A DNA stretch of 64,000 bases, taken from positions 1,024,001 to 1,088,000 of the forward strand of contig OZ244052.1 in assembly GCA_965215125.1 (NCBI GenBank), read 5' to 3'. Each line of letters opens with the position of its first letter. The first letter of the stretch is position 1. This document shows, piece after piece, positions 1 to 64,000 of this stretch. A program made the position numbers and the translations under genes. Under the pieces are notes generated by a model. That model ran no database searches, was not told the origin of the DNA, and worked only from the letters and a program-made list of their open reading frames with translations. Source of the stretch: an uncultured candidatus Porisulfidus sp. (GTDB taxonomy: Bacteria; Pseudomonadota; Gammaproteobacteria; Poriferisulfidales; Oxydemutatoraceae).

Positions 1-795
1 ATGAACAAACAAGTGGCAATGGGCGATAAAAATCTAAATACTTTGGCAGCTTCCGACTTGCCGCTTTCCAAAGGGCGGCGTGAGTTTATCCGCAAGGGGG
101 GGGCGTTGATGGGTGGATTGACCATTGCGCCGGGTGTTTTTTTATACAGCATGCCGCATGCGAAGCCGGCGGATCAACCGGTAACCGATGCGGTGCGGTG
201 GGGGATGTTGGTTGATGTCAATGCTTGTGCCGACGGTTGCAGTGCTTGTGTGGAGGCGTGCAACGAGGAGCATGGTTTGCAGGGCTTGGGACGACCGGCG
301 ACCGATGCGCAATGGATACGCAAGCTCACCGTGCGAGATAAAACAACCGGCAATCAAAAATCGTTTCCGGTGATGTGCCAGCATTGCGAGAAGCCGCCGT
401 GTGTGGATGTTTGCCCGACGGGTGCATCGTTTCGGCGTGCCGACGGTATCGTATTGGTGAACAAGCATACTTGCATCGGCTGTCGTTATTGCATGATGGC
501 GTGTCCTTACAAGGCGCGTTCGTTCATACACGAGACACTGACCGATCAACTGCCTCATGCCCCGCGTGGCAAAGGCACCGTCGAGAGCTGTACCTTATGC
601 GTTCATAAGGTAGACCGTGGCGACGGCACCACTGCTTGTGTAGAAGCCTGCGAAAGAGCGGGACACAATGCGCTGATTTTCGGCGATTTGAACGATCCCG
701 AGAGCGAGATTTCGCAGCGTTTGGAAAAATATGGAGGGACACAAATCCGAGCCGATTTAGGGCTGAACACCGGCGTGCGTTATCAAGGCATCTAA
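1..795 (+). CDS. dsrO: DsrO periplasmic 4Fe-4S protein of the DsrMKJOP complex
   Basis: Tat signal RREFI; four CxxCxxxC-type clusters (CADGCSAC, CQHCEKPPC, CIGCRYC, CTLC); directly upstream of an NrfD-like gene. Confidence 0.85.
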   Translation: MNKQVAMGDKNLNTLAASDLPLSKGRREFIRKGGALMGGLTIAPGVFLYSMPHAKPADQPVTDAVRWGMLVDVNACADGCSACVEACNEEHGLQGLGRPATDAQWIRKLTVRDKTTGNQKSFPVMCQHCEKPPCVDVCPTGASFRRADGIVLVNKHTCIGCRYCMMACPYKARSFIHETLTDQLPHAPRGKGTVESCTLCVHKVDRGDGTTACVEACERAGHNALIFGDLNDPESEISQRLEKYGGTQIRADLGLNTGVRYQGI

Positions 796-798
796 GCG

Positions 799-2031
799 AT
801 GGAAAACACCGCGCATAAATTAATCCGTTATAGTTCTATGCCCGCGAATAGTCCGGGCTTTTTTATATTGCTGGGGACTTTCGGGTTGCTGATATTGGCA
901 GGCATCGGGGCTGCCTATTATATGGAACATCACGGGCATTATGTAACCGGTATGAGCAACCAAGTCGTTTGGGGCATGCCACATGTGTTTGCAATATTTC
1001 TAATCGTCGCAGCATCGGGTGCGTTGAATGTGGCATCGATCGCTTCGGTTTTCGGCAAAGCGGATTACAAACCGTTGGCGCGCTTTTCCGGTTTGCTTGC
1101 GGTTGCGTTGTTGAGTGGTGGGCTTGCGGTGTTGGTGTTGGACTTGGGTCGCCCCGACCGTCTCATCGTTGCGATGACCTATTACAATTTCAAATCCATA
1201 TTTGCATGGAACATATTTCTTTATACCGGTTTCTTTGTAGTCGTTGCTATTTATCTATGGACGATGTTTGAGCGCAAGATGGCACCGTATATCAAATCGG
1301 CCGGTGTATTCGCGTTGTTATGGCGTTTGACATTGACGACCGGCACCGGGGCTATTTTCGGGTTCTTGGTTGCGCGCCAAGCCTACGATGCCGCAGTAAT
1401 GGCACCGATGTTTATTATCATGTCGTTCTCTTACGGGCTTGCGGTTTTTATTTTGGTGCTGACGACGGCATGCTATCTAACGAAGCGTCCGCTCGGCGAC
1501 TATATCTTGTTTAAGCTCAAAGACTTGCTCGGGGTATTCGTTGCGGTCGTGCTGTATTTTGTAATCGCCTATCATTTGTCTAATCTCTATGTTGCCGAAC
1601 ACGAAGGCATACAATCTTTTATATTGGTCAGTGGCGGTATTTATACCTCATTATTTTGGGGGGGGCAGATAGTCCTCGGCAGTTTGGTGCCGTTGTTGTT
1701 ATTTTATAGTCCGCCGACTCGGCAATGCAGGGTTGCCACATCAATCGGTTGTGTTTTAGTACTGCTGGGTGCGATGGCTCAGTTGTATGTAATCATTATA
1801 GGCGGTCAGGCGTATCCGTTGGTGATGTTTCCGGGGATGGTGGAGCAAAGCAGTTTTTACGACGGTGTCGTTGCCGAGTACATTCCGAGTTTGCCCGAAA
1901 TCGTACTCGGTGTAGGCGGCATTGCGCTGGCGTTGGCAATTTTGGTTTTTGCGCTTGCAGTTCTGGATTTTCTGCCCGACGATTTATCCGATAAACAATT
2001 TGGTGTAGACACTACGCCACAACCTAAATAA
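799..2031 (+). CDS. dsrP: DsrP NrfD/PsrC-family integral membrane protein
   Basis: TGMSNQVVWG and DLGRPDR motifs, about 10 TM helices, follows dsrO. Confidence 0.85.
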   Translation: MENTAHKLIRYSSMPANSPGFFILLGTFGLLILAGIGAAYYMEHHGHYVTGMSNQVVWGMPHVFAIFLIVAASGALNVASIASVFGKADYKPLARFSGLLAVALLSGGLAVLVLDLGRPDRLIVAMTYYNFKSIFAWNIFLYTGFFVVVAIYLWTMFERKMAPYIKSAGVFALLWRLTLTTGTGAIFGFLVARQAYDAAVMAPMFIIMSFSYGLAVFILVLTTACYLTKRPLGDYILFKLKDLLGVFVAVVLYFVIAYHLSNLYVAEHEGIQSFILVSGGIYTSLFWGGQIVLGSLVPLLLFYSPPTRQCRVATSIGCVLVLLGAMAQLYVIIIGGQAYPLVMFPGMVEQSSFYDGVVAEYIPSLPEIVLGVGGIALALAILVFALAVLDFLPDDLSDKQFGVDTTPQPK

Positions 2032-2038
2032 AGAAGAT

Positions 2039-3406
2039 GTGATTATGCAGACAATGTCCGATGTAATCGGTTCAATTAACAGCATCGTATGGGGCGCACC
2101 GATGCTGATTATCATCGTAGGGGTCGGGTTATTCCTAACCGTAGGATTGTCTTTATTGCCGTTGAGGAAAATCGGTCGCGGCTTTGTGCTGATGTGGCAG
2201 GGACGAAACTCAAAAGGTAGCGGAGATATCAGTGCCTTTCACGCCTTAATGACTTCGCTTTCGGCAACCATAGGCACCGGAAATATCGCCGGTGTTGCCA
2301 CTGCGATCGTATTAGGTGGTCCGGGTGCGGTTTTCTGGATGTGGATTACTGCGTTGGTCGGTATGGCAACGAAGTATAGCGAAGCCGTTTGTGCGGTGCA
2401 TTTTAGGGAAACCGACAACACCGGCAAACATATAGGCGGTCCTATGTACTATATTAAGAACGGCCTTAGTTCCAAATGGAAATGGCTGGCCGGCGTGTTC
2501 GCAGCGATGGGAGCAATCGCAGCCTTCGGCATAGGCAACATGGTGCAGTCAAACTCAATTGCCGATGCGTTGGACGACCACAATATCTATCCTCTTGTGA
2601 CTTCGGTCATACTATTTATATTGATATCGATGGTGTTGATCGGCGGTATCACTCGCATTGCGGTTTGGGCGGGGAAATTGGTGCCGTTTATGACCATTCT
2701 CTATGTGGCAAGTTGCATGGTCATTTTGATAATCAATTACGATGCGATACCGGCTGCATTTCAGCTGATAGTCACGACCGCATTCACCGGCACTGCTGCG
2801 ACAGGTGGTTTTGCAGGTGCGGCAGTCGCTGCGGCGATTCAGTTCGGAATCGCTAGAGGTGTGTTTTCCAACGAAGCAGGTTTGGGTAGTGCGCCGATCG
2901 CGCACGCTGCGGCAAGAACCAAAGATCCGATTACTCAAGGACATATAGCAATGTTGGGTACCTTTATAGACACTATTATCATATGTTCTATGACAGCACT
3001 TGTGATTATCACCACCGGCGTGTGGTCTAGCGGCGAGACCGGAGTTGACCTAACTGCGATGGCGTTTGACAGCGCATTAATGGGTGGCCATTACATTGTT
3101 ATATTTTCGCTTGTAATATTCGCCTTTACGACGATATTGGGATGGAGCTATTACGGCGAGAAGTGTTGGCAGTATCTATTCGGTGTTAAAGGTGTACCGA
3201 TATACAGATTCGCATGGATTGCAGCGGTTTTCATCGGTCCTTGGGCACTCACTTGGAAAGAAACCGCCCGCGCCGGTATAGATCTGATTTGGTTGATTGC
3301 CGACACATTGAATGCGGCAATGGCACTGCCTAATTTGATTGCGCTGATGTTATTGGCACCCATCGTAATACGCTTGACCCGCGAATATTACGACAAACAA
3401 TCGTAG
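2039..3406 (+). CDS. Alanine/glycine:cation symporter (AGCS family)
   Basis: [32 protein letters not shown] motifs. Confidence 0.9.
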
Positions 3407-3410
3407 CGGT

Positions 3411-3481
3411 ATTCCCCTCCTGTGGCGGGGAATTAACCACCCCGCCACCCCGCCACAAGAGGGGAAATGGTTCGCCCTACA
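3411..3481. repeat. Palindromic repeat family member (CCCCTCC..GGAGGGG module, two degenerate copies)
   Basis: attcccctcctgtggcggggaat and gccaccccgccacaagaggggaaatggttcgccctac resemble copies at about 8983, 27377, 32785, 51345, 53297 and 54411. Confidence 0.7.
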
Positions 3482-3482
3482 A

Positions 3483-4499
3483 ATGATATATAATATGCTT
3501 TTAGTGAAACAGACGACTAAAAACCTTTCTCCTTCAACCCGCCTACAACTTAATAAACAGGGCGAATTAAGACATTTCATTTGTATAGGGGAACTTTCTC
3601 AAAGTTTATTAAAAAGATTATTCAACACTGCCACTTCGTTCATTCAAGAAAAGAACTCGGTAGTTAAGAAAGTGCCTTTACTACGAGCCAAAACCGTCGC
3701 CAATCTTTTCTTTGAGAGTAGCACCCGCACCCGTTCCACTTTTGAACTTGCCGCAAAACGATTATCTGCCGATGTGCTCAATTTGAATACGAGCGTTGCA
3801 GCCGTTCAAAAAGGCGAGTCGTTATTGGATACCTTAAAAAGTCTGGAAGCCATGAATGTGGATATCTTCGTGGTCCGACACAGCGACAGCGGTGCTGCGC
3901 AATTTATTGCTCGGCACATAAAAAAGGGTGTTGCCGTAATCAATGCCGGCGACGGCAGCCATGCGCACCCCACGCAAGCCTTATTGGATATGTATACCAT
4001 CATGCAACATAAACCGGATTTGGCGTCGCTCAATGTTGCGATCATCGGGGACATAAGACATTCTCGGGTTGCACGCTCGCAAATCTCAATACTCAAAACA
4101 ATGGGGGTTAAAAATATCCGCTTGATCGGTCCCACAACTTTGTTGCCACCGTTTGCCGAAAAACTGGAAGGGCAGGTTTTTCATACCGTAGAAGAGGGTA
4201 TATCAGGTGCCGATGTCATTATCGTATTGCGTCTACAAAAAGAACGTATGCAAGGTGGTTTCCTACCCAGCATGAATGAATATTATCATTGTTACGGAAT
4301 GACTATAGAGCGCCTAAAGCTCGCAGCACCCGATGCTATGGTGATGCACCCGGGACCTATCAACCGCGGGGTTGAAATCAGTTCTTTGGTTGCCGACGGG
4401 CATCAATCGGTAATACTAGAGCAGGTAACCTATGGCATTGCGATTAGGATGGCGGTTATGTCTCATGTGGTCAGCGGACAAATGCAGGAGATTCTTTGA
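3483..4499 (+). CDS. pyrB: Aspartate carbamoyltransferase catalytic subunit
   Basis: [26 protein letters not shown]; true start may be 3495. Confidence 0.95.
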
Positions 4500-5785
4500 T
4501 GAATCTACTGATAAAAGATACCCGCTTGCTTAGCACGAAGAAAGCACCCGCTTCCCAAACCGATATTGCTATCCGGCAAGGTGCTATAGAAGCCATAGGT
4601 GAAGTGCCTTCGAATTTTGTTGCCGAGCGCACAATTGATGCCAAAGGTTTATCGGCAATTCCCGGCTTAGTTGACTTAAGCGTTTATCTGCGGGACCCCG
4701 GCTTCGAATACAAAGCGACGATTGCATCGGAAACCAAAGCGGCGGCAGCGGGTGGCGTTACCACATTGTGCTGTATGCCCGACACCGAACCTAGAATAGA
4801 CTCGGCATCCACCGTTGAACTGATACAAAAACGGGCGCACGATGCGGATTTCTGCAAGGTTTTGACTATAGGGGCGATGACGAAGAAGCTGGCAGGGTTA
4901 GAGCTCAGTGAGATGGCTGCGCTCAAAGAGGCGGGTTGCGTTGCAGTGAGTCATTGCCACTACCCGTTTGCCAATGCTTTAGTATTGCGGCGTGCGCTGG
5001 AGTATGCGTCCGGGCTGGGCTTAAAGATATTCATACAACCTTTTGATAAGTCTCTGGCGATGAATGGTTGCGCCCACGAAGGTGCTTTAGCACTGCGTTT
5101 GGGGTTGGCAGGCATTCCCGCGGCATCCGAAACCGCGATTTTAAGCCAATGTATAGAAATTGCCGAAGACTTGCATGTGGCGGTGCATTTCTGTCGTCTT
5201 TCGTGTGCGCGCTCGGTAGAACTAGTTGCCACTGCACAAGCGCGCGGCTTGGCAATCAGTGCCGATGTGAGTGCACATCAACTCTTTCTAGACGAGGAGG
5301 TGCTAATACACTTTGACCCTAATTACCATGTATTGCCACCGTTGCGTAGCGAGCAAGATCGCAACGCATTGCGCGCAGCGATTCAAGACGGTACCATTTC
5401 TGTGATATGTTCCGACCACCAGCCGCACGATATCAGTGCCAAATTAGTGCCTTTCCCGTCCAGCGAACCGGGCATCTCTGCAATAGAAACTTTACTCCCT
5501 TTAACACTTCGCTTAGTCGAAGAAAATGTCGTTGATTTGACAAAAGCGATTGACTTGCTAACCCGAGGTCCGGCGGCTGTGCTTAATTGGGGTTGTGGCA
5601 CATTGCAAAAAGGTGGGGTTGCGGATCTTTGTCTGGTTGATTTAGATAAGAAGTGGACTTTGTCGGCACAGCATCTGTATAGTAGTGGCACCAATTCACC
5701 TTTTGTCGGTGAGACATTCAAGGGACGTATACATTACACAATATGCAACGGCAAAGTAAGTTATGAGTCCAAGTCATCCCGATAA
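4496..5785 (+). CDS. pyrC: Dihydroorotase-like protein, probably inactive PyrC'
   Basis: Amidohydrolase motifs ([19 protein letters not shown]), but the metal-binding DxHxH reads [10 protein letters not shown]; overlaps the pyrB stop. Confidence 0.85.
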
Positions 5786-6650
5786 ACGTGCGACCATCTT
5801 TGTTGAACAAGCAGAGGTGCTTAATCATATCGCATATCCTGCACAACAATATCGCATGATTTTACACGCGCCGCGTTGTGCGGAAACTGCGCGTCCTGCC
5901 AATTTCGTACATCTGCGCTGTAGTAAGACATTGGCAATGAGGCGACCGTATTCAATTATGTCGGTATCAAAGCAACAAGGTCATATAGAACTGCTATACA
6001 AAGTGGTTGGTAAAGGCGGGCAGGCACTGTCGCAAAAACAAATCGGCGACGAGGTCAATCTTTTAGGACCCATAGGTAATTGCTTTACACCGCATCGACA
6101 GCGTCCCGAATTATTATTGCTGGGCGGCGGGGTCGGCATCCCGCCGATATTTTTCTTGGCACGACAAATCAAACAGGATAATATTTATAAACCCTTGGTC
6201 ATGGTCGCTTCGGAGGTTCCTTTTCCCTTTGAGTTAAAACCCTCACAGTTGCAGGTGCCGGAAATAAGCTCCGATTGTCATCTTGCTTTGGCGGAACTTG
6301 AGGTGTTGGGTATTGCGTCACGGCTTGCAAGCGGGCGCAGAAAACAAGGGCGCTTTGACGGCTATATAGATGCCTTTGCGCACACCTATTTAGAAAAAAT
6401 CTCTCCTCCAAGACTAGCGCGCACCGAGATATTTGCTTGCGGTCCCGAAGCTATGCTAAAAAGCATCGTCAAACTTTCTGTCGAGTTCAAGGTGCCATGC
6501 CAACTTGCGGTGGAAGAGTATATGGCATGCGGTGTAGGCGGATGCGCCGGCTGTACGATTGCAGTTCGGCAAAACGGTAAAACCGAGATGAAGCGCGTAT
6601 GTGTGGACGGACCGGTATTTAACGCGAACCAATTAGTGGACTTTGTCTGA
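5763..6650 (+). CDS. pyrK: Dihydroorotate dehydrogenase electron transfer subunit
   Basis: RRPYS FAD motif, GGGVGIPP, MACGVGGCAGC and RVCVDGPVF 2Fe-2S motif. Confidence 0.85.
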   Translation: MSPSHPDKRATIFVEQAEVLNHIAYPAQQYRMILHAPRCAETARPANFVHLRCSKTLAMRRPYSIMSVSKQQGHIELLYKVVGKGGQALSQKQIGDEVNLLGPIGNCFTPHRQRPELLLLGGGVGIPPIFFLARQIKQDNIYKPLVMVASEVPFPFELKPSQLQVPEISSDCHLALAELEVLGIASRLASGRRKQGRFDGYIDAFAHTYLEKISPPRLARTEIFACGPEAMLKSIVKLSVEFKVPCQLAVEEYMACGVGGCAGCTIAVRQNGKTEMKRVCVDGPVFNANQLVDFV

Positions 6651-7335
6651 ACATCAATATATCCGCACCAATCTGTTGCTCATGCGGGCGGCGATAGCAC
6701 AAGCCGAAGCAAGAGCATGCCGTCCTCAAGGTAGCGTGCGCTTGCTCGCAGTCAGCAAAACCAAAAGCGTCTCCGAGATTCGCACCGCACTGGATGCCGG
6801 ACAGTACGATTTCGGGGAAAACTACTTGCAAGAAGCACTAAGCAAAATTGAACAACTTAAAGATGAGAAAATTCGTTGGCATTTTATAGGTTCTATACAA
6901 AGCAATAAAGCCCGAGATATTGCCCGGTATTTTGATTGGGTGCATAGCATAGAAAAAATCTCTATCGCGCAACGCATAGCTCGTCTACGCCCGGCGACAT
7001 TACCGCCGCTTAACGTATGTCTACAAGTGAATATAGACCGAGAACAGAGTAAGTCGGGTTGTAGCATTGCACAAGTGCATGCCTTAGCAAGTCAAATCGC
7101 ACAACTGCCACAGCTTGAACTACGCGGTCTAATGGCTATTCCCAAACCCACCTCGGATACGCAACGTCAATATGAGATATTTGCAGAATTGCATACCTTA
7201 TTTGAACAAATGAAACCCCGATATAAAAATTTTGACACACTCTCCGCCGGTATGAGCGGTGATTTTGAACAGGCGATTAAAGCAGGGGCTACACTTATCC
7301 GTATCGGTACCGCAATCTTCGGACCTCGCAAATAA
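6643..7335 (+). CDS. yggS: PLP homeostasis protein (YggS family)
   Basis: LLAVSKT, FGENYLQE, WHFIGSIQSNK, GMSGD, RIGTAIFG. Confidence 0.95.
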   Translation: MSEHQYIRTNLLLMRAAIAQAEARACRPQGSVRLLAVSKTKSVSEIRTALDAGQYDFGENYLQEALSKIEQLKDEKIRWHFIGSIQSNKARDIARYFDWVHSIEKISIAQRIARLRPATLPPLNVCLQVNIDREQSKSGCSIAQVHALASQIAQLPQLELRGLMAIPKPTSDTQRQYEIFAELHTLFEQMKPRYKNFDTLSAGMSGDFEQAIKAGATLIRIGTAIFGPRK

Positions 7336-7355
7336 GATGCGCAAACTATAAAAGA

Positions 7356-7440
7356 GGCGATTGAGCCGGTAGGTCAATCGGGCGTGACGCTGTGCAGAAC
7401 CTCAGCACATTAGGTGTCATATACATCACGAAATGCAAAA
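7356..7440 (+). repeat. Repeat family member (bulged NGTA hairpin plus tail module)
   Basis: gcgattgagccggtaggtcaatcg..gtgacgctgtgcagaacctc..atacatcacgaaatgca matches 48186-48270 and 54544-54610. Confidence 0.75.
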
Positions 7441-7543
7441 TTCTCCGATAATGCGGCGTGCCCACACAAAGAAAATTTTACATCGGTTAATTCTTGTAAA
7501 TTAAAACCATACGACGCAAAAGCGTCGAAGGTTGGCACAAAAC

Positions 7544-8191
7544 CTAAGACTTTTCTCGTTCAAGATTTATCAAATAATCCAAAGCACTAATAAGACGTTG
7601 GGAACTGCCTACCATACTCGGCGAAGTAAGATAGCGACCGTTGACTATAAAAGTCGGTACACTCTTGATTGCGTATTCCCGAACCAAGCGATCGGCTTTT
7701 TGGGTTTTGGTATTAACAATGAAGGAATTGTAGGCTTTACTAAATTTATCTTCGGGAATACCGGAACTAAAAGAGGCAAAGAACTCGGCTATTCTGTCCT
7801 CGCGAACCAAATCACGTCTTTGCTGCCTGCCGTGTATTGCATTAAAAAACACTTCGTGCAAATCAAGCCGGTCTAGACTTTCTAAGGCGTAGTACACCTT
7901 GGCGTGGATAATCCAAGGTTTGCTGAATGTGGCTGGTATGCGTACAAGCTCCACATCCTCCGGTATCTTCCAGTTTTTGATATAAGGTTCTACAGTGTAG
8001 CAATGCGGGCAACCGTACCAGAAAAATTCTATGACTTCAATTTTGTCTTCGCCGACAGCGGTTTCCATACGCGGAGAAATAACGGTATAGTTGCTACCTT
8101 CGGCGAACTCTTCGGCAAGTGTCGCATGGCTTAACAACGCAAAAATAAGGGCGATGCCCGATGCGTAGAGGATTCTATATATATAAGTCAT
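7544..8191 (-). CDS. dsbA: Thiol:disulfide oxidoreductase DsbA
   Basis: Signal peptide, EFFWYGCPHCY, cis-Pro loop SVPTFIVNG. Confidence 0.9.
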   Translation of the reverse strand: MTYIYRILYASGIALIFALLSHATLAEEFAEGSNYTVISPRMETAVGEDKIEVIEFFWYGCPHCYTVEPYIKNWKIPEDVELVRIPATFSKPWIIHAKVYYALESLDRLDLHEVFFNAIHGRQQRRDLVREDRIAEFFASFSSGIPEDKFSKAYNSFIVNTKTQKADRLVREYAIKSVPTFIVNGRYLTSPSMVGSSQRLISALDYLINLEREKS

Positions 8192-8214
8192 TGGACCGGA
8201 CAGCGAGGTTATCG

Positions 8215-8817
8215 TTAATGCAAGCCTTGCATATATGACGCAACCGCCTCTATTTCTTCGTCGGTCAATTTAGCGGCAATACCGTTCATAATCTCCACGC
8301 CGGCATAAGTTTCGGCGGCACTACGATATTTTTTGAGGCGTTCAATCGAATACGCGGCGTGTTGATACGAAATGTTGGGGAAACCTGCCGCCGGATTGCC
8401 TTTACCGTTAGGACCATGGCACGAGATACACGCAGGAATGCCGCTCTCGGCATTACCACCTCTATACAGCTTCTCACCTGCTTCGACCAATTTTTCATCA
8501 GCGGCACCAGGACTACGCTCGATGGATTCATAATAGGCAGCCAAATGCTTTATATCGTCATCGGATAGCGCAGCTGCTTGTGGGTTCATCAACGGGTTGA
8601 CACGCTCGTTATTTTTGAAATGTTGCAACTGCTTGATGATATATTGTGTCGACTGACCGGCGATTTTAGGCCACTGTGGATTAACGCTATTGCCGTCGGG
8701 GCCGTGGCAAGCAGCACAAGACATGGATTTTGATTTGCCGAGTTCCACATCACTTTGCGCATTGCCCATGCCACTTAATAAAAAGCTCAAAACAATTAAG
8801 CATATTTTGTATCTCAT
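8215..8817 (-). CDS. Di-haem cytochrome c4
   Basis: Signal peptide, CAACH and CISCH, PKIAGQ; typical c4-dsbA synteny. Confidence 0.9.
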   Translation of the reverse strand: MRYKICLIVLSFLLSGMGNAQSDVELGKSKSMSCAACHGPDGNSVNPQWPKIAGQSTQYIIKQLQHFKNNERVNPLMNPQAAALSDDDIKHLAAYYESIERSPGAADEKLVEAGEKLYRGGNAESGIPACISCHGPNGKGNPAAGFPNISYQHAAYSIERLKKYRSAAETYAGVEIMNGIAAKLTDEEIEAVASYMQGLH

Positions 8818-8982
8818 ATTTAACTTCTCTTTCCTTTGATTAGCAAACTATCGTGGGTTTAATGACAAGAAAAAATGAAAATATTAATATTTCATTCGTT
8901 TGTTAGTGTTAATTATACTCTACTCCGGCGAGATTGACACATTTTGATTTGTGGCAATCATTAATTGTCGACCTGCGAGCGC

Positions 8983-9064
8983 ATTCCCCTCCACAGGAGG
9001 GGAATGGACCGGCACTATACTTGCGCAGACACACCACGACCTACCGGCTCAATCGGCGGTTCTA
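8983..9064 (-). repeat. Repeat family member overlapping the sctP stop codon
   Basis: attcccctccacaggaggggaat plus half hairpin (reverse complement tagaaccgccgattgagccggtaggtc). Confidence 0.75.
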
Positions 9065-10047
9065 TCTGTGTCATCATCTAAGTCGGGGGTTACATATTGC
9101 TGGCGGGAGCGACCTTCTCCTTGACCACCGCGTGTTTGTTGACTGTCTTGTACCGATACGTTGACGGTTTCGTTCGCCAGTCGCTCGCCTAATATTTTTT
9201 GTATATCCGGCTGCCTTTGTTCTATGAACATTTGACTATCTTTAGATCCGGTTAGGAATTCAACTTGCAGGCTACCGGCGTGGCGATAGATACGAACTTC
9301 GGTATTAGGCAGCACGGATTCTTTTAAGTGGATACGGATCTCTTGCATACCGGCAGGGTTGTCGGCAGGGGAAGACACCAGTATGCGGTCGGCAATTTCG
9401 CCGACAATTTTACTTAGATCCACAGGAGGGGCAGGCGCAGCTTCCGCAACAGTCGGAGCACTCTGAAGTGGGGCATGGTTTTGAGCAATCAAAGAGGCAA
9501 TATCAAATGCATCCAGACTTTGCGGCAGTGCTTCTTGATCGTCTGACTTTTGCTTAGCGGTAAACAATTCGTTTTTACCCACCGGTGCTTGTCGGTGGGT
9601 CGTTGCTTCTTGATCGTCCGACTTTTGCTTAGCGACAGACGATTCGTTTTTACCCACCGGTGCTTGTCGGTGGGTCGTTGCTTCTTGATCGTCCGACTTT
9701 TGCTTAGCGACAGACGATTCGTTTTTACCCACCGGTGTTTGTCGGCGGGTTGTTGCTTCTTGATCGTCCGACTTTTGCTTAGCGACAGACGATTCGTTTT
9801 TACCCACCGGTGTTTGTCGGTGAGTCGCTTTAGCTTGCCCAACTTGTTTTGTTAACTTATTCTCTATCTTGTCTAAAGATTTATTAAGTTTTTGGGGTTT
9901 GGAAACCCCTTTTAGCATGGTGCTTTTTTTATGAACTAAGGACGAAAACTGCTCGGCTACTTCATTAGACACGTTGCGTGCATCGGGCTTATCGGACTCG
10001 TTGGTCGGAGCCGTATTTTTTTCACCTGAAGAGATGTTTTTTATCAT
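9049..10047 (-). CDS. sctP: T3SS needle-length ruler SctP (YscP/FliK-like)
   Basis: Follows sctN-sctO; low-complexity N-terminus; C-terminal T3S4-like domain (IADRILV..EIRIHL..VLPNTEVRI..LQVEF); GRSRQ tail. Confidence 0.8.
   Translation of the reverse strand: MIKNISSGEKNTAPTNESDKPDARNVSNEVAEQFSSLVHKKSTMLKGVSKPQKLNKSLDKIENKLTKQVGQAKATHRQTPVGKNESSVAKQKSDDQEATTRRQTPVGKNESSVAKQKSDDQEATTHRQAPVGKNESSVAKQKSDDQEATTHRQAPVGKNELFTAKQKSDDQEALPQSLDAFDIASLIAQNHAPLQSAPTVAEAAPAPPVDLSKIVGEIADRILVSSPADNPAGMQEIRIHLKESVLPNTEVRIYRHAGSLQVEFLTGSKDSQMFIEQRQPDIQKILGERLANETVNVSVQDSQQTRGGQGEGRSRQQYVTPDLDDDTDRTAD
9529..9827. repeat. 75-nt in-frame tandem repeat x4 within sctP
   Basis: tacccaccgg recurs at 9576, 9651, 9726 and 9801; unit HRQTPVGKNESSVAKQKSDDQEATT. 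Confidence 0.95.
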
Positions 10048-10049
10048 CG

Positions 10050-10520
10050 TTAGTGTGCAGGGCGGATATTAAATTCTTCGGCTTCAAGTTCTTCACGCCT
10101 TTCGGTTTCCCGATTTTCAATGGTTTGCATGATATCTCTATATTCTTCGTATTTCTTGACCGTTTTGTAGGCATCCATACGCGCCTGTCTAGCTTCCTTC
10201 AAATGCTTTGTCGCATCGGTCATTGCAACCTGCGCTTTTTCTATCTCCTCTTTAAGTTGTTGCTGCTTCTCTTTGAAGAATGTAATTTGATCTCTCATAA
10301 CATTGAGGTTGTATGCGCGGACTTCTTTGTCTAAAACTTCTTGGTATAAGCGTTTTTCTTCTTTTCTGCGCCATGCCGCATAATCGTCGTGGTCGGCGAT
10401 TTTGGTATTCAGAGTTTTTTGACACTGTTCAAGTTGCAGTTGCTTTTCCTTCATTACTTTTATCGCTTCGTCCTCTCGCAGACGCTTAACATGGAGCAAC
10501 TCGTCTAACAACAGCGTCAT
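10050..10520 (-). CDS. sctO: T3SS stalk protein SctO (YscO-like)
   Basis: 156-aa coiled coil immediately after sctN; LLHVKRLRED N-terminus, ERREELEAEE C-terminus. Confidence 0.8.
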   Translation of the reverse strand: MTLLLDELLHVKRLREDEAIKVMKEKQLQLEQCQKTLNTKIADHDDYAAWRRKEEKRLYQEVLDKEVRAYNLNVMRDQITFFKEKQQQLKEEIEKAQVAMTDATKHLKEARQARMDAYKTVKKYEEYRDIMQTIENRETERREELEAEEFNIRPAH

Positions 10521-10524
10521 TTGT

Positions 10525-11850
10525 TCAATCCTCTATCACCGCTTGCATCGTATCCAAAACTTCTTGCATGGAAAACACCTCGTCCACTCCTTGCCTTAAA
10601 AATTCGTTGATAGCCTCTACTTTAGCTACCGCCTCATCTGCCACTTCATCGCTTCCTTCTTTGTATTCGCCTATCTTGATCAACAGTTCCACCTCTTTAT
10701 ATTTAGCAAGAAGCTCGCGCATCCGCCCTGCCAGACGCACGTGTTCCTTGTTCACGATGGCACTCATCACGCGACTAACGCTTGCCAACACATCAACTGC
10801 AGGGTAATGGTTTGCGCTTGCTAGCTGACGCGATAGTATAATATGCCCGTCCAATATAGAGCGAGTTTCATCGGCAACGGGCTCGGTCATATCGTCGCCT
10901 TCTACGAGCACCGTGTACAGTGCCGTAATGGAGCCTTTGTCGGATTGCCCGGCACGCTCCATCAGTTGCGGCAAGGTCGCAAAAACCGAAGGCGGGAAGC
11001 CTCGCCGCGTCGGTGGTTCACCGGCAGCCAATCCGATCTCGCGTTGGGCGCGGGCAAACCGCGTAACCGAATCCATCAAGAATAAAACCCGCTTACCTTG
11101 ATCCCTAAAATACTCGGCAATCGCAGTCGCAACATAAGCTGCTTTGACGCGCTCCATAGAAGGACGATCCGAGGTTGCCACCACCACCACGGAGTGTTTT
11201 AGATTTTCTGCACCGATGTCGCGTTCTATAAATTCCCGCACTTCTCGTCCGCGTTCTCCTATCAATGCAAGTACGGTCACATCGGCATCGGCACTTCTGA
11301 CAAGCATCGACAGCAAAGTGCTTTTACCGCCGCCGGCAGCAGCGAATATACCCATTCTTTGTCCTTCACCGCAGGTCAACAAACCATCTAAGACCTTCAA
11401 CCCCATAGGCAATGGTTTATCAATGATTTTTCTTTTCATCGGTTCCGGCGGGTCGGCATAGACCGGATAAAAGGTAGTGGTTTCCAAAGCGGGGCCTCCG
11501 TCGAAAGGATGTCCTAAACCGTTTAATACCCTCCCTAGAATCTGCGAACCAACCGGCACTCTATGGGAATGGCCGGTCGGTAAAACTTGGGTGCTGTTGG
11601 AAATACCGAGCATCTCACCCATCGGTGTCAGCAAAACACGGCGGTCTTCAAAACCTACAACCTCCGCCATCAACGAACCTTTTTCGCCGGGGTTACGTAG
11701 CGTGCAAAGCTCGCCTATTTTGACGCCCGGCACGACAGCACGGATCAAGGTGCCGGTGACTTCCAAAACGAAACCGCACACTTCAAGTAGCTCGGCACGC
11801 TCAATCGTATCTTCCAGAGCTTCGGTAATATAGTTAAAACTAGTACTCAC
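10525..11850 (-). CDS. sctN: T3SS ATPase SctN
   Basis: [51 protein letters not shown]. Confidence 0.95.
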
Positions 11851-11868
11851 ATTGCCTCCGTATCGCTG

Positions 11869-14268
11869 CTATATCTTCTTTTCTATCACTAAGATATTTC
11901 TGCCGTCGGTGTGGATATACGAACTATAATCGATTAGTTGCTGACCGATGTAAATGCCTAATCCTCCCAAGCGTCGTTCGCGCCAATCTCCGTGTATATC
12001 AAGCGAGAGCGGTTGCAACGGATCAAAAGATTTTCCTTCATACTCTAATACCAAGAACAAAGTACTTCCTTTTTTAGCGAGTTGTGTTTTGACCAATTCG
12101 GTATCCCGACGCGCCTCGTTATGGCGGATGATATTTGATATAAACTCGTCCGCCGCAACGCACAGGTCGGTAGCCACCTCTTTTTCAACACGATAATCGT
12201 TACAAAAGGTATCGATCAAATCAATAATTTTACCAATTTCTTGTATGTCATAACGAATACTTATTTGATGCTTGAATTGGAGGTCGCGTAATTCGGAGAT
12301 GCCCACTTTAAGGTCATCGGTTGACGACCCGGTGCCGACGCTCGACAAGCCGTCACTAGTTTCTTGTCTCACTGCACATAATAAAGTCATATCGTCAAAC
12401 TGCACGGAGCCTCGTATAAACCGAGCGACACGCTTGATGATATTTTGTACACAACGCCTTGCCGGTTGTGTGCCGGCAATTTCTTCATGCCGAGTGATAC
12501 ATTCAATTAATCTTTGCTCTCCGAATTCTTGCTCTTCCATATCGTGCGCTTCGGTAATACCGTCGGTATAGAGCAATAACATATCACCGTAGTCCAACCA
12601 TTGCGTGCAAATCTCATAGCGAGGATTCTCGGAAACCGCTAATGCAATACCGTGTTTTTGATCTAAGAACTCTATAGAACCGGACTTTCTCACTATCAGC
12701 GGCGGGTTATGTCCCGCATTCGCATAGCTTAATTCTCCGTTGGATGTGTCAAATATCGCGTAGAACAAAGTCACGAAGGCACATTGCTCGGCATCCTCCT
12801 GCATTAAAAAGTGGTTGATTTTACGAAGACATGCATCGGGTTGCGGCGTGTTGGCACTTTGTGCTTTAAACAGGCTAAGACAAACCGCCATCATAATCGC
12901 CGCCGGCATACCTTTACCCGATACATCCCCGATAACCAAAGCCGTACGATCTTCATCTATTTTGAGAAAATAGTAAAAATCCCCCCCGACTTCTTTGGCC
13001 GGCAAGGTGCATCCGTATATATCCAGATCGTTGATTTCATCGCCGGCTTTGTGGTGCGGTAACAGCGACATTTGCACATCGTGAGAAATATTGATCTCGC
13101 TATTGATTCTCTCGTTTTGTGCGGTAACTCGTTTGAGGTCGGAAAAATAATTTTTCAAACGCATAACCGTTTGATTCAGGTTGACGGACAAGCTACTGAG
13201 CTCCTTACAAGAATCGGTTGCCGGAAATTTGATATTCAAATTGCCCGCCGCCAAAATTTCCACTCTTTGGGTCAGGGTAGAAATTGGTCTTGATATAGAC
13301 TTTGAAATCAGCAATATCAACAACACCAAACCCCAAAAGGCTATCAATACGGTTGCCGACTCTATAAGTTTTGCACGATAGATATACAAAAACACCTTTT
13401 CTTTAGGCAACAGTACGATAAGTTGCACATTGGAACTAAAGCTGGCTGGCAGTTGCGCAACAAATGTTTTGCCGGTGCCGTCTATAGGGTCGTCTATTTG
13501 GATGATATTTTTTGAAAATCTAAGCGTCGGCACTACATCATCGACGTTATCGGTCATATCCGGTAAATTAAGATGCAGTTGTACAATTTTATCGTTTGCC
13601 GAAGTACTCAATATAAGCGTCTTCTGCTCACCGTTGTCTAAACGTACCGAAAATAATATCGTGGCATCCTCGAATATTTGTATATTAAAAAGTCTAGTGA
13701 CTAGCTCGGACAACAAAACATCAACGACTACAATACCGCCGCTATGGTCGGATGCTGTCTTAAAAGGAACGATATAGCTGGTTTTCCAGTTGTCGTCCTC
13801 CGATACGAGTCGACTCCATACATCGCGTTGACGGGCAAGCTCAAAATAATGTCGGTAGCGAGATGCATCGGCATTGTCAAAGTCTCGCTGCCGGATCTTT
13901 GACCGATTGTTGCCTTGTATATAACCCTCTATCACCAGAGGTCTACGAACAACAAAAATGTCGTATTTTTCATCGGTATCCAGAAGATTGTCGAGTAATG
14001 TCCGAACGCGTGCTTTGTCTACACGAATATCCTGTTTTAGATAGGCGGCGAGAACATTCGCCAATTCTTCGATTTCTCTTACCTGCATGCCGAGTTTATT
14101 ATCGACTTCAAGAGCCATGCTGTTGACATAAGAATCGGTCAATTCTCTTATTTGATAGTCAACATAAAAAAAGTTCGCAATCAATAATACAATCACGAAT
14201 AAAATGACCGGAAAACCCAAACCCCATAATATTTTTGTGTGTAGCGTCTTCATCAAACTAAAAATCAA
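11869..14268 (-). CDS. Membrane sensor-HAMP-PP2C (SpoIIE/RsbU) phosphatase fused to an RsbW-type HATPase domain
   Basis: Two TM helices flanking a periplasmic region; HAMP (ISRPISTL); GGDFY, DVSGKG, NAGH, YTDGITEA, DDMT; C-terminal DEFISNIIRH, FDP, GGLGIY. Confidence 0.85.
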   Translation of the reverse strand: MIFSLMKTLHTKILWGLGFPVILFVIVLLIANFFYVDYQIRELTDSYVNSMALEVDNKLGMQVREIEELANVLAAYLKQDIRVDKARVRTLLDNLLDTDEKYDIFVVRRPLVIEGYIQGNNRSKIRQRDFDNADASRYRHYFELARQRDVWSRLVSEDDNWKTSYIVPFKTASDHSGGIVVVDVLLSELVTRLFNIQIFEDATILFSVRLDNGEQKTLILSTSANDKIVQLHLNLPDMTDNVDDVVPTLRFSKNIIQIDDPIDGTGKTFVAQLPASFSSNVQLIVLLPKEKVFLYIYRAKLIESATVLIAFWGLVLLILLISKSISRPISTLTQRVEILAAGNLNIKFPATDSCKELSSLSVNLNQTVMRLKNYFSDLKRVTAQNERINSEINISHDVQMSLLPHHKAGDEINDLDIYGCTLPAKEVGGDFYYFLKIDEDRTALVIGDVSGKGMPAAIMMAVCLSLFKAQSANTPQPDACLRKINHFLMQEDAEQCAFVTLFYAIFDTSNGELSYANAGHNPPLIVRKSGSIEFLDQKHGIALAVSENPRYEICTQWLDYGDMLLLYTDGITEAHDMEEQEFGEQRLIECITRHEEIAGTQPARRCVQNIIKRVARFIRGSVQFDDMTLLCAVRQETSDGLSSVGTGSSTDDLKVGISELRDLQFKHQISIRYDIQEIGKIIDLIDTFCNDYRVEKEVATDLCVAADEFISNIIRHNEARRDTELVKTQLAKKGSTLFLVLEYEGKSFDPLQPLSLDIHGDWRERRLGGLGIYIGQQLIDYSSYIHTDGRNILVIEKKI

Positions 14269-14298
14269 GGCTACTTGTGCAAACCATGCGGATAACCG

Positions 14299-14730
14299 TT
14301 AAGGCGTAATAATCATCGTGTCGTTAGAGAGGTAGTCGGTAGACTCGGCAACTACAAAGTGCCGATATTCTTCTAAAGCATTGACGAATCTCTCGAGTCT
14401 GTCCGAGAAATCGTATAGATTCATCGCATCCATATCAAATCTTTCAAACAAGATTAAATTGTTATCGGCATCCAAACCCAAACCGGATGTCTGAGATTTA
14501 ATTCTTGCCAACGAATGGTTCATCAAATTTTTTAACATAGTCGGCATCATATCCTTTTGCGCCGACAAAGTCGTCAACTTTGAATAAAAATAGCCTTTGC
14601 CTAATTTCTCAAAACACGCGACTTCCATATCGTCAATGGTTAAACGATAGATACTTTTTTGATCCGGGATTGGTTCGTCCAAGTGGTGTTGCTTGGCAAA
14701 TTCTTTCAACAACAAATTGAGTTTAACCAT
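14299..14730 (-). CDS. Class I T3SS chaperone (YscB/CesT-like)
   Basis: 143 aa, YRLTIDD near the N-terminus, amphipathic C-terminal helix LERFVNALEEYR; located inside the T3SS operon. Confidence 0.65.
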   Translation of the reverse strand: MVKLNLLLKEFAKQHHLDEPIPDQKSIYRLTIDDMEVACFEKLGKGYFYSKLTTLSAQKDMMPTMLKNLMNHSLARIKSQTSGLGLDADNNLILFERFDMDAMNLYDFSDRLERFVNALEEYRHFVVAESTDYLSNDTMIITP

Positions 14731-14761
14731 CGTATTAACCGAGTGATTTCAAAATTGGCTG

Positions 14762-15397
14762 TCATTCGGGCAGTGCTACTTGAGAATCAAAATTATTCGA
14801 TAACGCAGTGCGCAAAGCTCGCAGTTGCAAATCTACGCTGGTGTCAACCGACCCCATCTCGGTTTCTACCTTGCATGCGGTCTCGTGAATGTGGCTGTCG
14901 GCAACCACATCTATAAAGCCGATGTTGGCGTAATTTGCAGTAATTTCTTTGAGTTTTGTTCGCACTGCATCGGCATGCTCGGGATAAACTCGCAAGGTGA
15001 TCTTACTCTCGTTGCGAACCTTATCGAGGGCTTGCCTCACTATGCCCTTAGTAAGCTCTACATCGTCGAAGCTACTCAAAATTTTCTTGGTTGACGATAT
15101 TACAATATCAACCAATTTATCTTCCACTTCGGAAAAATAATGTACCGACTCTATCATTGCACTCATCATTTTTTCCGATTGCTTAGCCTTTCCTTCTTCG
15201 GAGCCGTCTTCATAGCCACGTGCTTTTTCGCTCTCGTAGGCAGCTTTCGCATCGTCAACTATTCTCTGCGCTTCTTTTTCGGCTTGTTTCACCAAATCTG
15301 CGGCTTTCAAAACTATCGTATAGTCTTCGGCTTTCAACACTCGGCTGTGAGACCGAATCTTGATGTTTTTATTCTTAACTAGGGTAAATCCACTCAT
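14762..15397 (-). CDS. sctL: T3SS stator SctL (YscL/HrpE/FliH family)
   Basis: AYESEKARGYEDG repeat, LRVYP, CKVETEMGSVDTS. Confidence 0.9.
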   Translation of the reverse strand: MSGFTLVKNKNIKIRSHSRVLKAEDYTIVLKAADLVKQAEKEAQRIVDDAKAAYESEKARGYEDGSEEGKAKQSEKMMSAMIESVHYFSEVEDKLVDIVISSTKKILSSFDDVELTKGIVRQALDKVRNESKITLRVYPEHADAVRTKLKEITANYANIGFIDVVADSHIHETACKVETEMGSVDTSVDLQLRALRTALSNNFDSQVALPE

Positions 15398-16053
15398 ACC
15401 GCATTTATCTCCTTCAATAGGCGCGGCAAATAAGTTCTGATTGCTCCATAATCGTCTTTATTGCCACGCGAAATCTCGCTCCATGGTTTGGGGAGCTTGA
15501 ATAGTAACCGCTGAATAAATCCCCGCGGCATATCGTCAAGTAGACCGAGTAGACAACGCAAACCGCTTTGATGTACATAACTCTTGAAATCCGTGGTATC
15601 GCGTTTCTGCTTAACCGAGAGCAGCACCTTATTTGGGACACGCGAATAATCCATAGAAATTCTATTCTTCAATGCGTATAAATAGTCTGTTTCTCCCAAA
15701 GATTTTTTTATCGCTTGCTGTGCTTTTTTTTCAATCACACTCGCTATTGTGTTTGATTCTATGACCAAACCTATTTTGTAGAGTAAAGTCTTTAAGTCTA
15801 CGCTGCTCAACAAAGCCGCTTGTCGTTCATAGCTCCCGAAGTCAAAATAATTTTCTCGCTTCATTCGGTAGCTCTCCAGAATAAAATCGGACAACTTGCG
15901 ATGGGCGGCTTTGACGATTCTAACCCGAGCAACCAAAGGCGTAGCCAACCAGTCCGATTCCCACCAACTATCATCCATTTCCAATGAAGGAAAAAAATTA
16001 AAATCAATCACACGGCGCAAAGTGTCGTCCGACATTGTGGTGTCATCGCTCAT
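15394..16053 (-). CDS. sctK: T3SS sorting-platform protein SctK (YscK-like)
   Basis: Lies between sctJ and sctL; FNFFP N-terminal and RLLFKLPKPW C-terminal motifs. Confidence 0.7.
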   Translation of the reverse strand: MSDDTTMSDDTLRRVIDFNFFPSLEMDDSWWESDWLATPLVARVRIVKAAHRKLSDFILESYRMKRENYFDFGSYERQAALLSSVDLKTLLYKIGLVIESNTIASVIEKKAQQAIKKSLGETDYLYALKNRISMDYSRVPNKVLLSVKQKRDTTDFKSYVHQSGLRCLLGLLDDMPRGFIQRLLFKLPKPWSEISRGNKDDYGAIRTYLPRLLKEINAV

Positions 16054-16919
16054 GTAGCACTCTCTTGCTTGTCGGCGATGGGTTCGGATTTCTCAATACC
16101 CCTTTCTTGCATACTCACTCTATTCCTTCGCTCCATATATAAATAGATATTGCCGGAAAAAACCGCAAAAATTAAAGTAATTAGTACGGTCAGCAAAATA
16201 TATAAATGCCCGATTGAATCAGGACTCACTTTTAAGCCTAAAACCGAACGATACTCAACCGGATAAAAGTCGGAACGGGCTTCATTCTCTGCCGGAAACA
16301 GAGAAACACTTACTTGGTCATAAGAGAGTCCTTCTATGGCATTCGCAACAATAGACTTTATTTGCGGTATATACGAGTTTAAGTCGTAATCCGAGTTATA
16401 TTTGATAAAAACCGACGCAGAAGCGGGAAAATCAACTTTCTTATTGCCGATGCCCGATGACGGTTCGGTAGGTAACACAATATGAACACGTGCAACCAAT
16501 ACGCCATCTATCTTAGACAAAGTCTCGGAAACCTCCTGCGATAAACCGTAGATATAACGGGTTCGCTCCTCAAAAGGCGTAGACACCAAACCATCATCGC
16601 TGAAAACATCGTTAATCGTTGAAAATCTGGTTTTGGGATAGCCGTGTCTACTCAGTATTTCAACAGCTCGCGCCGTTTGATCTTCCTCTATGAATAGACT
16701 AACCATATTGTCCTTGCCCGGCTGTTTTTCGCTTTGTATGCCGTGCTTGAGCAAAAGTGCCAACATCTCGTTACCTTCTTGTTCTTGCAAGCCCGTATAA
16801 AGTTCTACTTTACAACCACCGAGCAACAACAATAATGCTAAGAATGTCAGTCTCAGTATGGAGTTATGCCATATCAACCGGTGCCTAGGTTTATGTTCCC
16901 TATATGTTTCGGTATGCAT
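16050..16919 (-). CDS. sctJ: T3SS inner MS-ring lipoprotein SctJ
   Basis: Lipobox LGGC, ELYTGLQEQEGNEM, SQEVSETLSKIDGVLVARVHIVLP, C-terminal TM. Confidence 0.95.
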   Translation of the reverse strand: MHTETYREHKPRHRLIWHNSILRLTFLALLLLLGGCKVELYTGLQEQEGNEMLALLLKHGIQSEKQPGKDNMVSLFIEEDQTARAVEILSRHGYPKTRFSTINDVFSDDGLVSTPFEERTRYIYGLSQEVSETLSKIDGVLVARVHIVLPTEPSSGIGNKKVDFPASASVFIKYNSDYDLNSYIPQIKSIVANAIEGLSYDQVSVSLFPAENEARSDFYPVEYRSVLGLKVSPDSIGHLYILLTVLITLIFAVFSGNIYLYMERRNRVSMQERGIEKSEPIADKQESAT

Positions 16920-16959
16920 TAAGCCCCTCCTTTCGCCTTTGCATAAAAGCCGAACGGCT

Positions 16960-17373
16960 CTAATAGCCTGTCGTAGTTTCCGTAGAAGCGGTGCCGTCTA
17001 TTTGTTTGACACTTTTACTCATCTCTGCCAGCGTCTCCAAAATCTGATCACCGGGAGACTTATAAGACGAACTGCCGGAATCTTCACCGGCATCAATCTC
17101 GGAACTTTTCTGCAAATTGCGGTTGTCTTGCATAACCGATGCTTGCCTAGCCTCTATTGAAGAGTCTCTATTAGACTCTATGGACAATGAATTCATTCCT
17201 TGGTCACGGTTGTCTTTCACGGTATACCGATCCCTATCGCCCATCTGAGCCCTAAACGTTGTTATATCTTCCGGACTTGCTTCTCTTTTGGTGCTTGCCT
17301 TCCGGTTAAGCTGATCCTGGACTTTTTTTATAACACGCTGTTGTAGAGAGGTATTGCCAAATCTTATGGCCAC
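16960..17373 (-). CDS. Putative inner-rod SctI-like protein, apparently lacking the conserved C-terminal helix
   Basis: Upstream of sctJ; DITTFRAQM and PGDQILETL resemble YscI/HrpB2 N-terminal and middle motifs. Confidence 0.5.
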   Translation of the reverse strand: MAIRFGNTSLQQRVIKKVQDQLNRKASTKREASPEDITTFRAQMGDRDRYTVKDNRDQGMNSLSIESNRDSSIEARQASVMQDNRNLQKSSEIDAGEDSGSSSYKSPGDQILETLAEMSKSVKQIDGTASTETTTGY

Positions 17374-17772
17374 CTACTTTCCTCTGAGTTCCTCTAACAG
17401 TGTGTTGGCTAAATCCATGGCATCGGGATCGTCACCATCGCCCGCCTCCATCATTTCCTTGAGTACTTGCTCGCTTTCCGATCGCCGTTTTGCAAGATAT
17501 AGGCATAAGCCTAGAAAAGATCGGCAAACCAGCGCGCCCGAACTGCCCGATATATTATTTTTTCTAAGAAAAGCGACCGCGCCTTCGGGGTCGTTGTCGC
17601 AATTCAAGTAAACCATAGTCTTGCCTATAAGACCTACCGGGCTCTCGGGACGAGCAATGCAAACCGCATGAAAAATGGCTAAAGTATGTTCTTTCAGAGC
17701 TGGCCATCTACACGCAATGAAACCCAGTTGCGTGGCATCAACCAGTGCCTCCCTATTAAAGTTAAAAGTCAT
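17374..17772 (-). CDS. TPR-like needle chaperone (YscG/CdsG/SsaH-like)
   Basis: Directly after the needle gene; LGFIA..AIFHAV..RPES..GLIG pattern. Confidence 0.55.
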   Translation of the reverse strand: MTFNFNREALVDATQLGFIACRWPALKEHTLAIFHAVCIARPESPVGLIGKTMVYLNCDNDPEGAVAFLRKNNISGSSGALVCRSFLGLCLYLAKRRSESEQVLKEMMEAGDGDDPDAMDLANTLLEELRGK

Positions 17773-17790
17773 GATCTTATTAACCCTGCG

Positions 17791-18012
17791 CTACATGCGC
17801 TGGGTTATGTTATCAATCATTTTTTTTACCGAAGATACTAACGCAGCCACCGTTTCCTCCTCCATAGAATACTTGCTGTATTCCATCTGTAATTGCATTA
17901 CATCTTGTACATTTGAAGGATCCATGTTCTTAGACATGTCGGCGATTTTGCTTTCTTCCTTATTTACCTGAGAGGTGATACCCCCTATTGCACTATCTAT
18001 ATTTATACCCAT
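17791..18012 (-). CDS. sctF: T3SS needle subunit SctF
   Basis: 73 aa, DPSNVQD turn, QLQMEYSKYS..VSSVKKMIDNITQRM C-terminal helix; GGAGG RBS. Confidence 0.8.
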   Translation of the reverse strand: MGINIDSAIGGITSQVNKEESKIADMSKNMDPSNVQDVMQLQMEYSKYSMEEETVAALVSSVKKMIDNITQRM

Positions 18013-18115
18013 TTTATACCTCCTTAAGTTATAGTTAGTCTGTAGGAACTACATTAACACAAATTAGTGAATAAAACAAACAAAATCGTGAATTGTGTAA
18101 GCGCAAAGTAGTAAT

Positions 18116-18190
18116 GGCAGGCTAAAACAGAACTGCCTCTTGTTGCAGTAACACAAATGGTATGACTTTGCACAGAACCTTGACGCATTG
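18116..18190 (+). repeat. Degenerate repeat family member
   Basis: ggcaggc..agaactgcctcttgttgcagtaacacaaatggtatgactttgcacagaacct matches 54440-54505. Confidence 0.7.
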
Positions 18191-18372
18191 AGTAAAATTA
18201 GAATATTCCAACAACATGGGATGGAGCGCAACAAAAGTTTAGCTAAACATTCGTTAAAGAAAGTCTTTTCATACTTTCCGCACACTATAGGACGTATCGT
18301 GGTTAATCTGTTGCATAGTATAGCTTTAGATTAGAACATGTAAATCTTGCAAGCTGATATAATACACTTTCA

Positions 18373-18906
18373 ATGGAAATGTTTCACGGAACCACAATTT
18401 TATCGGTACGCAAAGAAGGTTGCTTGGTCATGGGCGGTGACGGTCAAGTCACAATGGGCAATACAATCGTCAAACATCGTGCACGCAAGGTACGGCGTTT
18501 GAACAACAATCAGGTTTTGGCAGGGTTTGCCGGCAGTACCGCCGATGCTTTCACCTTGTTTGAGCGTTTTGAAGGCAAATTGCAGGAGCACGGCGGTCAA
18601 TTACTGCGGGCCGCCGTTGAATTAGCCAAAGACTGGCGTATGGATCGTAATCTAAGACAACTGCAAGCCCTGCTTGCGGTTGCCGACAAGCATACCTCGT
18701 TGCTGGTATCGGGTACCGGAGATGTCATAGAGCCCGAGTACGATTTGATTGCCATCGGGTCGGGAGGGGATTACGCGCGCGCTGCCGCACTTGCTCTGCT
18801 TGAACATTCATCGCTGGATGCACGAACTTTAGTTGAGCAGGCATTGACAATCGCAAGCGAGATTTGCGTGTTCACAAACCGAGAACTTGTTCTAGAAACC
18901 TTATAA
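18373..18906 (+). CDS. hslV: ATP-dependent protease subunit HslV
   Basis: [30 protein letters not shown]. Confidence 0.97.
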
Positions 18907-18937
18907 CACGGCTTTTTATATATAACGAGGAGATTTT

Positions 18938-20281
18938 ATGTCCGATATGACACCCAAAGAAATAGTTGCCCAGTTAGACAAATTTATCATAGGGCAAGAT
19001 AACGCAAAGCGCGCGGTTGCCATCGCTTTGCGCAATCGCTGGCGACGGATGCAAGTTGCCGAACCGTTGCGTAGCGAGATTACGCCCAAGAATATTTTGA
19101 TGATAGGTCCGACCGGGGTTGGCAAAACCGAAATTGCAAAACGTCTTTCGGATATAGAAGAAGCACCTTTTTTGAAAGTGGAAGCGACCAAGTTCACCGA
19201 AGTCGGATATGTAGGACGCGATGTGGAATCAATCGTGCGCGATCTAGCCCAGATCGCTTTCAACAAGGTACGCGAACGAGAATTTGCAAAACACGATAGC
19301 CTCGCACAAAAATTAGCGGTAGATAAGGTTATAGAAGGCTTGGTGGATAACTTAAAAGAAACATACCACGAACGAGAGGGGTTGGATGAAAATCAACTGC
19401 GTGAAGATATGCGTAGATCGGTGGAACAAGGGAGCTTAGACGATCAAAAGATTAAAATTGCCGTCTCTAAACCCCAGGTCAATCTCGGCGTCATGTCGGT
19501 GCCGGGGCTGGAGAGCATCGGTGAGCAAATGCAAGATATGTTCAAAAATCTAGGTAATCTAGGCTTGGGCGCACACAAGGAACACAGAACGATGACCGTA
19601 AAACACGCGCTGAAAATGTTAAAGCAGGAAGAATTGGAAAAAATGATAGACCAAGAAGGCTTGCATACCTTGGTCGTAGAAGAAACCGAGCAGCACGGCA
19701 TCGTTTTTATAGACGAAATAGATAAGTTGGCGCGTCGCGCGCAAGGAACGACCCAAGGCGAAGTCTCCCGCGAGGGCGTACAACGAGATCTACTGCCTTT
19801 GATAGAAGGGTCTACCGTCAGCACTCGCTACGGGATGATCAAAACCAACCATATACTGTTCATCGCTGCCGGTGCCTTTCACTTCTCTAAGCCCTCGGAA
19901 CTGATACCCGAATTGCAGGGTCGGTTGCCGATACGGGTTGAACTTGAACCGTTGGATGTAGAGGCGTTTATTAAAATTTTGAGAGACACCGGTAATTCTT
20001 TGATCAAACAGTATCAAGCACTGCTCGCCCAAGAGGGCTTGAATGTGACATTCAGCGAAGGTGCAATTAAGCGCATCGCAACGATTGCCTACGACATCAA
20101 TAAAAACACCGAGAATATAGGCGCACGGCGGTTACAGACGGTGATGGAGCGACTGTTGGAAGACATTTCTTTTACTGCACCCGAGTCAAGCAAAAAGAAA
20201 ATAAGCATCAGCGAGAAAGTCGTAGACAAGCAGTTAGCCGATATCGCTAAGGATCAAGACCTCAGTTCGTACATTCTCTAA
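18938..20281 (+). CDS. hslU: ATP-dependent protease ATPase HslU
   Basis: GPTGVGKTEI, KVEATKFTEVGYVGRDV, ENIGARRL. Confidence 0.97.
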   Translation: MSDMTPKEIVAQLDKFIIGQDNAKRAVAIALRNRWRRMQVAEPLRSEITPKNILMIGPTGVGKTEIAKRLSDIEEAPFLKVEATKFTEVGYVGRDVESIVRDLAQIAFNKVREREFAKHDSLAQKLAVDKVIEGLVDNLKETYHEREGLDENQLREDMRRSVEQGSLDDQKIKIAVSKPQVNLGVMSVPGLESIGEQMQDMFKNLGNLGLGAHKEHRTMTVKHALKMLKQEELEKMIDQEGLHTLVVEETEQHGIVFIDEIDKLARRAQGTTQGEVSREGVQRDLLPLIEGSTVSTRYGMIKTNHILFIAAGAFHFSKPSELIPELQGRLPIRVELEPLDVEAFIKILRDTGNSLIKQYQALLAQEGLNVTFSEGAIKRIATIAYDINKNTENIGARRLQTVMERLLEDISFTAPESSKKKISISEKVVDKQLADIAKDQDLSSYIL

Positions 20282-20284
20282 GCG

Positions 20285-20656
20285 ATGTCGGATACCCAAC
20301 TCAGCGAAATTCATCTGCACCAAACCTCTAGAGTGTTAGAGCTGGTGTTCAACGACGGCAAGAAGTTCAACTTAAGCTGCGAATATTTGCGTGTATATTC
20401 ACCCTCGGCGGAAGTTGCCGGGCACGGTCCCGGCCAGGAAGTATTACAGGTCGGCAAAGAGGATGTCAATATCTCGGCACTGGAGCCGGTCGGCAACTAC
20501 GCAGTTAAGATAATATTTGACGATGGACATAGTACCGGTATCTACACTTGGGACTATTTATACGATTTGGGGGCGAATTACGAGCCCAAATGGCGTAACT
20601 ATTTGCAAAGGCTTGAAGCGGCCGGCTTTGAGCGCAAAGAAAATCGCCTGGCTTAA
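20285..20656 (+). CDS. DUF971 / gamma-butyrobetaine hydroxylase-like N-terminal domain protein
   Basis: EYLRVYSPSAEV, GNYAV..FDDGH.TGIYTWDYL; usual hslU-ubiE synteny. Confidence 0.85.
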   Translation: MSDTQLSEIHLHQTSRVLELVFNDGKKFNLSCEYLRVYSPSAEVAGHGPGQEVLQVGKEDVNISALEPVGNYAVKIIFDDGHSTGIYTWDYLYDLGANYEPKWRNYLQRLEAAGFERKENRLA

Positions 20657-20724
20657 ATATATGTTGAATGTATAGAGAAAAATACGAATAATTTGCCACA
20701 TCCTCAATCCGATAAATCCAAGCT

Positions 20725-21465
20725 ATGAGAGACTCAAAGACGCATTTCGGTTTTCGCAAAGTCAACCTTGCCGATAAACCTAAACTGGTCGACGAAGTGT
20801 TTAGTTCGGTGGCAAATCGCTACGACTTGATGAACGACCTGATGTCTTTGGGGTTACATCGGTTATGGAAATGGATTGCAACGACGGCTTGCGGCATCAG
20901 ACCCGATATGCGTGTTTTAGACCTTGCCGGTGGTACTGCCGATATGGCAATACGCATCAAACCTTTTATGCAAGCCCAAGGGTTGCTGACGGTTGCCGAT
21001 ATCAACCAGGCGATGTTATCGGAAGGACAAGACCGTCTATTCGATCTCGGTTATGCCGATGTGCCTTTTGTTCGTTGCGATGCCGAAAACCTACCCTTCC
21101 CCGACCATACTTTTGATTGCATCGTAGTCGCCTTCGGGTTGAGAAATATGAGTTCTAAACAAAGCGCATTGCGTTCTATGCTGCGGGTGCTCAAACCTGC
21201 CGGTCGGTTGGTGGTGCTGGAGTTTTCCGAACCCCACAGATGGTTGCGGCGTCTGTACCATTGGTATTCTTTTAATGTGATACCCAAACTGGGGGATTGT
21301 GTGACGGGAGACGAAGGCAGTTATCGTTATTTGGTCGAATCGATTCGCGTCCACCCGAATCAGCAAGCACTACGCGAGATGATTATCCAAAGCGGGTTTG
21401 TGCGTTGCGAAATCTATAATCTATCGGGTGGTATCGTTGCGATACACCGTGCGTATAAACCATGA
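20725..21465 (+). CDS. ubiE: Ubiquinone/menaquinone C-methyltransferase
   Basis: THFGF, YDLMNDLMS, LDLAGGT, FGLRN, YLVESI. Confidence 0.95.
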   Translation: MRDSKTHFGFRKVNLADKPKLVDEVFSSVANRYDLMNDLMSLGLHRLWKWIATTACGIRPDMRVLDLAGGTADMAIRIKPFMQAQGLLTVADINQAMLSEGQDRLFDLGYADVPFVRCDAENLPFPDHTFDCIVVAFGLRNMSSKQSALRSMLRVLKPAGRLVVLEFSEPHRWLRRLYHWYSFNVIPKLGDCVTGDEGSYRYLVESIRVHPNQQALREMIIQSGFVRCEIYNLSGGIVAIHRAYKP

Positions 21466-22073
21466 CGATGAATCTGAGTTCCCAAAAACTAGCCCCGCTG
21501 CTCGATTATGCAATCACCCGTTATCTGCAAGCGGATCCGTTACTCGTTGCATCGTCGTTAAAGAAAATGGCAGGCAAGACGGTCGGAGTATCTCTCAAGG
21601 CTCCGGAGCTAGAATTTTTTTTGCTAATCAAAGAAGATACGATTCGCATTTGTGCCGATTTTTCGGAGCAACCGGATACTTGGATACGCGGCAGTCTTTT
21701 TGATTTGGTCAAGCTGGGCTTGGATAAAGACGGCAACACATCGGCAATGCATCTGGAAATTATAGGCGACGTACAGTTGGGACAAAGGCTACAGCAGTTG
21801 TTCTCCGAGATAGAGTTTGACTGGGAAGAATTGCTTGCCCCGATAATCGGCGATATCGCAACAAATCAGTTCGGTGAGGGCGTACGCGCGGCAAACGATT
21901 TTATCGCTCGCTGTATAGACTCTTTGGCTTATAGCAGTGGCGAGTTTCTGCGCGAAGAGCTGAAAATAACACCGACGAAGCAAGAAATCGCTTATTTTAT
22001 AGACCATGTAGAAAAGCTACGAGATACCGTAGAACGCTTGGATGCAAGACTACATCGTATCGTGCGCACATAA
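21462..22073 (+). CDS. ubiJ: Ubiquinone biosynthesis accessory factor UbiJ
   Basis: SCP2-like domain, DWEELLA..GD, between ubiE and ubiB. Confidence 0.85.
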
Positions 22074-23617
22074 TGTTTATCTTAAAATTGTGGCGGTTGC
22101 TCGCGATCAATCTAGTGCTGGTTCGACACGGCTTGGACGAGATTGTATTGGCTATTCATTTGTTCAGACCGATCCACTTTATCTTTTATTTACTGCCGTG
22201 GAATTGGCTGGGTAAGAAGAAAAAACCCCTTGCGGTCAGAATAAGATTGGCATTGGAAGACCTCGGCCCGATATTCGTTAAATTCGGGCAAGCCCTTTCT
22301 ACCAGACCGGATTTATTGTCGCCCGAACTGATTACCGAATTGGAGAAACTGCAAGATAAGGTGCCGCCTTTTGCGGGCGATATCGCCCGCGCGAAGGTTG
22401 AGGAGGTCATGGAAGCACCCATAAACAAAGTGTTCGCATATTTTGATACCACACCACTGGCTTCGGCATCTATCGCGCAAGTGCATGCGGCGCGATTGGA
22501 CGACGGTAGCGAGGTGGTCGTGAAAATCCTGCGCCCGAATGTTCAAAAGCGAATCAAACGCGACCTTGAATTGCTTCACACTATGGCGCGTCTCGCCGAG
22601 CGTTATTGGTCCGAAGGCAGACGCTTGCATGCGGTCGATGTGGTGCACGAATATGAAAAAACCATCACCGATGAACTGGATTTATTGCGCGAAGCGGCGA
22701 ATGCCGGACAACTACGGAGAAACTTCGAGGGTTCCGATTTGCTTTATGTGCCTAAAATCTATTGGGATTATTGTCGGCGCGAAGTCATCGTGATGGAGCG
22801 CATATACGGTGTGCCGGTCAACGATATAGAGGAATTAAAACGCCATGATACCGATTTACGGAAGCTCGCACATTGCGGTGTGGAAATTTTCTTCACCCAA
22901 GTATTCGACCATAATTTTTTTCACGCCGACATGCACCCCGGCAATATATTCGTGTCGATAGAGAACCCGCTGGAACCTTATTATATGGGTGTTGACTTCG
23001 GCATCGTCGGTAGCTTGGACTTGAGTGATCAACGTTATCTTGCGGAAAATTTTTTGGCGTTCTTCAATCGCGACTATCGGCGCGTTGCCGAACTTCATAT
23101 AGAGTCCGGATGGATACCGGCGGATGTCCGCCTAGACGAGTTTGAATCGGCAATTCGGACGGTATGCGAACCCATTTTTCAGCGACCTTTGAACGAAATA
23201 TCCTTCGGTGCTTTGCTATTGCGCCTATTCCAAACCGCCCGACGCTTTAATATGGAGGTTCAACCGCAACTGATTTTATTGCAAAAAACCTTGCTAAACA
23301 TAGAAGGTTTAGGGCGACAGCTATACCCGCAACTGGATTTGTGGGAAACCGCAAAACCCTTTTTGGAGCGTTGGATGCGGCAGCGCAGACACCCGACGAC
23401 GTTGTTGAAGCGATTGCTTAAACAACTACCGGCGTTGATCGAGAAAGGTGCCGATATGATAGAGGCGGGTGGCAATCCACCGACCGCCGATACCGAACGC
23501 GCGCAACTGCGCGAAGAAATCTCCCGCTTGAGTAGCGAACTGAAACGATGGCGCATCGCCTTGGTTGCTATCGTGATTGCCGGTGCGGTGGCATTCGTTA
23601 TAACATGGTGGACTTGA
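22073..23617 (+). CDS. ubiB: Ubiquinone biosynthesis kinase-like protein UbiB
   Basis: [35 protein letters not shown]. Confidence 0.95.
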
Positions 23618-23620
23618 ACA

Positions 23621-25825
23621 GTGTCCGATAATACCGATATCAAAGCACAGATCTTAGCCGATTTGAACGACGAACAACAATCGGCAGTCGCCGCACCGCC
23701 GTGTTCGGCATTGGTATTGGCAGGTGCCGGTAGCGGCAAGACCCGAGTATTGGTTCATCGCATTGCTTGGTTATGCGCTGCAGAGGGAATCCCGGAATAT
23801 GCAATCATGGCGGTTACATTCACCAATAAAGCAGCGAACGAAATGCGCGCACGCATCGCATCACTCAACGGCAGATCGCCGAGCAACATGTGGGTCGGCA
23901 CCTTTCACGGTCTGTGCCACCGATTTTTACGCCTTCACGGCGAACAGATCGGTTTGCCTAAAACATTTCAGGTAATTGACGCAGCCGATCAACTGAGGCT
24001 GGTTAAACGGATTACTCGAAGCCTCGAAATCGACGAAGACAGATGCGCACCGAAGAACACCCGATACATGATAAACCAGTGCAAAGAAGAGGGTCTGAGG
24101 GCAGATGCCGTTCCGTCCGACTACAGCGCACATCCCATGTTCAAGCACGCCTTAAGAATTTATCGCAACTATGAAAACCTTTGTGCGGAAATGCATTTGG
24201 TCGACTTCAGTGAATTGCTGCTCGCAACCCACGAACTGCTTCGCGACCACGATGCGTTGAGGCAACAATATCAAAGCCGTTTTAAGCATATTTTGGTCGA
24301 TGAGTTTCAAGACACGAACCGATTGCAATACGCATGGTTGCGAGTATTGGCAGGCGAGCAAATCCCGGTGTTTGCAGTCGGCGACGACGACCAATCCATA
24401 TACGGGTGGCGGGGTGCATGTGTCGGGAACCTCTACAGTTTTGAAAAAGATTTTAAGGATGTGCATATCTACCGTCTGGAGCGCAACTATCGCTCTACCG
24501 CAGTCATACTCGCCGCCGCCAATGCCCTGATAAAAAACAACGACGGACGCGTGGGCAAGCAGTTGTGGACAGCCGAAAAAGGTGGCAACAAAATAAAGCT
24601 ATACACCGCATTCAATGAAGAAGAGGAAGCGAACTATGTCGTAGAAACCGCCAATCAATGGCAAACACAGCGGCGCGCATTATCCGAAATCGCAGTGTGC
24701 TATCGTGCGAACGCACAATCACGCATCATAGAAAGTGCTTTGGCAGGTGCCGGCATTCCTTATCGCGTCTACGGCGGGCTTAGATTTTTTGAACGCGCGA
24801 TTATCAAGCACGCACTGGCGTATCTGAGGTTAACTGCCAACCCTAACGACGATCCCTCTTTTGAACGCATCGTCAATTATCCGCCACGCGGCATCGGCAC
24901 TCGCACCGTGGGAATAATCACCGAACACGCCGGCACTACAAATGCGAGCTTGTGGAAAACCGCACTACAGCTGATGAAAACCAAAACCTTGAGTGCGCGG
25001 GCAGGCATGGCAATGCAGGCTTTCTTTGATTTGATTAAGAACCTCGGTGCCGATTTCAAAGTTCAACCGCTTCCTCAAAAGGTGGAAAAAGTGATACGGT
25101 TAATCATTCCATATCTTGAAAAACAACATAGCGAAAGTGCCCAATCCGATATAGAAAATCTCGAGGAATTGGTCAAGGCTGCCGAGCAATTCGCCAACCA
25201 ATGGCAAAAAATCGGGGATACCGATATGGACGAACTCGATGCCTTTTTATCGCATGTCGCTCTGGAGGCGGGCGACAACGAAGCCGAAAGCGACGAAGAC
25301 AGCGTACAGCTGATGACTTTACATTCGTCTAAAGGACTGGAATTTCCGTTGGTTATTATCACCGGCATGGAAGAGGGTTTATTTCCGCACAGCCGTTCTT
25401 TGAGCGACGAAAGTGGCTCGGAGGGTTTAGAAGAAGAACGCAGACTATGCTATGTCGGCATCACCCGCGCCCGTGAGCAACTGATTTTATGTCATGCACA
25501 ATTGCGCAACCTATCGTACGGCACACCCACATACAACCAACCCTCTCGCTTTTTGGACGAATTGCCTGTCGACTTGACTGAAGCGGTGCGACCGCAAAGT
25601 AATGGCGCATCGTACTATCGATCGTCCAATTCGGATGATGCGGCAAGACCTATTCCGGATATCGGCGGGCTTGTTGCAGGGCAACGCGTGACACACCCTA
25701 TTTTCGGCGACGGTGTGGTGCTTGATTTTGAAGGCACCGACAAAAACACTCGTATCCAAGTCCGCTTTGATAAGGCAGGTACTAAATGGATGGTATCGGA
25801 ATATACCAAACTGCAAAAAATCTAG
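23621..25825 (+). CDS. uvrD: DNA helicase II
   Basis: AGAGSGKT, VDEFQD, VGDDDQSIYGWRG, MTLHSSKGLEF, EEERRLCYVGITRA, C-terminal Tudor-like domain. Confidence 0.93.
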   Translation: MSDNTDIKAQILADLNDEQQSAVAAPPCSALVLAGAGSGKTRVLVHRIAWLCAAEGIPEYAIMAVTFTNKAANEMRARIASLNGRSPSNMWVGTFHGLCHRFLRLHGEQIGLPKTFQVIDAADQLRLVKRITRSLEIDEDRCAPKNTRYMINQCKEEGLRADAVPSDYSAHPMFKHALRIYRNYENLCAEMHLVDFSELLLATHELLRDHDALRQQYQSRFKHILVDEFQDTNRLQYAWLRVLAGEQIPVFAVGDDDQSIYGWRGACVGNLYSFEKDFKDVHIYRLERNYRSTAVILAAANALIKNNDGRVGKQLWTAEKGGNKIKLYTAFNEEEEANYVVETANQWQTQRRALSEIAVCYRANAQSRIIESALAGAGIPYRVYGGLRFFERAIIKHALAYLRLTANPNDDPSFERIVNYPPRGIGTRTVGIITEHAGTTNASLWKTALQLMKTKTLSARAGMAMQAFFDLIKNLGADFKVQPLPQKVEKVIRLIIPYLEKQHSESAQSDIENLEELVKAAEQFANQWQKIGDTDMDELDAFLSHVALEAGDNEAESDEDSVQLMTLHSSKGLEFPLVIITGMEEGLFPHSRSLSDESGSEGLEEERRLCYVGITRAREQLILCHAQLRNLSYGTPTYNQPSRFLDELPVDLTEAVRPQSNGASYYRSSNSDDAARPIPDIGGLVAGQRVTHPIFGDGVVLDFEGTDKNTRIQVRFDKAGTKWMVSEYTKLQKI

Positions 25826-25950
25826 CGGTCTATGGCTATAGTGTAGAATATACAAACATGTATCCCGATTGGTTGCATACCTACCAACCCCAACAGGTAC
25901 GACTAGTTAAAACATAACCGCAAAACACCGGGAAGTAGGCTAAGAAAATT

Positions 25951-27054
25951 ATGAAAAGAAGAGACTTTATCAATAAAGCAACAGGGGCACTTTTAGCGAC
26001 ACCGCTCGTCGGGTGTACTCAAAACGAGCAAACAGCCGCCAAGCAGATCAGCGATAACAAAACATATCGCTGGAAGATGGTGACTTGCTGGCCCAAAAAC
26101 TATCCGGGATTGGGCACCAGTGCCGAGCGTATCGCCGAGAGCATCAATAGAATGTCAAACGGTCGTTTGCAAGTTACGGTCTACGGTGCAGGCGAATTGG
26201 TTTCGGCATTCGAGGTCTTTGATACGGTGCGCAGCGGCGCAGTTGCTATGGGACATTCCGCTGCTTATTACTGGCAAGGCAAAAATCGCGCATTTAATTT
26301 CTTCAGCTCGGTGCCGTTCGGTATGAACATCGTTGAAATGACCGCATGGTTCAATCATGGCGGTGGCCAAGCACTATGGGACGAAGGCTATGGCGAGTTC
26401 GGCTTGATACCGATTGCGGTTGGCGGTACCGGTATACAAATGGGTGGCTGGTTTAATCGCGAGATCAATGGCATTGAAGACCTAAAGGGAATAAAGATAA
26501 GAATACCGGGGCTTGCCAGTCAAATTTATGAACGATTGGGCATGATCCCGGTTAATCTACCGGGTGGCGAATTGTTCACCGCACTACAAACAGGGATGAT
26601 CGATGCGGTAGAGTGGGTCTCACCGTATAACGATTTGACTTTAGGTTTTTATAAAATTGCTAAATACTATTATTATCCGGGTTGGCAAGAACCGGGGGTC
26701 CTCCTAGAGTGCATACTCAACAAGGAAATGTTTATGGAATTGCCGGAAGATTTACAAGCCATCGTGCGCAATGCCTGCAATGCCGAAAGCATGCGTGTGC
26801 TTACCGAATATTTGGCACTGAACCCCGAATCGTTAAGGATATTGCAAGATAAGCACGGGGTACGGTTGCGCAAATTCCCCAACCCGGTGATTAATCGGAT
26901 ACGAGAAGTCGCCGGCGATGTCCTTCAAGAAGTAGCCTCCGAAAGTGATTATGCCCGACGAGTATACCGGTCATTCAACGATTTTCTGGGAAAAATGACA
27001 ATGTGGTCGCAATATTCCGAGAAAATGGTATATGATATACGCAACGCTAAGTAA
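25951..27054 (+). CDS. dctP: TRAP transporter substrate-binding protein (TakP-like)
   Basis: Tat/lipoprotein leader KRRDF..VGC; QMGGWFNREI, KIRIPGL, YYYYPGWQEPG. Confidence 0.9.
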   Translation: MKRRDFINKATGALLATPLVGCTQNEQTAAKQISDNKTYRWKMVTCWPKNYPGLGTSAERIAESINRMSNGRLQVTVYGAGELVSAFEVFDTVRSGAVAMGHSAAYYWQGKNRAFNFFSSVPFGMNIVEMTAWFNHGGGQALWDEGYGEFGLIPIAVGGTGIQMGGWFNREINGIEDLKGIKIRIPGLASQIYERLGMIPVNLPGGELFTALQTGMIDAVEWVSPYNDLTLGFYKIAKYYYYPGWQEPGVLLECILNKEMFMELPEDLQAIVRNACNAESMRVLTEYLALNPESLRILQDKHGVRLRKFPNPVINRIREVAGDVLQEVASESDYARRVYRSFNDFLGKMTMWSQYSEKMVYDIRNAK

Positions 27055-27089
27055 TAAAATGGGAACAGACAAATTTACGGGAGAAAAAA

Positions 27090-27377
27090 ATGGAAGTATT
27101 CGGTTATGACATAGGAACTTTTACTTTTTTTGCATTTAGCTTTTTAGCGGCACTTTTTATTTTTCTGTCTGCCATATTCGGCTGCAAAGAAGAAACCAAC
27201 ATGCATCGCTGGGTGCGGGGTGTCTTAGGATTCGCCTATTTGTTTGTGACCTTCGTTGCCGTCGTACAGTTGGAGAGCGCAGATTTTCAATATCAGCAAC
27301 AACTGCTACCGTTCATAATGATGTTTGCAAGCAAAAGTGCGGCTACCGGCAAATTATCCGACCCGAAAATTTTATAG
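27090..27377 (+). CDS. Small hypothetical membrane protein
   Basis: GGAG RBS, two hydrophobic helices; no family recognised. Confidence 0.5.
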   Translation: MEVFGYDIGTFTFFAFSFLAALFIFLSAIFGCKEETNMHRWVRGVLGFAYLFVTFVAVVQLESADFQYQQQLLPFIMMFASKSAATGKLSDPKIL

Positions 27378-27457
27378 CCTGCCACCCCTCCAGAGGAGGG
27401 GAATGATCCGCCCCTACATTTCGTGGTTTACATTGCAGTTCTATTTTTCAACACCCT
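27377..27457 (-). repeat. Repeat family member
   Basis: Its reverse complement aligns with 32744-32823 (tgttgaaaaatagaa..gcaatgtaa..gtagrggcggaycattcccctcct.tggaggggtggcaggc). Confidence 0.8.
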
Positions 27458-27469
27458 CTCGTGCGCCTT

Positions 27470-28840
27470 TTAGTTCAGTAAAACCTTGGGTAGCCAAGTT
27501 GCCAATTCCGGCCATAGTGCCAATATCAACAAGGCAAATAATTGCAAACCCACAAACGGAATAACCCCTTTATAGATCTGTTTAGTGTGTATTTTTTGAC
27601 TAACGACACCACGCAAATAGAACAGCGAAAAACCGAAAGGTGGAGTCATAAAGGAAGTCTGCAAATTGACCGCAATCATAATCGCAAGCCAGATAGGATC
27701 TGCCCCCATAATAATTAAGGTAGGTGCCACCACCGGAACGACAACAAACATAATCTCTATGAAATCTAATACGAAACCCAGTATAAACATCGCCAACATG
27801 ACGACGACCATCGTTACCCATAAATCGCCGGGGAGTGCGACCAACATCTCGTGTATGAGGTGATCACCTTCCAGTCCTCTGAATACCAAAGAAAATGTGG
27901 TAGCACCTATTAGGATCATAAAAACCATGCAGCTGATTTTGACAGTCTCTCGAGTGGCTTCTCTTATCTTCGGTATAGAGAATTCGCGTCGCAACACGGC
28001 GAGCAACACGGCACCGATTGCGCCGACCGATGCCGCTTCGGTCGGCGATGCCGCGCCGCTCAATATAGATCCCAAGACGACTAAAATTAGAACTAAGGGC
28101 AATAGCAATGTGTAGAGTTGCGGCTTAGATCGACATTGCGATCGTTCTTCGGCGGTATCGGCAATATAGTCCGGCATCCATTGCGGCTTAAAGAGACCTG
28201 CCGCATAAATATAGATTACATAAAAAACGACCAGCAACAGTCCCGGTAGCAAAGCACCGGCAAATAGGTCACTCACCGAAACCGCATCGGAAGCAAACAG
28301 TCCTTGTTTATAATGCGCTTGCTGATAACTTGCGGAAATAACATCTCCCAGCATTATCAACATAATCGAGGGAGGAATGATCTGCCCGAGCGTACCCGAC
28401 GCACAGACCGTGCCGCACGCCAAGCCGGGATGGTATCGGCGTTTTAGCATGGCAGGCACCGATAGCAACCCCATCGTTGTCACGGTTGCGCCGACAATTC
28501 CGGTGCTCGCTGCAAACAATGCACCGACCAAGATGATGGAGATACCCAAACCGCTACGCAGCCGATGCATCATCTCGGCACTGGCGAGCAGTAGCTCTTC
28601 GGCAAGTCTGGTTTTTTGCAAAGTCACCCCCATAAAGACAAACATCGGAATTGCAATCAGCGTGCTATTTGTCAAAATACTAAATAGCCTGTTCGGCAAT
28701 GCATGCAAGATATTGGCATCAAAAATACCCAAAGCGGTACAAATTGCGGCAAACAATAACGATACACCGGCAAGCGTAAAGGCAACCGGATAGCCGGCGA
28801 GTATCACCAGAATAACGAGAAAAAATAGTACTAATGCCAT
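27470..28840 (-). CDS. dctM: TRAP transporter large permease
   Basis: ASTGIVGA, SGTLGQIIPPS, NLQTSFMTPPFGF. Confidence 0.92.
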   Translation of the reverse strand: MALVLFFLVILVILAGYPVAFTLAGVSLLFAAICTALGIFDANILHALPNRLFSILTNSTLIAIPMFVFMGVTLQKTRLAEELLLASAEMMHRLRSGLGISIILVGALFAASTGIVGATVTTMGLLSVPAMLKRRYHPGLACGTVCASGTLGQIIPPSIMLIMLGDVISASYQQAHYKQGLFASDAVSVSDLFAGALLPGLLLVVFYVIYIYAAGLFKPQWMPDYIADTAEERSQCRSKPQLYTLLLPLVLILVVLGSILSGAASPTEAASVGAIGAVLLAVLRREFSIPKIREATRETVKISCMVFMILIGATTFSLVFRGLEGDHLIHEMLVALPGDLWVTMVVVMLAMFILGFVLDFIEIMFVVVPVVAPTLIIMGADPIWLAIMIAVNLQTSFMTPPFGFSLFYLRGVVSQKIHTKQIYKGVIPFVGLQLFALLILALWPELATWLPKVLLN

Positions 28841-28856
28841 GTTGTCCGATTAATGC

Positions 28857-29360
28857 CTAAGCGATGCCTCGCAAAATCAAATGAGCCTGACGCATGACCC
28901 CAATCATTCCTTGCCAAAAAAGTAGCCCTGCCATTACCGGGATCAACGTTTTCAACACGAAGATTAGCGGCAACCCGGCGGCTTCCTGCGACCGTTCCAA
29001 CAAATGCCAAGAGGTTGCGACATAATCGCTACTATAGAAAATGATCGTCGCACAAGTCGGCAACAGAAGTAAAATATCGCCGATTAGGTTGATTCTTGTT
29101 TTAGTCTTTGCCCGCATCTTACTGTAAAAGACATCAACGCGCACATGCCCCCCGAGGCACATCGTATAACCCATGCACAAACACAATATAAAAACATGCA
29201 GATAAACCACACCCTCCTGCATATCTACTCGGCCGTAATTAAAACCGTAGCGCAATACGACGATTGCAAAAGCGAGGCAAATCATCAGTGGCAGCAACCA
29301 CATCGCAGCTTGTCCGACCCGTTTATTAACCTGATCGAGATGGGTTAATAGCTTAGGCAT
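28857..29360 (-). CDS. dctQ: TRAP transporter small permease
   Basis: 4 TM helices, VVLRY, HVRVDVFY. Confidence 0.9.
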   Translation of the reverse strand: MPKLLTHLDQVNKRVGQAAMWLLPLMICLAFAIVVLRYGFNYGRVDMQEGVVYLHVFILCLCMGYTMCLGGHVRVDVFYSKMRAKTKTRINLIGDILLLLPTCATIIFYSSDYVATSWHLLERSQEAAGLPLIFVLKTLIPVMAGLLFWQGMIGVMRQAHLILRGIA

Positions 29361-29388
29361 TGCATAGATTGTTCAGTATATGGATCGT

Positions 29389-30327
29389 TTAGCAGAGCTC
29401 GCAGTCCTCTTCCCTGCAAAGTAGCAGTATGTTCTTAAAAACATCCGGATCTTTGATGTGTGTGATAGCACCGTCTTTGGGAAAAAGTTTATCACGTAGC
29501 CGCGACAACCAAAAACGTAGTGCCGCCCGGCGCAGAATATTCCGCCATTCGTCTCTCTCGGGCGGTTCAAAAGGACGTCTTAGATGATACGCGTTAATCA
29601 ATTCTTCGTAGTGCGGGCGCGACAAATGTTGATCCGCCGAGCGACACCAATCGTTAACCGCAACCGCAACATCGTACAAAAGTTTGGCATGACAGGCATA
29701 GTAAAAATCTATCACGCCGCTCAATCGCTCGCCTTCAAACAACACATTGTCTTTGAATAGGTCGGCATGAACGGTGCCGGCGGGCAATGCATCCGATAAC
29801 TGCTTGCTTTGATGTTTGATTTCATCGTTTAATAGTATTTTATCCTCCTTATCCAATTTTGATTGTATTTTGTCGGATTGCATCTTGAACCAACCGATAT
29901 CCCTAATGTTCTCGCTATGACCATCAAAATCACGCATTACCAAATGCATCTTTGCCAAAATATCACCGACCTGTTGACATTGTGCCACACCGGGTGCTTT
30001 GATAGTGTGCCCCGGCAAGCGCGTAATCAGTGCGGCAGGTTTGCCCTTTAACTCATGCAAAGTGCGACCTTGCCGGTCGGCAACGGGGTGCGGACACGGC
30101 AAACCGGCATCTGCGACATGGCACATCAAATCGATAAAATAAGGCAACTGATCCGCCTCCAACCACTCAAACAAGGTCAGCACATAGTCCCCTCGCTCGG
30201 TGTCGACAAAATAATTGGTATTTTCTATGCCTTCGTCTATACCTCGGTATGAAAGCAAAGAACCTATTTCAAACCCCTGTATGAACCGCCCCAACTCCTG
30301 TTCAGAAATAACCGTATAAACCGACAT
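29389..30327 (-). CDS. thrB: Homoserine kinase type II
   Basis: MSVYT, GIENTNYF, HADLFKDN, IDFYYAC, ALRFWLSRL. Confidence 0.92.
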   Translation of the reverse strand: MSVYTVISEQELGRFIQGFEIGSLLSYRGIDEGIENTNYFVDTERGDYVLTLFEWLEADQLPYFIDLMCHVADAGLPCPHPVADRQGRTLHELKGKPAALITRLPGHTIKAPGVAQCQQVGDILAKMHLVMRDFDGHSENIRDIGWFKMQSDKIQSKLDKEDKILLNDEIKHQSKQLSDALPAGTVHADLFKDNVLFEGERLSGVIDFYYACHAKLLYDVAVAVNDWCRSADQHLSRPHYEELINAYHLRRPFEPPERDEWRNILRRAALRFWLSRLRDKLFPKDGAITHIKDPDVFKNILLLCREEDCELC

Positions 30328-30409
30328 GCCGTGTAGAAATCCAATATCAAAAAAGGATAATTATAAAGGATTATTATTCCTACACATATAACCCGACTAA
30401 AAGCGAACT

Positions 30410-30600
30410 TTTATGATGAACCAAAGATACCTCTTTGAAGAAAAGGTTAATTTTCACAATAGAGATATGAATACTAAAAAAGAATACGGTGGAATAGCGT
30501 TAGATTTTGTAGATTGCCACCTAATAATATTTACCGTGCGTAAAATTTGGTCGTATGCGGCAACCCTTTGCCTGTTTCCCTAAAAAGCACAAGCCACTGC
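30410..30600 (+). pseudogene. Possible degraded BrnT-like toxin remnant
   Basis: Reads KEYGGIALDFVDCHLIIFTVR, then VSLKST in another frame, loosely like BrnT DYGE..ALG.I..RL..VVFT.R..ISLRKA. Confidence 0.25.
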
Positions 30601-30648
30601 CGAAGCGGTGGCCTGCACCCGCCAAATCGAAGTCAGGCGAAGGACATC

Positions 30649-30686
30649 TGCAGACACGACGCGACTACCCCGTCAGGCTACGCCTG
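30649..30686 (-). repeat. Repeat family fragment at the left edge of the atp duplication
   Basis: Reverse complement caggcgtagcctgacggggtagtcgcgtcgtgtctgca matches 32819-32849 joined to 34874-34880. Confidence 0.75.
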
Positions 30687-30694
30687 TATGCGGG

Positions 30695-31114
30695 TTAGCG
30701 GCCGCGTTTGCGCAGGCGTTCTATCATACGAAGCTGGGCAGCCACTTCGGCAAGTTCGGTCATTGCTTTGGCAGTTTCTATATCGGTGAGTTGGCTTTGT
30801 AGCAGTTCTTCGGCACGTTGTTTGGCTTCCAGTGCTCTGGCTTCGTCCAGATCCTCGCCGCGCAAGGCGGTGTCGGTTAGGACGGTGACCATGTGCGGTT
30901 GTACTTCTATCACGCCGCCGGAGACATAGAAGTGGCGGTCGTCTTGACCTTCCATGCGCACCCGCACCTCGCCGGGGCGCAAGGTTGATAGAAAGGGTGC
31001 ATGCTGCGGATAGATGCCGACTTCGCCCATTTCGGCTTCGGCAAAAACCGCATTCACCTCGCCGTTGAAGATCTCCTCTTCGGCACTAACAATATAAGTA
31101 CGTATCGTGTTCAT
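30695..31114 (-). CDS. atpC: ATP synthase epsilon subunit, second copy
   Basis: GEVGIYPQHAP, YVSGGVIEVQP; protein identical to 40383-40802. Confidence 0.95.
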   Translation of the reverse strand: MNTIRTYIVSAEEEIFNGEVNAVFAEAEMGEVGIYPQHAPFLSTLRPGEVRVRMEGQDDRHFYVSGGVIEVQPHMVTVLTDTALRGEDLDEARALEAKQRAEELLQSQLTDIETAKAMTELAEVAAQLRMIERLRKRGR

Positions 31115-31135
31115 CTGTAGCGGCGTAGGGTTGGC

Positions 31136-32530
<1,395 letters not shown>

Positions 32531-32541
32531 CTATCTATAGG

Positions 32542-32743
32542 TTAAATTGCAGCAGCGCCTCCGACAATCTCGGAAAGCTCCTGTGTAATCGCTGCCTGAC
32601 GCGCTTTGTTATAAGCGAGTTGCAGCTCGTCAATCAGTGAACCGGCGTTCTCCGATGCGCTCTTCATCGCAACCATGCGCGCCGCCATCTCGCAGGCGAC
32701 ATTTTCCACGACCGCCTGATACACTTGTGATTCGATATAACGC
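32542..32743 (-). pseudogene. atpG: 3' fragment of atpG (duplicate)
   Basis: Matches 42230-42431 ([15 protein letters not shown]), cut by a repeat. Confidence 0.9.
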
Positions 32744-32849
32744 CGGCTGTTGAAAAATAGAATCGCAATGTAACCGAAATGTGTAGAGGCGGACCATTCC
32801 CCTCCTTTGGAGGGGTGGCAGGCGTAGCCTGACGGGGTGGTCGCATCGT
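32744..32849 (+). repeat. Repeat family member that hosts the MITE
   Basis: attcccctcctttggaggggtggcaggcgtagcctgacggggtggtcgcatcgt, resuming after 34873. Confidence 0.8.
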
Positions 32850-33015
32850 GGGGCTGTTGAAAAAGTATTGGCACTGCATAAATCCAACCGCGTGCGCCGT
32901 GAATTTATAATAACCACTGAGCCGTAGATAGTATGGATGACCAGCTTTGCTGAAAGTTGGTTAAACTTTCATTTTAGTTCCCCTCTTAAGAGGGGTTTAA
33001 TTCACCACTAAACAA

Positions 33016-34176
33016 ATGAGGTCACCCATGACTAGTATACTGTATGTTGGCATTGATGTTGATGATAAGAGTTTCACTGCCACAGCCATTTCTAAACACA
33101 ATAATCATCATTCCATTAAAACGCGTCCGGACTTTGCATCACTGCATAAGGCAATCACCAAAGTCGCTTTGCCGAATGAACGAATCAGGGTCTGTTATGA
33201 GGCGAGCTATTTAGGCTTTTCGTTAAAGCGACAATTTGATGCGGTGGGCATTCATTGTGATGTGATTGCGCCGTCGCTAATCCCGGTGCGTCCCTCGGAT
33301 CGTATCAAGACTGATCGTTTAGATAGCGTCAAGCTGACCGAATACTACCGGCAAGGTATGTTGAAAATCGTCCACGATATTGATACTGAGACCGAAAGTC
33401 ACCGACAACTCATTCGTGGACGTCAACAAGTGGTCAACACCTGCAAGATCTATAAACTGCAGATTTTGTCGTCGTGTCGTTATCGCGGGATTAGTTATCG
33501 TACCAGTATGCGGGCTAAGAGCTATTGGACGAAGCAACACATGGCATTCTTAAAGCGGTTGCTAGTCGACGAGAGTTTAGATAAGTATTTCCGCATTGAT
33601 TTAGAGAACAAGTTGTATCTATTGGAGACGCAACAAGGGGTTATCAGACGCTATGAGAACGATATACATCAGTTAGCGGTATCCGAGCCGTATCGTCGGG
33701 CGGTCGGCTATTTATGTTGTATCAGAGGCATTGCCGAGTTGATTGCCATGACGCTGATTGTTGAGATTGGCGACATCGGTCGGTTTGTCAAGGCGCGTCA
33801 TCTGGCCGGTTATGCCGGCTTGAGTATCAGTGAGTATAGTTCCGGTGGCAAGAGTCGCAAAGGGGGTATTACCGGGATGGGTAACAAATACATCCGCACG
33901 GTGTGCGTGGAAGCCTGCCAGTTGGCGGGTAGACGCTATAGCGTGAATAAGGCATTGCGTGCCCGACGCACCGACCAAGACCTAGTGGCTATAGAGATAG
34001 GCGACCGTTGCATGAAGCGTTTGTATAAGAAGTATCAGACGATGTATCATGCCAACAAACCATTCAACAAGATTAAGGTGGCGTGTGCCAGAGAGCTACT
34101 CGGTTTTGTGTGGGAAGCCTTGCGTGCTGCCCAGGCCGCTGAGAACGCATTGCACGCCGCACCGGTGGTTGAGTAA
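33016..34176 (+). CDS. IS110-family DEDD transposase/recombinase
   Basis: YVGIDV, CYEAS, KTDRLDS, YAGL..EYSSGG, ITGMGN, VACARELL; start probably the later ATG (MTSIL). Confidence 0.92.
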   Translation: MRSPMTSILYVGIDVDDKSFTATAISKHNNHHSIKTRPDFASLHKAITKVALPNERIRVCYEASYLGFSLKRQFDAVGIHCDVIAPSLIPVRPSDRIKTDRLDSVKLTEYYRQGMLKIVHDIDTETESHRQLIRGRQQVVNTCKIYKLQILSSCRYRGISYRTSMRAKSYWTKQHMAFLKRLLVDESLDKYFRIDLENKLYLLETQQGVIRRYENDIHQLAVSEPYRRAVGYLCCIRGIAELIAMTLIVEIGDIGRFVKARHLAGYAGLSISEYSSGGKSRKGGITGMGNKYIRTVCVEACQLAGRRYSVNKALRARRTDQDLVAIEIGDRCMKRLYKKYQTMYHANKPFNKIKVACARELLGFVWEALRAAQAAENALHAAPVVE

Positions 34177-34189
34177 GTTCGCTAAGCAA

Positions 34190-34470
34190 GAGGTTGCCAG
34201 ATAGAGTTTTGAGAGACCGAGGGAGTTGAAGCTAAAGTCAATGACAAGTTCCGAACTTAGATGCCGTCCTAGAGTATCTGCCCATAGAAAACTGCCAGGC
34301 GTGATGCGTGGCAGGGCAACTGACCGTAGATTAAGGGGCACAGTTCATCCAATTAACTTATCATGTGGTAATGCGAAAGCAAAGTACACGAATATGAGGT
34401 TGATAATACCGAACGACTCATTAGTTGAGTACTTTAGCGGCGCTGCGCTCGGTCTTTCTTCGGCACAGCA
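34190..34470 (+). ncRNA. Candidate bridge/seek RNA (boundaries approximate)
   Basis: Non-coding region after the transposase has TCTGCCC (34277) and CCGTAG (34324), matching the two target halves, around a CTGCCA/TGGCAG hairpin, plus ATATGAG (34392), matching the donor right end. Confidence 0.6.
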
Positions 34471-34687
34471 TGATGCCGTTAACAAGGAGATAAAGCAGGT
34501 GCACGAAAGTCGCCACGACAAGTGGCGCATACACATACCTGATGCATGCTTTAAGAGTGGTGGCGCATTGCTATCGCTCGCTCCTTGTTGGCATCATCTG
34601 TGCCGTCATTTAACCCTTGAGTTCTGGTGACTCTTGGGAATGTAGACTTCGGTAAAAATTTAATTTGACAAGCTGGTCATCCATATG

Positions 34688-34838
34688 AGGGGCAGACCTG
34701 TGTGTCTGCCCTTAAGTGCCGTTCTGCACAGCCGTAACCGCTTGCGCCGTATGGTTTTGGTTTCCATAAATCGGGTGAATGAATGTATAAATCGTGCCAA
34801 CCAGCGCGTTACGGGCGGACATGCAAGTCCGCCCCTAC
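34688..34838. repeat. Inverted GTAG-type REP pair (REPIN-like)
   Basis: (GT)AGGGGCAGACCTGTGTGTCTGCCC and GGGCGGACATGCAAGTCCGCCCCTAC. Confidence 0.8.
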
Positions 34839-34921
34839 CACTCTATGGAATACTTTTTCAACAGCCCCATCGTATCTGCACTATTTTATACATTCATCCA
34901 TTTGATCTATAGCACCCATAC

Positions 34922-35030
34922 ATGAAACGGTTTTCTATTAAAAACACCCGGTCTATTTCCTCCTGCTCGTATGCATCGAAGATCACCTTCATCGTGCCTA
35001 GTAATTGAGTGAACTGCGGGGAGTCGCCCA
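34922..35030 (-). pseudogene. atpG: Internal fragment of atpG (duplicate)
   Basis: Matches 42564-42672 with a few substitutions. Confidence 0.9.
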
Positions 35031-35137
35031 TGCGATTACCGTAGGGGTTGCGGTCAGTTTAGCTAGCTATACCATTTTTTAGATTACTATTGTTATACTA
35101 CTACGATTATTTAATCCCAATATGTGGAGAGCTAAAA

Positions 35138-36673
35138 ATGATAAAGAAAATAACAATACTTAAAGTAATGGTAATTGCCATGATTTGGGGGGGATTTGTT
35201 GCTAAAACAGTATCAAGCAATCAAGAGATCACCCATGAGGATGGTGCAGATGTGGTGAGAGACTACCAGCAGGCGGCTGCACAAGGAGATGCAACGGCTC
35301 AATACAAACTTGGGGCGATGTATTACAAAGACGAGGGTGTGCCAATAGACTATGCAGAAGCAGCTAAGTGGTTTTTAAAAGCTGCCGAGCAAGGAAATGC
35401 AGATGCTCAATATAGCCTTGAGTGGATGTATGACAATGGCGAGGGTGGGTCAAAAGAAGATTACATGAAAGCATGGGAGTTGCTCTTTGAGTGGTTTGAA
35501 AAAGCAGCCGAGCAAGGAGATGTGTCTGCTCAATATGAACTTGGGTGGATGTATTACAACGGCGAAGGTGTACCAATAGACTATGCAGAAGCAGCTAAGT
35601 GGTTTTTAAAAGCTGCCGAGCAAGGAAATGCAGATGCTCAATATAACCTTGGAGTGATGTATTACAATGGCGAGGGTATATCAAAAAACTATGCAAGAGC
35701 AATTGAATGGTATGAAAAAGCTGCCGAGCAAGGAAATGCAGATGCTCAATATAACCTTGGAGTGATGTATTACAATGGCGAGGGTATATCAAAAAACTAT
35801 GCAAGAGCAATTGAATGGTATGAAAAAGCAGCCGAGCAAGGACTTGCAGAAGCTCAACACATGCTGGGGGTGATGTATTACAAGGGCGAGGGGGCATCAA
35901 AAGACTATACAAAAGCGTTTGAATGGATTGAAAAAGCAGCCGAGCAAGGACATGCAGATGCCCAATACGGCCTTGGCTGGATGTATTACAAAGACGAAGG
36001 GGTGTCAAACAATTATACAAAAGCGGCTGAATGGTTCGAAAAAGCAGCTGCACAAGGACATGCAGATGCTCAATATAACCTTGGAATGATGTATTACGAT
36101 GGCAAGGGTATGTCAAAAAACTATACAAAGACAATTAAATGGTATCAAAAAGCAGCCGAGCAAGGACATGCAGATGCCCAATATAACCTTGGGCTGATGT
36201 ATTATTTTGGTAGAGGAATACCAAAAGACTATACAAAGGCGGTTGAATGGTTTGAAAAGGCTGCGGCACAGGGAGATACAGATGCTCAGTCTTCGATCAT
36301 TGCCTTTCTTAAAATCAGACATTGGCCAGTCTCATTATCGCAAGCAATAGCTATTGTACTAGTTCAGATCTCATTTTTTGGTTTTATTATTGGACGCATA
36401 ATTAGGCACCTTAAAAATAATAAAGATGAACCTTACAGTCGCTCTGTCTCTTTTTTTATTGCTATGCCGGTTGGCTTTTTGTTTTGGATTTTAGTATTCA
36501 TGTTATTTAATGGGGCACATCCCGCTTATCTTTTTTCTACAGTTGGATTATGGTTTGCTTTAAGGGAAAAGATAATTCGGATTAAAACAAAATACTTGCT
36601 GCTGATATTATTTGTACCAACAATCTTATTTATGAAATGGTACATAGATTTCTTTTCCTTTTATCATTTGTAA
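35138..36673 (+). CDS. Sel1-like repeat protein with 9 repeats and a C-terminal multi-TM tail
   Basis: AQYxLGxMYYxGEG..DYxKAxEWFEKAAEQG repeats; GGAG RBS before ATG 35138; signal-like N-terminus. Confidence 0.9.
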   Translation: MIKKITILKVMVIAMIWGGFVAKTVSSNQEITHEDGADVVRDYQQAAAQGDATAQYKLGAMYYKDEGVPIDYAEAAKWFLKAAEQGNADAQYSLEWMYDNGEGGSKEDYMKAWELLFEWFEKAAEQGDVSAQYELGWMYYNGEGVPIDYAEAAKWFLKAAEQGNADAQYNLGVMYYNGEGISKNYARAIEWYEKAAEQGNADAQYNLGVMYYNGEGISKNYARAIEWYEKAAEQGLAEAQHMLGVMYYKGEGASKDYTKAFEWIEKAAEQGHADAQYGLGWMYYKDEGVSNNYTKAAEWFEKAAAQGHADAQYNLGMMYYDGKGMSKNYTKTIKWYQKAAEQGHADAQYNLGLMYYFGRGIPKDYTKAVEWFEKAAAQGDTDAQSSIIAFLKIRHWPVSLSQAIAIVLVQISFFGFIIGRIIRHLKNNKDEPYSRSVSFFIAMPVGFLFWILVFMLFNGAHPAYLFSTVGLWFALREKIIRIKTKYLLLILFVPTILFMKWYIDFFSFYHL

Positions 36674-36726
36674 CATAAGAGATTGCAGCTTTTTATAGTT
36701 TTATATTATGGAATTTAGGATATAAG

Positions 36727-36833
36727 ATGATAGTTATACTTGGATCGTTGATAAAGGTTATAGTTGGTTTATTACTTGTGTACGTTTCTTTATATTTATT
36801 ATCAGATCAATCTTTACCAGCTTTCTTTACTTG
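36727..36833 (+). pseudogene. Membrane-protein ORF truncated by the IS3 element
   Basis: Hydrophobic N-terminus with an AGGA RBS runs into the IS left end at 36834. Confidence 0.4.
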
Positions 36834-36920
36834 TGACGTTCTCCCTAAATTTATTACCGATGTTAAAGTCGGTTTTTCCGATAAACTAGAGAAGTTAAAA
36901 ACATTACAGGAGAACTTAAC

Positions 36921-37187
36921 ATGAAGAGAAAACGTTTTAGTGAAGAACAAATCATTAAGGCATTAAAGTCAAATCAAGCCGGCATGAAAGTAGTCGATAT
37001 CTGTCGTGATTTAGGCATCGCCGAACAGACATTTCATCGCTGGCGCAGCAAGTATAATGGCATGGAAGTGGCAGAAGCCAAACGCCTGCGAGAGCTTGAA
37101 GCCGATAATAGCAAGCTCAAGAAGCTATTGGCTGAATCGGTGATGCAGTGTGAAACACTCAAGGAGGTATTATCAAAAAAGTGGTAA
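36921..37187 (+). CDS. IS3 transposase OrfA
   Basis: RFSEEQII, TFHRWRSKY, LRELEADN; AAAAAAG -1 frameshift motif at the end. Confidence 0.9.
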   Translation: MKRKRFSEEQIIKALKSNQAGMKVVDICRDLGIAEQTFHRWRSKYNGMEVAEAKRLRELEADNSKLKKLLAESVMQCETLKEVLSKKW

Positions 37188-38005
37188 AGCCGGCGCAACG
37201 CAAGCAGATTGTCAAAGATCTAGTGAGCGCGGGTCGGCATAGTGAACGCACTGCGTGTGCCCTTGCCAGTATTAGTCGCACTGCATATCGCTATCAGGGC
37301 AACCAAGCCGATAAAGATCGTCAACTGGAAGTTGCGTTACTGGAGAAGGCAAAGCAGTATCCACATTATGGCTATAAGATGTTGCATGCGCTTTTGAAGA
37401 GCGAAGGCCGGGTCGTCAATGTGAAGCGTACCTATAGGCTTTATAAGAAGCTTGGGCTTGAATTGAGAACCAAGAAGTGCAAGAAGCTGTGTCGTCCGCG
37501 TGGCGTGCCGAAAACACCGGCAACGGTGAATGAGTGCTGGTCAATGGACTTTGTGCATGACCAGTTTAGCGATGGCAGATGCTTTCGGGTATTGAACATA
37601 GTAGATAACTTCAGCCGTGAATGTGTCGGGCAGATTGTTGATGTTTCGATTACCGGTCAACGCGTAGCAAATTATCTATCCGAATTGATAGAACGGCTCG
37701 GCGTAAAGCCGGCACGCATCGTCTGCGACAATGGCACCGAGTTTAGATGCAAGGCGATGTTCCACTGGAGCCGAGATCAGCAGGTGGAATTGGACTTTAT
37801 CCAACCCGGCAAACCGACCCAGAATGCCTTTGTAGAAAGTTTCAACGGCAAGTTCCGAGACGGTTGCCTGAACCAGTTCTGGTTTCGTTCAATAAAAGAG
37901 GCGAGAGAGATTATAGAAGCCTGGCGAATAGATTATAATGAAGTCCGTCCGTACAGCGCATTGGGTTATCAACCCCCGAGTGTATTTGCGGAGGCTATAG
38001 CATGA
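37181..38005 (+). CDS. IS3 transposase OrfB (DDE)
   Basis: WSMDFVHD, CDNGTEF, PGKPTQNAFVESFNGKFRD. Confidence 0.92.
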   Translation: MVKPAQRKQIVKDLVSAGRHSERTACALASISRTAYRYQGNQADKDRQLEVALLEKAKQYPHYGYKMLHALLKSEGRVVNVKRTYRLYKKLGLELRTKKCKKLCRPRGVPKTPATVNECWSMDFVHDQFSDGRCFRVLNIVDNFSRECVGQIVDVSITGQRVANYLSELIERLGVKPARIVCDNGTEFRCKAMFHWSRDQQVELDFIQPGKPTQNAFVESFNGKFRDGCLNQFWFRSIKEAREIIEAWRIDYNEVRPYSALGYQPPSVFAEAIA

Positions 38006-38107
38006 AAACTAACTTTGTAGATGGTAATAAAAATGGGGTAACGTCAGGAGTTATCTGGTTTCTAGCCTGTTTTTTCCTATGAAAACTTTGTCATTACTTT
38101 GACGTTA

Positions 38108-39402
38108 GGACTCGTTAAAAAATAAATTTCACAACTTTAATATTGTGTAATTCCATTCTCCGTGAAATGATGCTTTCTTTATTTTGATTTTTTCCATTTT
38201 TTCTTTAGAAACTTTAATTCCTTTTTCGTACTTTTTTTTGTCAATCCGAGATTGAACCTTTAAGCCGGCTTGCGTTGTCGTAGCAGCTATAAGATTAACA
38301 ACTGTTTGGTAATCTCTTAAGGGTTGCCCTCTCCAGTTTATGCTTATATAAGAGAACAAACGGTGTTCGATTTTGTTCCATTTGCTCGTTCCCGGAGGGT
38401 AGTGACACACTGTAATGGAAAGACCTTCTTGTTTTGCAAACTTATATAACTCCCATTTCCATAGGTGGGAACGATAGCTATTGCTACCGCTACTATCTGC
38501 ACACAACAACAATTTAGAAGTCTTGGGATATCTTTTTTTACCCATTTTTTTCCACCACTGGCGGATACTTTCTACAGAGAACTCTGCGGTATCGGCACTG
38601 ATACCCACATTGACCCAAGCTTCATTTTTGCCAACATCATAAACTCCATAGGGAACTGCTTTTGGAGACTCTGGATCAGGAAAGTCATGCACATTCACTC
38701 GCTCAGGATTTTTTTTCTTACTCCATTTTTCCCCCCCGTTCTTATAATTACCTATGAGTTCTTTCTTTTTTGTATCTATAGAAAGAACCGGAAACCCCCT
38801 TGCTAAAAACCATTTGGCTCTTTTATTGATAAACGAAAACTGCTCATTTCTATCAGGATGCTTTGCACCTTCTAAAGTCTTTTGATTGGCCTGAAGGCTA
38901 AACTCAAGCTCTTTTAATAAAGAAGCGACACTCGGATAACTTATCTCATATCCTCTAGCCCTTAACTCTTTCTCCAGAGAACGAACGCTTTTACAAGTCC
39001 AACGCAAAGGCGACTCAGGATCGCCTCGAACACAAGGTTCCATTAAACTTTCTATTTCATCTACAATCCCAGGAAACTTATCGATGATCTTTTTTCTTCC
39101 GCCGCCTTTTTTTCTAACCCTATTTGAAACATCTGTCTGTTTATCTTTAGCTTCATTTAAATCTTTCATTCCACGATAAATCGTTGGTCTAGAGACACCG
39201 ATTATTTTTGACAACTTTTCTATTCCACCATATCCTAAATTACAGGCTTCAGCAGCTATAAGTATTCTGCGTTGCTTTTCGTTTAAGTGTGGTAATACAG
39301 ACGATAACTTTATTTTAAGTTGACTATCTTTTTCCTTATCACTCATAAACTAAAGATAGCACAATTAGATCTAAATGTAAAGTTTATTTTTTAACAAATA
39401 CT
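38108..39402 (-). mobile_element. ISAzo13-family insertion sequence (ends approximate)
   Basis: Imperfect IRs with core GTTAAAAAATAAA / TTTATTTTTTAAC; AT-rich. Confidence 0.75.
38129..39346 (-). CDS. ISAzo13-family transposase
   Basis: GDPESPLRWTCKS, SIDTKKKELIGN, PYGVYD, HYPPGTSKWNKIEHRLFS, HGEWNYTI. Confidence 0.9.
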   Translation of the reverse strand: MSDKEKDSQLKIKLSSVLPHLNEKQRRILIAAEACNLGYGGIEKLSKIIGVSRPTIYRGMKDLNEAKDKQTDVSNRVRKKGGGRKKIIDKFPGIVDEIESLMEPCVRGDPESPLRWTCKSVRSLEKELRARGYEISYPSVASLLKELEFSLQANQKTLEGAKHPDRNEQFSFINKRAKWFLARGFPVLSIDTKKKELIGNYKNGGEKWSKKKNPERVNVHDFPDPESPKAVPYGVYDVGKNEAWVNVGISADTAEFSVESIRQWWKKMGKKRYPKTSKLLLCADSSGSNSYRSHLWKWELYKFAKQEGLSITVCHYPPGTSKWNKIEHRLFSYISINWRGQPLRDYQTVVNLIAATTTQAGLKVQSRIDKKKYEKGIKVSKEKMEKIKIKKASFHGEWNYTILKL

Positions 39403-39463
39403 TACCCCTTTTTTAGATTATTACTGTTATGATTATTTAACCTAAATATGCGGGGAGTTAAAA

Positions 39464-40333
39464 ATGATAAAGAAAATAATGATACTTAAAATAGTCCTAA
39501 TTACCGTAATTTGGGGAGGGCTTGTTGTCAAAACAGTATCAAGCAATCAAGAAATTATCCATGAGGATGTTGGAAATGTGATGAGAGACTACCAGCAAGC
39601 GGCAGCACAAGGAGATGTAGCAGCTCAATATAATCTTGGGTGGGTGTATTACAGCGGCGAGGATGTACCAAAGGATTACACGAAAGCGTTTGAGTGGTTT
39701 GAAAAAGCAGCTACACAAGAATATGCTCTTGCTCAATACAACCTTGGGGTGATGTATTACAACGGTGAGGGGCTGCCAAAAGATTATATGAAAGCGTTTG
39801 AGTGGTTTGAAAAAGCGGCTACACAGGAATACGCTCCTGCTCAATACAACTTAGGAGTGATATATCACAATGGCGAGGATGTACTAAAAGATTACACAAA
39901 AGCGATTGAGTGGCTTGAGAAAGCAGCCAATCAGGGACTTGCAGAAGCTCAATACAACTTAGGGTTTATGCATTACAATGGCGAGGGTGTACCAAAAGAT
40001 TACACAAAAGCGATTGAGTGGTATCAAAAAGCAGCCAATCAGGGACTTGCAGAAGCTCAATACAACCTTGGGGGGATGTATGGCATCGGGCAAGGTGTAT
40101 CACAAAACGATGCAAAGGCACTTGAATGGTTTGAAAAAGCAGCTGCACAAGGAAATACAGATGCGCAAGATGCTCTTAACAAAACTAAACAGTCGACAGT
40201 CTTTTTTTCTGATATGTTAGACAAAGCATTTTTAGCAGCATTTTTGGGTGCGTTGGGAGGTGGGGTTATAGCTCTTTTCTTCATGTTTTATGATTTCCTT
40301 GTCTCTACAATTAAAAATAAAGTTAAGCGGTGA
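39464..40333 (+). CDS. Sel1-like repeat protein with 5 repeats and one C-terminal TM
   Basis: Sel1 repeats; leader and upstream DNA paralogous to the 35138 gene. Confidence 0.9.
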   Translation: MIKKIMILKIVLITVIWGGLVVKTVSSNQEIIHEDVGNVMRDYQQAAAQGDVAAQYNLGWVYYSGEDVPKDYTKAFEWFEKAATQEYALAQYNLGVMYYNGEGLPKDYMKAFEWFEKAATQEYAPAQYNLGVIYHNGEDVLKDYTKAIEWLEKAANQGLAEAQYNLGFMHYNGEGVPKDYTKAIEWYQKAANQGLAEAQYNLGGMYGIGQGVSQNDAKALEWFEKAAAQGNTDAQDALNKTKQSTVFFSDMLDKAFLAAFLGALGGGVIALFFMFYDFLVSTIKNKVKR

Positions 40334-40374
40334 CGTTCCCCCATTTTTAGAACCACCCCGTCAGGCTGCGCCTG
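40331..40374. repeat. Orphan IS3 end fused to a repeat fragment at the duplication junction
   Basis: TGACGTTCCCCCATTTTTA is 18/19 identical to the reverse complement of the IS3 right end; followed by accaccccgtcaggctgcgcctg. Confidence 0.7.
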
Positions 40375-40382
40375 TGTGTGGG

Positions 40383-40802
40383 TTAGCGGCCGCGTTTGCG
40401 CAGGCGTTCTATCATGCGAAGTTGGGCGGCAACTTCGGCAAGTTCGGTCATCGCTTTGGCAGTTTCTATATCGGTGAGTTGGCTTTGTAGCAGTTCTTCG
40501 GCACGTTGTTTGGCTTCCAGTGCTCTGGCTTCGTCCAGATCTTCGCCACGCAAGGCGGTATCGGTTAGCACGGTGACCATGTGCGGTTGTACTTCTATCA
40601 CGCCGCCGGAGACATAGAAGTGGCGGTCGTCTTGACCTTCCATGCGCACCCGCACTTCGCCGGGACGCAAGGTTGATAGAAAGGGTGCATGCTGCGGATA
40701 GATGCCGACTTCGCCCATTTCGGCTTCGGCAAAAACCGCATTCACCTCGCCGTTGAAGATCTCCTCTTCGGCACTAACAATATAAGTACGTATCGTGTTC
40801 AT
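40383..40802 (-). CDS. atpC: ATP synthase epsilon subunit
   Basis: Last gene of the intact atp operon. Confidence 0.97.
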   Translation of the reverse strand: MNTIRTYIVSAEEEIFNGEVNAVFAEAEMGEVGIYPQHAPFLSTLRPGEVRVRMEGQDDRHFYVSGGVIEVQPHMVTVLTDTALRGEDLDEARALEAKQRAEELLQSQLTDIETAKAMTELAEVAAQLRMIERLRKRGR

Positions 40803-40823
40803 CTGTAGCGGCGTAGGGTTGGC

Positions 40824-42218
<1,395 letters not shown>

Positions 42219-42229
42219 CTATCTATAGG

Positions 42230-43090
42230 TTAAATTGCAGCAGCACCTCCGACAATCTCGGAAAGCTCCTGTGTAATCGCTGCCTGACGCGCTTTGTTAT
42301 AAGCGAGTTGCAGCTCGTCAATCAGTGAACCGGCGTTCTCCGATGCGCTCTTCATCGCAACCATGCGCGCCGCCATCTCGCAGGCGACATTTTCCACGAC
42401 CGCCTGATAAACTTGTGATTCGATATAACGCTTGAGCACAAAATCAAGCACGCCGTGCGAATCCGGTTCATAAATATAATCCCAATAATGCTTCATGCTC
42501 TCGTCCTCTATCGGCGGCACCGGCAACAGCTGCAGGGCTTGCGGCTTTTGGGTCATTGTATTTATGAAACGGTTCTCTATTAAAAACACCCGGTCTATTT
42601 CCTCCTGCTCGTATGCGTCGAATATCACCTTCATCGTGCCTAGTAATTGAGTGAGTTGCGGAGAGTCGCCCAGATGAGAGGTTTTGGAAATAATCTTTGT
42701 ATAGCGTCTGAAAAAGCCTGCGCCTTTACTACCGATCGTCGTCACTTTAATATCAACACCTTTATCTTTCCATTCGCGCATCGATGCGAGTGCAGCCTTG
42801 AACAGATTGACATTGAGACCGCCGCAGAGTCCGCGGTCAGTAGAGACGATGATATAGCCGACATTTTTCACCTCTTCCCGCTTTGTCAAAAAGGGGTGCT
42901 GGTATTCAAAATGCGCTTGTGCAATATGCCCGAGTAAGGCGCGCATGCGATCGGCATAAGGACGGCTGGCAGCCATTTTATCTTGGGCACGACGCATTTT
43001 ACTGGCGGCGACCATTTCCATCGCCTTAGTAATTTTTTGCGTGTTTTTAACGCTCGTTATTTTGGTTCTTATTTCCTTGCCGACTGCCAT
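42230..43090 (-). CDS. atpG: ATP synthase gamma subunit
   Basis: [33 protein letters not shown]. Confidence 0.98.
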
Positions 43091-43118
43091 ATTCTTTGCC
43101 TAAACAATTGCTCGGTTG

Positions 43119-44657
43119 TTACCACGAACCGTTTGCTTTGAAGTCTTCAACCGCTTTTTTCAATACGCCTTCTATGTCTTCGTTGAAATCGCCTTGGTTC
43201 ATCTGCGTCATCAAGTCGGCATGCTCGGCGCGCATATGCGAGTGTATCGCCGCTTCGAATGCACGGGTTTTCTTAACCTCTATATCGTCCAGATAACCGC
43301 GATCGGCAACGAATAGCGAGACTGCCATCTCGGCAACCGACAACGGCGAGTATTGATTTTGCTTCATCAATTCCATCACCCGTTCGCCGCGCTCGAGCTG
43401 TTTTCTGGTCTGTTCGTCCAAGTCCGATGCAAACTGTGAGAAGGCAGCGAGTTCTCGGTATTGTGCAAGCGACAGACGCACACCGCCGCCTAGCTTTTTG
43501 ATAATCTTGGTTTGCGCAGAACCCCCGACCCTAGACACCGATAGCCCGGCGTTCATTGCCGGTCTAAAGCCGGCATTGAACAAATCGGTCTCAAGAAAGA
43601 TTTGCCCGTCGGTGATCGAAATCACATTCGTCGGCACAAATGCCGAGACATCGCCGGCTTGCGTTTCAATAATCGGTAGTGCGGTCAAAGAACCGGTCTT
43701 GCCCTTAACCGCACCTTGGGTTTTCTGTTCGACATAATCGGGGTTCACCCGTGCGGCGCGCTCCAGCAGGCGCGAGTGCAGATAAAAGACATCGCCCGGA
43801 TAGGCTTCTCGCCCCGGCGGGCGGCGTAGCAACAGGGAGATCTGACGATACGCCCACGCCTGTTTGGTGAGGTCGTCGTAAATAATCAGTGCATCTTCGC
43901 CGCGGTCGCGATAATACTCGCCCATCGCACAGCCCGAAAAAGGTGCCAAGAATTGCATCGCTGCCGGGTCCGAAGCACTGGCGGCGACGACAATCGTATG
44001 TTCCATCGCACCGTGTTCCTCGAGCTTGCGCACCACGGCGGCAATCGACGATTGCTTCTGCCCGACGGCAACATAGATACACTTCAGATCACCGCCCTTT
44101 TGGTTGATGATGGTGTCGACCGCAACCGCAGTTTTGCCGACTTGGCGGTCGCCGATAATCAATTCGCGTTGCCCGCGTCCGATCGGCACCATAGAGTCGA
44201 TGGCCTTCAGACCGGTTTGTACCGGTTGCGAAACCGACTGTCGGGTGATGACACCCGGAGCCACTTGTTCAATGGGTGCAGTCTGTTCGGTTGCAATCTC
44301 GCCCTTGCCGTCTATGGGCTGACCGAGTGCATTAACGACGCGTCCTTCCATAGCAGGACCCACCGGCACTTCCAAAATGCGACCGGTGCATGTGCATATC
44401 TGTCCTTCACTAACACCCAAATAGTCGCCCAGCACAACTGCGCCGACCGAGTCGCGCTCTAGGTTCAACGCCATTCCGAAGATCCCGCCTTCAAACTGGA
44501 TCATCTCTCCGTACATTACGTCTTGCAATCCGTGGATGCGCACGATGCCGTCGGTTACACTAACGACTACGCCTTCGTTGCGAATCTCCGGCGACGTGCT
44601 GAATTCTTCTATTTTCTCTTTGATTAAACTACTAATCTCTGTTGGGTTTAGTTGCAT
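43119..44657 (-). CDS. atpA: ATP synthase alpha subunit
   Basis: [32 protein letters not shown]. Confidence 0.98.
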
Positions 44658-44732
44658 TTCAAAATCCTCTGTTATTAAATATCGGTTAAACGAAGTGGTT
44701 CTCTATTCGGGGTGTGGTTTGTCCTAAAGCGA

Positions 44733-45266
44733 TTATGCGTTGAGTGTGTCGGATAGTTTTTGCAGACGGGATTTAAGCGAGCCGTCTATCGATAGACGAC
44801 CGGCGTGGATCACCGCACCTGCCAAAAGACTTTTATCCAAACTACAATTCAGCACTACTTTTGCGTTCAATCGGCGGCTCAATGTCTCGGTTAGCGATTT
44901 CTGCTGTGCCTCGTCCAACGGCATTGCCGAGACAACCTGCGCCTCGATACGCTGCTCGCTTCGCGCACGATATTCCTCGAACAACGCGGTGATGTGCGGG
45001 ATTAACATCAGCCGATGGTTCTCGGCAAGCAGTGATACGAAATTCTGCACTCGGGCATCCAAGCCGTCTATCTTTGTGATTACAAACCGAGCGACATTGT
45101 GCGCAGGGAACAATGGATTGCCGGCAATGCGCCGCACGGCATCGTCGGCAAGACACCTCTTTATTGCCGCAAGTGCCTTAGACCAAACTGCAACATTATC
45201 GTGCGCACACGCCACCTCAAAGGCAGCTTTGGCATAGGGTCGGGCAATGGTGGTCGGTTCGGACAT
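44733..45266 (-). CDS. atpH: ATP synthase delta subunit
   Basis: TIARPYAKAAF, IDGSLKSRL. Confidence 0.95.
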   Translation of the reverse strand: MSEPTTIARPYAKAAFEVACAHDNVAVWSKALAAIKRCLADDAVRRIAGNPLFPAHNVARFVITKIDGLDARVQNFVSLLAENHRLMLIPHITALFEEYRARSEQRIEAQVVSAMPLDEAQQKSLTETLSRRLNAKVVLNCSLDKSLLAGAVIHAGRLSIDGSLKSRLQKLSDTLNA

Positions 45267-45271
45267 GAGTC

Positions 45272-45751
45272 TTATTCGCTTTGCATTTTGGTTTCAATCG
45301 CTTTGAGTGCCTCGTTGTGCGCGGCTGCATCAACCTCTCTGCCGAGTACCTGTGCGGCACCCAGCAATGCAAGATGAGCGACTTCTTGGCGTAGCTGTTC
45401 GCGGGCTTCCTGGGTGCGCCGAGCGACATCGCTTTCTGCAGAACGCCTTATATTGTCGGCTTCCTCGCGCGCTTTCACTTTGGCTTCCTCTTTAATCTCG
45501 GTTGCTCGCTTCTCGGCTTGTGCGATAATCTCACCGGCACGCGTCCGGCTTTGTGCGAGTTCTTCTTCCACTGTCTCTTGTGCTTGTTGAAGGTCCTGCT
45601 TGCCTTGTTCCGCTGCCGCCAGCCCTTTGGCAATCCGCTTTCGCCTTGCCTCCAGTGCGTCTATCATCGGTTTCCACAACAGGCGGCTCACCATCCATAT
45701 CAGGATCAGGAACGCCAAAACCTGAGCCAGCAGTGTTATATTGATATTCAC
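45272..45751 (-). CDS. atpF: ATP synthase b subunit
   Basis: MNINITL, N-terminal TM, IAKGLAAAE coiled coil. Confidence 0.95.
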   Translation of the reverse strand: MNINITLLAQVLAFLILIWMVSRLLWKPMIDALEARRKRIAKGLAAAEQGKQDLQQAQETVEEELAQSRTRAGEIIAQAEKRATEIKEEAKVKAREEADNIRRSAESDVARRTQEAREQLRQEVAHLALLGAAQVLGREVDAAAHNEALKAIETKMQSE

Positions 45752-45792
45752 TTCAAAATCCTCGCGTGCAATACCCTAGGTGCGACACTCGC

Positions 45793-46071
45793 TCAGAGTG
45801 CCGCTTGTAGCGCACCGACAAATGGATTGGCAAACAAAAACCACATCGCAAATGCCAAGATAATAAACGGAAAAGATTCCATCAGTCCGGCAAAGATGAA
45901 CATATTGGTCATCAGTTGCGGACGCAATTCCGGTTGTCTGGCAATGCCTTCCAAGGTCTTTGCGCATATCAACCCCCAGCCTATCGCCGAACCTAAACCA
46001 GCAGCCGCTAGTATTACGCCGACGCCGACGGCGGTGTATGCATATATCATTGCAATCATATCAGGTGTCAT
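45793..46071 (-). CDS. atpE: ATP synthase c subunit
   Basis: EGIARQPE loop, GLMESFP carboxylate. Confidence 0.95.
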
Positions 46072-46215
46072 ATTATTTCTCCCAATTTCTCCAAGTTAAT
46101 CAATCTAATCATCCGTTAAGACGGTTGCGCTTCGGTGAGAACACAGTGCCGCTATTCGGCACACAGAGTCTCTCGAAAAAATTCTCGCTTCGCATATCCG
46201 GTACTCTATCAATGT

Positions 46216-47438
<1,223 letters not shown>

Positions 47439-47475
47439 TTTATATCTGTTTGGATTTAGACTGATTGATACTTAA

Positions 47476-47685
47476 TTAACTAGCTAATAATTTACAGACC
47501 CGAATTGCTGCGCCGACAAAACCAAGCCCTGCGAATAATAACATAAAAACAGGTCTGGTATCAAGCCAAGCATCAACCCAATACCCCAGTAAAAAGCCAC
47601 TGAGCACCATAGAACTGAGTATCGTGCCTACTCCCAATAGGATAATACGCGGGGATTTTTTAGGAACTTGTGCGGGTTCTGACAT
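47476..47685 (-). CDS. AtpZ/AtpI-family small membrane protein
   Basis: GFLLGYWVDAWLDTRP motif; start at MSEPAQ. Confidence 0.8.
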   Translation of the reverse strand: MSEPAQVPKKSPRIILLGVGTILSSMVLSGFLLGYWVDAWLDTRPVFMLLFAGLGFVGAAIRVCKLLAS

Positions 47686-47822
47686 AACACAGCTTATTTT
47701 AGCGTATGCAAGGTATATCCGATGATAATGTTGGAGGTTCTGAAAAAATTTATAAGTGAATACCCTCTTTGAATGAACCAAAATTTTGTGTAATAATATA
47801 ATTTTTAATTTTGAGGAACAAA

Positions 47823-48032
47823 ATGTCCGATATCGCTCTATATAATGTGCTAACAAAATTAGGGGCTAACCACGAGGAAGCCGAGAAAGCTGTTGCCGAT
47901 GTTGTGAGTTCAAAAGATGTAGCAACTAAAGCAGACCTAGAGAGAATGGGTAGACATATCATTATGTGGACATGTGGTTTTATAGTCGGTTATTCTTTGG
48001 TATTGATAGGATTAGCGGCGTTAATTTTGTAA
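47823..48032 (+). CDS. Small DUF1640/CCDC90-like protein with a C-terminal TM
   Basis: IALYNVLTKLG..EEA..DVATKADL; GAGG RBS; paralogue at 63676. Confidence 0.65.
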   Translation: MSDIALYNVLTKLGANHEEAEKAVADVVSSKDVATKADLERMGRHIIMWTCGFIVGYSLVLIGLAALIL

Positions 48033-48065
48033 GAAAATTTTTCGCCATTTTATTGCCGATGACGA

Positions 48066-48293
48066 GGGGTTGCTGAAAAAATACCGTCATTGCATAAACT
48101 CAACCGCTTGCACAAATCCAATCGCTTTGCACCACCCGATGATGGTTTCCATATTTGAAACCACCCAGTCAGGCTGAATAGAACCGCCGATTGAACTTGT
48201 AGGTCAATCGGCGTGACTTTGTTCAGAACCTCAACATGACTGCTAAACGCATGCATTGCAAAATGCATAGGCCACCCCGCCAAAGGAGGGGGA
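48066..48293 (+). repeat. Degenerate MITE end plus hairpin and palindrome modules
   Basis: ggggttgctgaaaaaata..tgcataaactcaaccgc resembles 32850-32892; hairpin at 48186-48212; gccaccccgccaaaggagggg. Confidence 0.7.
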
Positions 48294-48372
48294 CGATCTG
48301 CAGTTTTATATGTACGTCTGTGGGAATATAATAGGCTTTTGATCCCCCCGTATTTATTTGGTGCAATCATAG

Positions 48373-51291
48373 TTGAGGATGTCGGTAAAAATTTTAGTGA
48401 TAATGCTTTTAACGACAGGCACGCAGTCTGTCATTGCCCAACAACAAGAACCGGACGACCCGCTATATCCTCAGCAGTGGCATCTGAACAATACCGGGCA
48501 AAGCGGGGGTATTGCCGGCGAGGATATCAATGTAGAACCGGTTTGGAATACAACACTTACGAGTGGGGTAAAAGTAAGAGGACAAGGTACATATATCTCC
48601 ATAGTAGACGGAGATTTGCAGCTTGACCACCCGGATCTAAGAGAAAATGTATCCACCACCCGCACACACGATTACTATCCGAGTACTACCGATACTAGTT
48701 CTCATGCCACCAGTGTCGCCGGCATTGCCGCAGCACGCGGTTTTAACGGCATAGGTGTTCGAAGTGTGGCACCTTGGGCGAGAATGTATAGTTTGAATCT
48801 TTTAGCAGATGTACGACAAAGACCGGGCGGAGGCTCTTTTTCTTTTATAACAAACGACGACCTCGTGGATGCTATGCAGCGTAATCACATAATAACCGCA
48901 GCTTCCAATAATAGCTGGGGTCCTGAGAGTCCTTTTGCATCGGTATCAGGCTCGTGGGCGATGGCAATAAACACCGGGCTTGCAAACGGATTTTACGGCA
49001 AGGGAACCGTTTATGTATGGGCTGCCGGAAACAATCACTGTCCCGTGGTAGCGATAGATGCAATGACCAGAAGGAGAGTTTGTGGTGGAGATAACGCAAA
49101 TTACGACAATTATGCAAACTATCATGCCATTGTTACCGTTTGTGCGGTGGATCATAGAGGGGAACACAACGGTAGTTCGGAGTTCGGGGCTAATTTATGG
49201 GTTTGTGCGCCGTCAAGGAGGAGTAGTGGTGGCGCCGGGATTTTTACGACCACTATACGCGGTAATTATACGACCGGATTTAGCGGAACTTCTGCGTCGA
49301 CACCGATGGTCAGTGGTGTGGTGGCATTGATGCGGCAAGCCAATCCGAGTCTTAGTTGGCGCGATGTGAAACTCATTCTGGCTAATTCCGCAAGGCAGAA
49401 CGATCCCGGAGACAGCGACTGGGCGCAAGGTGCCATAAAACATGGTTCGTTCAACGATGGCTCCGGGGAGCGATACCATTTTAACCACAAATATGGATTC
49501 GGTGTCGTCAATGCCGACAAGGCGGTTGAAATGGCGCGCAGTTGGATTAATGTTCCCGTTAGAATGACAAGGACGGTGACAAACAACAGCCCTTTGGTTG
49601 ATAACACGATTAGTAGAAATATATCGGTGCAATCCGATATTAACTTTACGGAATATGTTGATGCTAGGATTCGATTAAGAACATCCAGATATTCCGATTT
49701 AAGTGTTAAGTTAATATCACCGTCGGGTGCGATCTCTGAACTTGCAATACCGGCTGCTTCGGATTTTATCAGCAACTTTTTTAGCAGTGCTTCGTTTAGA
49801 CCGTGGCGTTTCGGTTCTGCCAAGCATTTGGGCGAAGATCCGTCGGGCGTATGGAGATTAGAGGTTGATAATATTAGAGCAACCGAAGATATCGTATTAT
49901 TCTCGTCGGAGCTTAGAATACGCGGCTATCAAATAAAAATGGATGCCGTTCCCGTTGCAGAGTTATCAAACACAAACCTAACCGAAACCCCGCTGATTTT
50001 ATCTTTAATCGGTGCAAAGTGGAGAGAAGATTTGCAGCCTAGCGATTTTAACTTGAAAAATCTGCGGCCTAGCGATCCGCAATTCAGAAATGTGCCGGCA
50101 GGATTGCGCATTGCGAGTGTAGTCCGTACTTCCGATACGCAAGTCCGGCTAAATCTTGCCTTGACGGGAAATCTTTTAGAAAACTATCTCTTCCAAGTTG
50201 AAGCGACGACAGGCACCGTCTCAAGCCTCGGCGGTCCTCTTGCCGGCAACGACATACCAATCGTATCGAATACGCGGATAACGGTGCGCAAAGGTACAGT
50301 ATTGAACGACGGTACCGTTGATCAGAATTATCGCTTCAGTTTGGATGACATCTTTGCAAGCTCGGAAACATTGACCTACACGGTAAGCGATCTACCACCC
50401 GGTCTGAAAATAAACGGTTCCATCATCGGTGGCACGCCGAGTGCTGCCGGCGATTATCGTATTGAAGTGGTTGCGACCAGAGCAGACGGGGTTAGCCGAA
50501 CGGAGTTTTTTGATTTACAAGTCCTTCTTACTTTTCAAGTACAACTGAGAGTCTTATTGGAAGGTGCGCTTGTAACTTTTATTGATGTATGCGATCGCAC
50601 CGAACAAGTGCGAAATATCATTGTTTCTAGTACCGGAAGTAGCGGCTGTGAGGCTGTTCCTCAACATCTACTCCGCTCAGTTGCCGACATAGGCCTTAGC
50701 AATAGCGGAATTAGTTCTTTAGCGACGAATGATTTCGATGATTTTACGGGTTTGGAAACATTGAACCTAAGTGCCAACAGCTTGACCGACTTGCCGGAAG
50801 ACGTTTTCAGAGACTTAACAAGTCTGAGAACATTGAACTTGAGCAACAACGATTTGACCACGCTAACAGCGGTTATTTTCAACGGCTTGCCGAGTTTGGA
50901 AACATTGAACTTAAGTGCCAACGAATTGAACGATCTGCCGGGGGATGTTTTCAGTGGCTTAACAAACTTGATAACATTGAACTTGAGTAACAACGATCTG
51001 ACCCTCTTACCGACAACTATTTTCGGTAGCTTAACAAATTTGCGTACCTTAAACTTATCAAACAATAGGTTATCTGTAAGCCTATCAGATCCTCGGCTAT
51101 CTGCCAATAACAACGAGCTATTCAATAGAACTTTCAACAGAAAAACTTTCGGCATAGGAAGATATATAACAATGCTACACTTAAGTGGAAACGGCATTGC
51201 CTCTGCAGATTGCACCACACTTCGGGACTCATTTCCTACTTTTACTCGCGCTGGTTTTATCATTTCCTCCGCCAATTTCAGTTGTTCTTAA
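48373..51291 (+). CDS. Secreted kexin/furin-like S8 protease with P domain, Ig-like domain and C-terminal LRRs
   Basis: DPLYPQQWHL, IVDGD, HATSVAG, WAAGN, GTSASTP; LISPSG..GEDPSGVWRLEV; LPPGL..GGTP; 24-aa LxxLNLSxNxL repeats; start probably 48379. Confidence 0.88.
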   Translation: MRMSVKILVIMLLTTGTQSVIAQQQEPDDPLYPQQWHLNNTGQSGGIAGEDINVEPVWNTTLTSGVKVRGQGTYISIVDGDLQLDHPDLRENVSTTRTHDYYPSTTDTSSHATSVAGIAAARGFNGIGVRSVAPWARMYSLNLLADVRQRPGGGSFSFITNDDLVDAMQRNHIITAASNNSWGPESPFASVSGSWAMAINTGLANGFYGKGTVYVWAAGNNHCPVVAIDAMTRRRVCGGDNANYDNYANYHAIVTVCAVDHRGEHNGSSEFGANLWVCAPSRRSSGGAGIFTTTIRGNYTTGFSGTSASTPMVSGVVALMRQANPSLSWRDVKLILANSARQNDPGDSDWAQGAIKHGSFNDGSGERYHFNHKYGFGVVNADKAVEMARSWINVPVRMTRTVTNNSPLVDNTISRNISVQSDINFTEYVDARIRLRTSRYSDLSVKLISPSGAISELAIPAASDFISNFFSSASFRPWRFGSAKHLGEDPSGVWRLEVDNIRATEDIVLFSSELRIRGYQIKMDAVPVAELSNTNLTETPLILSLIGAKWREDLQPSDFNLKNLRPSDPQFRNVPAGLRIASVVRTSDTQVRLNLALTGNLLENYLFQVEATTGTVSSLGGPLAGNDIPIVSNTRITVRKGTVLNDGTVDQNYRFSLDDIFASSETLTYTVSDLPPGLKINGSIIGGTPSAAGDYRIEVVATRADGVSRTEFFDLQVLLTFQVQLRVLLEGALVTFIDVCDRTEQVRNIIVSSTGSSGCEAVPQHLLRSVADIGLSNSGISSLATNDFDDFTGLETLNLSANSLTDLPEDVFRDLTSLRTLNLSNNDLTTLTAVIFNGLPSLETLNLSANELNDLPGDVFSGLTNLITLNLSNNDLTLLPTTIFGSLTNLRTLNLSNNRLSVSLSDPRLSANNNELFNRTFNRKTFGIGRYITMLHLSGNGIASADCTTLRDSFPTFTRAGFIISSANFSCS

Positions 51292-51326
51292 ACCGCTTGT
51301 TAACCCGACATTCAAATGTCACCCGA

Positions 51327-51487
51327 CGCAATGCAACCGACATGCGTAGGGCAGACCATTCCCCTCCTGTGGAGGGGAATAGACCACCCCATGGAAAGGC
51401 TTTACATTTTGTAATATGTACTAAGATCTGCACAATGTTACGCCGACTGACCTACTGGCTCAATCGGCGGTTCTGTTGCGCCTGCCA
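51327..51487. repeat. Repeat family member interrupted by IS1380 (continues at 53297-53359)
   Basis: gtagggcagaccattcccctcctgtggaggggaat; 51383-51487 is largely the inverted counterpart of 54436-54631. Confidence 0.8.
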
Positions 51488-53296
51488 CCCTAATTTCTCA
51501 ATAGAGCATGAAAATTGCATGTGATGGATAATTTACTGCTAAATTATCAGGGCAATCGCCTGAACCCGAAACTGAATGCCACATCATTGCTCGGTGACGG
51601 GAGATAAACTCCTATTGAGAGCTAAATGAAGCATCAAAGTACTCTAATCTCTAGTATTAGGGTATGCTGGGGCATGGCATCTACTTTGATTGATGCCTTA
51701 TGAGTAATGAAGAGATAAGGTGGCTAGTTAATGTAGCAAGGGGTATCGCATATCCGGCAATAGCTTGCCGATAGTCTCATCAAGGTCTGAGAAAACTCCA
51801 CTCAATAAACTACGATGCACTTCGTGTAGTTTGAGCTTCCATTGCCGACCCTGTCGTACAATCTTCGCCGCTAAACCAAACAGGCGGACCCTGAGCGTCG
51901 GGGCTCTAGAGGAACGAAACTGTTTAGCTAAGCCGGCACGCATCAGTGCGAACACATTGTAGGCTAAAGCACACACACAAACATACAGAGCATTGGCAGC
52001 AAAATCACTACACGGCAAACGACCGGCAACAAAATCCGATTTGAGTTCTTTAATGCGGTTTTCGGAATGCTCACCGCGTTGATTATACTCATGTACAATC
52101 TGTGCATCGTCTAGCCCGTTGATGTTAGTCGCAATCACACGATAGTCATACTTGTCGGGTTGATAGCGCAGCTGTTCAGACAGTCCCGACAACTCCGGTT
52201 GGTTAGACTGTCGGGCGGCTTCGCTCTTGAGGCGGCGTTGAATGACTAGCGTAAATACGAGGTTGCTGCGATACATCTGATAAGTGCAGCGAGCCACATA
52301 GTCGTGGGGTGATAAACTGCCGTCGCTTAATCGCAATGGTCGCCAGTCTGCTTCCGACAGACCAGCAATCGCTTGCGCTATTGACGGGTACATCGGCGCA
52401 CGAATAACAAACTCTATTCCTTGAGCTACTAGATATTCAATGATTGCTTGTTGATACCCTGCCGAGTCGATACGCACCCGCTTGAGTATTACGCCACTCG
52501 GCAACTGTGCTTGGCAGGTCTTGATGAAACCGATATTATCAAAGTTCGGGGAGACATTGCCGTGGCGCAACTCAACGGCGATGACTTGACCCACTTCAGC
52601 TAGCGTGCCGACCATTAGCATGAAACCACGCTCCTTAAAACGCGTCCATTTAGCACCGACTTTCTCGGTCAAAATAGTAGTCGCATCAATATCCAAAGTC
52701 ACATGCTTTACTTTCCACAACTTCAGGGTCTTGGCAATCACCGTGCGATTGAGCTGGTGAACTAAACCGGCACCGGCTTGACCATGGCGTTTCAACCACC
52801 TCGCCAAAGTGTCTGCTCCCGGTATCTTGTTAATACCTCCCAGCTTAAGCAACACCCTTTCGGTGTGTAAATGGCAGACATCCTCAAGGCATCTCGCACC
52901 CTCGTTGAGCATCAAGATGAAGCTCGTTAGAATGTCGCCATTGCGGTAGCCACGATTGCTACCCGGTGCCGCAAACACAGTGTCTGCTTGTGGCTTAAGT
53001 TGTAGTGCTTTGAGCACTTTAATCAATGCCAACAAACCACAACGAGAGGTCAATTTCTGGTGGGTGGTAGCTAGCGTATACGATGATTGATTGTGCTGAT
53101 TTTTTTGTTTTGACATAATACCTCCGAAGTTATTAATTGGTAAATAGTAACAAAAAAATAAGGCATTGTACAGAGTTTTATGTAAAAAATTAGTAATAAT
53201 TATGTTTCACCTAATGGGTGAATTGGGAATATGCATGAGAGTGTTGCAACATAAGAGATTACGGACTTTTGCAGGTGGTCTATTGCGGAATTAGGG
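51488..53296 (-). mobile_element. IS1380-family insertion sequence
   Basis: IRs CCCTAATTTCTCAATAGA / TCTATTGCGGAATTAGGG; TSD TGCCA at 51483-87 and 53297-53301. Confidence 0.88.
51728..53116 (-). CDS. IS1380-family DDE transposase
   Basis: LTSRCGL, TLDIDAT, RIDSAGY, YNQRGEHSENRIKELK, ALAYN. Confidence 0.88.
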   Translation of the reverse strand: MSKQKNQHNQSSYTLATTHQKLTSRCGLLALIKVLKALQLKPQADTVFAAPGSNRGYRNGDILTSFILMLNEGARCLEDVCHLHTERVLLKLGGINKIPGADTLARWLKRHGQAGAGLVHQLNRTVIAKTLKLWKVKHVTLDIDATTILTEKVGAKWTRFKERGFMLMVGTLAEVGQVIAVELRHGNVSPNFDNIGFIKTCQAQLPSGVILKRVRIDSAGYQQAIIEYLVAQGIEFVIRAPMYPSIAQAIAGLSEADWRPLRLSDGSLSPHDYVARCTYQMYRSNLVFTLVIQRRLKSEAARQSNQPELSGLSEQLRYQPDKYDYRVIATNINGLDDAQIVHEYNQRGEHSENRIKELKSDFVAGRLPCSDFAANALYVCVCALAYNVFALMRAGLAKQFRSSRAPTLRVRLFGLAAKIVRQGRQWKLKLHEVHRSLLSGVFSDLDETIGKLLPDMRYPLLH

Positions 53297-53359
53297 TGCC
53301 ACCCCTCCACAGGAGGGGAATGTACCGTCCTACAGTTCGTGGATACTTTTTCAACAGCT
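53297..53359. repeat. Remainder of the repeat plus a MITE-like right end
   Basis: tgccacccctccacaggaggggaatg..cctac and atactttttcaacagc. Confidence 0.75.
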
Positions 53360-53415
53360 ACCTGTGTAGGCTGTCGGTTATAATGGGCTTTTCAGTTCAA
53401 ATAGACGGAGGAAAA

Positions 53416-54345
53416 ATGAAAGTGCTTATTTCAAAGAACGGTAACAGGGCAGTGAACGGCATCGTTGCCGTGTCGTTTTTATTATTGCTATCCACGCTAA
53501 CATCTGTCAACGCATATCAGGTGGGAGAAACTTTTCGTGATTGTGCAACCTGTCCGGAGATGGTCGTGTTGCCGGCAGGCAAGTTCACGATGGGTTCGCC
53601 CGAAGGGGAAAGAGGAAGATACGATGATGAGGGACCGCAACGTCGGGTTACTATTCGCAAACCTTTTGCGGTGGGTAAATATGAAGTGACCGTAGGGCAA
53701 TATGCAGAGTTTATCAGAGAGACGAAACACAAAACCGGGAATTGTGATTTGCCGGAGGATAAATTATCTTGGCGCGATCCGGGTTTTAAGCAAACCAATA
53801 ATCATCCGGTAGTATGTGTTAATTGGGATGATGCTTCAACCTATGCGCATTGGTTATCGGTGAGGACCGGGCATAAATACAGATTATTGACCGAAGCAGA
53901 ATGGGAATATGCGGCTCGTGCCGGAACCACGACGGCGTATTATTTCGGCAGAATGATTTTGGCAAATCAGGCTCGATATAACAGTGAAGGCACCGTAGCG
54001 GTAGGGAGTTTTCCTGCAAATGCATTCGGGCTACACGACATGCACGGCAATGTATGGGAATGGGTGGAGGATTGTTGGCACGATGATTACACCGCTGCAC
54101 CGACGGATGGTGGTGCGTGGTTTAGTGGATGCAGGAGAGGCGGCGAGAATGATTGTGCCGGGCGTAGTGGGGATAACTTGAGGCTATGCGAAGAGTTATT
54201 GATCGGAAAGGAATTACGCGTGTTGCGCGGTGGCTCTTGGTTTGATTCCCCGGGGGTTCTACGCTCTGCGTCCCGCTACTTGATCAGCGCAATTATTCGG
54301 ATCAGCGACGACGGGATTCGTGTTGCCCGCGACCTTAGCCCGTAA
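53416..54345 (+). CDS. Secreted FGE-sulfatase (C-type lectin fold) domain protein; candidate DGR target
   Basis: GGAGG RBS; FRDCATCPEMVVLP, YEVT, HPVVCVNW, LTEAEWEYAARAG, NAFGLHDMHGNVWEW, RVLRGGSW..LRSA.R..G.RVAR. Confidence 0.9.
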   Translation: MKVLISKNGNRAVNGIVAVSFLLLLSTLTSVNAYQVGETFRDCATCPEMVVLPAGKFTMGSPEGERGRYDDEGPQRRVTIRKPFAVGKYEVTVGQYAEFIRETKHKTGNCDLPEDKLSWRDPGFKQTNNHPVVCVNWDDASTYAHWLSVRTGHKYRLLTEAEWEYAARAGTTTAYYFGRMILANQARYNSEGTVAVGSFPANAFGLHDMHGNVWEWVEDCWHDDYTAAPTDGGAWFSGCRRGGENDCAGRSGDNLRLCEELLIGKELRVLRGGSWFDSPGVLRSASRYLISAIIRISDDGIRVARDLSP

Positions 54346-54410
54346 ATCCTTAAATGGGGTTGTCAACTATTTTTTGTAACTTTGCTCTCTTCAATGTCGA
54401 CAAACTTCAG

Positions 54411-54632
54411 GGCGGACCATTCCCTTCCTTCGGAGGGGTGGCAGGCGCAGTAGAACCGCCGTTTGTTGCAGTAGCACAAACGGCGTGACTTATACAGAGC
54501 CTTAACGTGTTGGGTGGCGCATACATTACAAAATGCAATATCCGCCGATTGAGCCAGTAGGTCAATCGGCGTAACGTTGTGCAGAACCCATAACATATAT
54601 TACAAAATGTAAAGCCTTTCCATGGGGTGGTT
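54411..54632 (+). repeat. Most complete repeat family member (palindrome plus two hairpin-tail units)
   Basis: Hairpins at 54458-54484 and 54544-54570, each followed by gtrac..cagarcc..ata.attacaaaatg. Confidence 0.85.
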
Positions 54633-54661
54633 ATCAAATATGGAAACCATAAAATTATTAG

Positions 54662-55369
54662 CTAACAATGATCGAAAATTGTGCGGATTTGGGCTTGCAT
54701 TTGTGCTGCCGCCTCGGCCGGTGATGCGGCTTCGCGTATCGGTCTGCCGACCACGACATAATCTGCACCGTTCTCGAATGCTTGGGCTAAATCAACCGTG
54801 CGTTTTTGATCGTCCATATTAGCAACCGGGCGTATGCCGGGGACGATGATTAAGTGCTTAGAGCCGAGCACCTCTTTTAATGCCCGAGCTTCCAACCCGG
54901 ATGCGATAACGCCGTCGCACCCGACGGCAAGCGAACGTTGCGCACGCGACAACACCAATTCCCGCACACTGCACTTGAAGCCGAGCGCGTCTATATCGCT
55001 TTGGTCTAAGCTGGTCAGTGCCGTCACCGCGAGTATCTTCAAATCACCTTTCTCGGCACTCGCCGCCTTCAGCATGTCGTCGTTGCCGTGAACGGTCACA
55101 AAACTGTCACCGAAATGTCGTAAACCTTTAACCGTTGCGGCAACCGTGCGCGGCACATCGAATAGTTTTAGATCTAGGAATATCTTTTTACCTTGCGCTC
55201 GCAATTCCTCCGCCAATGCGAAGTATTCTCCGCATGCAAGTAACTCCAAACCCAGTTTGTAGAAACTCACCGTATCGCCTAAGGCTGCAACCAGTTCTCT
55301 TGCCTGAGCCGCAGTTGTCACATCGAGGGCAAAAATTAGGCGGTCGGCAGTGGGGATTTCGTCGTTCAA
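54662..55369 (-). CDS. pyrF: Orotidine-5'-phosphate decarboxylase
   Basis: LIFALD, FLDLKLFDVPRTV, VTALTS, PGIRP, VVGRPI. Confidence 0.95.
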   Translation of the reverse strand: MNDEIPTADRLIFALDVTTAAQARELVAALGDTVSFYKLGLELLACGEYFALAEELRAQGKKIFLDLKLFDVPRTVAATVKGLRHFGDSFVTVHGNDDMLKAASAEKGDLKILAVTALTSLDQSDIDALGFKCSVRELVLSRAQRSLAVGCDGVIASGLEARALKEVLGSKHLIIVPGIRPVANMDDQKRTVDLAQAFENGADYVVVGRPIREAASPAEAAAQMQAQIRTIFDHC

Positions 55370-55374
55370 TTGCT

Positions 55375-55875
55375 TTAGGTTGAGCTATCAATGACCTCTA
55401 TGCGGAGCGGAGCGGGACCTCTGAGTTTAATATGTTGTCCCTCGCGCAAATCTACCGTTGTGCCGACGATGTCGGCACAAATCGGCATTTCTCTTCCGCC
55501 TCTGTCTATCATGATTGCCAAGCTGACGGTTGCGGCGCGTCCGTAATCGGCAATTTCGTTCAGTGCGGCGCAGATTGTGCGCCCGCTGTGTATCACATCG
55601 TCGACCAAAATAATGTGCCGGTCGTCAAGGTTCGTATTGATTGCCGAAGGTTTAACCTGCGGGAAAGAGCTTATCCTACTAAAGTCGTCTCTATAAAAAT
55701 TAATATCCAGCAGCCCCATAGGTTCGTTGATTTTCAGTTGCTTATGAATGCGCTCGGCAACCCAAACCCCGCCGCTACGTATTCCCAAAATAATCGGGTC
55801 GTTTAATTGTCGGTGCGCTATCAAATGCCGTAATTGTTCCGACATTTCTGCTATCAGTTTTTCCGGTTCTTTCAT
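55375..55875 (-). CDS. pyrR: PyrR bifunctional regulator / uracil phosphoribosyltransferase
   Basis: LDINFYRDD, LVDDVIHSGRT, DRGGREMPI. Confidence 0.92.
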   Translation of the reverse strand: MKEPEKLIAEMSEQLRHLIAHRQLNDPIILGIRSGGVWVAERIHKQLKINEPMGLLDINFYRDDFSRISSFPQVKPSAINTNLDDRHIILVDDVIHSGRTICAALNEIADYGRAATVSLAIMIDRGGREMPICADIVGTTVDLREGQHIKLRGPAPLRIEVIDSST

Positions 55876-55883
55876 TCTGTCAT

Positions 55884-56351
55884 TTAACGGGTTGTCGTTT
55901 GCTGCGCCTCAAACCAGCTTTCCAATATCAAGGCAGCAGCAACTTTGTCAATGTCCGAGCGTGCTATTCTACCAATTTCTCCTGCCGATCTTTGTTTTTT
56001 TAGTCTATGGTATGCTTCTATCGAGCTTAAGTATTCGTTGCCCTTGTCTACCGGCAGGTTGAAGTGCCGATCTAATCGGTTTATAAACCGGTTCAACTGA
56101 TTCAGCAGTTCGGGCGGTGAGTCGGAATCGGGATAACCGACTACGAAGCGGCACGGTTGCCAAATTTGACATATTTTGTCTATCGCTTGCCAGTCGGCTT
56201 GCCCTGCCTTACACGCAATAGTCTGCAAGGGTTGCGCAGTTGCCGTTTTGATATTGCCCACCGCACTACCGATATACTTCAGCCCGTAATCAAAAGCAAT
56301 CACATGTTCCGATGATACCGCTGCATCCCGTTTTATCTGTTTATCGTCCAT
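55884..56351 (-). CDS. ruvX: YqgF/RuvX pre-16S rRNA nuclease
   Basis: IAFDYGLKYIG, VVGYP, EYLSS, IDKVAAALILE. Confidence 0.9.
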   Translation of the reverse strand: MDDKQIKRDAAVSSEHVIAFDYGLKYIGSAVGNIKTATAQPLQTIACKAGQADWQAIDKICQIWQPCRFVVGYPDSDSPPELLNQLNRFINRLDRHFNLPVDKGNEYLSSIEAYHRLKKQRSAGEIGRIARSDIDKVAAALILESWFEAQQTTTR

Positions 56352-57367
56352 TAAACTTGAGACACCAGACGTTTTTCAATTGCATCGATGACATCGCTGC
56401 CGATGTCCAATGCGTATGCTCGGTTGATTTCCCTAACACAGGTGGGGCTTGTGATGTTGATCTCGGTTAAATAACCGGCAACCAAATCGATACCCACAAA
56501 CAGTAAGTCCAGTTCTCGCAGGCGCGGGGCGATGCGCTCGCAAACCGCATAGTCGTGGTCGTTCAATGCCACAGCCACACCCTTGCCTCCGGCAGCCAGA
56601 TTAGCCCTGAACTCGCCTTGTTGAGGCAGCCGGTTGAGCCCGTACGGCACCGGCGTGCCGTCTATCAATAGTACACGCTTATCACCCTCGCTATAATTCG
56701 GGATCAACTCTTGGATTAGGAGGGTCTTTTGTCCGTCGCAAAGCATTGTTTTGAGCAACTCGGACACATCGTCGTCGTTTCGGTTGACTCTGCATACCGA
56801 AGCCCCGCCCATTTCGTTCAGCGGTTTGACGATCGCTTGAGGATGCAACTCTAAAAAGTTTAGTAAATCGTCCAATGAATTACCGACCAGGGTCGGCGGT
56901 CCTAAATCGGAGAATTCCTGAGCGAGTATTTTCTCGTTGACCGACAACAGGCTACGCGGCGGGTTATACACCAATGTGCCGGCACGCTCGGCAAACATCA
57001 ATATGTGGCAGGTATATAGAAACTCGGTATCTACCGGTGGGTCGGAGCGCATCAATATCACATCCAGTTCGGATAAATCGATGTCTTTGGGTGCCGATAC
57101 TTCAAACCAGTGCCTCTGGTCTAAGGAAACCTTTAGACCTCGCGCATGTCCCTTTGCCCGACCTTGATACAAATGCAGGTCTTTGGGTTCAAAATAATAG
57201 AGTTGCCAGCCTTTTCTTTGCGCAGCCTCCAGCAAACATAGGGTAGTGTCTTTGAGCGGATTTATCTCGGCAATCGGGTTCATTACAACTCCCAGAGAAA
57301 CCGACCGATTGTTTGAGTGATTCATAAAGAAAATAAGGCAAATGTCATACGTGCTTTGAAATTCCAA
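56351..57367 (-). CDS. gshB: Glutathione synthetase
   Basis: KDTT, LMRSDPP, NEK, GDKRVLL, RANLAAGG, TEINITSPT; true start probably about 45 nt downstream. Confidence 0.95.
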   Translation of the reverse strand: MEFQSTYDICLIFFMNHSNNRSVSLGVVMNPIAEINPLKDTTLCLLEAAQRKGWQLYYFEPKDLHLYQGRAKGHARGLKVSLDQRHWFEVSAPKDIDLSELDVILMRSDPPVDTEFLYTCHILMFAERAGTLVYNPPRSLLSVNEKILAQEFSDLGPPTLVGNSLDDLLNFLELHPQAIVKPLNEMGGASVCRVNRNDDDVSELLKTMLCDGQKTLLIQELIPNYSEGDKRVLLIDGTPVPYGLNRLPQQGEFRANLAAGGKGVAVALNDHDYAVCERIAPRLRELDLLFVGIDLVAGYLTEINITSPTCVREINRAYALDIGSDVIDAIEKRLVSQV

Positions 57368-57491
57368 TCATATAACATCATATGCTCAACTACAAGCGAT
57401 ATAATGTCGGACACACATAGTACAATGACATATTTCTAAACAATATCGGGAGAAACTGCTACACCAAGCATGCGCAAGTACAAGGAGAACA

Positions 57492-58127
57492 ATGTATAGA
57501 GTTGATAGAAACAATTTTTATCGGCAACCGAAAAAGGCAACAATATACACGCCTGCCGGTGTGAGTCAATTCATTTATGATATCGTCTCGGACAAAATAG
57601 ATACAACGAAGCCGGTATTAGATCCGTGTGTGGGCAGTGGTTCATTGCTGAAACCTTTCCAACAAAACGGGTTTGAGGTGATCGGTATTGATATCGAATA
57701 TCAGGGTTTCCCGAAGACAGAAGTTAAAAACTACTTGAATATTCAAAAAGATGAGATCGAAAAGCCCGGTTTGGTGATAATGAACCCGCCTTTTAATATC
57801 GACAAAAAAACCAAGCAATATATAACGGCGCATTATGGTGGGCGACCGCTACTTCCCGAAGTGTGGCTACAAAAAGCCCTAGAATTATTCGGAAAAGATA
57901 TACCGATTATATTGTTCACACCCTACGGGTTGCGGCTTAATCAAATGGTGACAAGTCGCCGTTGGCAGAAGTTTGTATGCGGCGAATACCCGGAAATTAA
58001 ATCTATTATCAGCCTGCCGAAAGATATATTTGAAAGCATCCTATTCCATAGTGAAATTCTAATATTCAACATCGAAGGATTAAAAGGACACTATTTTTAT
58101 CACGACGGCAAGCCCTCGAAACATTAA
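57492..58127 (+). CDS. Small N6-adenine (amino) DNA methyltransferase
   Basis: YTP motif X, LDPCVGSGSL motif I, MNPPF motif IV; AGGAG RBS. Confidence 0.85.
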   Translation: MYRVDRNNFYRQPKKATIYTPAGVSQFIYDIVSDKIDTTKPVLDPCVGSGSLLKPFQQNGFEVIGIDIEYQGFPKTEVKNYLNIQKDEIEKPGLVIMNPPFNIDKKTKQYITAHYGGRPLLPEVWLQKALELFGKDIPIILFTPYGLRLNQMVTSRRWQKFVCGEYPEIKSIISLPKDIFESILFHSEILIFNIEGLKGHYFYHDGKPSKH

Positions 58128-58247
58128 AAAGGGTAGGTTGCGTTTGAGATTATAAGGTAAGATAGTTTTTATTTTCGAGTGAACAGATGTCTGACATAGC
58201 CTTGATGTATCCCATGAATAATCATACTATTATATGGATGGTCGGTA

Positions 58248-61200
58248 TTGGTTCGGCAATTGCTGGAGCAATTAAATATCTGTTCAGCACTAAATTTAGG
58301 GAGAATGTCAATGCCTAATGGAATAAATCCTGATGAAGTAAATAGGGTTGTCTACCTTATTCAATATCTGCAAAGGCTGGCAACTCTTCGCACAACGCTA
58401 ATTCAGGTTCAGGATGTCCACCAATACGAAGAAACAGGGAAGGTGCTTTGGCTATCGGACTGCCCGCATGAACAGGGAGTCTTCACACAGGCATGGGGAC
58501 GCGATGAGGAACACGACCAAGACGAATGGCTGGAAGTACAGCACCGACCGGAACCGCCACTACCCGCCGTTCCGGATCAATGTAAGGACTGGGAGAACCC
58601 TGAATCTCTCCGAAACGAAAATGACTTACCGGAACAACCGGAATTGCCTGATGCTCCGGATCAATGTGAAGACTGGGTGAACCCTGAATCCCTCCGAAAC
58701 AAGAATGACCGGCCTGAACTTTTTCCGGAGATCACCCGGCAAATTCCGAATCCCGACTGGCACGAGGATTCGGACAAGCCAGAAACCATTCCGCAGACCG
58801 AACGCCTTGAGGATTATCCCGAAGTTGGGCAGGAATGGGATCGCTATGTCGGAGATCAATGGTTATCGTGGATGGAAAGACATAATGCGTGGGAGAGAGA
58901 TCACAAGCCTAAACTTCTGTCGGAGATCATCCGACAAACTCCAAATCCTAATTGGCGCGAGGGATCGGACCAGCCGGAAACCATCCCGAAAACTGAACGC
59001 CTTGAGGATTATCCCGAAGTCAAACAAGCATGGGATCGCTATATCCAAGATAAATGGTTGCCGTGGACGAAAGAACATGCTGCGTGGAAGAGAGTCCACA
59101 GGGTTTATTCCACACTCTTTGCTATTTATCAGATGCAACTTCGGCTTGGTGAGGAATACGAACTTGTGCTTGGCTTGGGTCTGCTGACCTGGCAAACACC
59201 CACCGAACCGCGTGTCCGTCGTCATCTGATTGTTGCCGATGCCTTCTTGGAGTTTGAAGCTCACTTAGGAAAATTCATCGTTCGCCCCCATGCGGAAGGT
59301 GCCAAACTACGTCCCGAATTGGACATGTTGGAAATTAACGAACAACTATCAGACGCAGAAAAAAATGCAAGTAACGCATTGAGCCAAGCCGAAGACAATC
59401 CGTGGGAAAGAGGATGTGTCGAAAGTGTTCTTAACGCTCTGGTGCATTCAATCAACCCACAAGGCGAATATAGCAACACACTGAAAGCGAATGTCGCCTT
59501 CGCCCCAGAGCAGCCCATCGTGGAATATGCTCCTGCCCTGATCCTGCGCGAACGTTCCACTAAGGGTCTTATCAAGACCTTGGAGCGGATCAAGGAACAA
59601 ATTGAGAGCGGTGAGCGCATCCCCTGCGGATTTGCGGAACTTGCAGAAATCCATCCGCGGGATAACTCTTATTTAGGCGATGAGCCGGGAGATGCAAACG
59701 CTGCTTTCGATAACACTATTTTTGATGGTGAGATTTTCTTTCCCTTGTCATCGAATGAAGAGCAGCGCCGCATAGTGGAAAAAATACAAGAGGCAAAAGG
59801 TGTGCTTGTGCAAGGTCCTCCCGGCACTGGGAAATCTCATACCATTGCCAATTTGATATGCCATTTGCTTGCTACGGGAAAGCGAATACTCATTACTGCG
59901 AAGACATCGCATGCACTTCAGGTACTTTATAAGAAGCATTTGCCCACAGAGTTGCGCCCTCTCTGCATTAATCTGCTGGGCAGTGGTCGCGAGGGACACA
60001 ACGCTCTTGAAACGAGCGTGAGAGGCATTCTTCATAAGGCAGAAAATTGGATAGAGGAGCATGCCGAGCAAGACCGCAAGGACAAGAAAGACTGCCTGCA
60101 CACTCTCCGCAAGGAGGAAAAGGATAAGGACCGGCGGATACGTTCCATCCGGGAGTCCGAAACACGCTCGCAATCCATTGCGGAAAGAACCTATCGAGGA
60201 ACGGCAGCGAGAATCGCCGAAACGGTGGGCCGGGATCGTGCCAAATACAATTGGTTCACCGATGATGTTCGCTGGAACGAGGATTGGCCGCGCAACATTT
60301 CCACCAACCATTTACAAAGCGTACTTGCAGAGTTACGCCGATTCACACCGGAAATGCGCAAAGAACTGAAACTTGCATGGCCCCAAACTTTGCCATCTGC
60401 TGAGTACTTTGCCAATCTTGTGCAGAATGAGCAAAGCGCAATCCAAGAAGAGCAAAGTGTGGCGCATGGAGCCGACGAACAACTTGCCGATCGGTTGGGA
60501 ACAGATGACCGTTCGGTCATTAAGGCGATTCATAGAGCTTTCGAATCTTTTCAAGATACTCGCAGACAACTTTCAGCATCACCGTTTTTATGGATAAGTA
60601 ATGCCGAGCGCGATATTTTGGGCGGCAACTCGCGTCTGTGGCATCAACGCCTGCGTGTTACACGAGATGTTATTGCCTTGGTTGAAAAACTCGCCGAGAT
60701 CGCCGATGAGACCTCAATTGAATTCCCGGATACCTGCAACATCATATTGTTGTGTGACGATGCCCACAAACTGAAAGAGCATATAGAAAATGGTGGGAAG
60801 CTGGGCTGGGGGCTATTTCGGTCCAAACCGGTGAGAGATCGGCTGTATGTTATCAGGGATGTGAAGATTAATGGACACCCATGCTCTACGGTTGAGCATT
60901 TCACAAATCTTGCCGATGTGCTAGATGTTCGTATTGAATGTAAAAGAGCATGGGACGTCTGGGAAAAGCTAAGTGAAAGGATTGAAGGACCGTATGCTCT
61001 CCAGTTGGCTGAACTGCGGTCGCTGCATGATGCACTTGAAGATGCCTTGGCATTAGAAAAGCGCATTGCCAAGTGTCGTGCAGCGATAAACCAATGCGCC
61101 GGCATAGGTGAGCCTACCTGGTCGGACAAATCTGAAATTGAAAAGATCATCTTCTCGTGCCGCTTGGCCTTGGCTTGTATTGACAAGCAGCGTGCCAGTG

Positions 61201-63479
61201 AGGAAATCCATCGCATTGAGAATTCCATCTCTCGGGTAGGCACCGAGGAAGATGCTCATCCGGTGACAAACGATTTGCTGAATGCCATTCGCAGCCGTGA
61301 CACGGATGAGTTTACTCGGTGTGCGAACAAGATTCAGAATTTGGAAGAGCAATACCATAACCTTGAGGAGATGAACGAATCCCTCACACAACTACGAGAT
61401 GTACTTCCGCAGTTCACAAACTCTATGGAGGAAACCTACAACGAGCACCACTGGAAAGAGCGAATCGAACACATTGGTGATGCCTGGCACTGGAGACAGG
61501 CGCGACACTGGATTGAGGATTACATTAACAAGGAAGATGTCCCTGCACTCAACACGCGTGCCAAGGAAACCGAGAATAAGATAAACGATCTCATTGCCGA
61601 GCTTGCCTCTCTTCACGCTTGGTCATTCTGTGACGATCGGCTTGAGGATAACCATCGTCAGCATATGGTAGCCTGGCAACAAGCCATGGAACTGGTTGGT
61701 GCTGGGACGGGGAGACACGCGGCTCACCATCGGCGCGAGGCTCAAAGGCATCTGAATCAATGTCGTGAGGCAGTTCCGGCGTGGGTGATGCCACTGCATC
61801 GCGTTTGGGACACGGTGACACCCGCTCCCGAAATATTTGATGTGGTTATTGTTGACGAGGCTTCGCAATGTGGCATTGAAGCACTTCCTTTGTTCTATCT
61901 TGCCAAAAAGATAGTGATTGTCGGTGACGACAAGCAGATCAGCCCGGATGCTGTTGGCATTGACCAGACCTTAGTGCATCATTACGTGGGAGAGTTCCTT
62001 CAAGATTTCCAATTTAGAGATAGTTTTGATACTAAGAGCAGCCTGTTTGATCATGGGAGACGCCTGTGTCAATCTCAGCAAATCACATTGCGTGAGCACT
62101 TCCGCTGTATGCCGGAAATCATCCGTTTCAGCAACGATCTTTGCTATTCGGATACGCCATTGCTTCCCGTGAGACGACATGGTTTAGACCGGCTGCCGCC
62201 ACTTGAGCATGTTTTTTTAAACGGAGGGTATTGCGAAGGAAATGGCAACCGGATTATTAACCGACCGGAAGCCGAAAAAATTGTCGAAAAAATCGCCGAG
62301 ATGTGTGATGATCATCGCTACGATGGTAAGACGATGGGTGTGATAGTACTTCAAGGAGTAGCCCAACCGCGGTTTATTGAGAGTCAATTACTTGAACATC
62401 TGGGAGCCGAGGTAATGGAAGAGCGACGTTTAATCTGCGGCAATCCATACAGTTTTCAGGGCGACGAGCGAGACATCATATTCTTGTCACTTGTTGTAGC
62501 ACACAACATAAATTTCAACGCACGCACCACGGCACCAGATGTAAGGCGATTCAATGTCGCTGCCAGCCGTGCCCGCGACCAGATGATTCTTTTCCATTCT
62601 GTCATTTGTGACGATCTCAGCCGAAGAGATCTTCGGAGGAAGTTGCTTGAGTTCTTCCAAAATAAACAGCCACAGCAGATTGCTGGTACTGATATCAGTC
62701 CGGATGAGCTGGAGCTACGGGCACACCACGACAACCGACAAATCGTAGAACCACCCAAACCCTTTGAGAGCTGGTTCGAAGTTGATGTTGCCCTGGAACT
62801 ACAGCGCAAAAACTTTAGGTTTATACCTCAGTATGAATCTGCAGGCTACCGAATCGATTTACTAGTCGATGGCGGGCAGGCGCAACTTGCTGTTGAATGT
62901 GATGGCGATTATCATCACGGACCAGACCGTTATGATGCCGATATGCAACGCCAACGCCAGTTGGAGCGATGCGGTTGGCAATTCTTCCGGATCAGAGAGT
63001 CGAAATTCCGCCTCGACAAGGAGAACACGCTTGCCGAGCTCTGGCAGGCACTGGAAACCCGAGGCATCTTTCCACATTACGTTGCAGCCGAGCCTCACGA
63101 AGACGCTTCGGAGAGAGACGGTTTGAATGATTGCGAAGATGCTAACGAAAATGAGAATGAAGATTGCTCATCCGCCGACTCAGAAAATGAAGGCAGTCAA
63201 CCGGGTCACCCAATAGATGCAATAACGGAAGAGAAAATTAAGGACGCTATCATTTCTGCCTTATCGAGGCAACCTAATCAGTGGCATCCATTGCAATTGC
63301 AAGACATGACCAGGCTCGTTCTTAGAGAAGTGGGTGTGCAAACTCGTGGAAGACGACGGTTAGCCTTCGGAGAGAAAATTATGCGGATCATTGATACTCT
63401 TGAGAAAAACGGTCGCATTGAAAAACACATAAACAATCGAGAGATCAGGCTGATAAATTCAATGACACCAAGCGGCTAA
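58248..63479 (+). CDS. Large SF1 (Upf1/DNA2-like) helicase fused to a Vsr/DUF559-like PD-(D/E)XK nuclease
   Basis: QGPPGTGKS, VDEASQ, VGDDKQ, LREHFRC, FQGDERD, RFNVAASRA; ESWFE..YRIDL..VECDG..H..D..RQ..LE..GW..FRI; start probably 58305 or 58311. Confidence 0.88.
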   Translation: MVRQLLEQLNICSALNLGRMSMPNGINPDEVNRVVYLIQYLQRLATLRTTLIQVQDVHQYEETGKVLWLSDCPHEQGVFTQAWGRDEEHDQDEWLEVQHRPEPPLPAVPDQCKDWENPESLRNENDLPEQPELPDAPDQCEDWVNPESLRNKNDRPELFPEITRQIPNPDWHEDSDKPETIPQTERLEDYPEVGQEWDRYVGDQWLSWMERHNAWERDHKPKLLSEIIRQTPNPNWREGSDQPETIPKTERLEDYPEVKQAWDRYIQDKWLPWTKEHAAWKRVHRVYSTLFAIYQMQLRLGEEYELVLGLGLLTWQTPTEPRVRRHLIVADAFLEFEAHLGKFIVRPHAEGAKLRPELDMLEINEQLSDAEKNASNALSQAEDNPWERGCVESVLNALVHSINPQGEYSNTLKANVAFAPEQPIVEYAPALILRERSTKGLIKTLERIKEQIESGERIPCGFAELAEIHPRDNSYLGDEPGDANAAFDNTIFDGEIFFPLSSNEEQRRIVEKIQEAKGVLVQGPPGTGKSHTIANLICHLLATGKRILITAKTSHALQVLYKKHLPTELRPLCINLLGSGREGHNALETSVRGILHKAENWIEEHAEQDRKDKKDCLHTLRKEEKDKDRRIRSIRESETRSQSIAERTYRGTAARIAETVGRDRAKYNWFTDDVRWNEDWPRNISTNHLQSVLAELRRFTPEMRKELKLAWPQTLPSAEYFANLVQNEQSAIQEEQSVAHGADEQLADRLGTDDRSVIKAIHRAFESFQDTRRQLSASPFLWISNAERDILGGNSRLWHQRLRVTRDVIALVEKLAEIADETSIEFPDTCNIILLCDDAHKLKEHIENGGKLGWGLFRSKPVRDRLYVIRDVKINGHPCSTVEHFTNLADVLDVRIECKRAWDVWEKLSERIEGPYALQLAELRSLHDALEDALALEKRIAKCRAAINQCAGIGEPTWSDKSEIEKIIFSCRLALACIDKQRASEEIHRIENSISRVGTEEDAHPVTNDLLNAIRSRDTDEFTRCANKIQNLEEQYHNLEEMNESLTQLRDVLPQFTNSMEETYNEHHWKERIEHIGDAWHWRQARHWIEDYINKEDVPALNTRAKETENKINDLIAELASLHAWSFCDDRLEDNHRQHMVAWQQAMELVGAGTGRHAAHHRREAQRHLNQCREAVPAWVMPLHRVWDTVTPAPEIFDVVIVDEASQCGIEALPLFYLAKKIVIVGDDKQISPDAVGIDQTLVHHYVGEFLQDFQFRDSFDTKSSLFDHGRRLCQSQQITLREHFRCMPEIIRFSNDLCYSDTPLLPVRRHGLDRLPPLEHVFLNGGYCEGNGNRIINRPEAEKIVEKIAEMCDDHRYDGKTMGVIVLQGVAQPRFIESQLLEHLGAEVMEERRLICGNPYSFQGDERDIIFLSLVVAHNINFNARTTAPDVRRFNVAASRARDQMILFHSVICDDLSRRDLRRKLLEFFQNKQPQQIAGTDISPDELELRAHHDNRQIVEPPKPFESWFEVDVALELQRKNFRFIPQYESAGYRIDLLVDGGQAQLAVECDGDYHHGPDRYDADMQRQRQLERCGWQFFRIRESKFRLDKENTLAELWQALETRGIFPHYVAAEPHEDASERDGLNDCEDANENENEDCSSADSENEGSQPGHPIDAITEEKIKDAIISALSRQPNQWHPLQLQDMTRLVLREVGVQTRGRRRLAFGEKIMRIIDTLEKNGRIEKHINNREIRLINSMTPSG

Positions 63480-63675
63480 GGTTATGCAAAATATCACGCC
63501 ACCTGTTTTGATATATGTAGGCTTACACAGGTACGTGCCTGCATCCACAAATATATCTTTTATAGTACAATCGGGCGTATCAGTACGAAGGAAGGTTTTT
63601 TATGTCAAATCACGACGGCAAAGTTTGTCGACGGGATTATAATAGTAATTTACAGATAACAAAGGGAGATTAAAG

Positions 63676-63912
63676 TTGTTAGGAATAGCACTTTACAACG
63701 CATTAACAAAGCTAGGATTAAACCATGAAGAAGCAAAGGAAGCAGTTGCAGATGTTGCGAGTACAAAGGATGTGGCAACTAAGACGGATATAGTGCGAAT
63801 GGAAGGGGTTTTCAACGCGAGATTAGCAAAGGTAGAAATCGAACTGAAAAATTTGCGATGGTTGATAGTGATAGTGGTAGGTGTTGCCGTTGGAATAATC
63901 AAATATCTATAA
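63676..63912 (+). CDS. Small DUF1640/CCDC90-like coiled-coil protein with a C-terminal TM
   Basis: IALYNALTKLG..EEA..DVATKTDI; GGGAG RBS; paralogue of 47823. Confidence 0.65.
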   Translation: MLGIALYNALTKLGLNHEEAKEAVADVASTKDVATKTDIVRMEGVFNARLAKVEIELKNLRWLIVIVVGVAVGIIKYL

Positions 63913-64000
63913 GGAAGTGGCAACGAAGGCAGACCTAAAAGAAGAGCTAGCAGAACTAAAGGCAGACAACAAAGCAATAAAATGGTTGTTAGGTTTATTA

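Follow-up and report, generated by a model that had tools for sequence, protein, structure and literature searches.

The window, by which we mean the whole 64,000-nt stretch of DNA that was analysed, contains an insertion sequence flanked by CCGT-AG on the left and by the 5′ arm of a REP hairpin (GGGCAGACC...) on the right. Its transposase/recombinase gene leaves 88-100 nt of non-coding sequence ahead of its start codon versus 513 nt past its stop codon (Table 1). The likely start ATG is preceded by GAGG at 33018-21, and the product is 382-386 aa long depending on the start, which exceeds the 330-350 aa that PMC11187229 states for IS1111 transposases. It carries the Pfam domains PF01548 and PF02371 and scores 176.8 bits against the NCBIfam profile NF033542, 'IS110 family RNA-guided transposase' (cut-off 140). 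Taken as a single protein it resembles the IS621 and ISCro4 recombinases weakly (E 5.5e-5); plasmid-borne IS110-family genes reach at most about 35% identity, the named plasmid-borne relatives ISSfr2 and ISEc45 standing at 30-32%. A profile built from 25 relatives matches both ISCro4 (E 7e-17) and IS621 (E 1.6e-15), ISCro4 has counterparts of the catalytic D, E, D, D and S at the aligned positions, and every family-invariant residue is in place. The subterminal inverted repeats, perfect over 16 bp and within the 7-17 bp range of the IS1111 group, are set in 4 bases from each end of the element, the core being counted at the right. The RNA homologue (34253-34421) lies downstream of the gene, which is the IS1111-group layout, and TCTGCCC (34277) stands 5′ of CCGTAG (34324), as in the relatives; this is the order of IS1111 seekRNAs, top-strand match 5′ of bottom-strand match, according to Siddiquee et al. 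(PMC11187229). These features support an intact IS110-family member with an IS1111-type layout and a DEDD/serine recombinase, and so uphold, at the level of sequence, the intact recombinase and IS1111-type element of the original prediction.

Table 1. Coordinates of the element, its target and the parts of its predicted RNA within the window.
Feature	Position	Strand	Basis or remark
Left target half CCGT plus one copy of the AG core	32922..32927	+	Uninterrupted form CCGTAGGGGCAGA found elsewhere in the genome
Whole insertion sequence	32928..34689	+	1762 bp, AG core counted at the right end
ATAGT left-end extension, the right donor half read by the right donor guide (RDG)	32928..32932	+	Comparison of copies and relatives
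Left subterminal inverted repeat TATGGATGACCAGCTT	32932..32947	+	16 nt, 100% complementary to the right repeat
Transposase/recombinase gene	33016..34176	+	ORF opens at 33016; likely start ATG 33028, 382 aa
Target-binding module	34253..34346	+	Constrained folds; homologous modules in relatives
Right target guide TCTGCCC, then AU opposite the core	34277..34285	+	Guide 34277-83, complements the top strand of GGGCAGA
Apical hairpin CTGCCA...TGGCAG between the target guides	34292..34314	+	Sequence and folds
Left target guide CCGTAG	34324..34329	+	Same as the top strand of left target plus core
Donor-binding module	34350..34402	+	Basal stem CAAU/GUUG, loop with both donor guides, apical hairpin
Right donor guide CTTATC	34357..34362	+	Complements core G plus left-end bases ATA(G/A)
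Left donor guide ATATGAG	34392..34398	+	Same as right end plus core
CUCAU box, complementary to the left donor guide	34417..34421	+	Pairs kept in 19-21 of 22 sequences
Lineage-specific, strongly structured 225-nt module between bridge RNA and right end	34425..34650	+	Fold and distribution
Outward-facing -35 hexamer TTGACA of the predicted circle-junction promoter	34665..34670	+	Joined-end sequence
Right subterminal inverted repeat AAGCTGGTCATCCATA	34670..34685	+	Pairs with the left repeat
REP hairpin GGGCAGACC-TGTG-TGTCTGCCC	34690..34711	+	First 7 bases are the right target half

Comparison of occupied with empty sites leaves the element boundary ambiguous by exactly the dinucleotide AG and reveals no target duplication around this short shared core, as is characteristic of the IS110 family. 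The right flank, GGGCAGACCTGTGTGTCTGCCC (34690-34711), is a perfect REP hairpin. The target that had been reconstructed from the flanks, CCGT-AG-GGGCAGA, is real, since uninterrupted, empty sites are present in the same genome, 23 of them reading GTAGGGGCAGA and five CCGTAGGGGCAGA. The palindrome GGGCAGA-N6-10-TCTGCCC occurs 17 times in the genome, or 44 times if R/Y variation is allowed (GGGC[AG]GA-N6-10-TC[CT]GCCC), and many REP copies have GTAG just before them; the 44 occurrences agree with the definition of a REP as a short, imperfect intergenic palindrome present in many copies. Within its host genome the element is ordinary, one among several that use REPs as landing sites. Contig joints that omit exactly 1762 bases and overlap by 2 bases have sides shorter than 30 nt that lie in repeats, so other REPs are their probable source.

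The most informative relative comes from a same-genus genome (G035) and shares 74% amino acid and 76% nucleotide identity with the window element. When the guides are forced to be unpaired, the window sequence and most relatives share a two-module fold whose basal stems differ in sequence. In the target module a basal stem (GAACU/AGUUC, UGCC/GGCA, CCU/AGG) is followed by an internal loop holding both target guides and then by the apical hairpin; when anchored on a conserved 3′ UAG, the right target guides of the window element and G035 are offset by one position. The apical hairpin of the donor module has the tip UGC-GAAA-GCA, its stem carries a compensatory change in G035 (TGC/GCA to TGT/ACA), and the alignment pair 123:145 is CG in 20 sequences and UA in two. 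The guides, the hairpin, ATATGAG (34392-34398) and TTGACA (34665-34670) all lie where the original prediction had placed them. The second donor guide, which it had left unclear, can now be located as CTTATC (34357-62), although its pairing is weak in the window copy, with three Watson-Crick pairs and one G-U out of five versus five of five in G035; the base opposite the core G is A in the window element, i.e., a mismatch. The expectation that the guides would fall outside stems holds in the guide-constrained folds, but in the unconstrained single-sequence fold of the RNA region, which is no more stable than shuffled sequences (z = -0.68), the guides pair with each other.

Comparative models recovered parts of this architecture. 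RNAalifold applied to a MAFFT alignment recovered no more than the apical stem of the donor module and the pairing AUGAG:CUCAU, missing the target module because that module is not in register in the alignment. A covariance model built from the 20 distant relatives alone, from which the hand-written basal stem was excluded because it is in register in only 1-12 of the 20 rows, gave one match in the 64-kb window (34277-34428, + strand, 26.7 bits, rough E 0.002) and six matches in the seven related loci searched alongside, with none listed for the truncated copy L003. A search against Rfam gave only chance-level matches, with no family reaching threshold, and the IS621 handshake-guide logic is not convincingly recognisable in the RNA. 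A 134-codon open reading frame at 34226-34630 was rejected as a gene, since G035 has 1-nt and 7-nt indels within it.

The target guides depart clearly from chance. When the 484-nt non-coding region was shuffled 20,000 times with its dinucleotides preserved, TCTGCCC occurred in 330 shuffles and CCGTAG in 1,540, and none contained both in the right order 15-60 nt apart. At the aligned guide positions the G035 relative reads TCCGCCC and CTTTAG, both changed with respect to the window, and all six of its copies (6/6) are inserted with (C/G)TTTAG on the left and GGCGGA on the right, so that the target is CCGTAGGGGCAGA for the window element versus CTTTAGGGCGGA for its relative. More distant relatives were collected by an alignment-based scan of genome contigs, a single-protein scan of genome contigs having found none. 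The geometry flank-AG-5 nt-ATGGATGA...TCATCCAT-ATG-AG-flank is common to 37 of 80 related loci, and in 23 further distinct elements (about 40-45% amino acid identity) the homologous RNA positions follow each element's own flanks (0/20,000 permutations). In 12 of 19 distinct elements, but not in the other seven, the RNA region contains an exact match of at least 7 nt to the reverse complement of the element's own right flank plus core; among non-self pairings this holds for 15 of 342, and none of 20,000 permutations attained the summed score. The left guide, defined by position, agrees with the flank of its own element at 3.3 of 5 bases versus 1.29 of 5 for the flanks of others (0/20,000 permutations). 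The left donor guide is the same as the right end (7/7) in 21 of 22 elements, both ACGAG variants included, and the right donor guide scores 3.73/5 against self versus 3.24/5 against non-self (6/20,000 permutations). A mismatch count over the whole region has low power, with self-ranks often in mid-field, and its total still beat 20,000 permutations. TCTGCCC and CCGTAG thereby hold up as target guides and ATATGAG, right end plus core, as a donor guide, as had been proposed, and the alignment of homologues, also proposed, yields guide-target covariation both in G035 and at homologous RNA positions of distant relatives. Together these comparisons support the view that the region 3′ of the gene encodes a four-guide bridge/seekRNA with two loops, its putative guides covarying with target and donor.

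In view of the anatomy, of sequence matches beyond those expected by chance and of the guide-target covariation observed across relatives, we consider it very probable that this is an intact IS110-family, IS1111-type element whose own RNA guides the circular form into the foot of the REP hairpin. In the mechanism we propose, a circular copy of the element would form with its ends joined at AG, and the joining would build a promoter, TTGACA-18-GATAGT, directed towards the transposase gene and the RNA. The post-gene region would give rise to a bridge (seek) RNA, about 170 nt long and comprising two stem/internal-loop modules, which would bring the circle to the foot of the REP hairpin, where the recombinase would swap strands at the AG shared by element and target. 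The joined ends give a predicted promoter in which TTGACA and GATAGT are separated by 18 nt, with TG before GATAGT, and at the G035 junction the second hexamer is GATAAT. We infer transcription and processing of the RNA, protein binding, circle formation and present-day activity; the recombinase would be active and, as originally suggested, programmable. The RNA-guided mechanism of IS110/IS1111 elements was described in 2024, and the window element is a well-supported but expected further example of it.

The copies of the element in the same genome bear on whether it still moves. Four further copies, whole, truncated or interrupted, are 96-97% identical and end at the bases corresponding to 32928 and 34689. 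Of the five, A and B are whole, C has been cut short by another element, and a further insertion splits both D and E. Copies A and D are flanked by CCGTAG and GGGCAGA, B by TTGTAG and GGGCAGA, and C by CCGGTAG; the idea that other copies would sit in the same REP thus holds for three of the four with a right end, and fails for copy E, which has identical guides yet the right flank GGCATAC, while the left flank of B agrees only at GTAG. With three of five copies damaged and a divergence of 3-4%, recent activity is beyond what the copies show. The element could be correctly built yet no longer moving, a resident fossil lineage kept by drift in which element and REPs are both old. We regard this as unlikely, though worth serious consideration: only two of five copies are whole, the copies are 96-97% alike rather than identical, and no circle junction was seen in public contigs, but such contigs are unable to show rare circles; in addition, A and B have open 391-codon frames, the truncated C retains such a frame too, every family-invariant residue is in place, the four copies with a 3′ region have the same guides, and another species of the genus (G036) has a deletion derivative in which the ends and the RNA are preserved. 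Among the public runs holding the element sequence no RNA run is listed.

Two further features lie 3′ of the four guides. The CUCAU box follows the donor sequence, in that CUCGU goes with the right end ACGAG in both L045 and L053. The 225-nt module folds far more stably than expected (z = -5.69; 0/200 shuffles equally stable), and its consensus structure has 73 pairs, two of them compensatory. All 12 of its matches, in 4 of 19 family genomes, lie inside element copies; with no copy outside the element, an independent MITE was discarded as an explanation. That the family uses an extended bridge RNA, in which the CUCAU box covaries with the left donor guide and right end and the 225-nt domain is functional, is a speculative reading to which we attach a low probability. 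The box may either lock the donor guide until protein or donor arrives, or read the second strand of the donor, and in the lineage of the window genome the added structured domain may belong to the RNA and contribute to its function instead of being a passenger; if true, either role would extend the known range of bridge-RNA architecture and regulation. Slightly less probable still is that the module is a passenger hitch-hiking in the element outside the bridge RNA, as ssr9 does with ISPpu9. Relatives of about 1.45 kb without the module, its position between RNA and right end, and the comparable module of ISPpu9 (PMC12288879) favour a passenger; against it, the matches in the four genomes are never outside element copies, and the module has no left-end-like box of its own in its sequence. 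It is highly improbable that the guide matches are incidental, with the transposase protein reading REP hairpin and inverted repeats and the 3′ region acting as spacer or regulatory leader: the matches extend over 6-7 nt only, the single-sequence fold does not stand out and the long 16-bp inverted repeats could serve as protein sites, but both guides shift together with the target in the G035 relative, position-specific correspondence extends over about 20 elements with unrelated targets (0/20,000 permutations), and the ordered guide pair appears in 0/20,000 shuffles.

RNA guidance to the REP, the preferred reading, can be set beside related systems as these have been described. Like the window element, ISPa11 of Pseudomonas aeruginosa (IS1111 group) occupies a fixed position in a REP and has subterminal inverted repeats and a downstream seekRNA with the top-strand match 5′ of the bottom-strand match; its host and REP sequence are different, the window transposase is the longer one (382-386 versus 330-350 aa), and the likeness is taken from the published description (PMC11187229). 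In the same source ISEc11 and ISXne4, also of the IS1111 group, form a natural pair with 72% amino acid identity whose seekRNA guides differ with their targets. The window element and its G035 relative (74%) make the same kind of pair at the level of sequence; ISEc11 and ISXne4 have a junction promoter, where ours is predicted, and their targets are not REPs, unlike those of our pair (PMC11187229). IS621 and ISCro4 (IS110 group) share DEDD/Ser recombinases, a dinucleotide core and a two-loop, four-guide bridge RNA, and the target of IS621 is likewise a REP; they differ in having the RNA upstream of the gene, a reversed guide order and no long inverted repeats, and the core is CT in IS621 versus AG here (PMC11208160, PMC11208158). 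ISPpu9 and ISPpu10 of Pseudomonas putida are REP-targeting IS110-family elements that recombine at a common AG, and ISPpu9 has an extra small-RNA module past its transposase gene, comparable to the extra structured module of the window element. ISPpu9 nonetheless belongs to the IS110 group and is without inverted repeats, and its ssr9 module is also free-standing, in contrast to the 225-nt module of the window, which occurs only inside the element (PMC12288879).

The relatives outline a widespread, uncharacterised subfamily, defined by sequence, in MAGs that carry the labels Bdellovibrionota and Gammaproteobacteria, among others. Its members have common ends (ATGGATGACC repeats and the AG core) and a readable four-guide RNA, and could widen the set of bridge recombinases for engineering. 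The pair formed with the G035 relative offers a clean natural case of RNA-guided retargeting, with sister elements in sister genomes that differ in both target guides. The two use different REP variants though each genome has both, the G035 genome holding 76 unused GTAGGGGCAGA sites in addition to 45 TTTAGGGCGGA sites.

Both target guides of the window element covary with the target in a related element of the same genus (genome G035), bearing out in sequence the original prediction that the guides are programmed for the repetitive extragenic palindrome (REP) holding the insertion. The G035 element, present in six copies with 74% protein and 76% DNA identity, keeps its ends unchanged and lies in all six cases between (C/G)TTTAG and GGCGGAT. 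In the aligned non-coding region TCTGCCC becomes TCCGCCC and CCGTAG becomes CTTTAG, exactly the guide changes its different target requires. Both REP variants occur in both genomes, with 23 uninterrupted GTAGGGGCAGA and 8 TTTAGGGCGGA in the window's genome and 76 GTAGGGGCAGA and 45 uninterrupted TTTAGGGCGGA in G035, and so site choice tracks the guides and not availability. Counted from a conserved UAG after the guide, the right target guides of the two elements are one base out of register; the G035 target is one G shorter. Opposite the core G stands A in the window element and G in the G035 element, and many distant relatives carry C there, which would pair. Of its five positions, the right donor guide of the window copy forms Watson-Crick pairs at three and a G-U pair at one; all five pair in G035. 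In G035 we also observed GTAGGGGCAGA with a period of ~266-267 nt over ~7 kb (G035:C2:265432-272294), a periodicity that points to REP-containing units arrayed in tandem.

Features of the window element and its predicted guide RNA
Feature	Position	Strand	Remarks
IS element, 1762 bp	32928-34689	+	read from sequence
Inverted repeats, 16 bp, perfect	32932-32947 and 34670-34685		few bases inside each end
Left-UTR hairpin 1	32938-32963
Left-UTR hairpin 2	32980-32995		CCCCTCTTAAGAGGGG, then TTTAATT
Transposase ORF, one long	33016-34176	+
Target (first) module	34253-34346		constrained fold
Right target guide TCTGCCC	34277-83		5' side of target-module loop; reverse complement of right target half
Apical hairpin of target module	34292-34314
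Left target guide CCGTAG	34324-29		3' side of target-module loop; left target half + core
Donor (second) module	34350-34402		constrained fold; GAAA-tipped hairpin stem
Right donor guide CTTATC	34357-62		donor module
Left donor guide ATATGAG	34392-98		donor module
CUCAU box	34417-21		~20 nt after left donor guide, complementary to it
Extra structured stretch, ~225 nt	34425-34650

Constraining the four guide stretches to stay single-stranded gives a fold of 34244-34425 with two stem/internal-loop/hairpin modules, and the motif positions originally proposed all checked out in the sequence. Left unconstrained, the single sequence folds no more stably than its shuffles (z = -0.68) and the guides pair with one another. 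Dinucleotide shuffling of the non-coding region, repeated 20,000 times, never placed both target guides in the correct order at the correct spacing. The top-strand match comes first, which is the order reported for IS1111 seekRNAs and the reverse of that for IS110-group RNAs (PMC11187229; PMC11208160). A covariance model built from 20 distant relatives only has a single match in the window, at 34277-34428 (+) with 26.7 bits and a rough E of 0.002; it also gave 6 hits in the 7 related loci searched, none being listed in L003, a truncated copy.

An alignment-based scan for the wider family returned 80 loci, 43 of which were left out because they failed the motif filter or were too short. The 37 kept represent 23 distinct elements (~40-45% amino acid identity, most of them from MAGs that carry a Bdellovibrionota or Gammaproteobacteria label) and have the common geometry flank-AG-5 nt-ATGGATGA...TCATCCAT-ATG-AG-flank. 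The right target guide, scored as an exact match of at least 7 nt to core plus right flank, matched its own flank in 12 of the 19 elements with both flanks and others' flanks in 15/342, and 0 of 20,000 permutations reached the observed summed score. These 12 matches fall in one homologous place of the RNA region, at positions 59-69 in 10 relatives and at 33 and 40 in two elements with a larger hairpin; the remaining 7/19 lack a long right-guide match. Scored in 20 elements at five positions set by alignment, the left target guide agreed with its own flank at 3.3 of 5 and with others' at 1.29 of 5 (permutations 0/20,000). In 21 of 22 elements the left donor guide is identical to the right end over 7 of 7 positions; both elements that carry ACGAG in end and guide are among the 21. 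The right donor guide, taken as the 5 nt preceding the donor hairpin, scored 3.73 of 5 against its own end and 3.24 of 5 against others' (permutations 6/20,000), the clearest case being the window's lineage, where UAU goes with left ends in ATA... in place of CUU with left ends in AAG.... Under constrained folding most relatives adopt the window's two-module shape, with basal stems that differ in sequence.

The initial observation is confirmed, and its RNA-guided interpretation is supported as far as sequence analysis permits. The mechanism is not new, having been published in 2024, and REP-targeting members were already known in ISPa11 (PMC11187229), IS621 (PMC11208160, PMC11208158) and ISPpu9/10 (PMC12288879); the window element is therefore a further case of an established type. 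What it contributes is a good pair of naturally retargeted elements, an uncharacterised subfamily of large size and, in the CUCAU box and the 225-nt module, two additional structural features.

Pairing between the CUCAU box and the left donor guide persists in 19-21 of 22 sequences, and the two variant elements with ACGAG have CUCGU as their box; the box may serve in guide sequestration, a pseudoknot or reading of the other donor strand. From donor guide to right end the distance is ~80 nt in most relatives and ~290 nt in the window element. The extra stretch is much more stably folded than its shuffles (z = -5.69), with 73 predicted pairs kept across three lineages and two compensatory changes. 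It occurs inside copies of the window element only, in 4/19 family genomes and a single genus; no Rfam family matches it and a conserved reading frame was not found in it.

The transposase carries the Pfam domains DEDD_Tnp_IS110 and Transposase_20 and scores 176.8 bits against NCBIfam NF033542, 'IS110 family RNA-guided transposase' (cut-off 140). GAGG at 33018-21 favours ATG 33028 as the start, giving 382 aa like database protein P0001, and a non-coding tail of 513 nt follows the stop codon. A profile of 25 relatives matched the solved bridge recombinases ISCro4 (E 7e-17) and IS621 (E 1.6e-15), with the catalytic D, E, D, D, S positions in register with ISCro4. Joining the ends at one AG creates a predicted promoter, TTGACA, 18 nt and GATAGT with TG just upstream (second hexamer GATAAT in G035), which would drive transcription into the transposase gene and then the RNA. 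Promoters at joined ends with such a role are described for ISEc11 and IS621 (PMC11187229; PMC13626964). A weak promoter-like site just before the RNA (34209-34238) was not above chance. Two hairpins in the left untranslated region (32938-32995), directly before the ribosome-binding site, may attenuate transcription that enters the element from outside.

The window's genome (2.22 Mb, single contig, C1) holds five copies at 96-97% identity, of which A, in the window, and B are whole. Copies A and D are flanked by CCGTAG and GGGCAGACC, B by TTGTAG and GGGCAGATT, and E by CCCTAG and GGCATAC; C has CCGGTAG on the left and has lost its right end. The left-flank match of B is limited to GTAG, and E has standard guides yet a non-matching right flank. 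The right flank in the window is the 5' arm of the REP hairpin GGGCAGACC-TGTG-TGTCTGCCC; GGGC[AG]GA-N6-10-TC[CT]GCCC occurs 44 times in the genome. Only AG is ambiguous between occupied and empty sites, which places insertion at the REP foot, at an AG core common to element and target, with no duplication. Public contigs contain exact-skip joints, whose sides are short and in repeated DNA; no circle junction was seen in them.

Copy C is truncated at element position 1336 (C1:1428679) by another element, also found at C1:297974, 989566 and 1998230, whose end reads ATGCCTTATTAAAA(A/G)TCAAG and which lies inside REP hairpins (GGGC[AG]GACTGGCATG joined to ATGCC...); it is a second REP-targeting element of this genome. 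Copies D and E are interrupted near element position 990, at the same transposase-gene site, by inserts of 1.8 and 2.9 kb (C1:931980-933790 and C1:1115591-1118539) in opposite orientations, with TGCCA flanking both sides and ends CCCTAATT...AATTAGGG. A third repeat, (A)ATAAAGCCGCCGATTGAGCC(G/A)GT(G/A)GGTCAA, stands immediately after GTAGGGGCAG(A/G) at no fewer than 7 sites (for example C1:659632, 1337612, 1407484 and 2144707), an arrangement that looks like insertion into the same REP arm. In another species of the genus, L011 (G036:C1, locus 1410-2265) is a deletion derivative in which element positions 1-330 and 1221-1762 survive (92-95% identity), with both ends, the whole RNA region and the right target guide TTCGCCC but no transposase.

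The REP cluster bearing the element is bracketed by a perfect 21-nt inverted repeat, TGGGGCTGTTGAAAAAGTATT (32849-32869 and 34849-34869). The 17-nt core of this repeat, with 44 occurrences genome-wide, marks the boundaries of mosaic repeat clusters 150-370 bp long, so the REP is part of a larger BIME/MITE-like unit. A segmental duplication of 2,080 bp at 97.6% identity (30664-32743 and 40352-42431) takes in atpC, atpD and the 3'-terminal ~67 codons of atpG. The complete series atpA-atpG-atpD-atpC is at 40383-44657 (-), and the second atpD with its atpG 3' fragment stops at 32743, the very point at which the element's repeat cluster starts.
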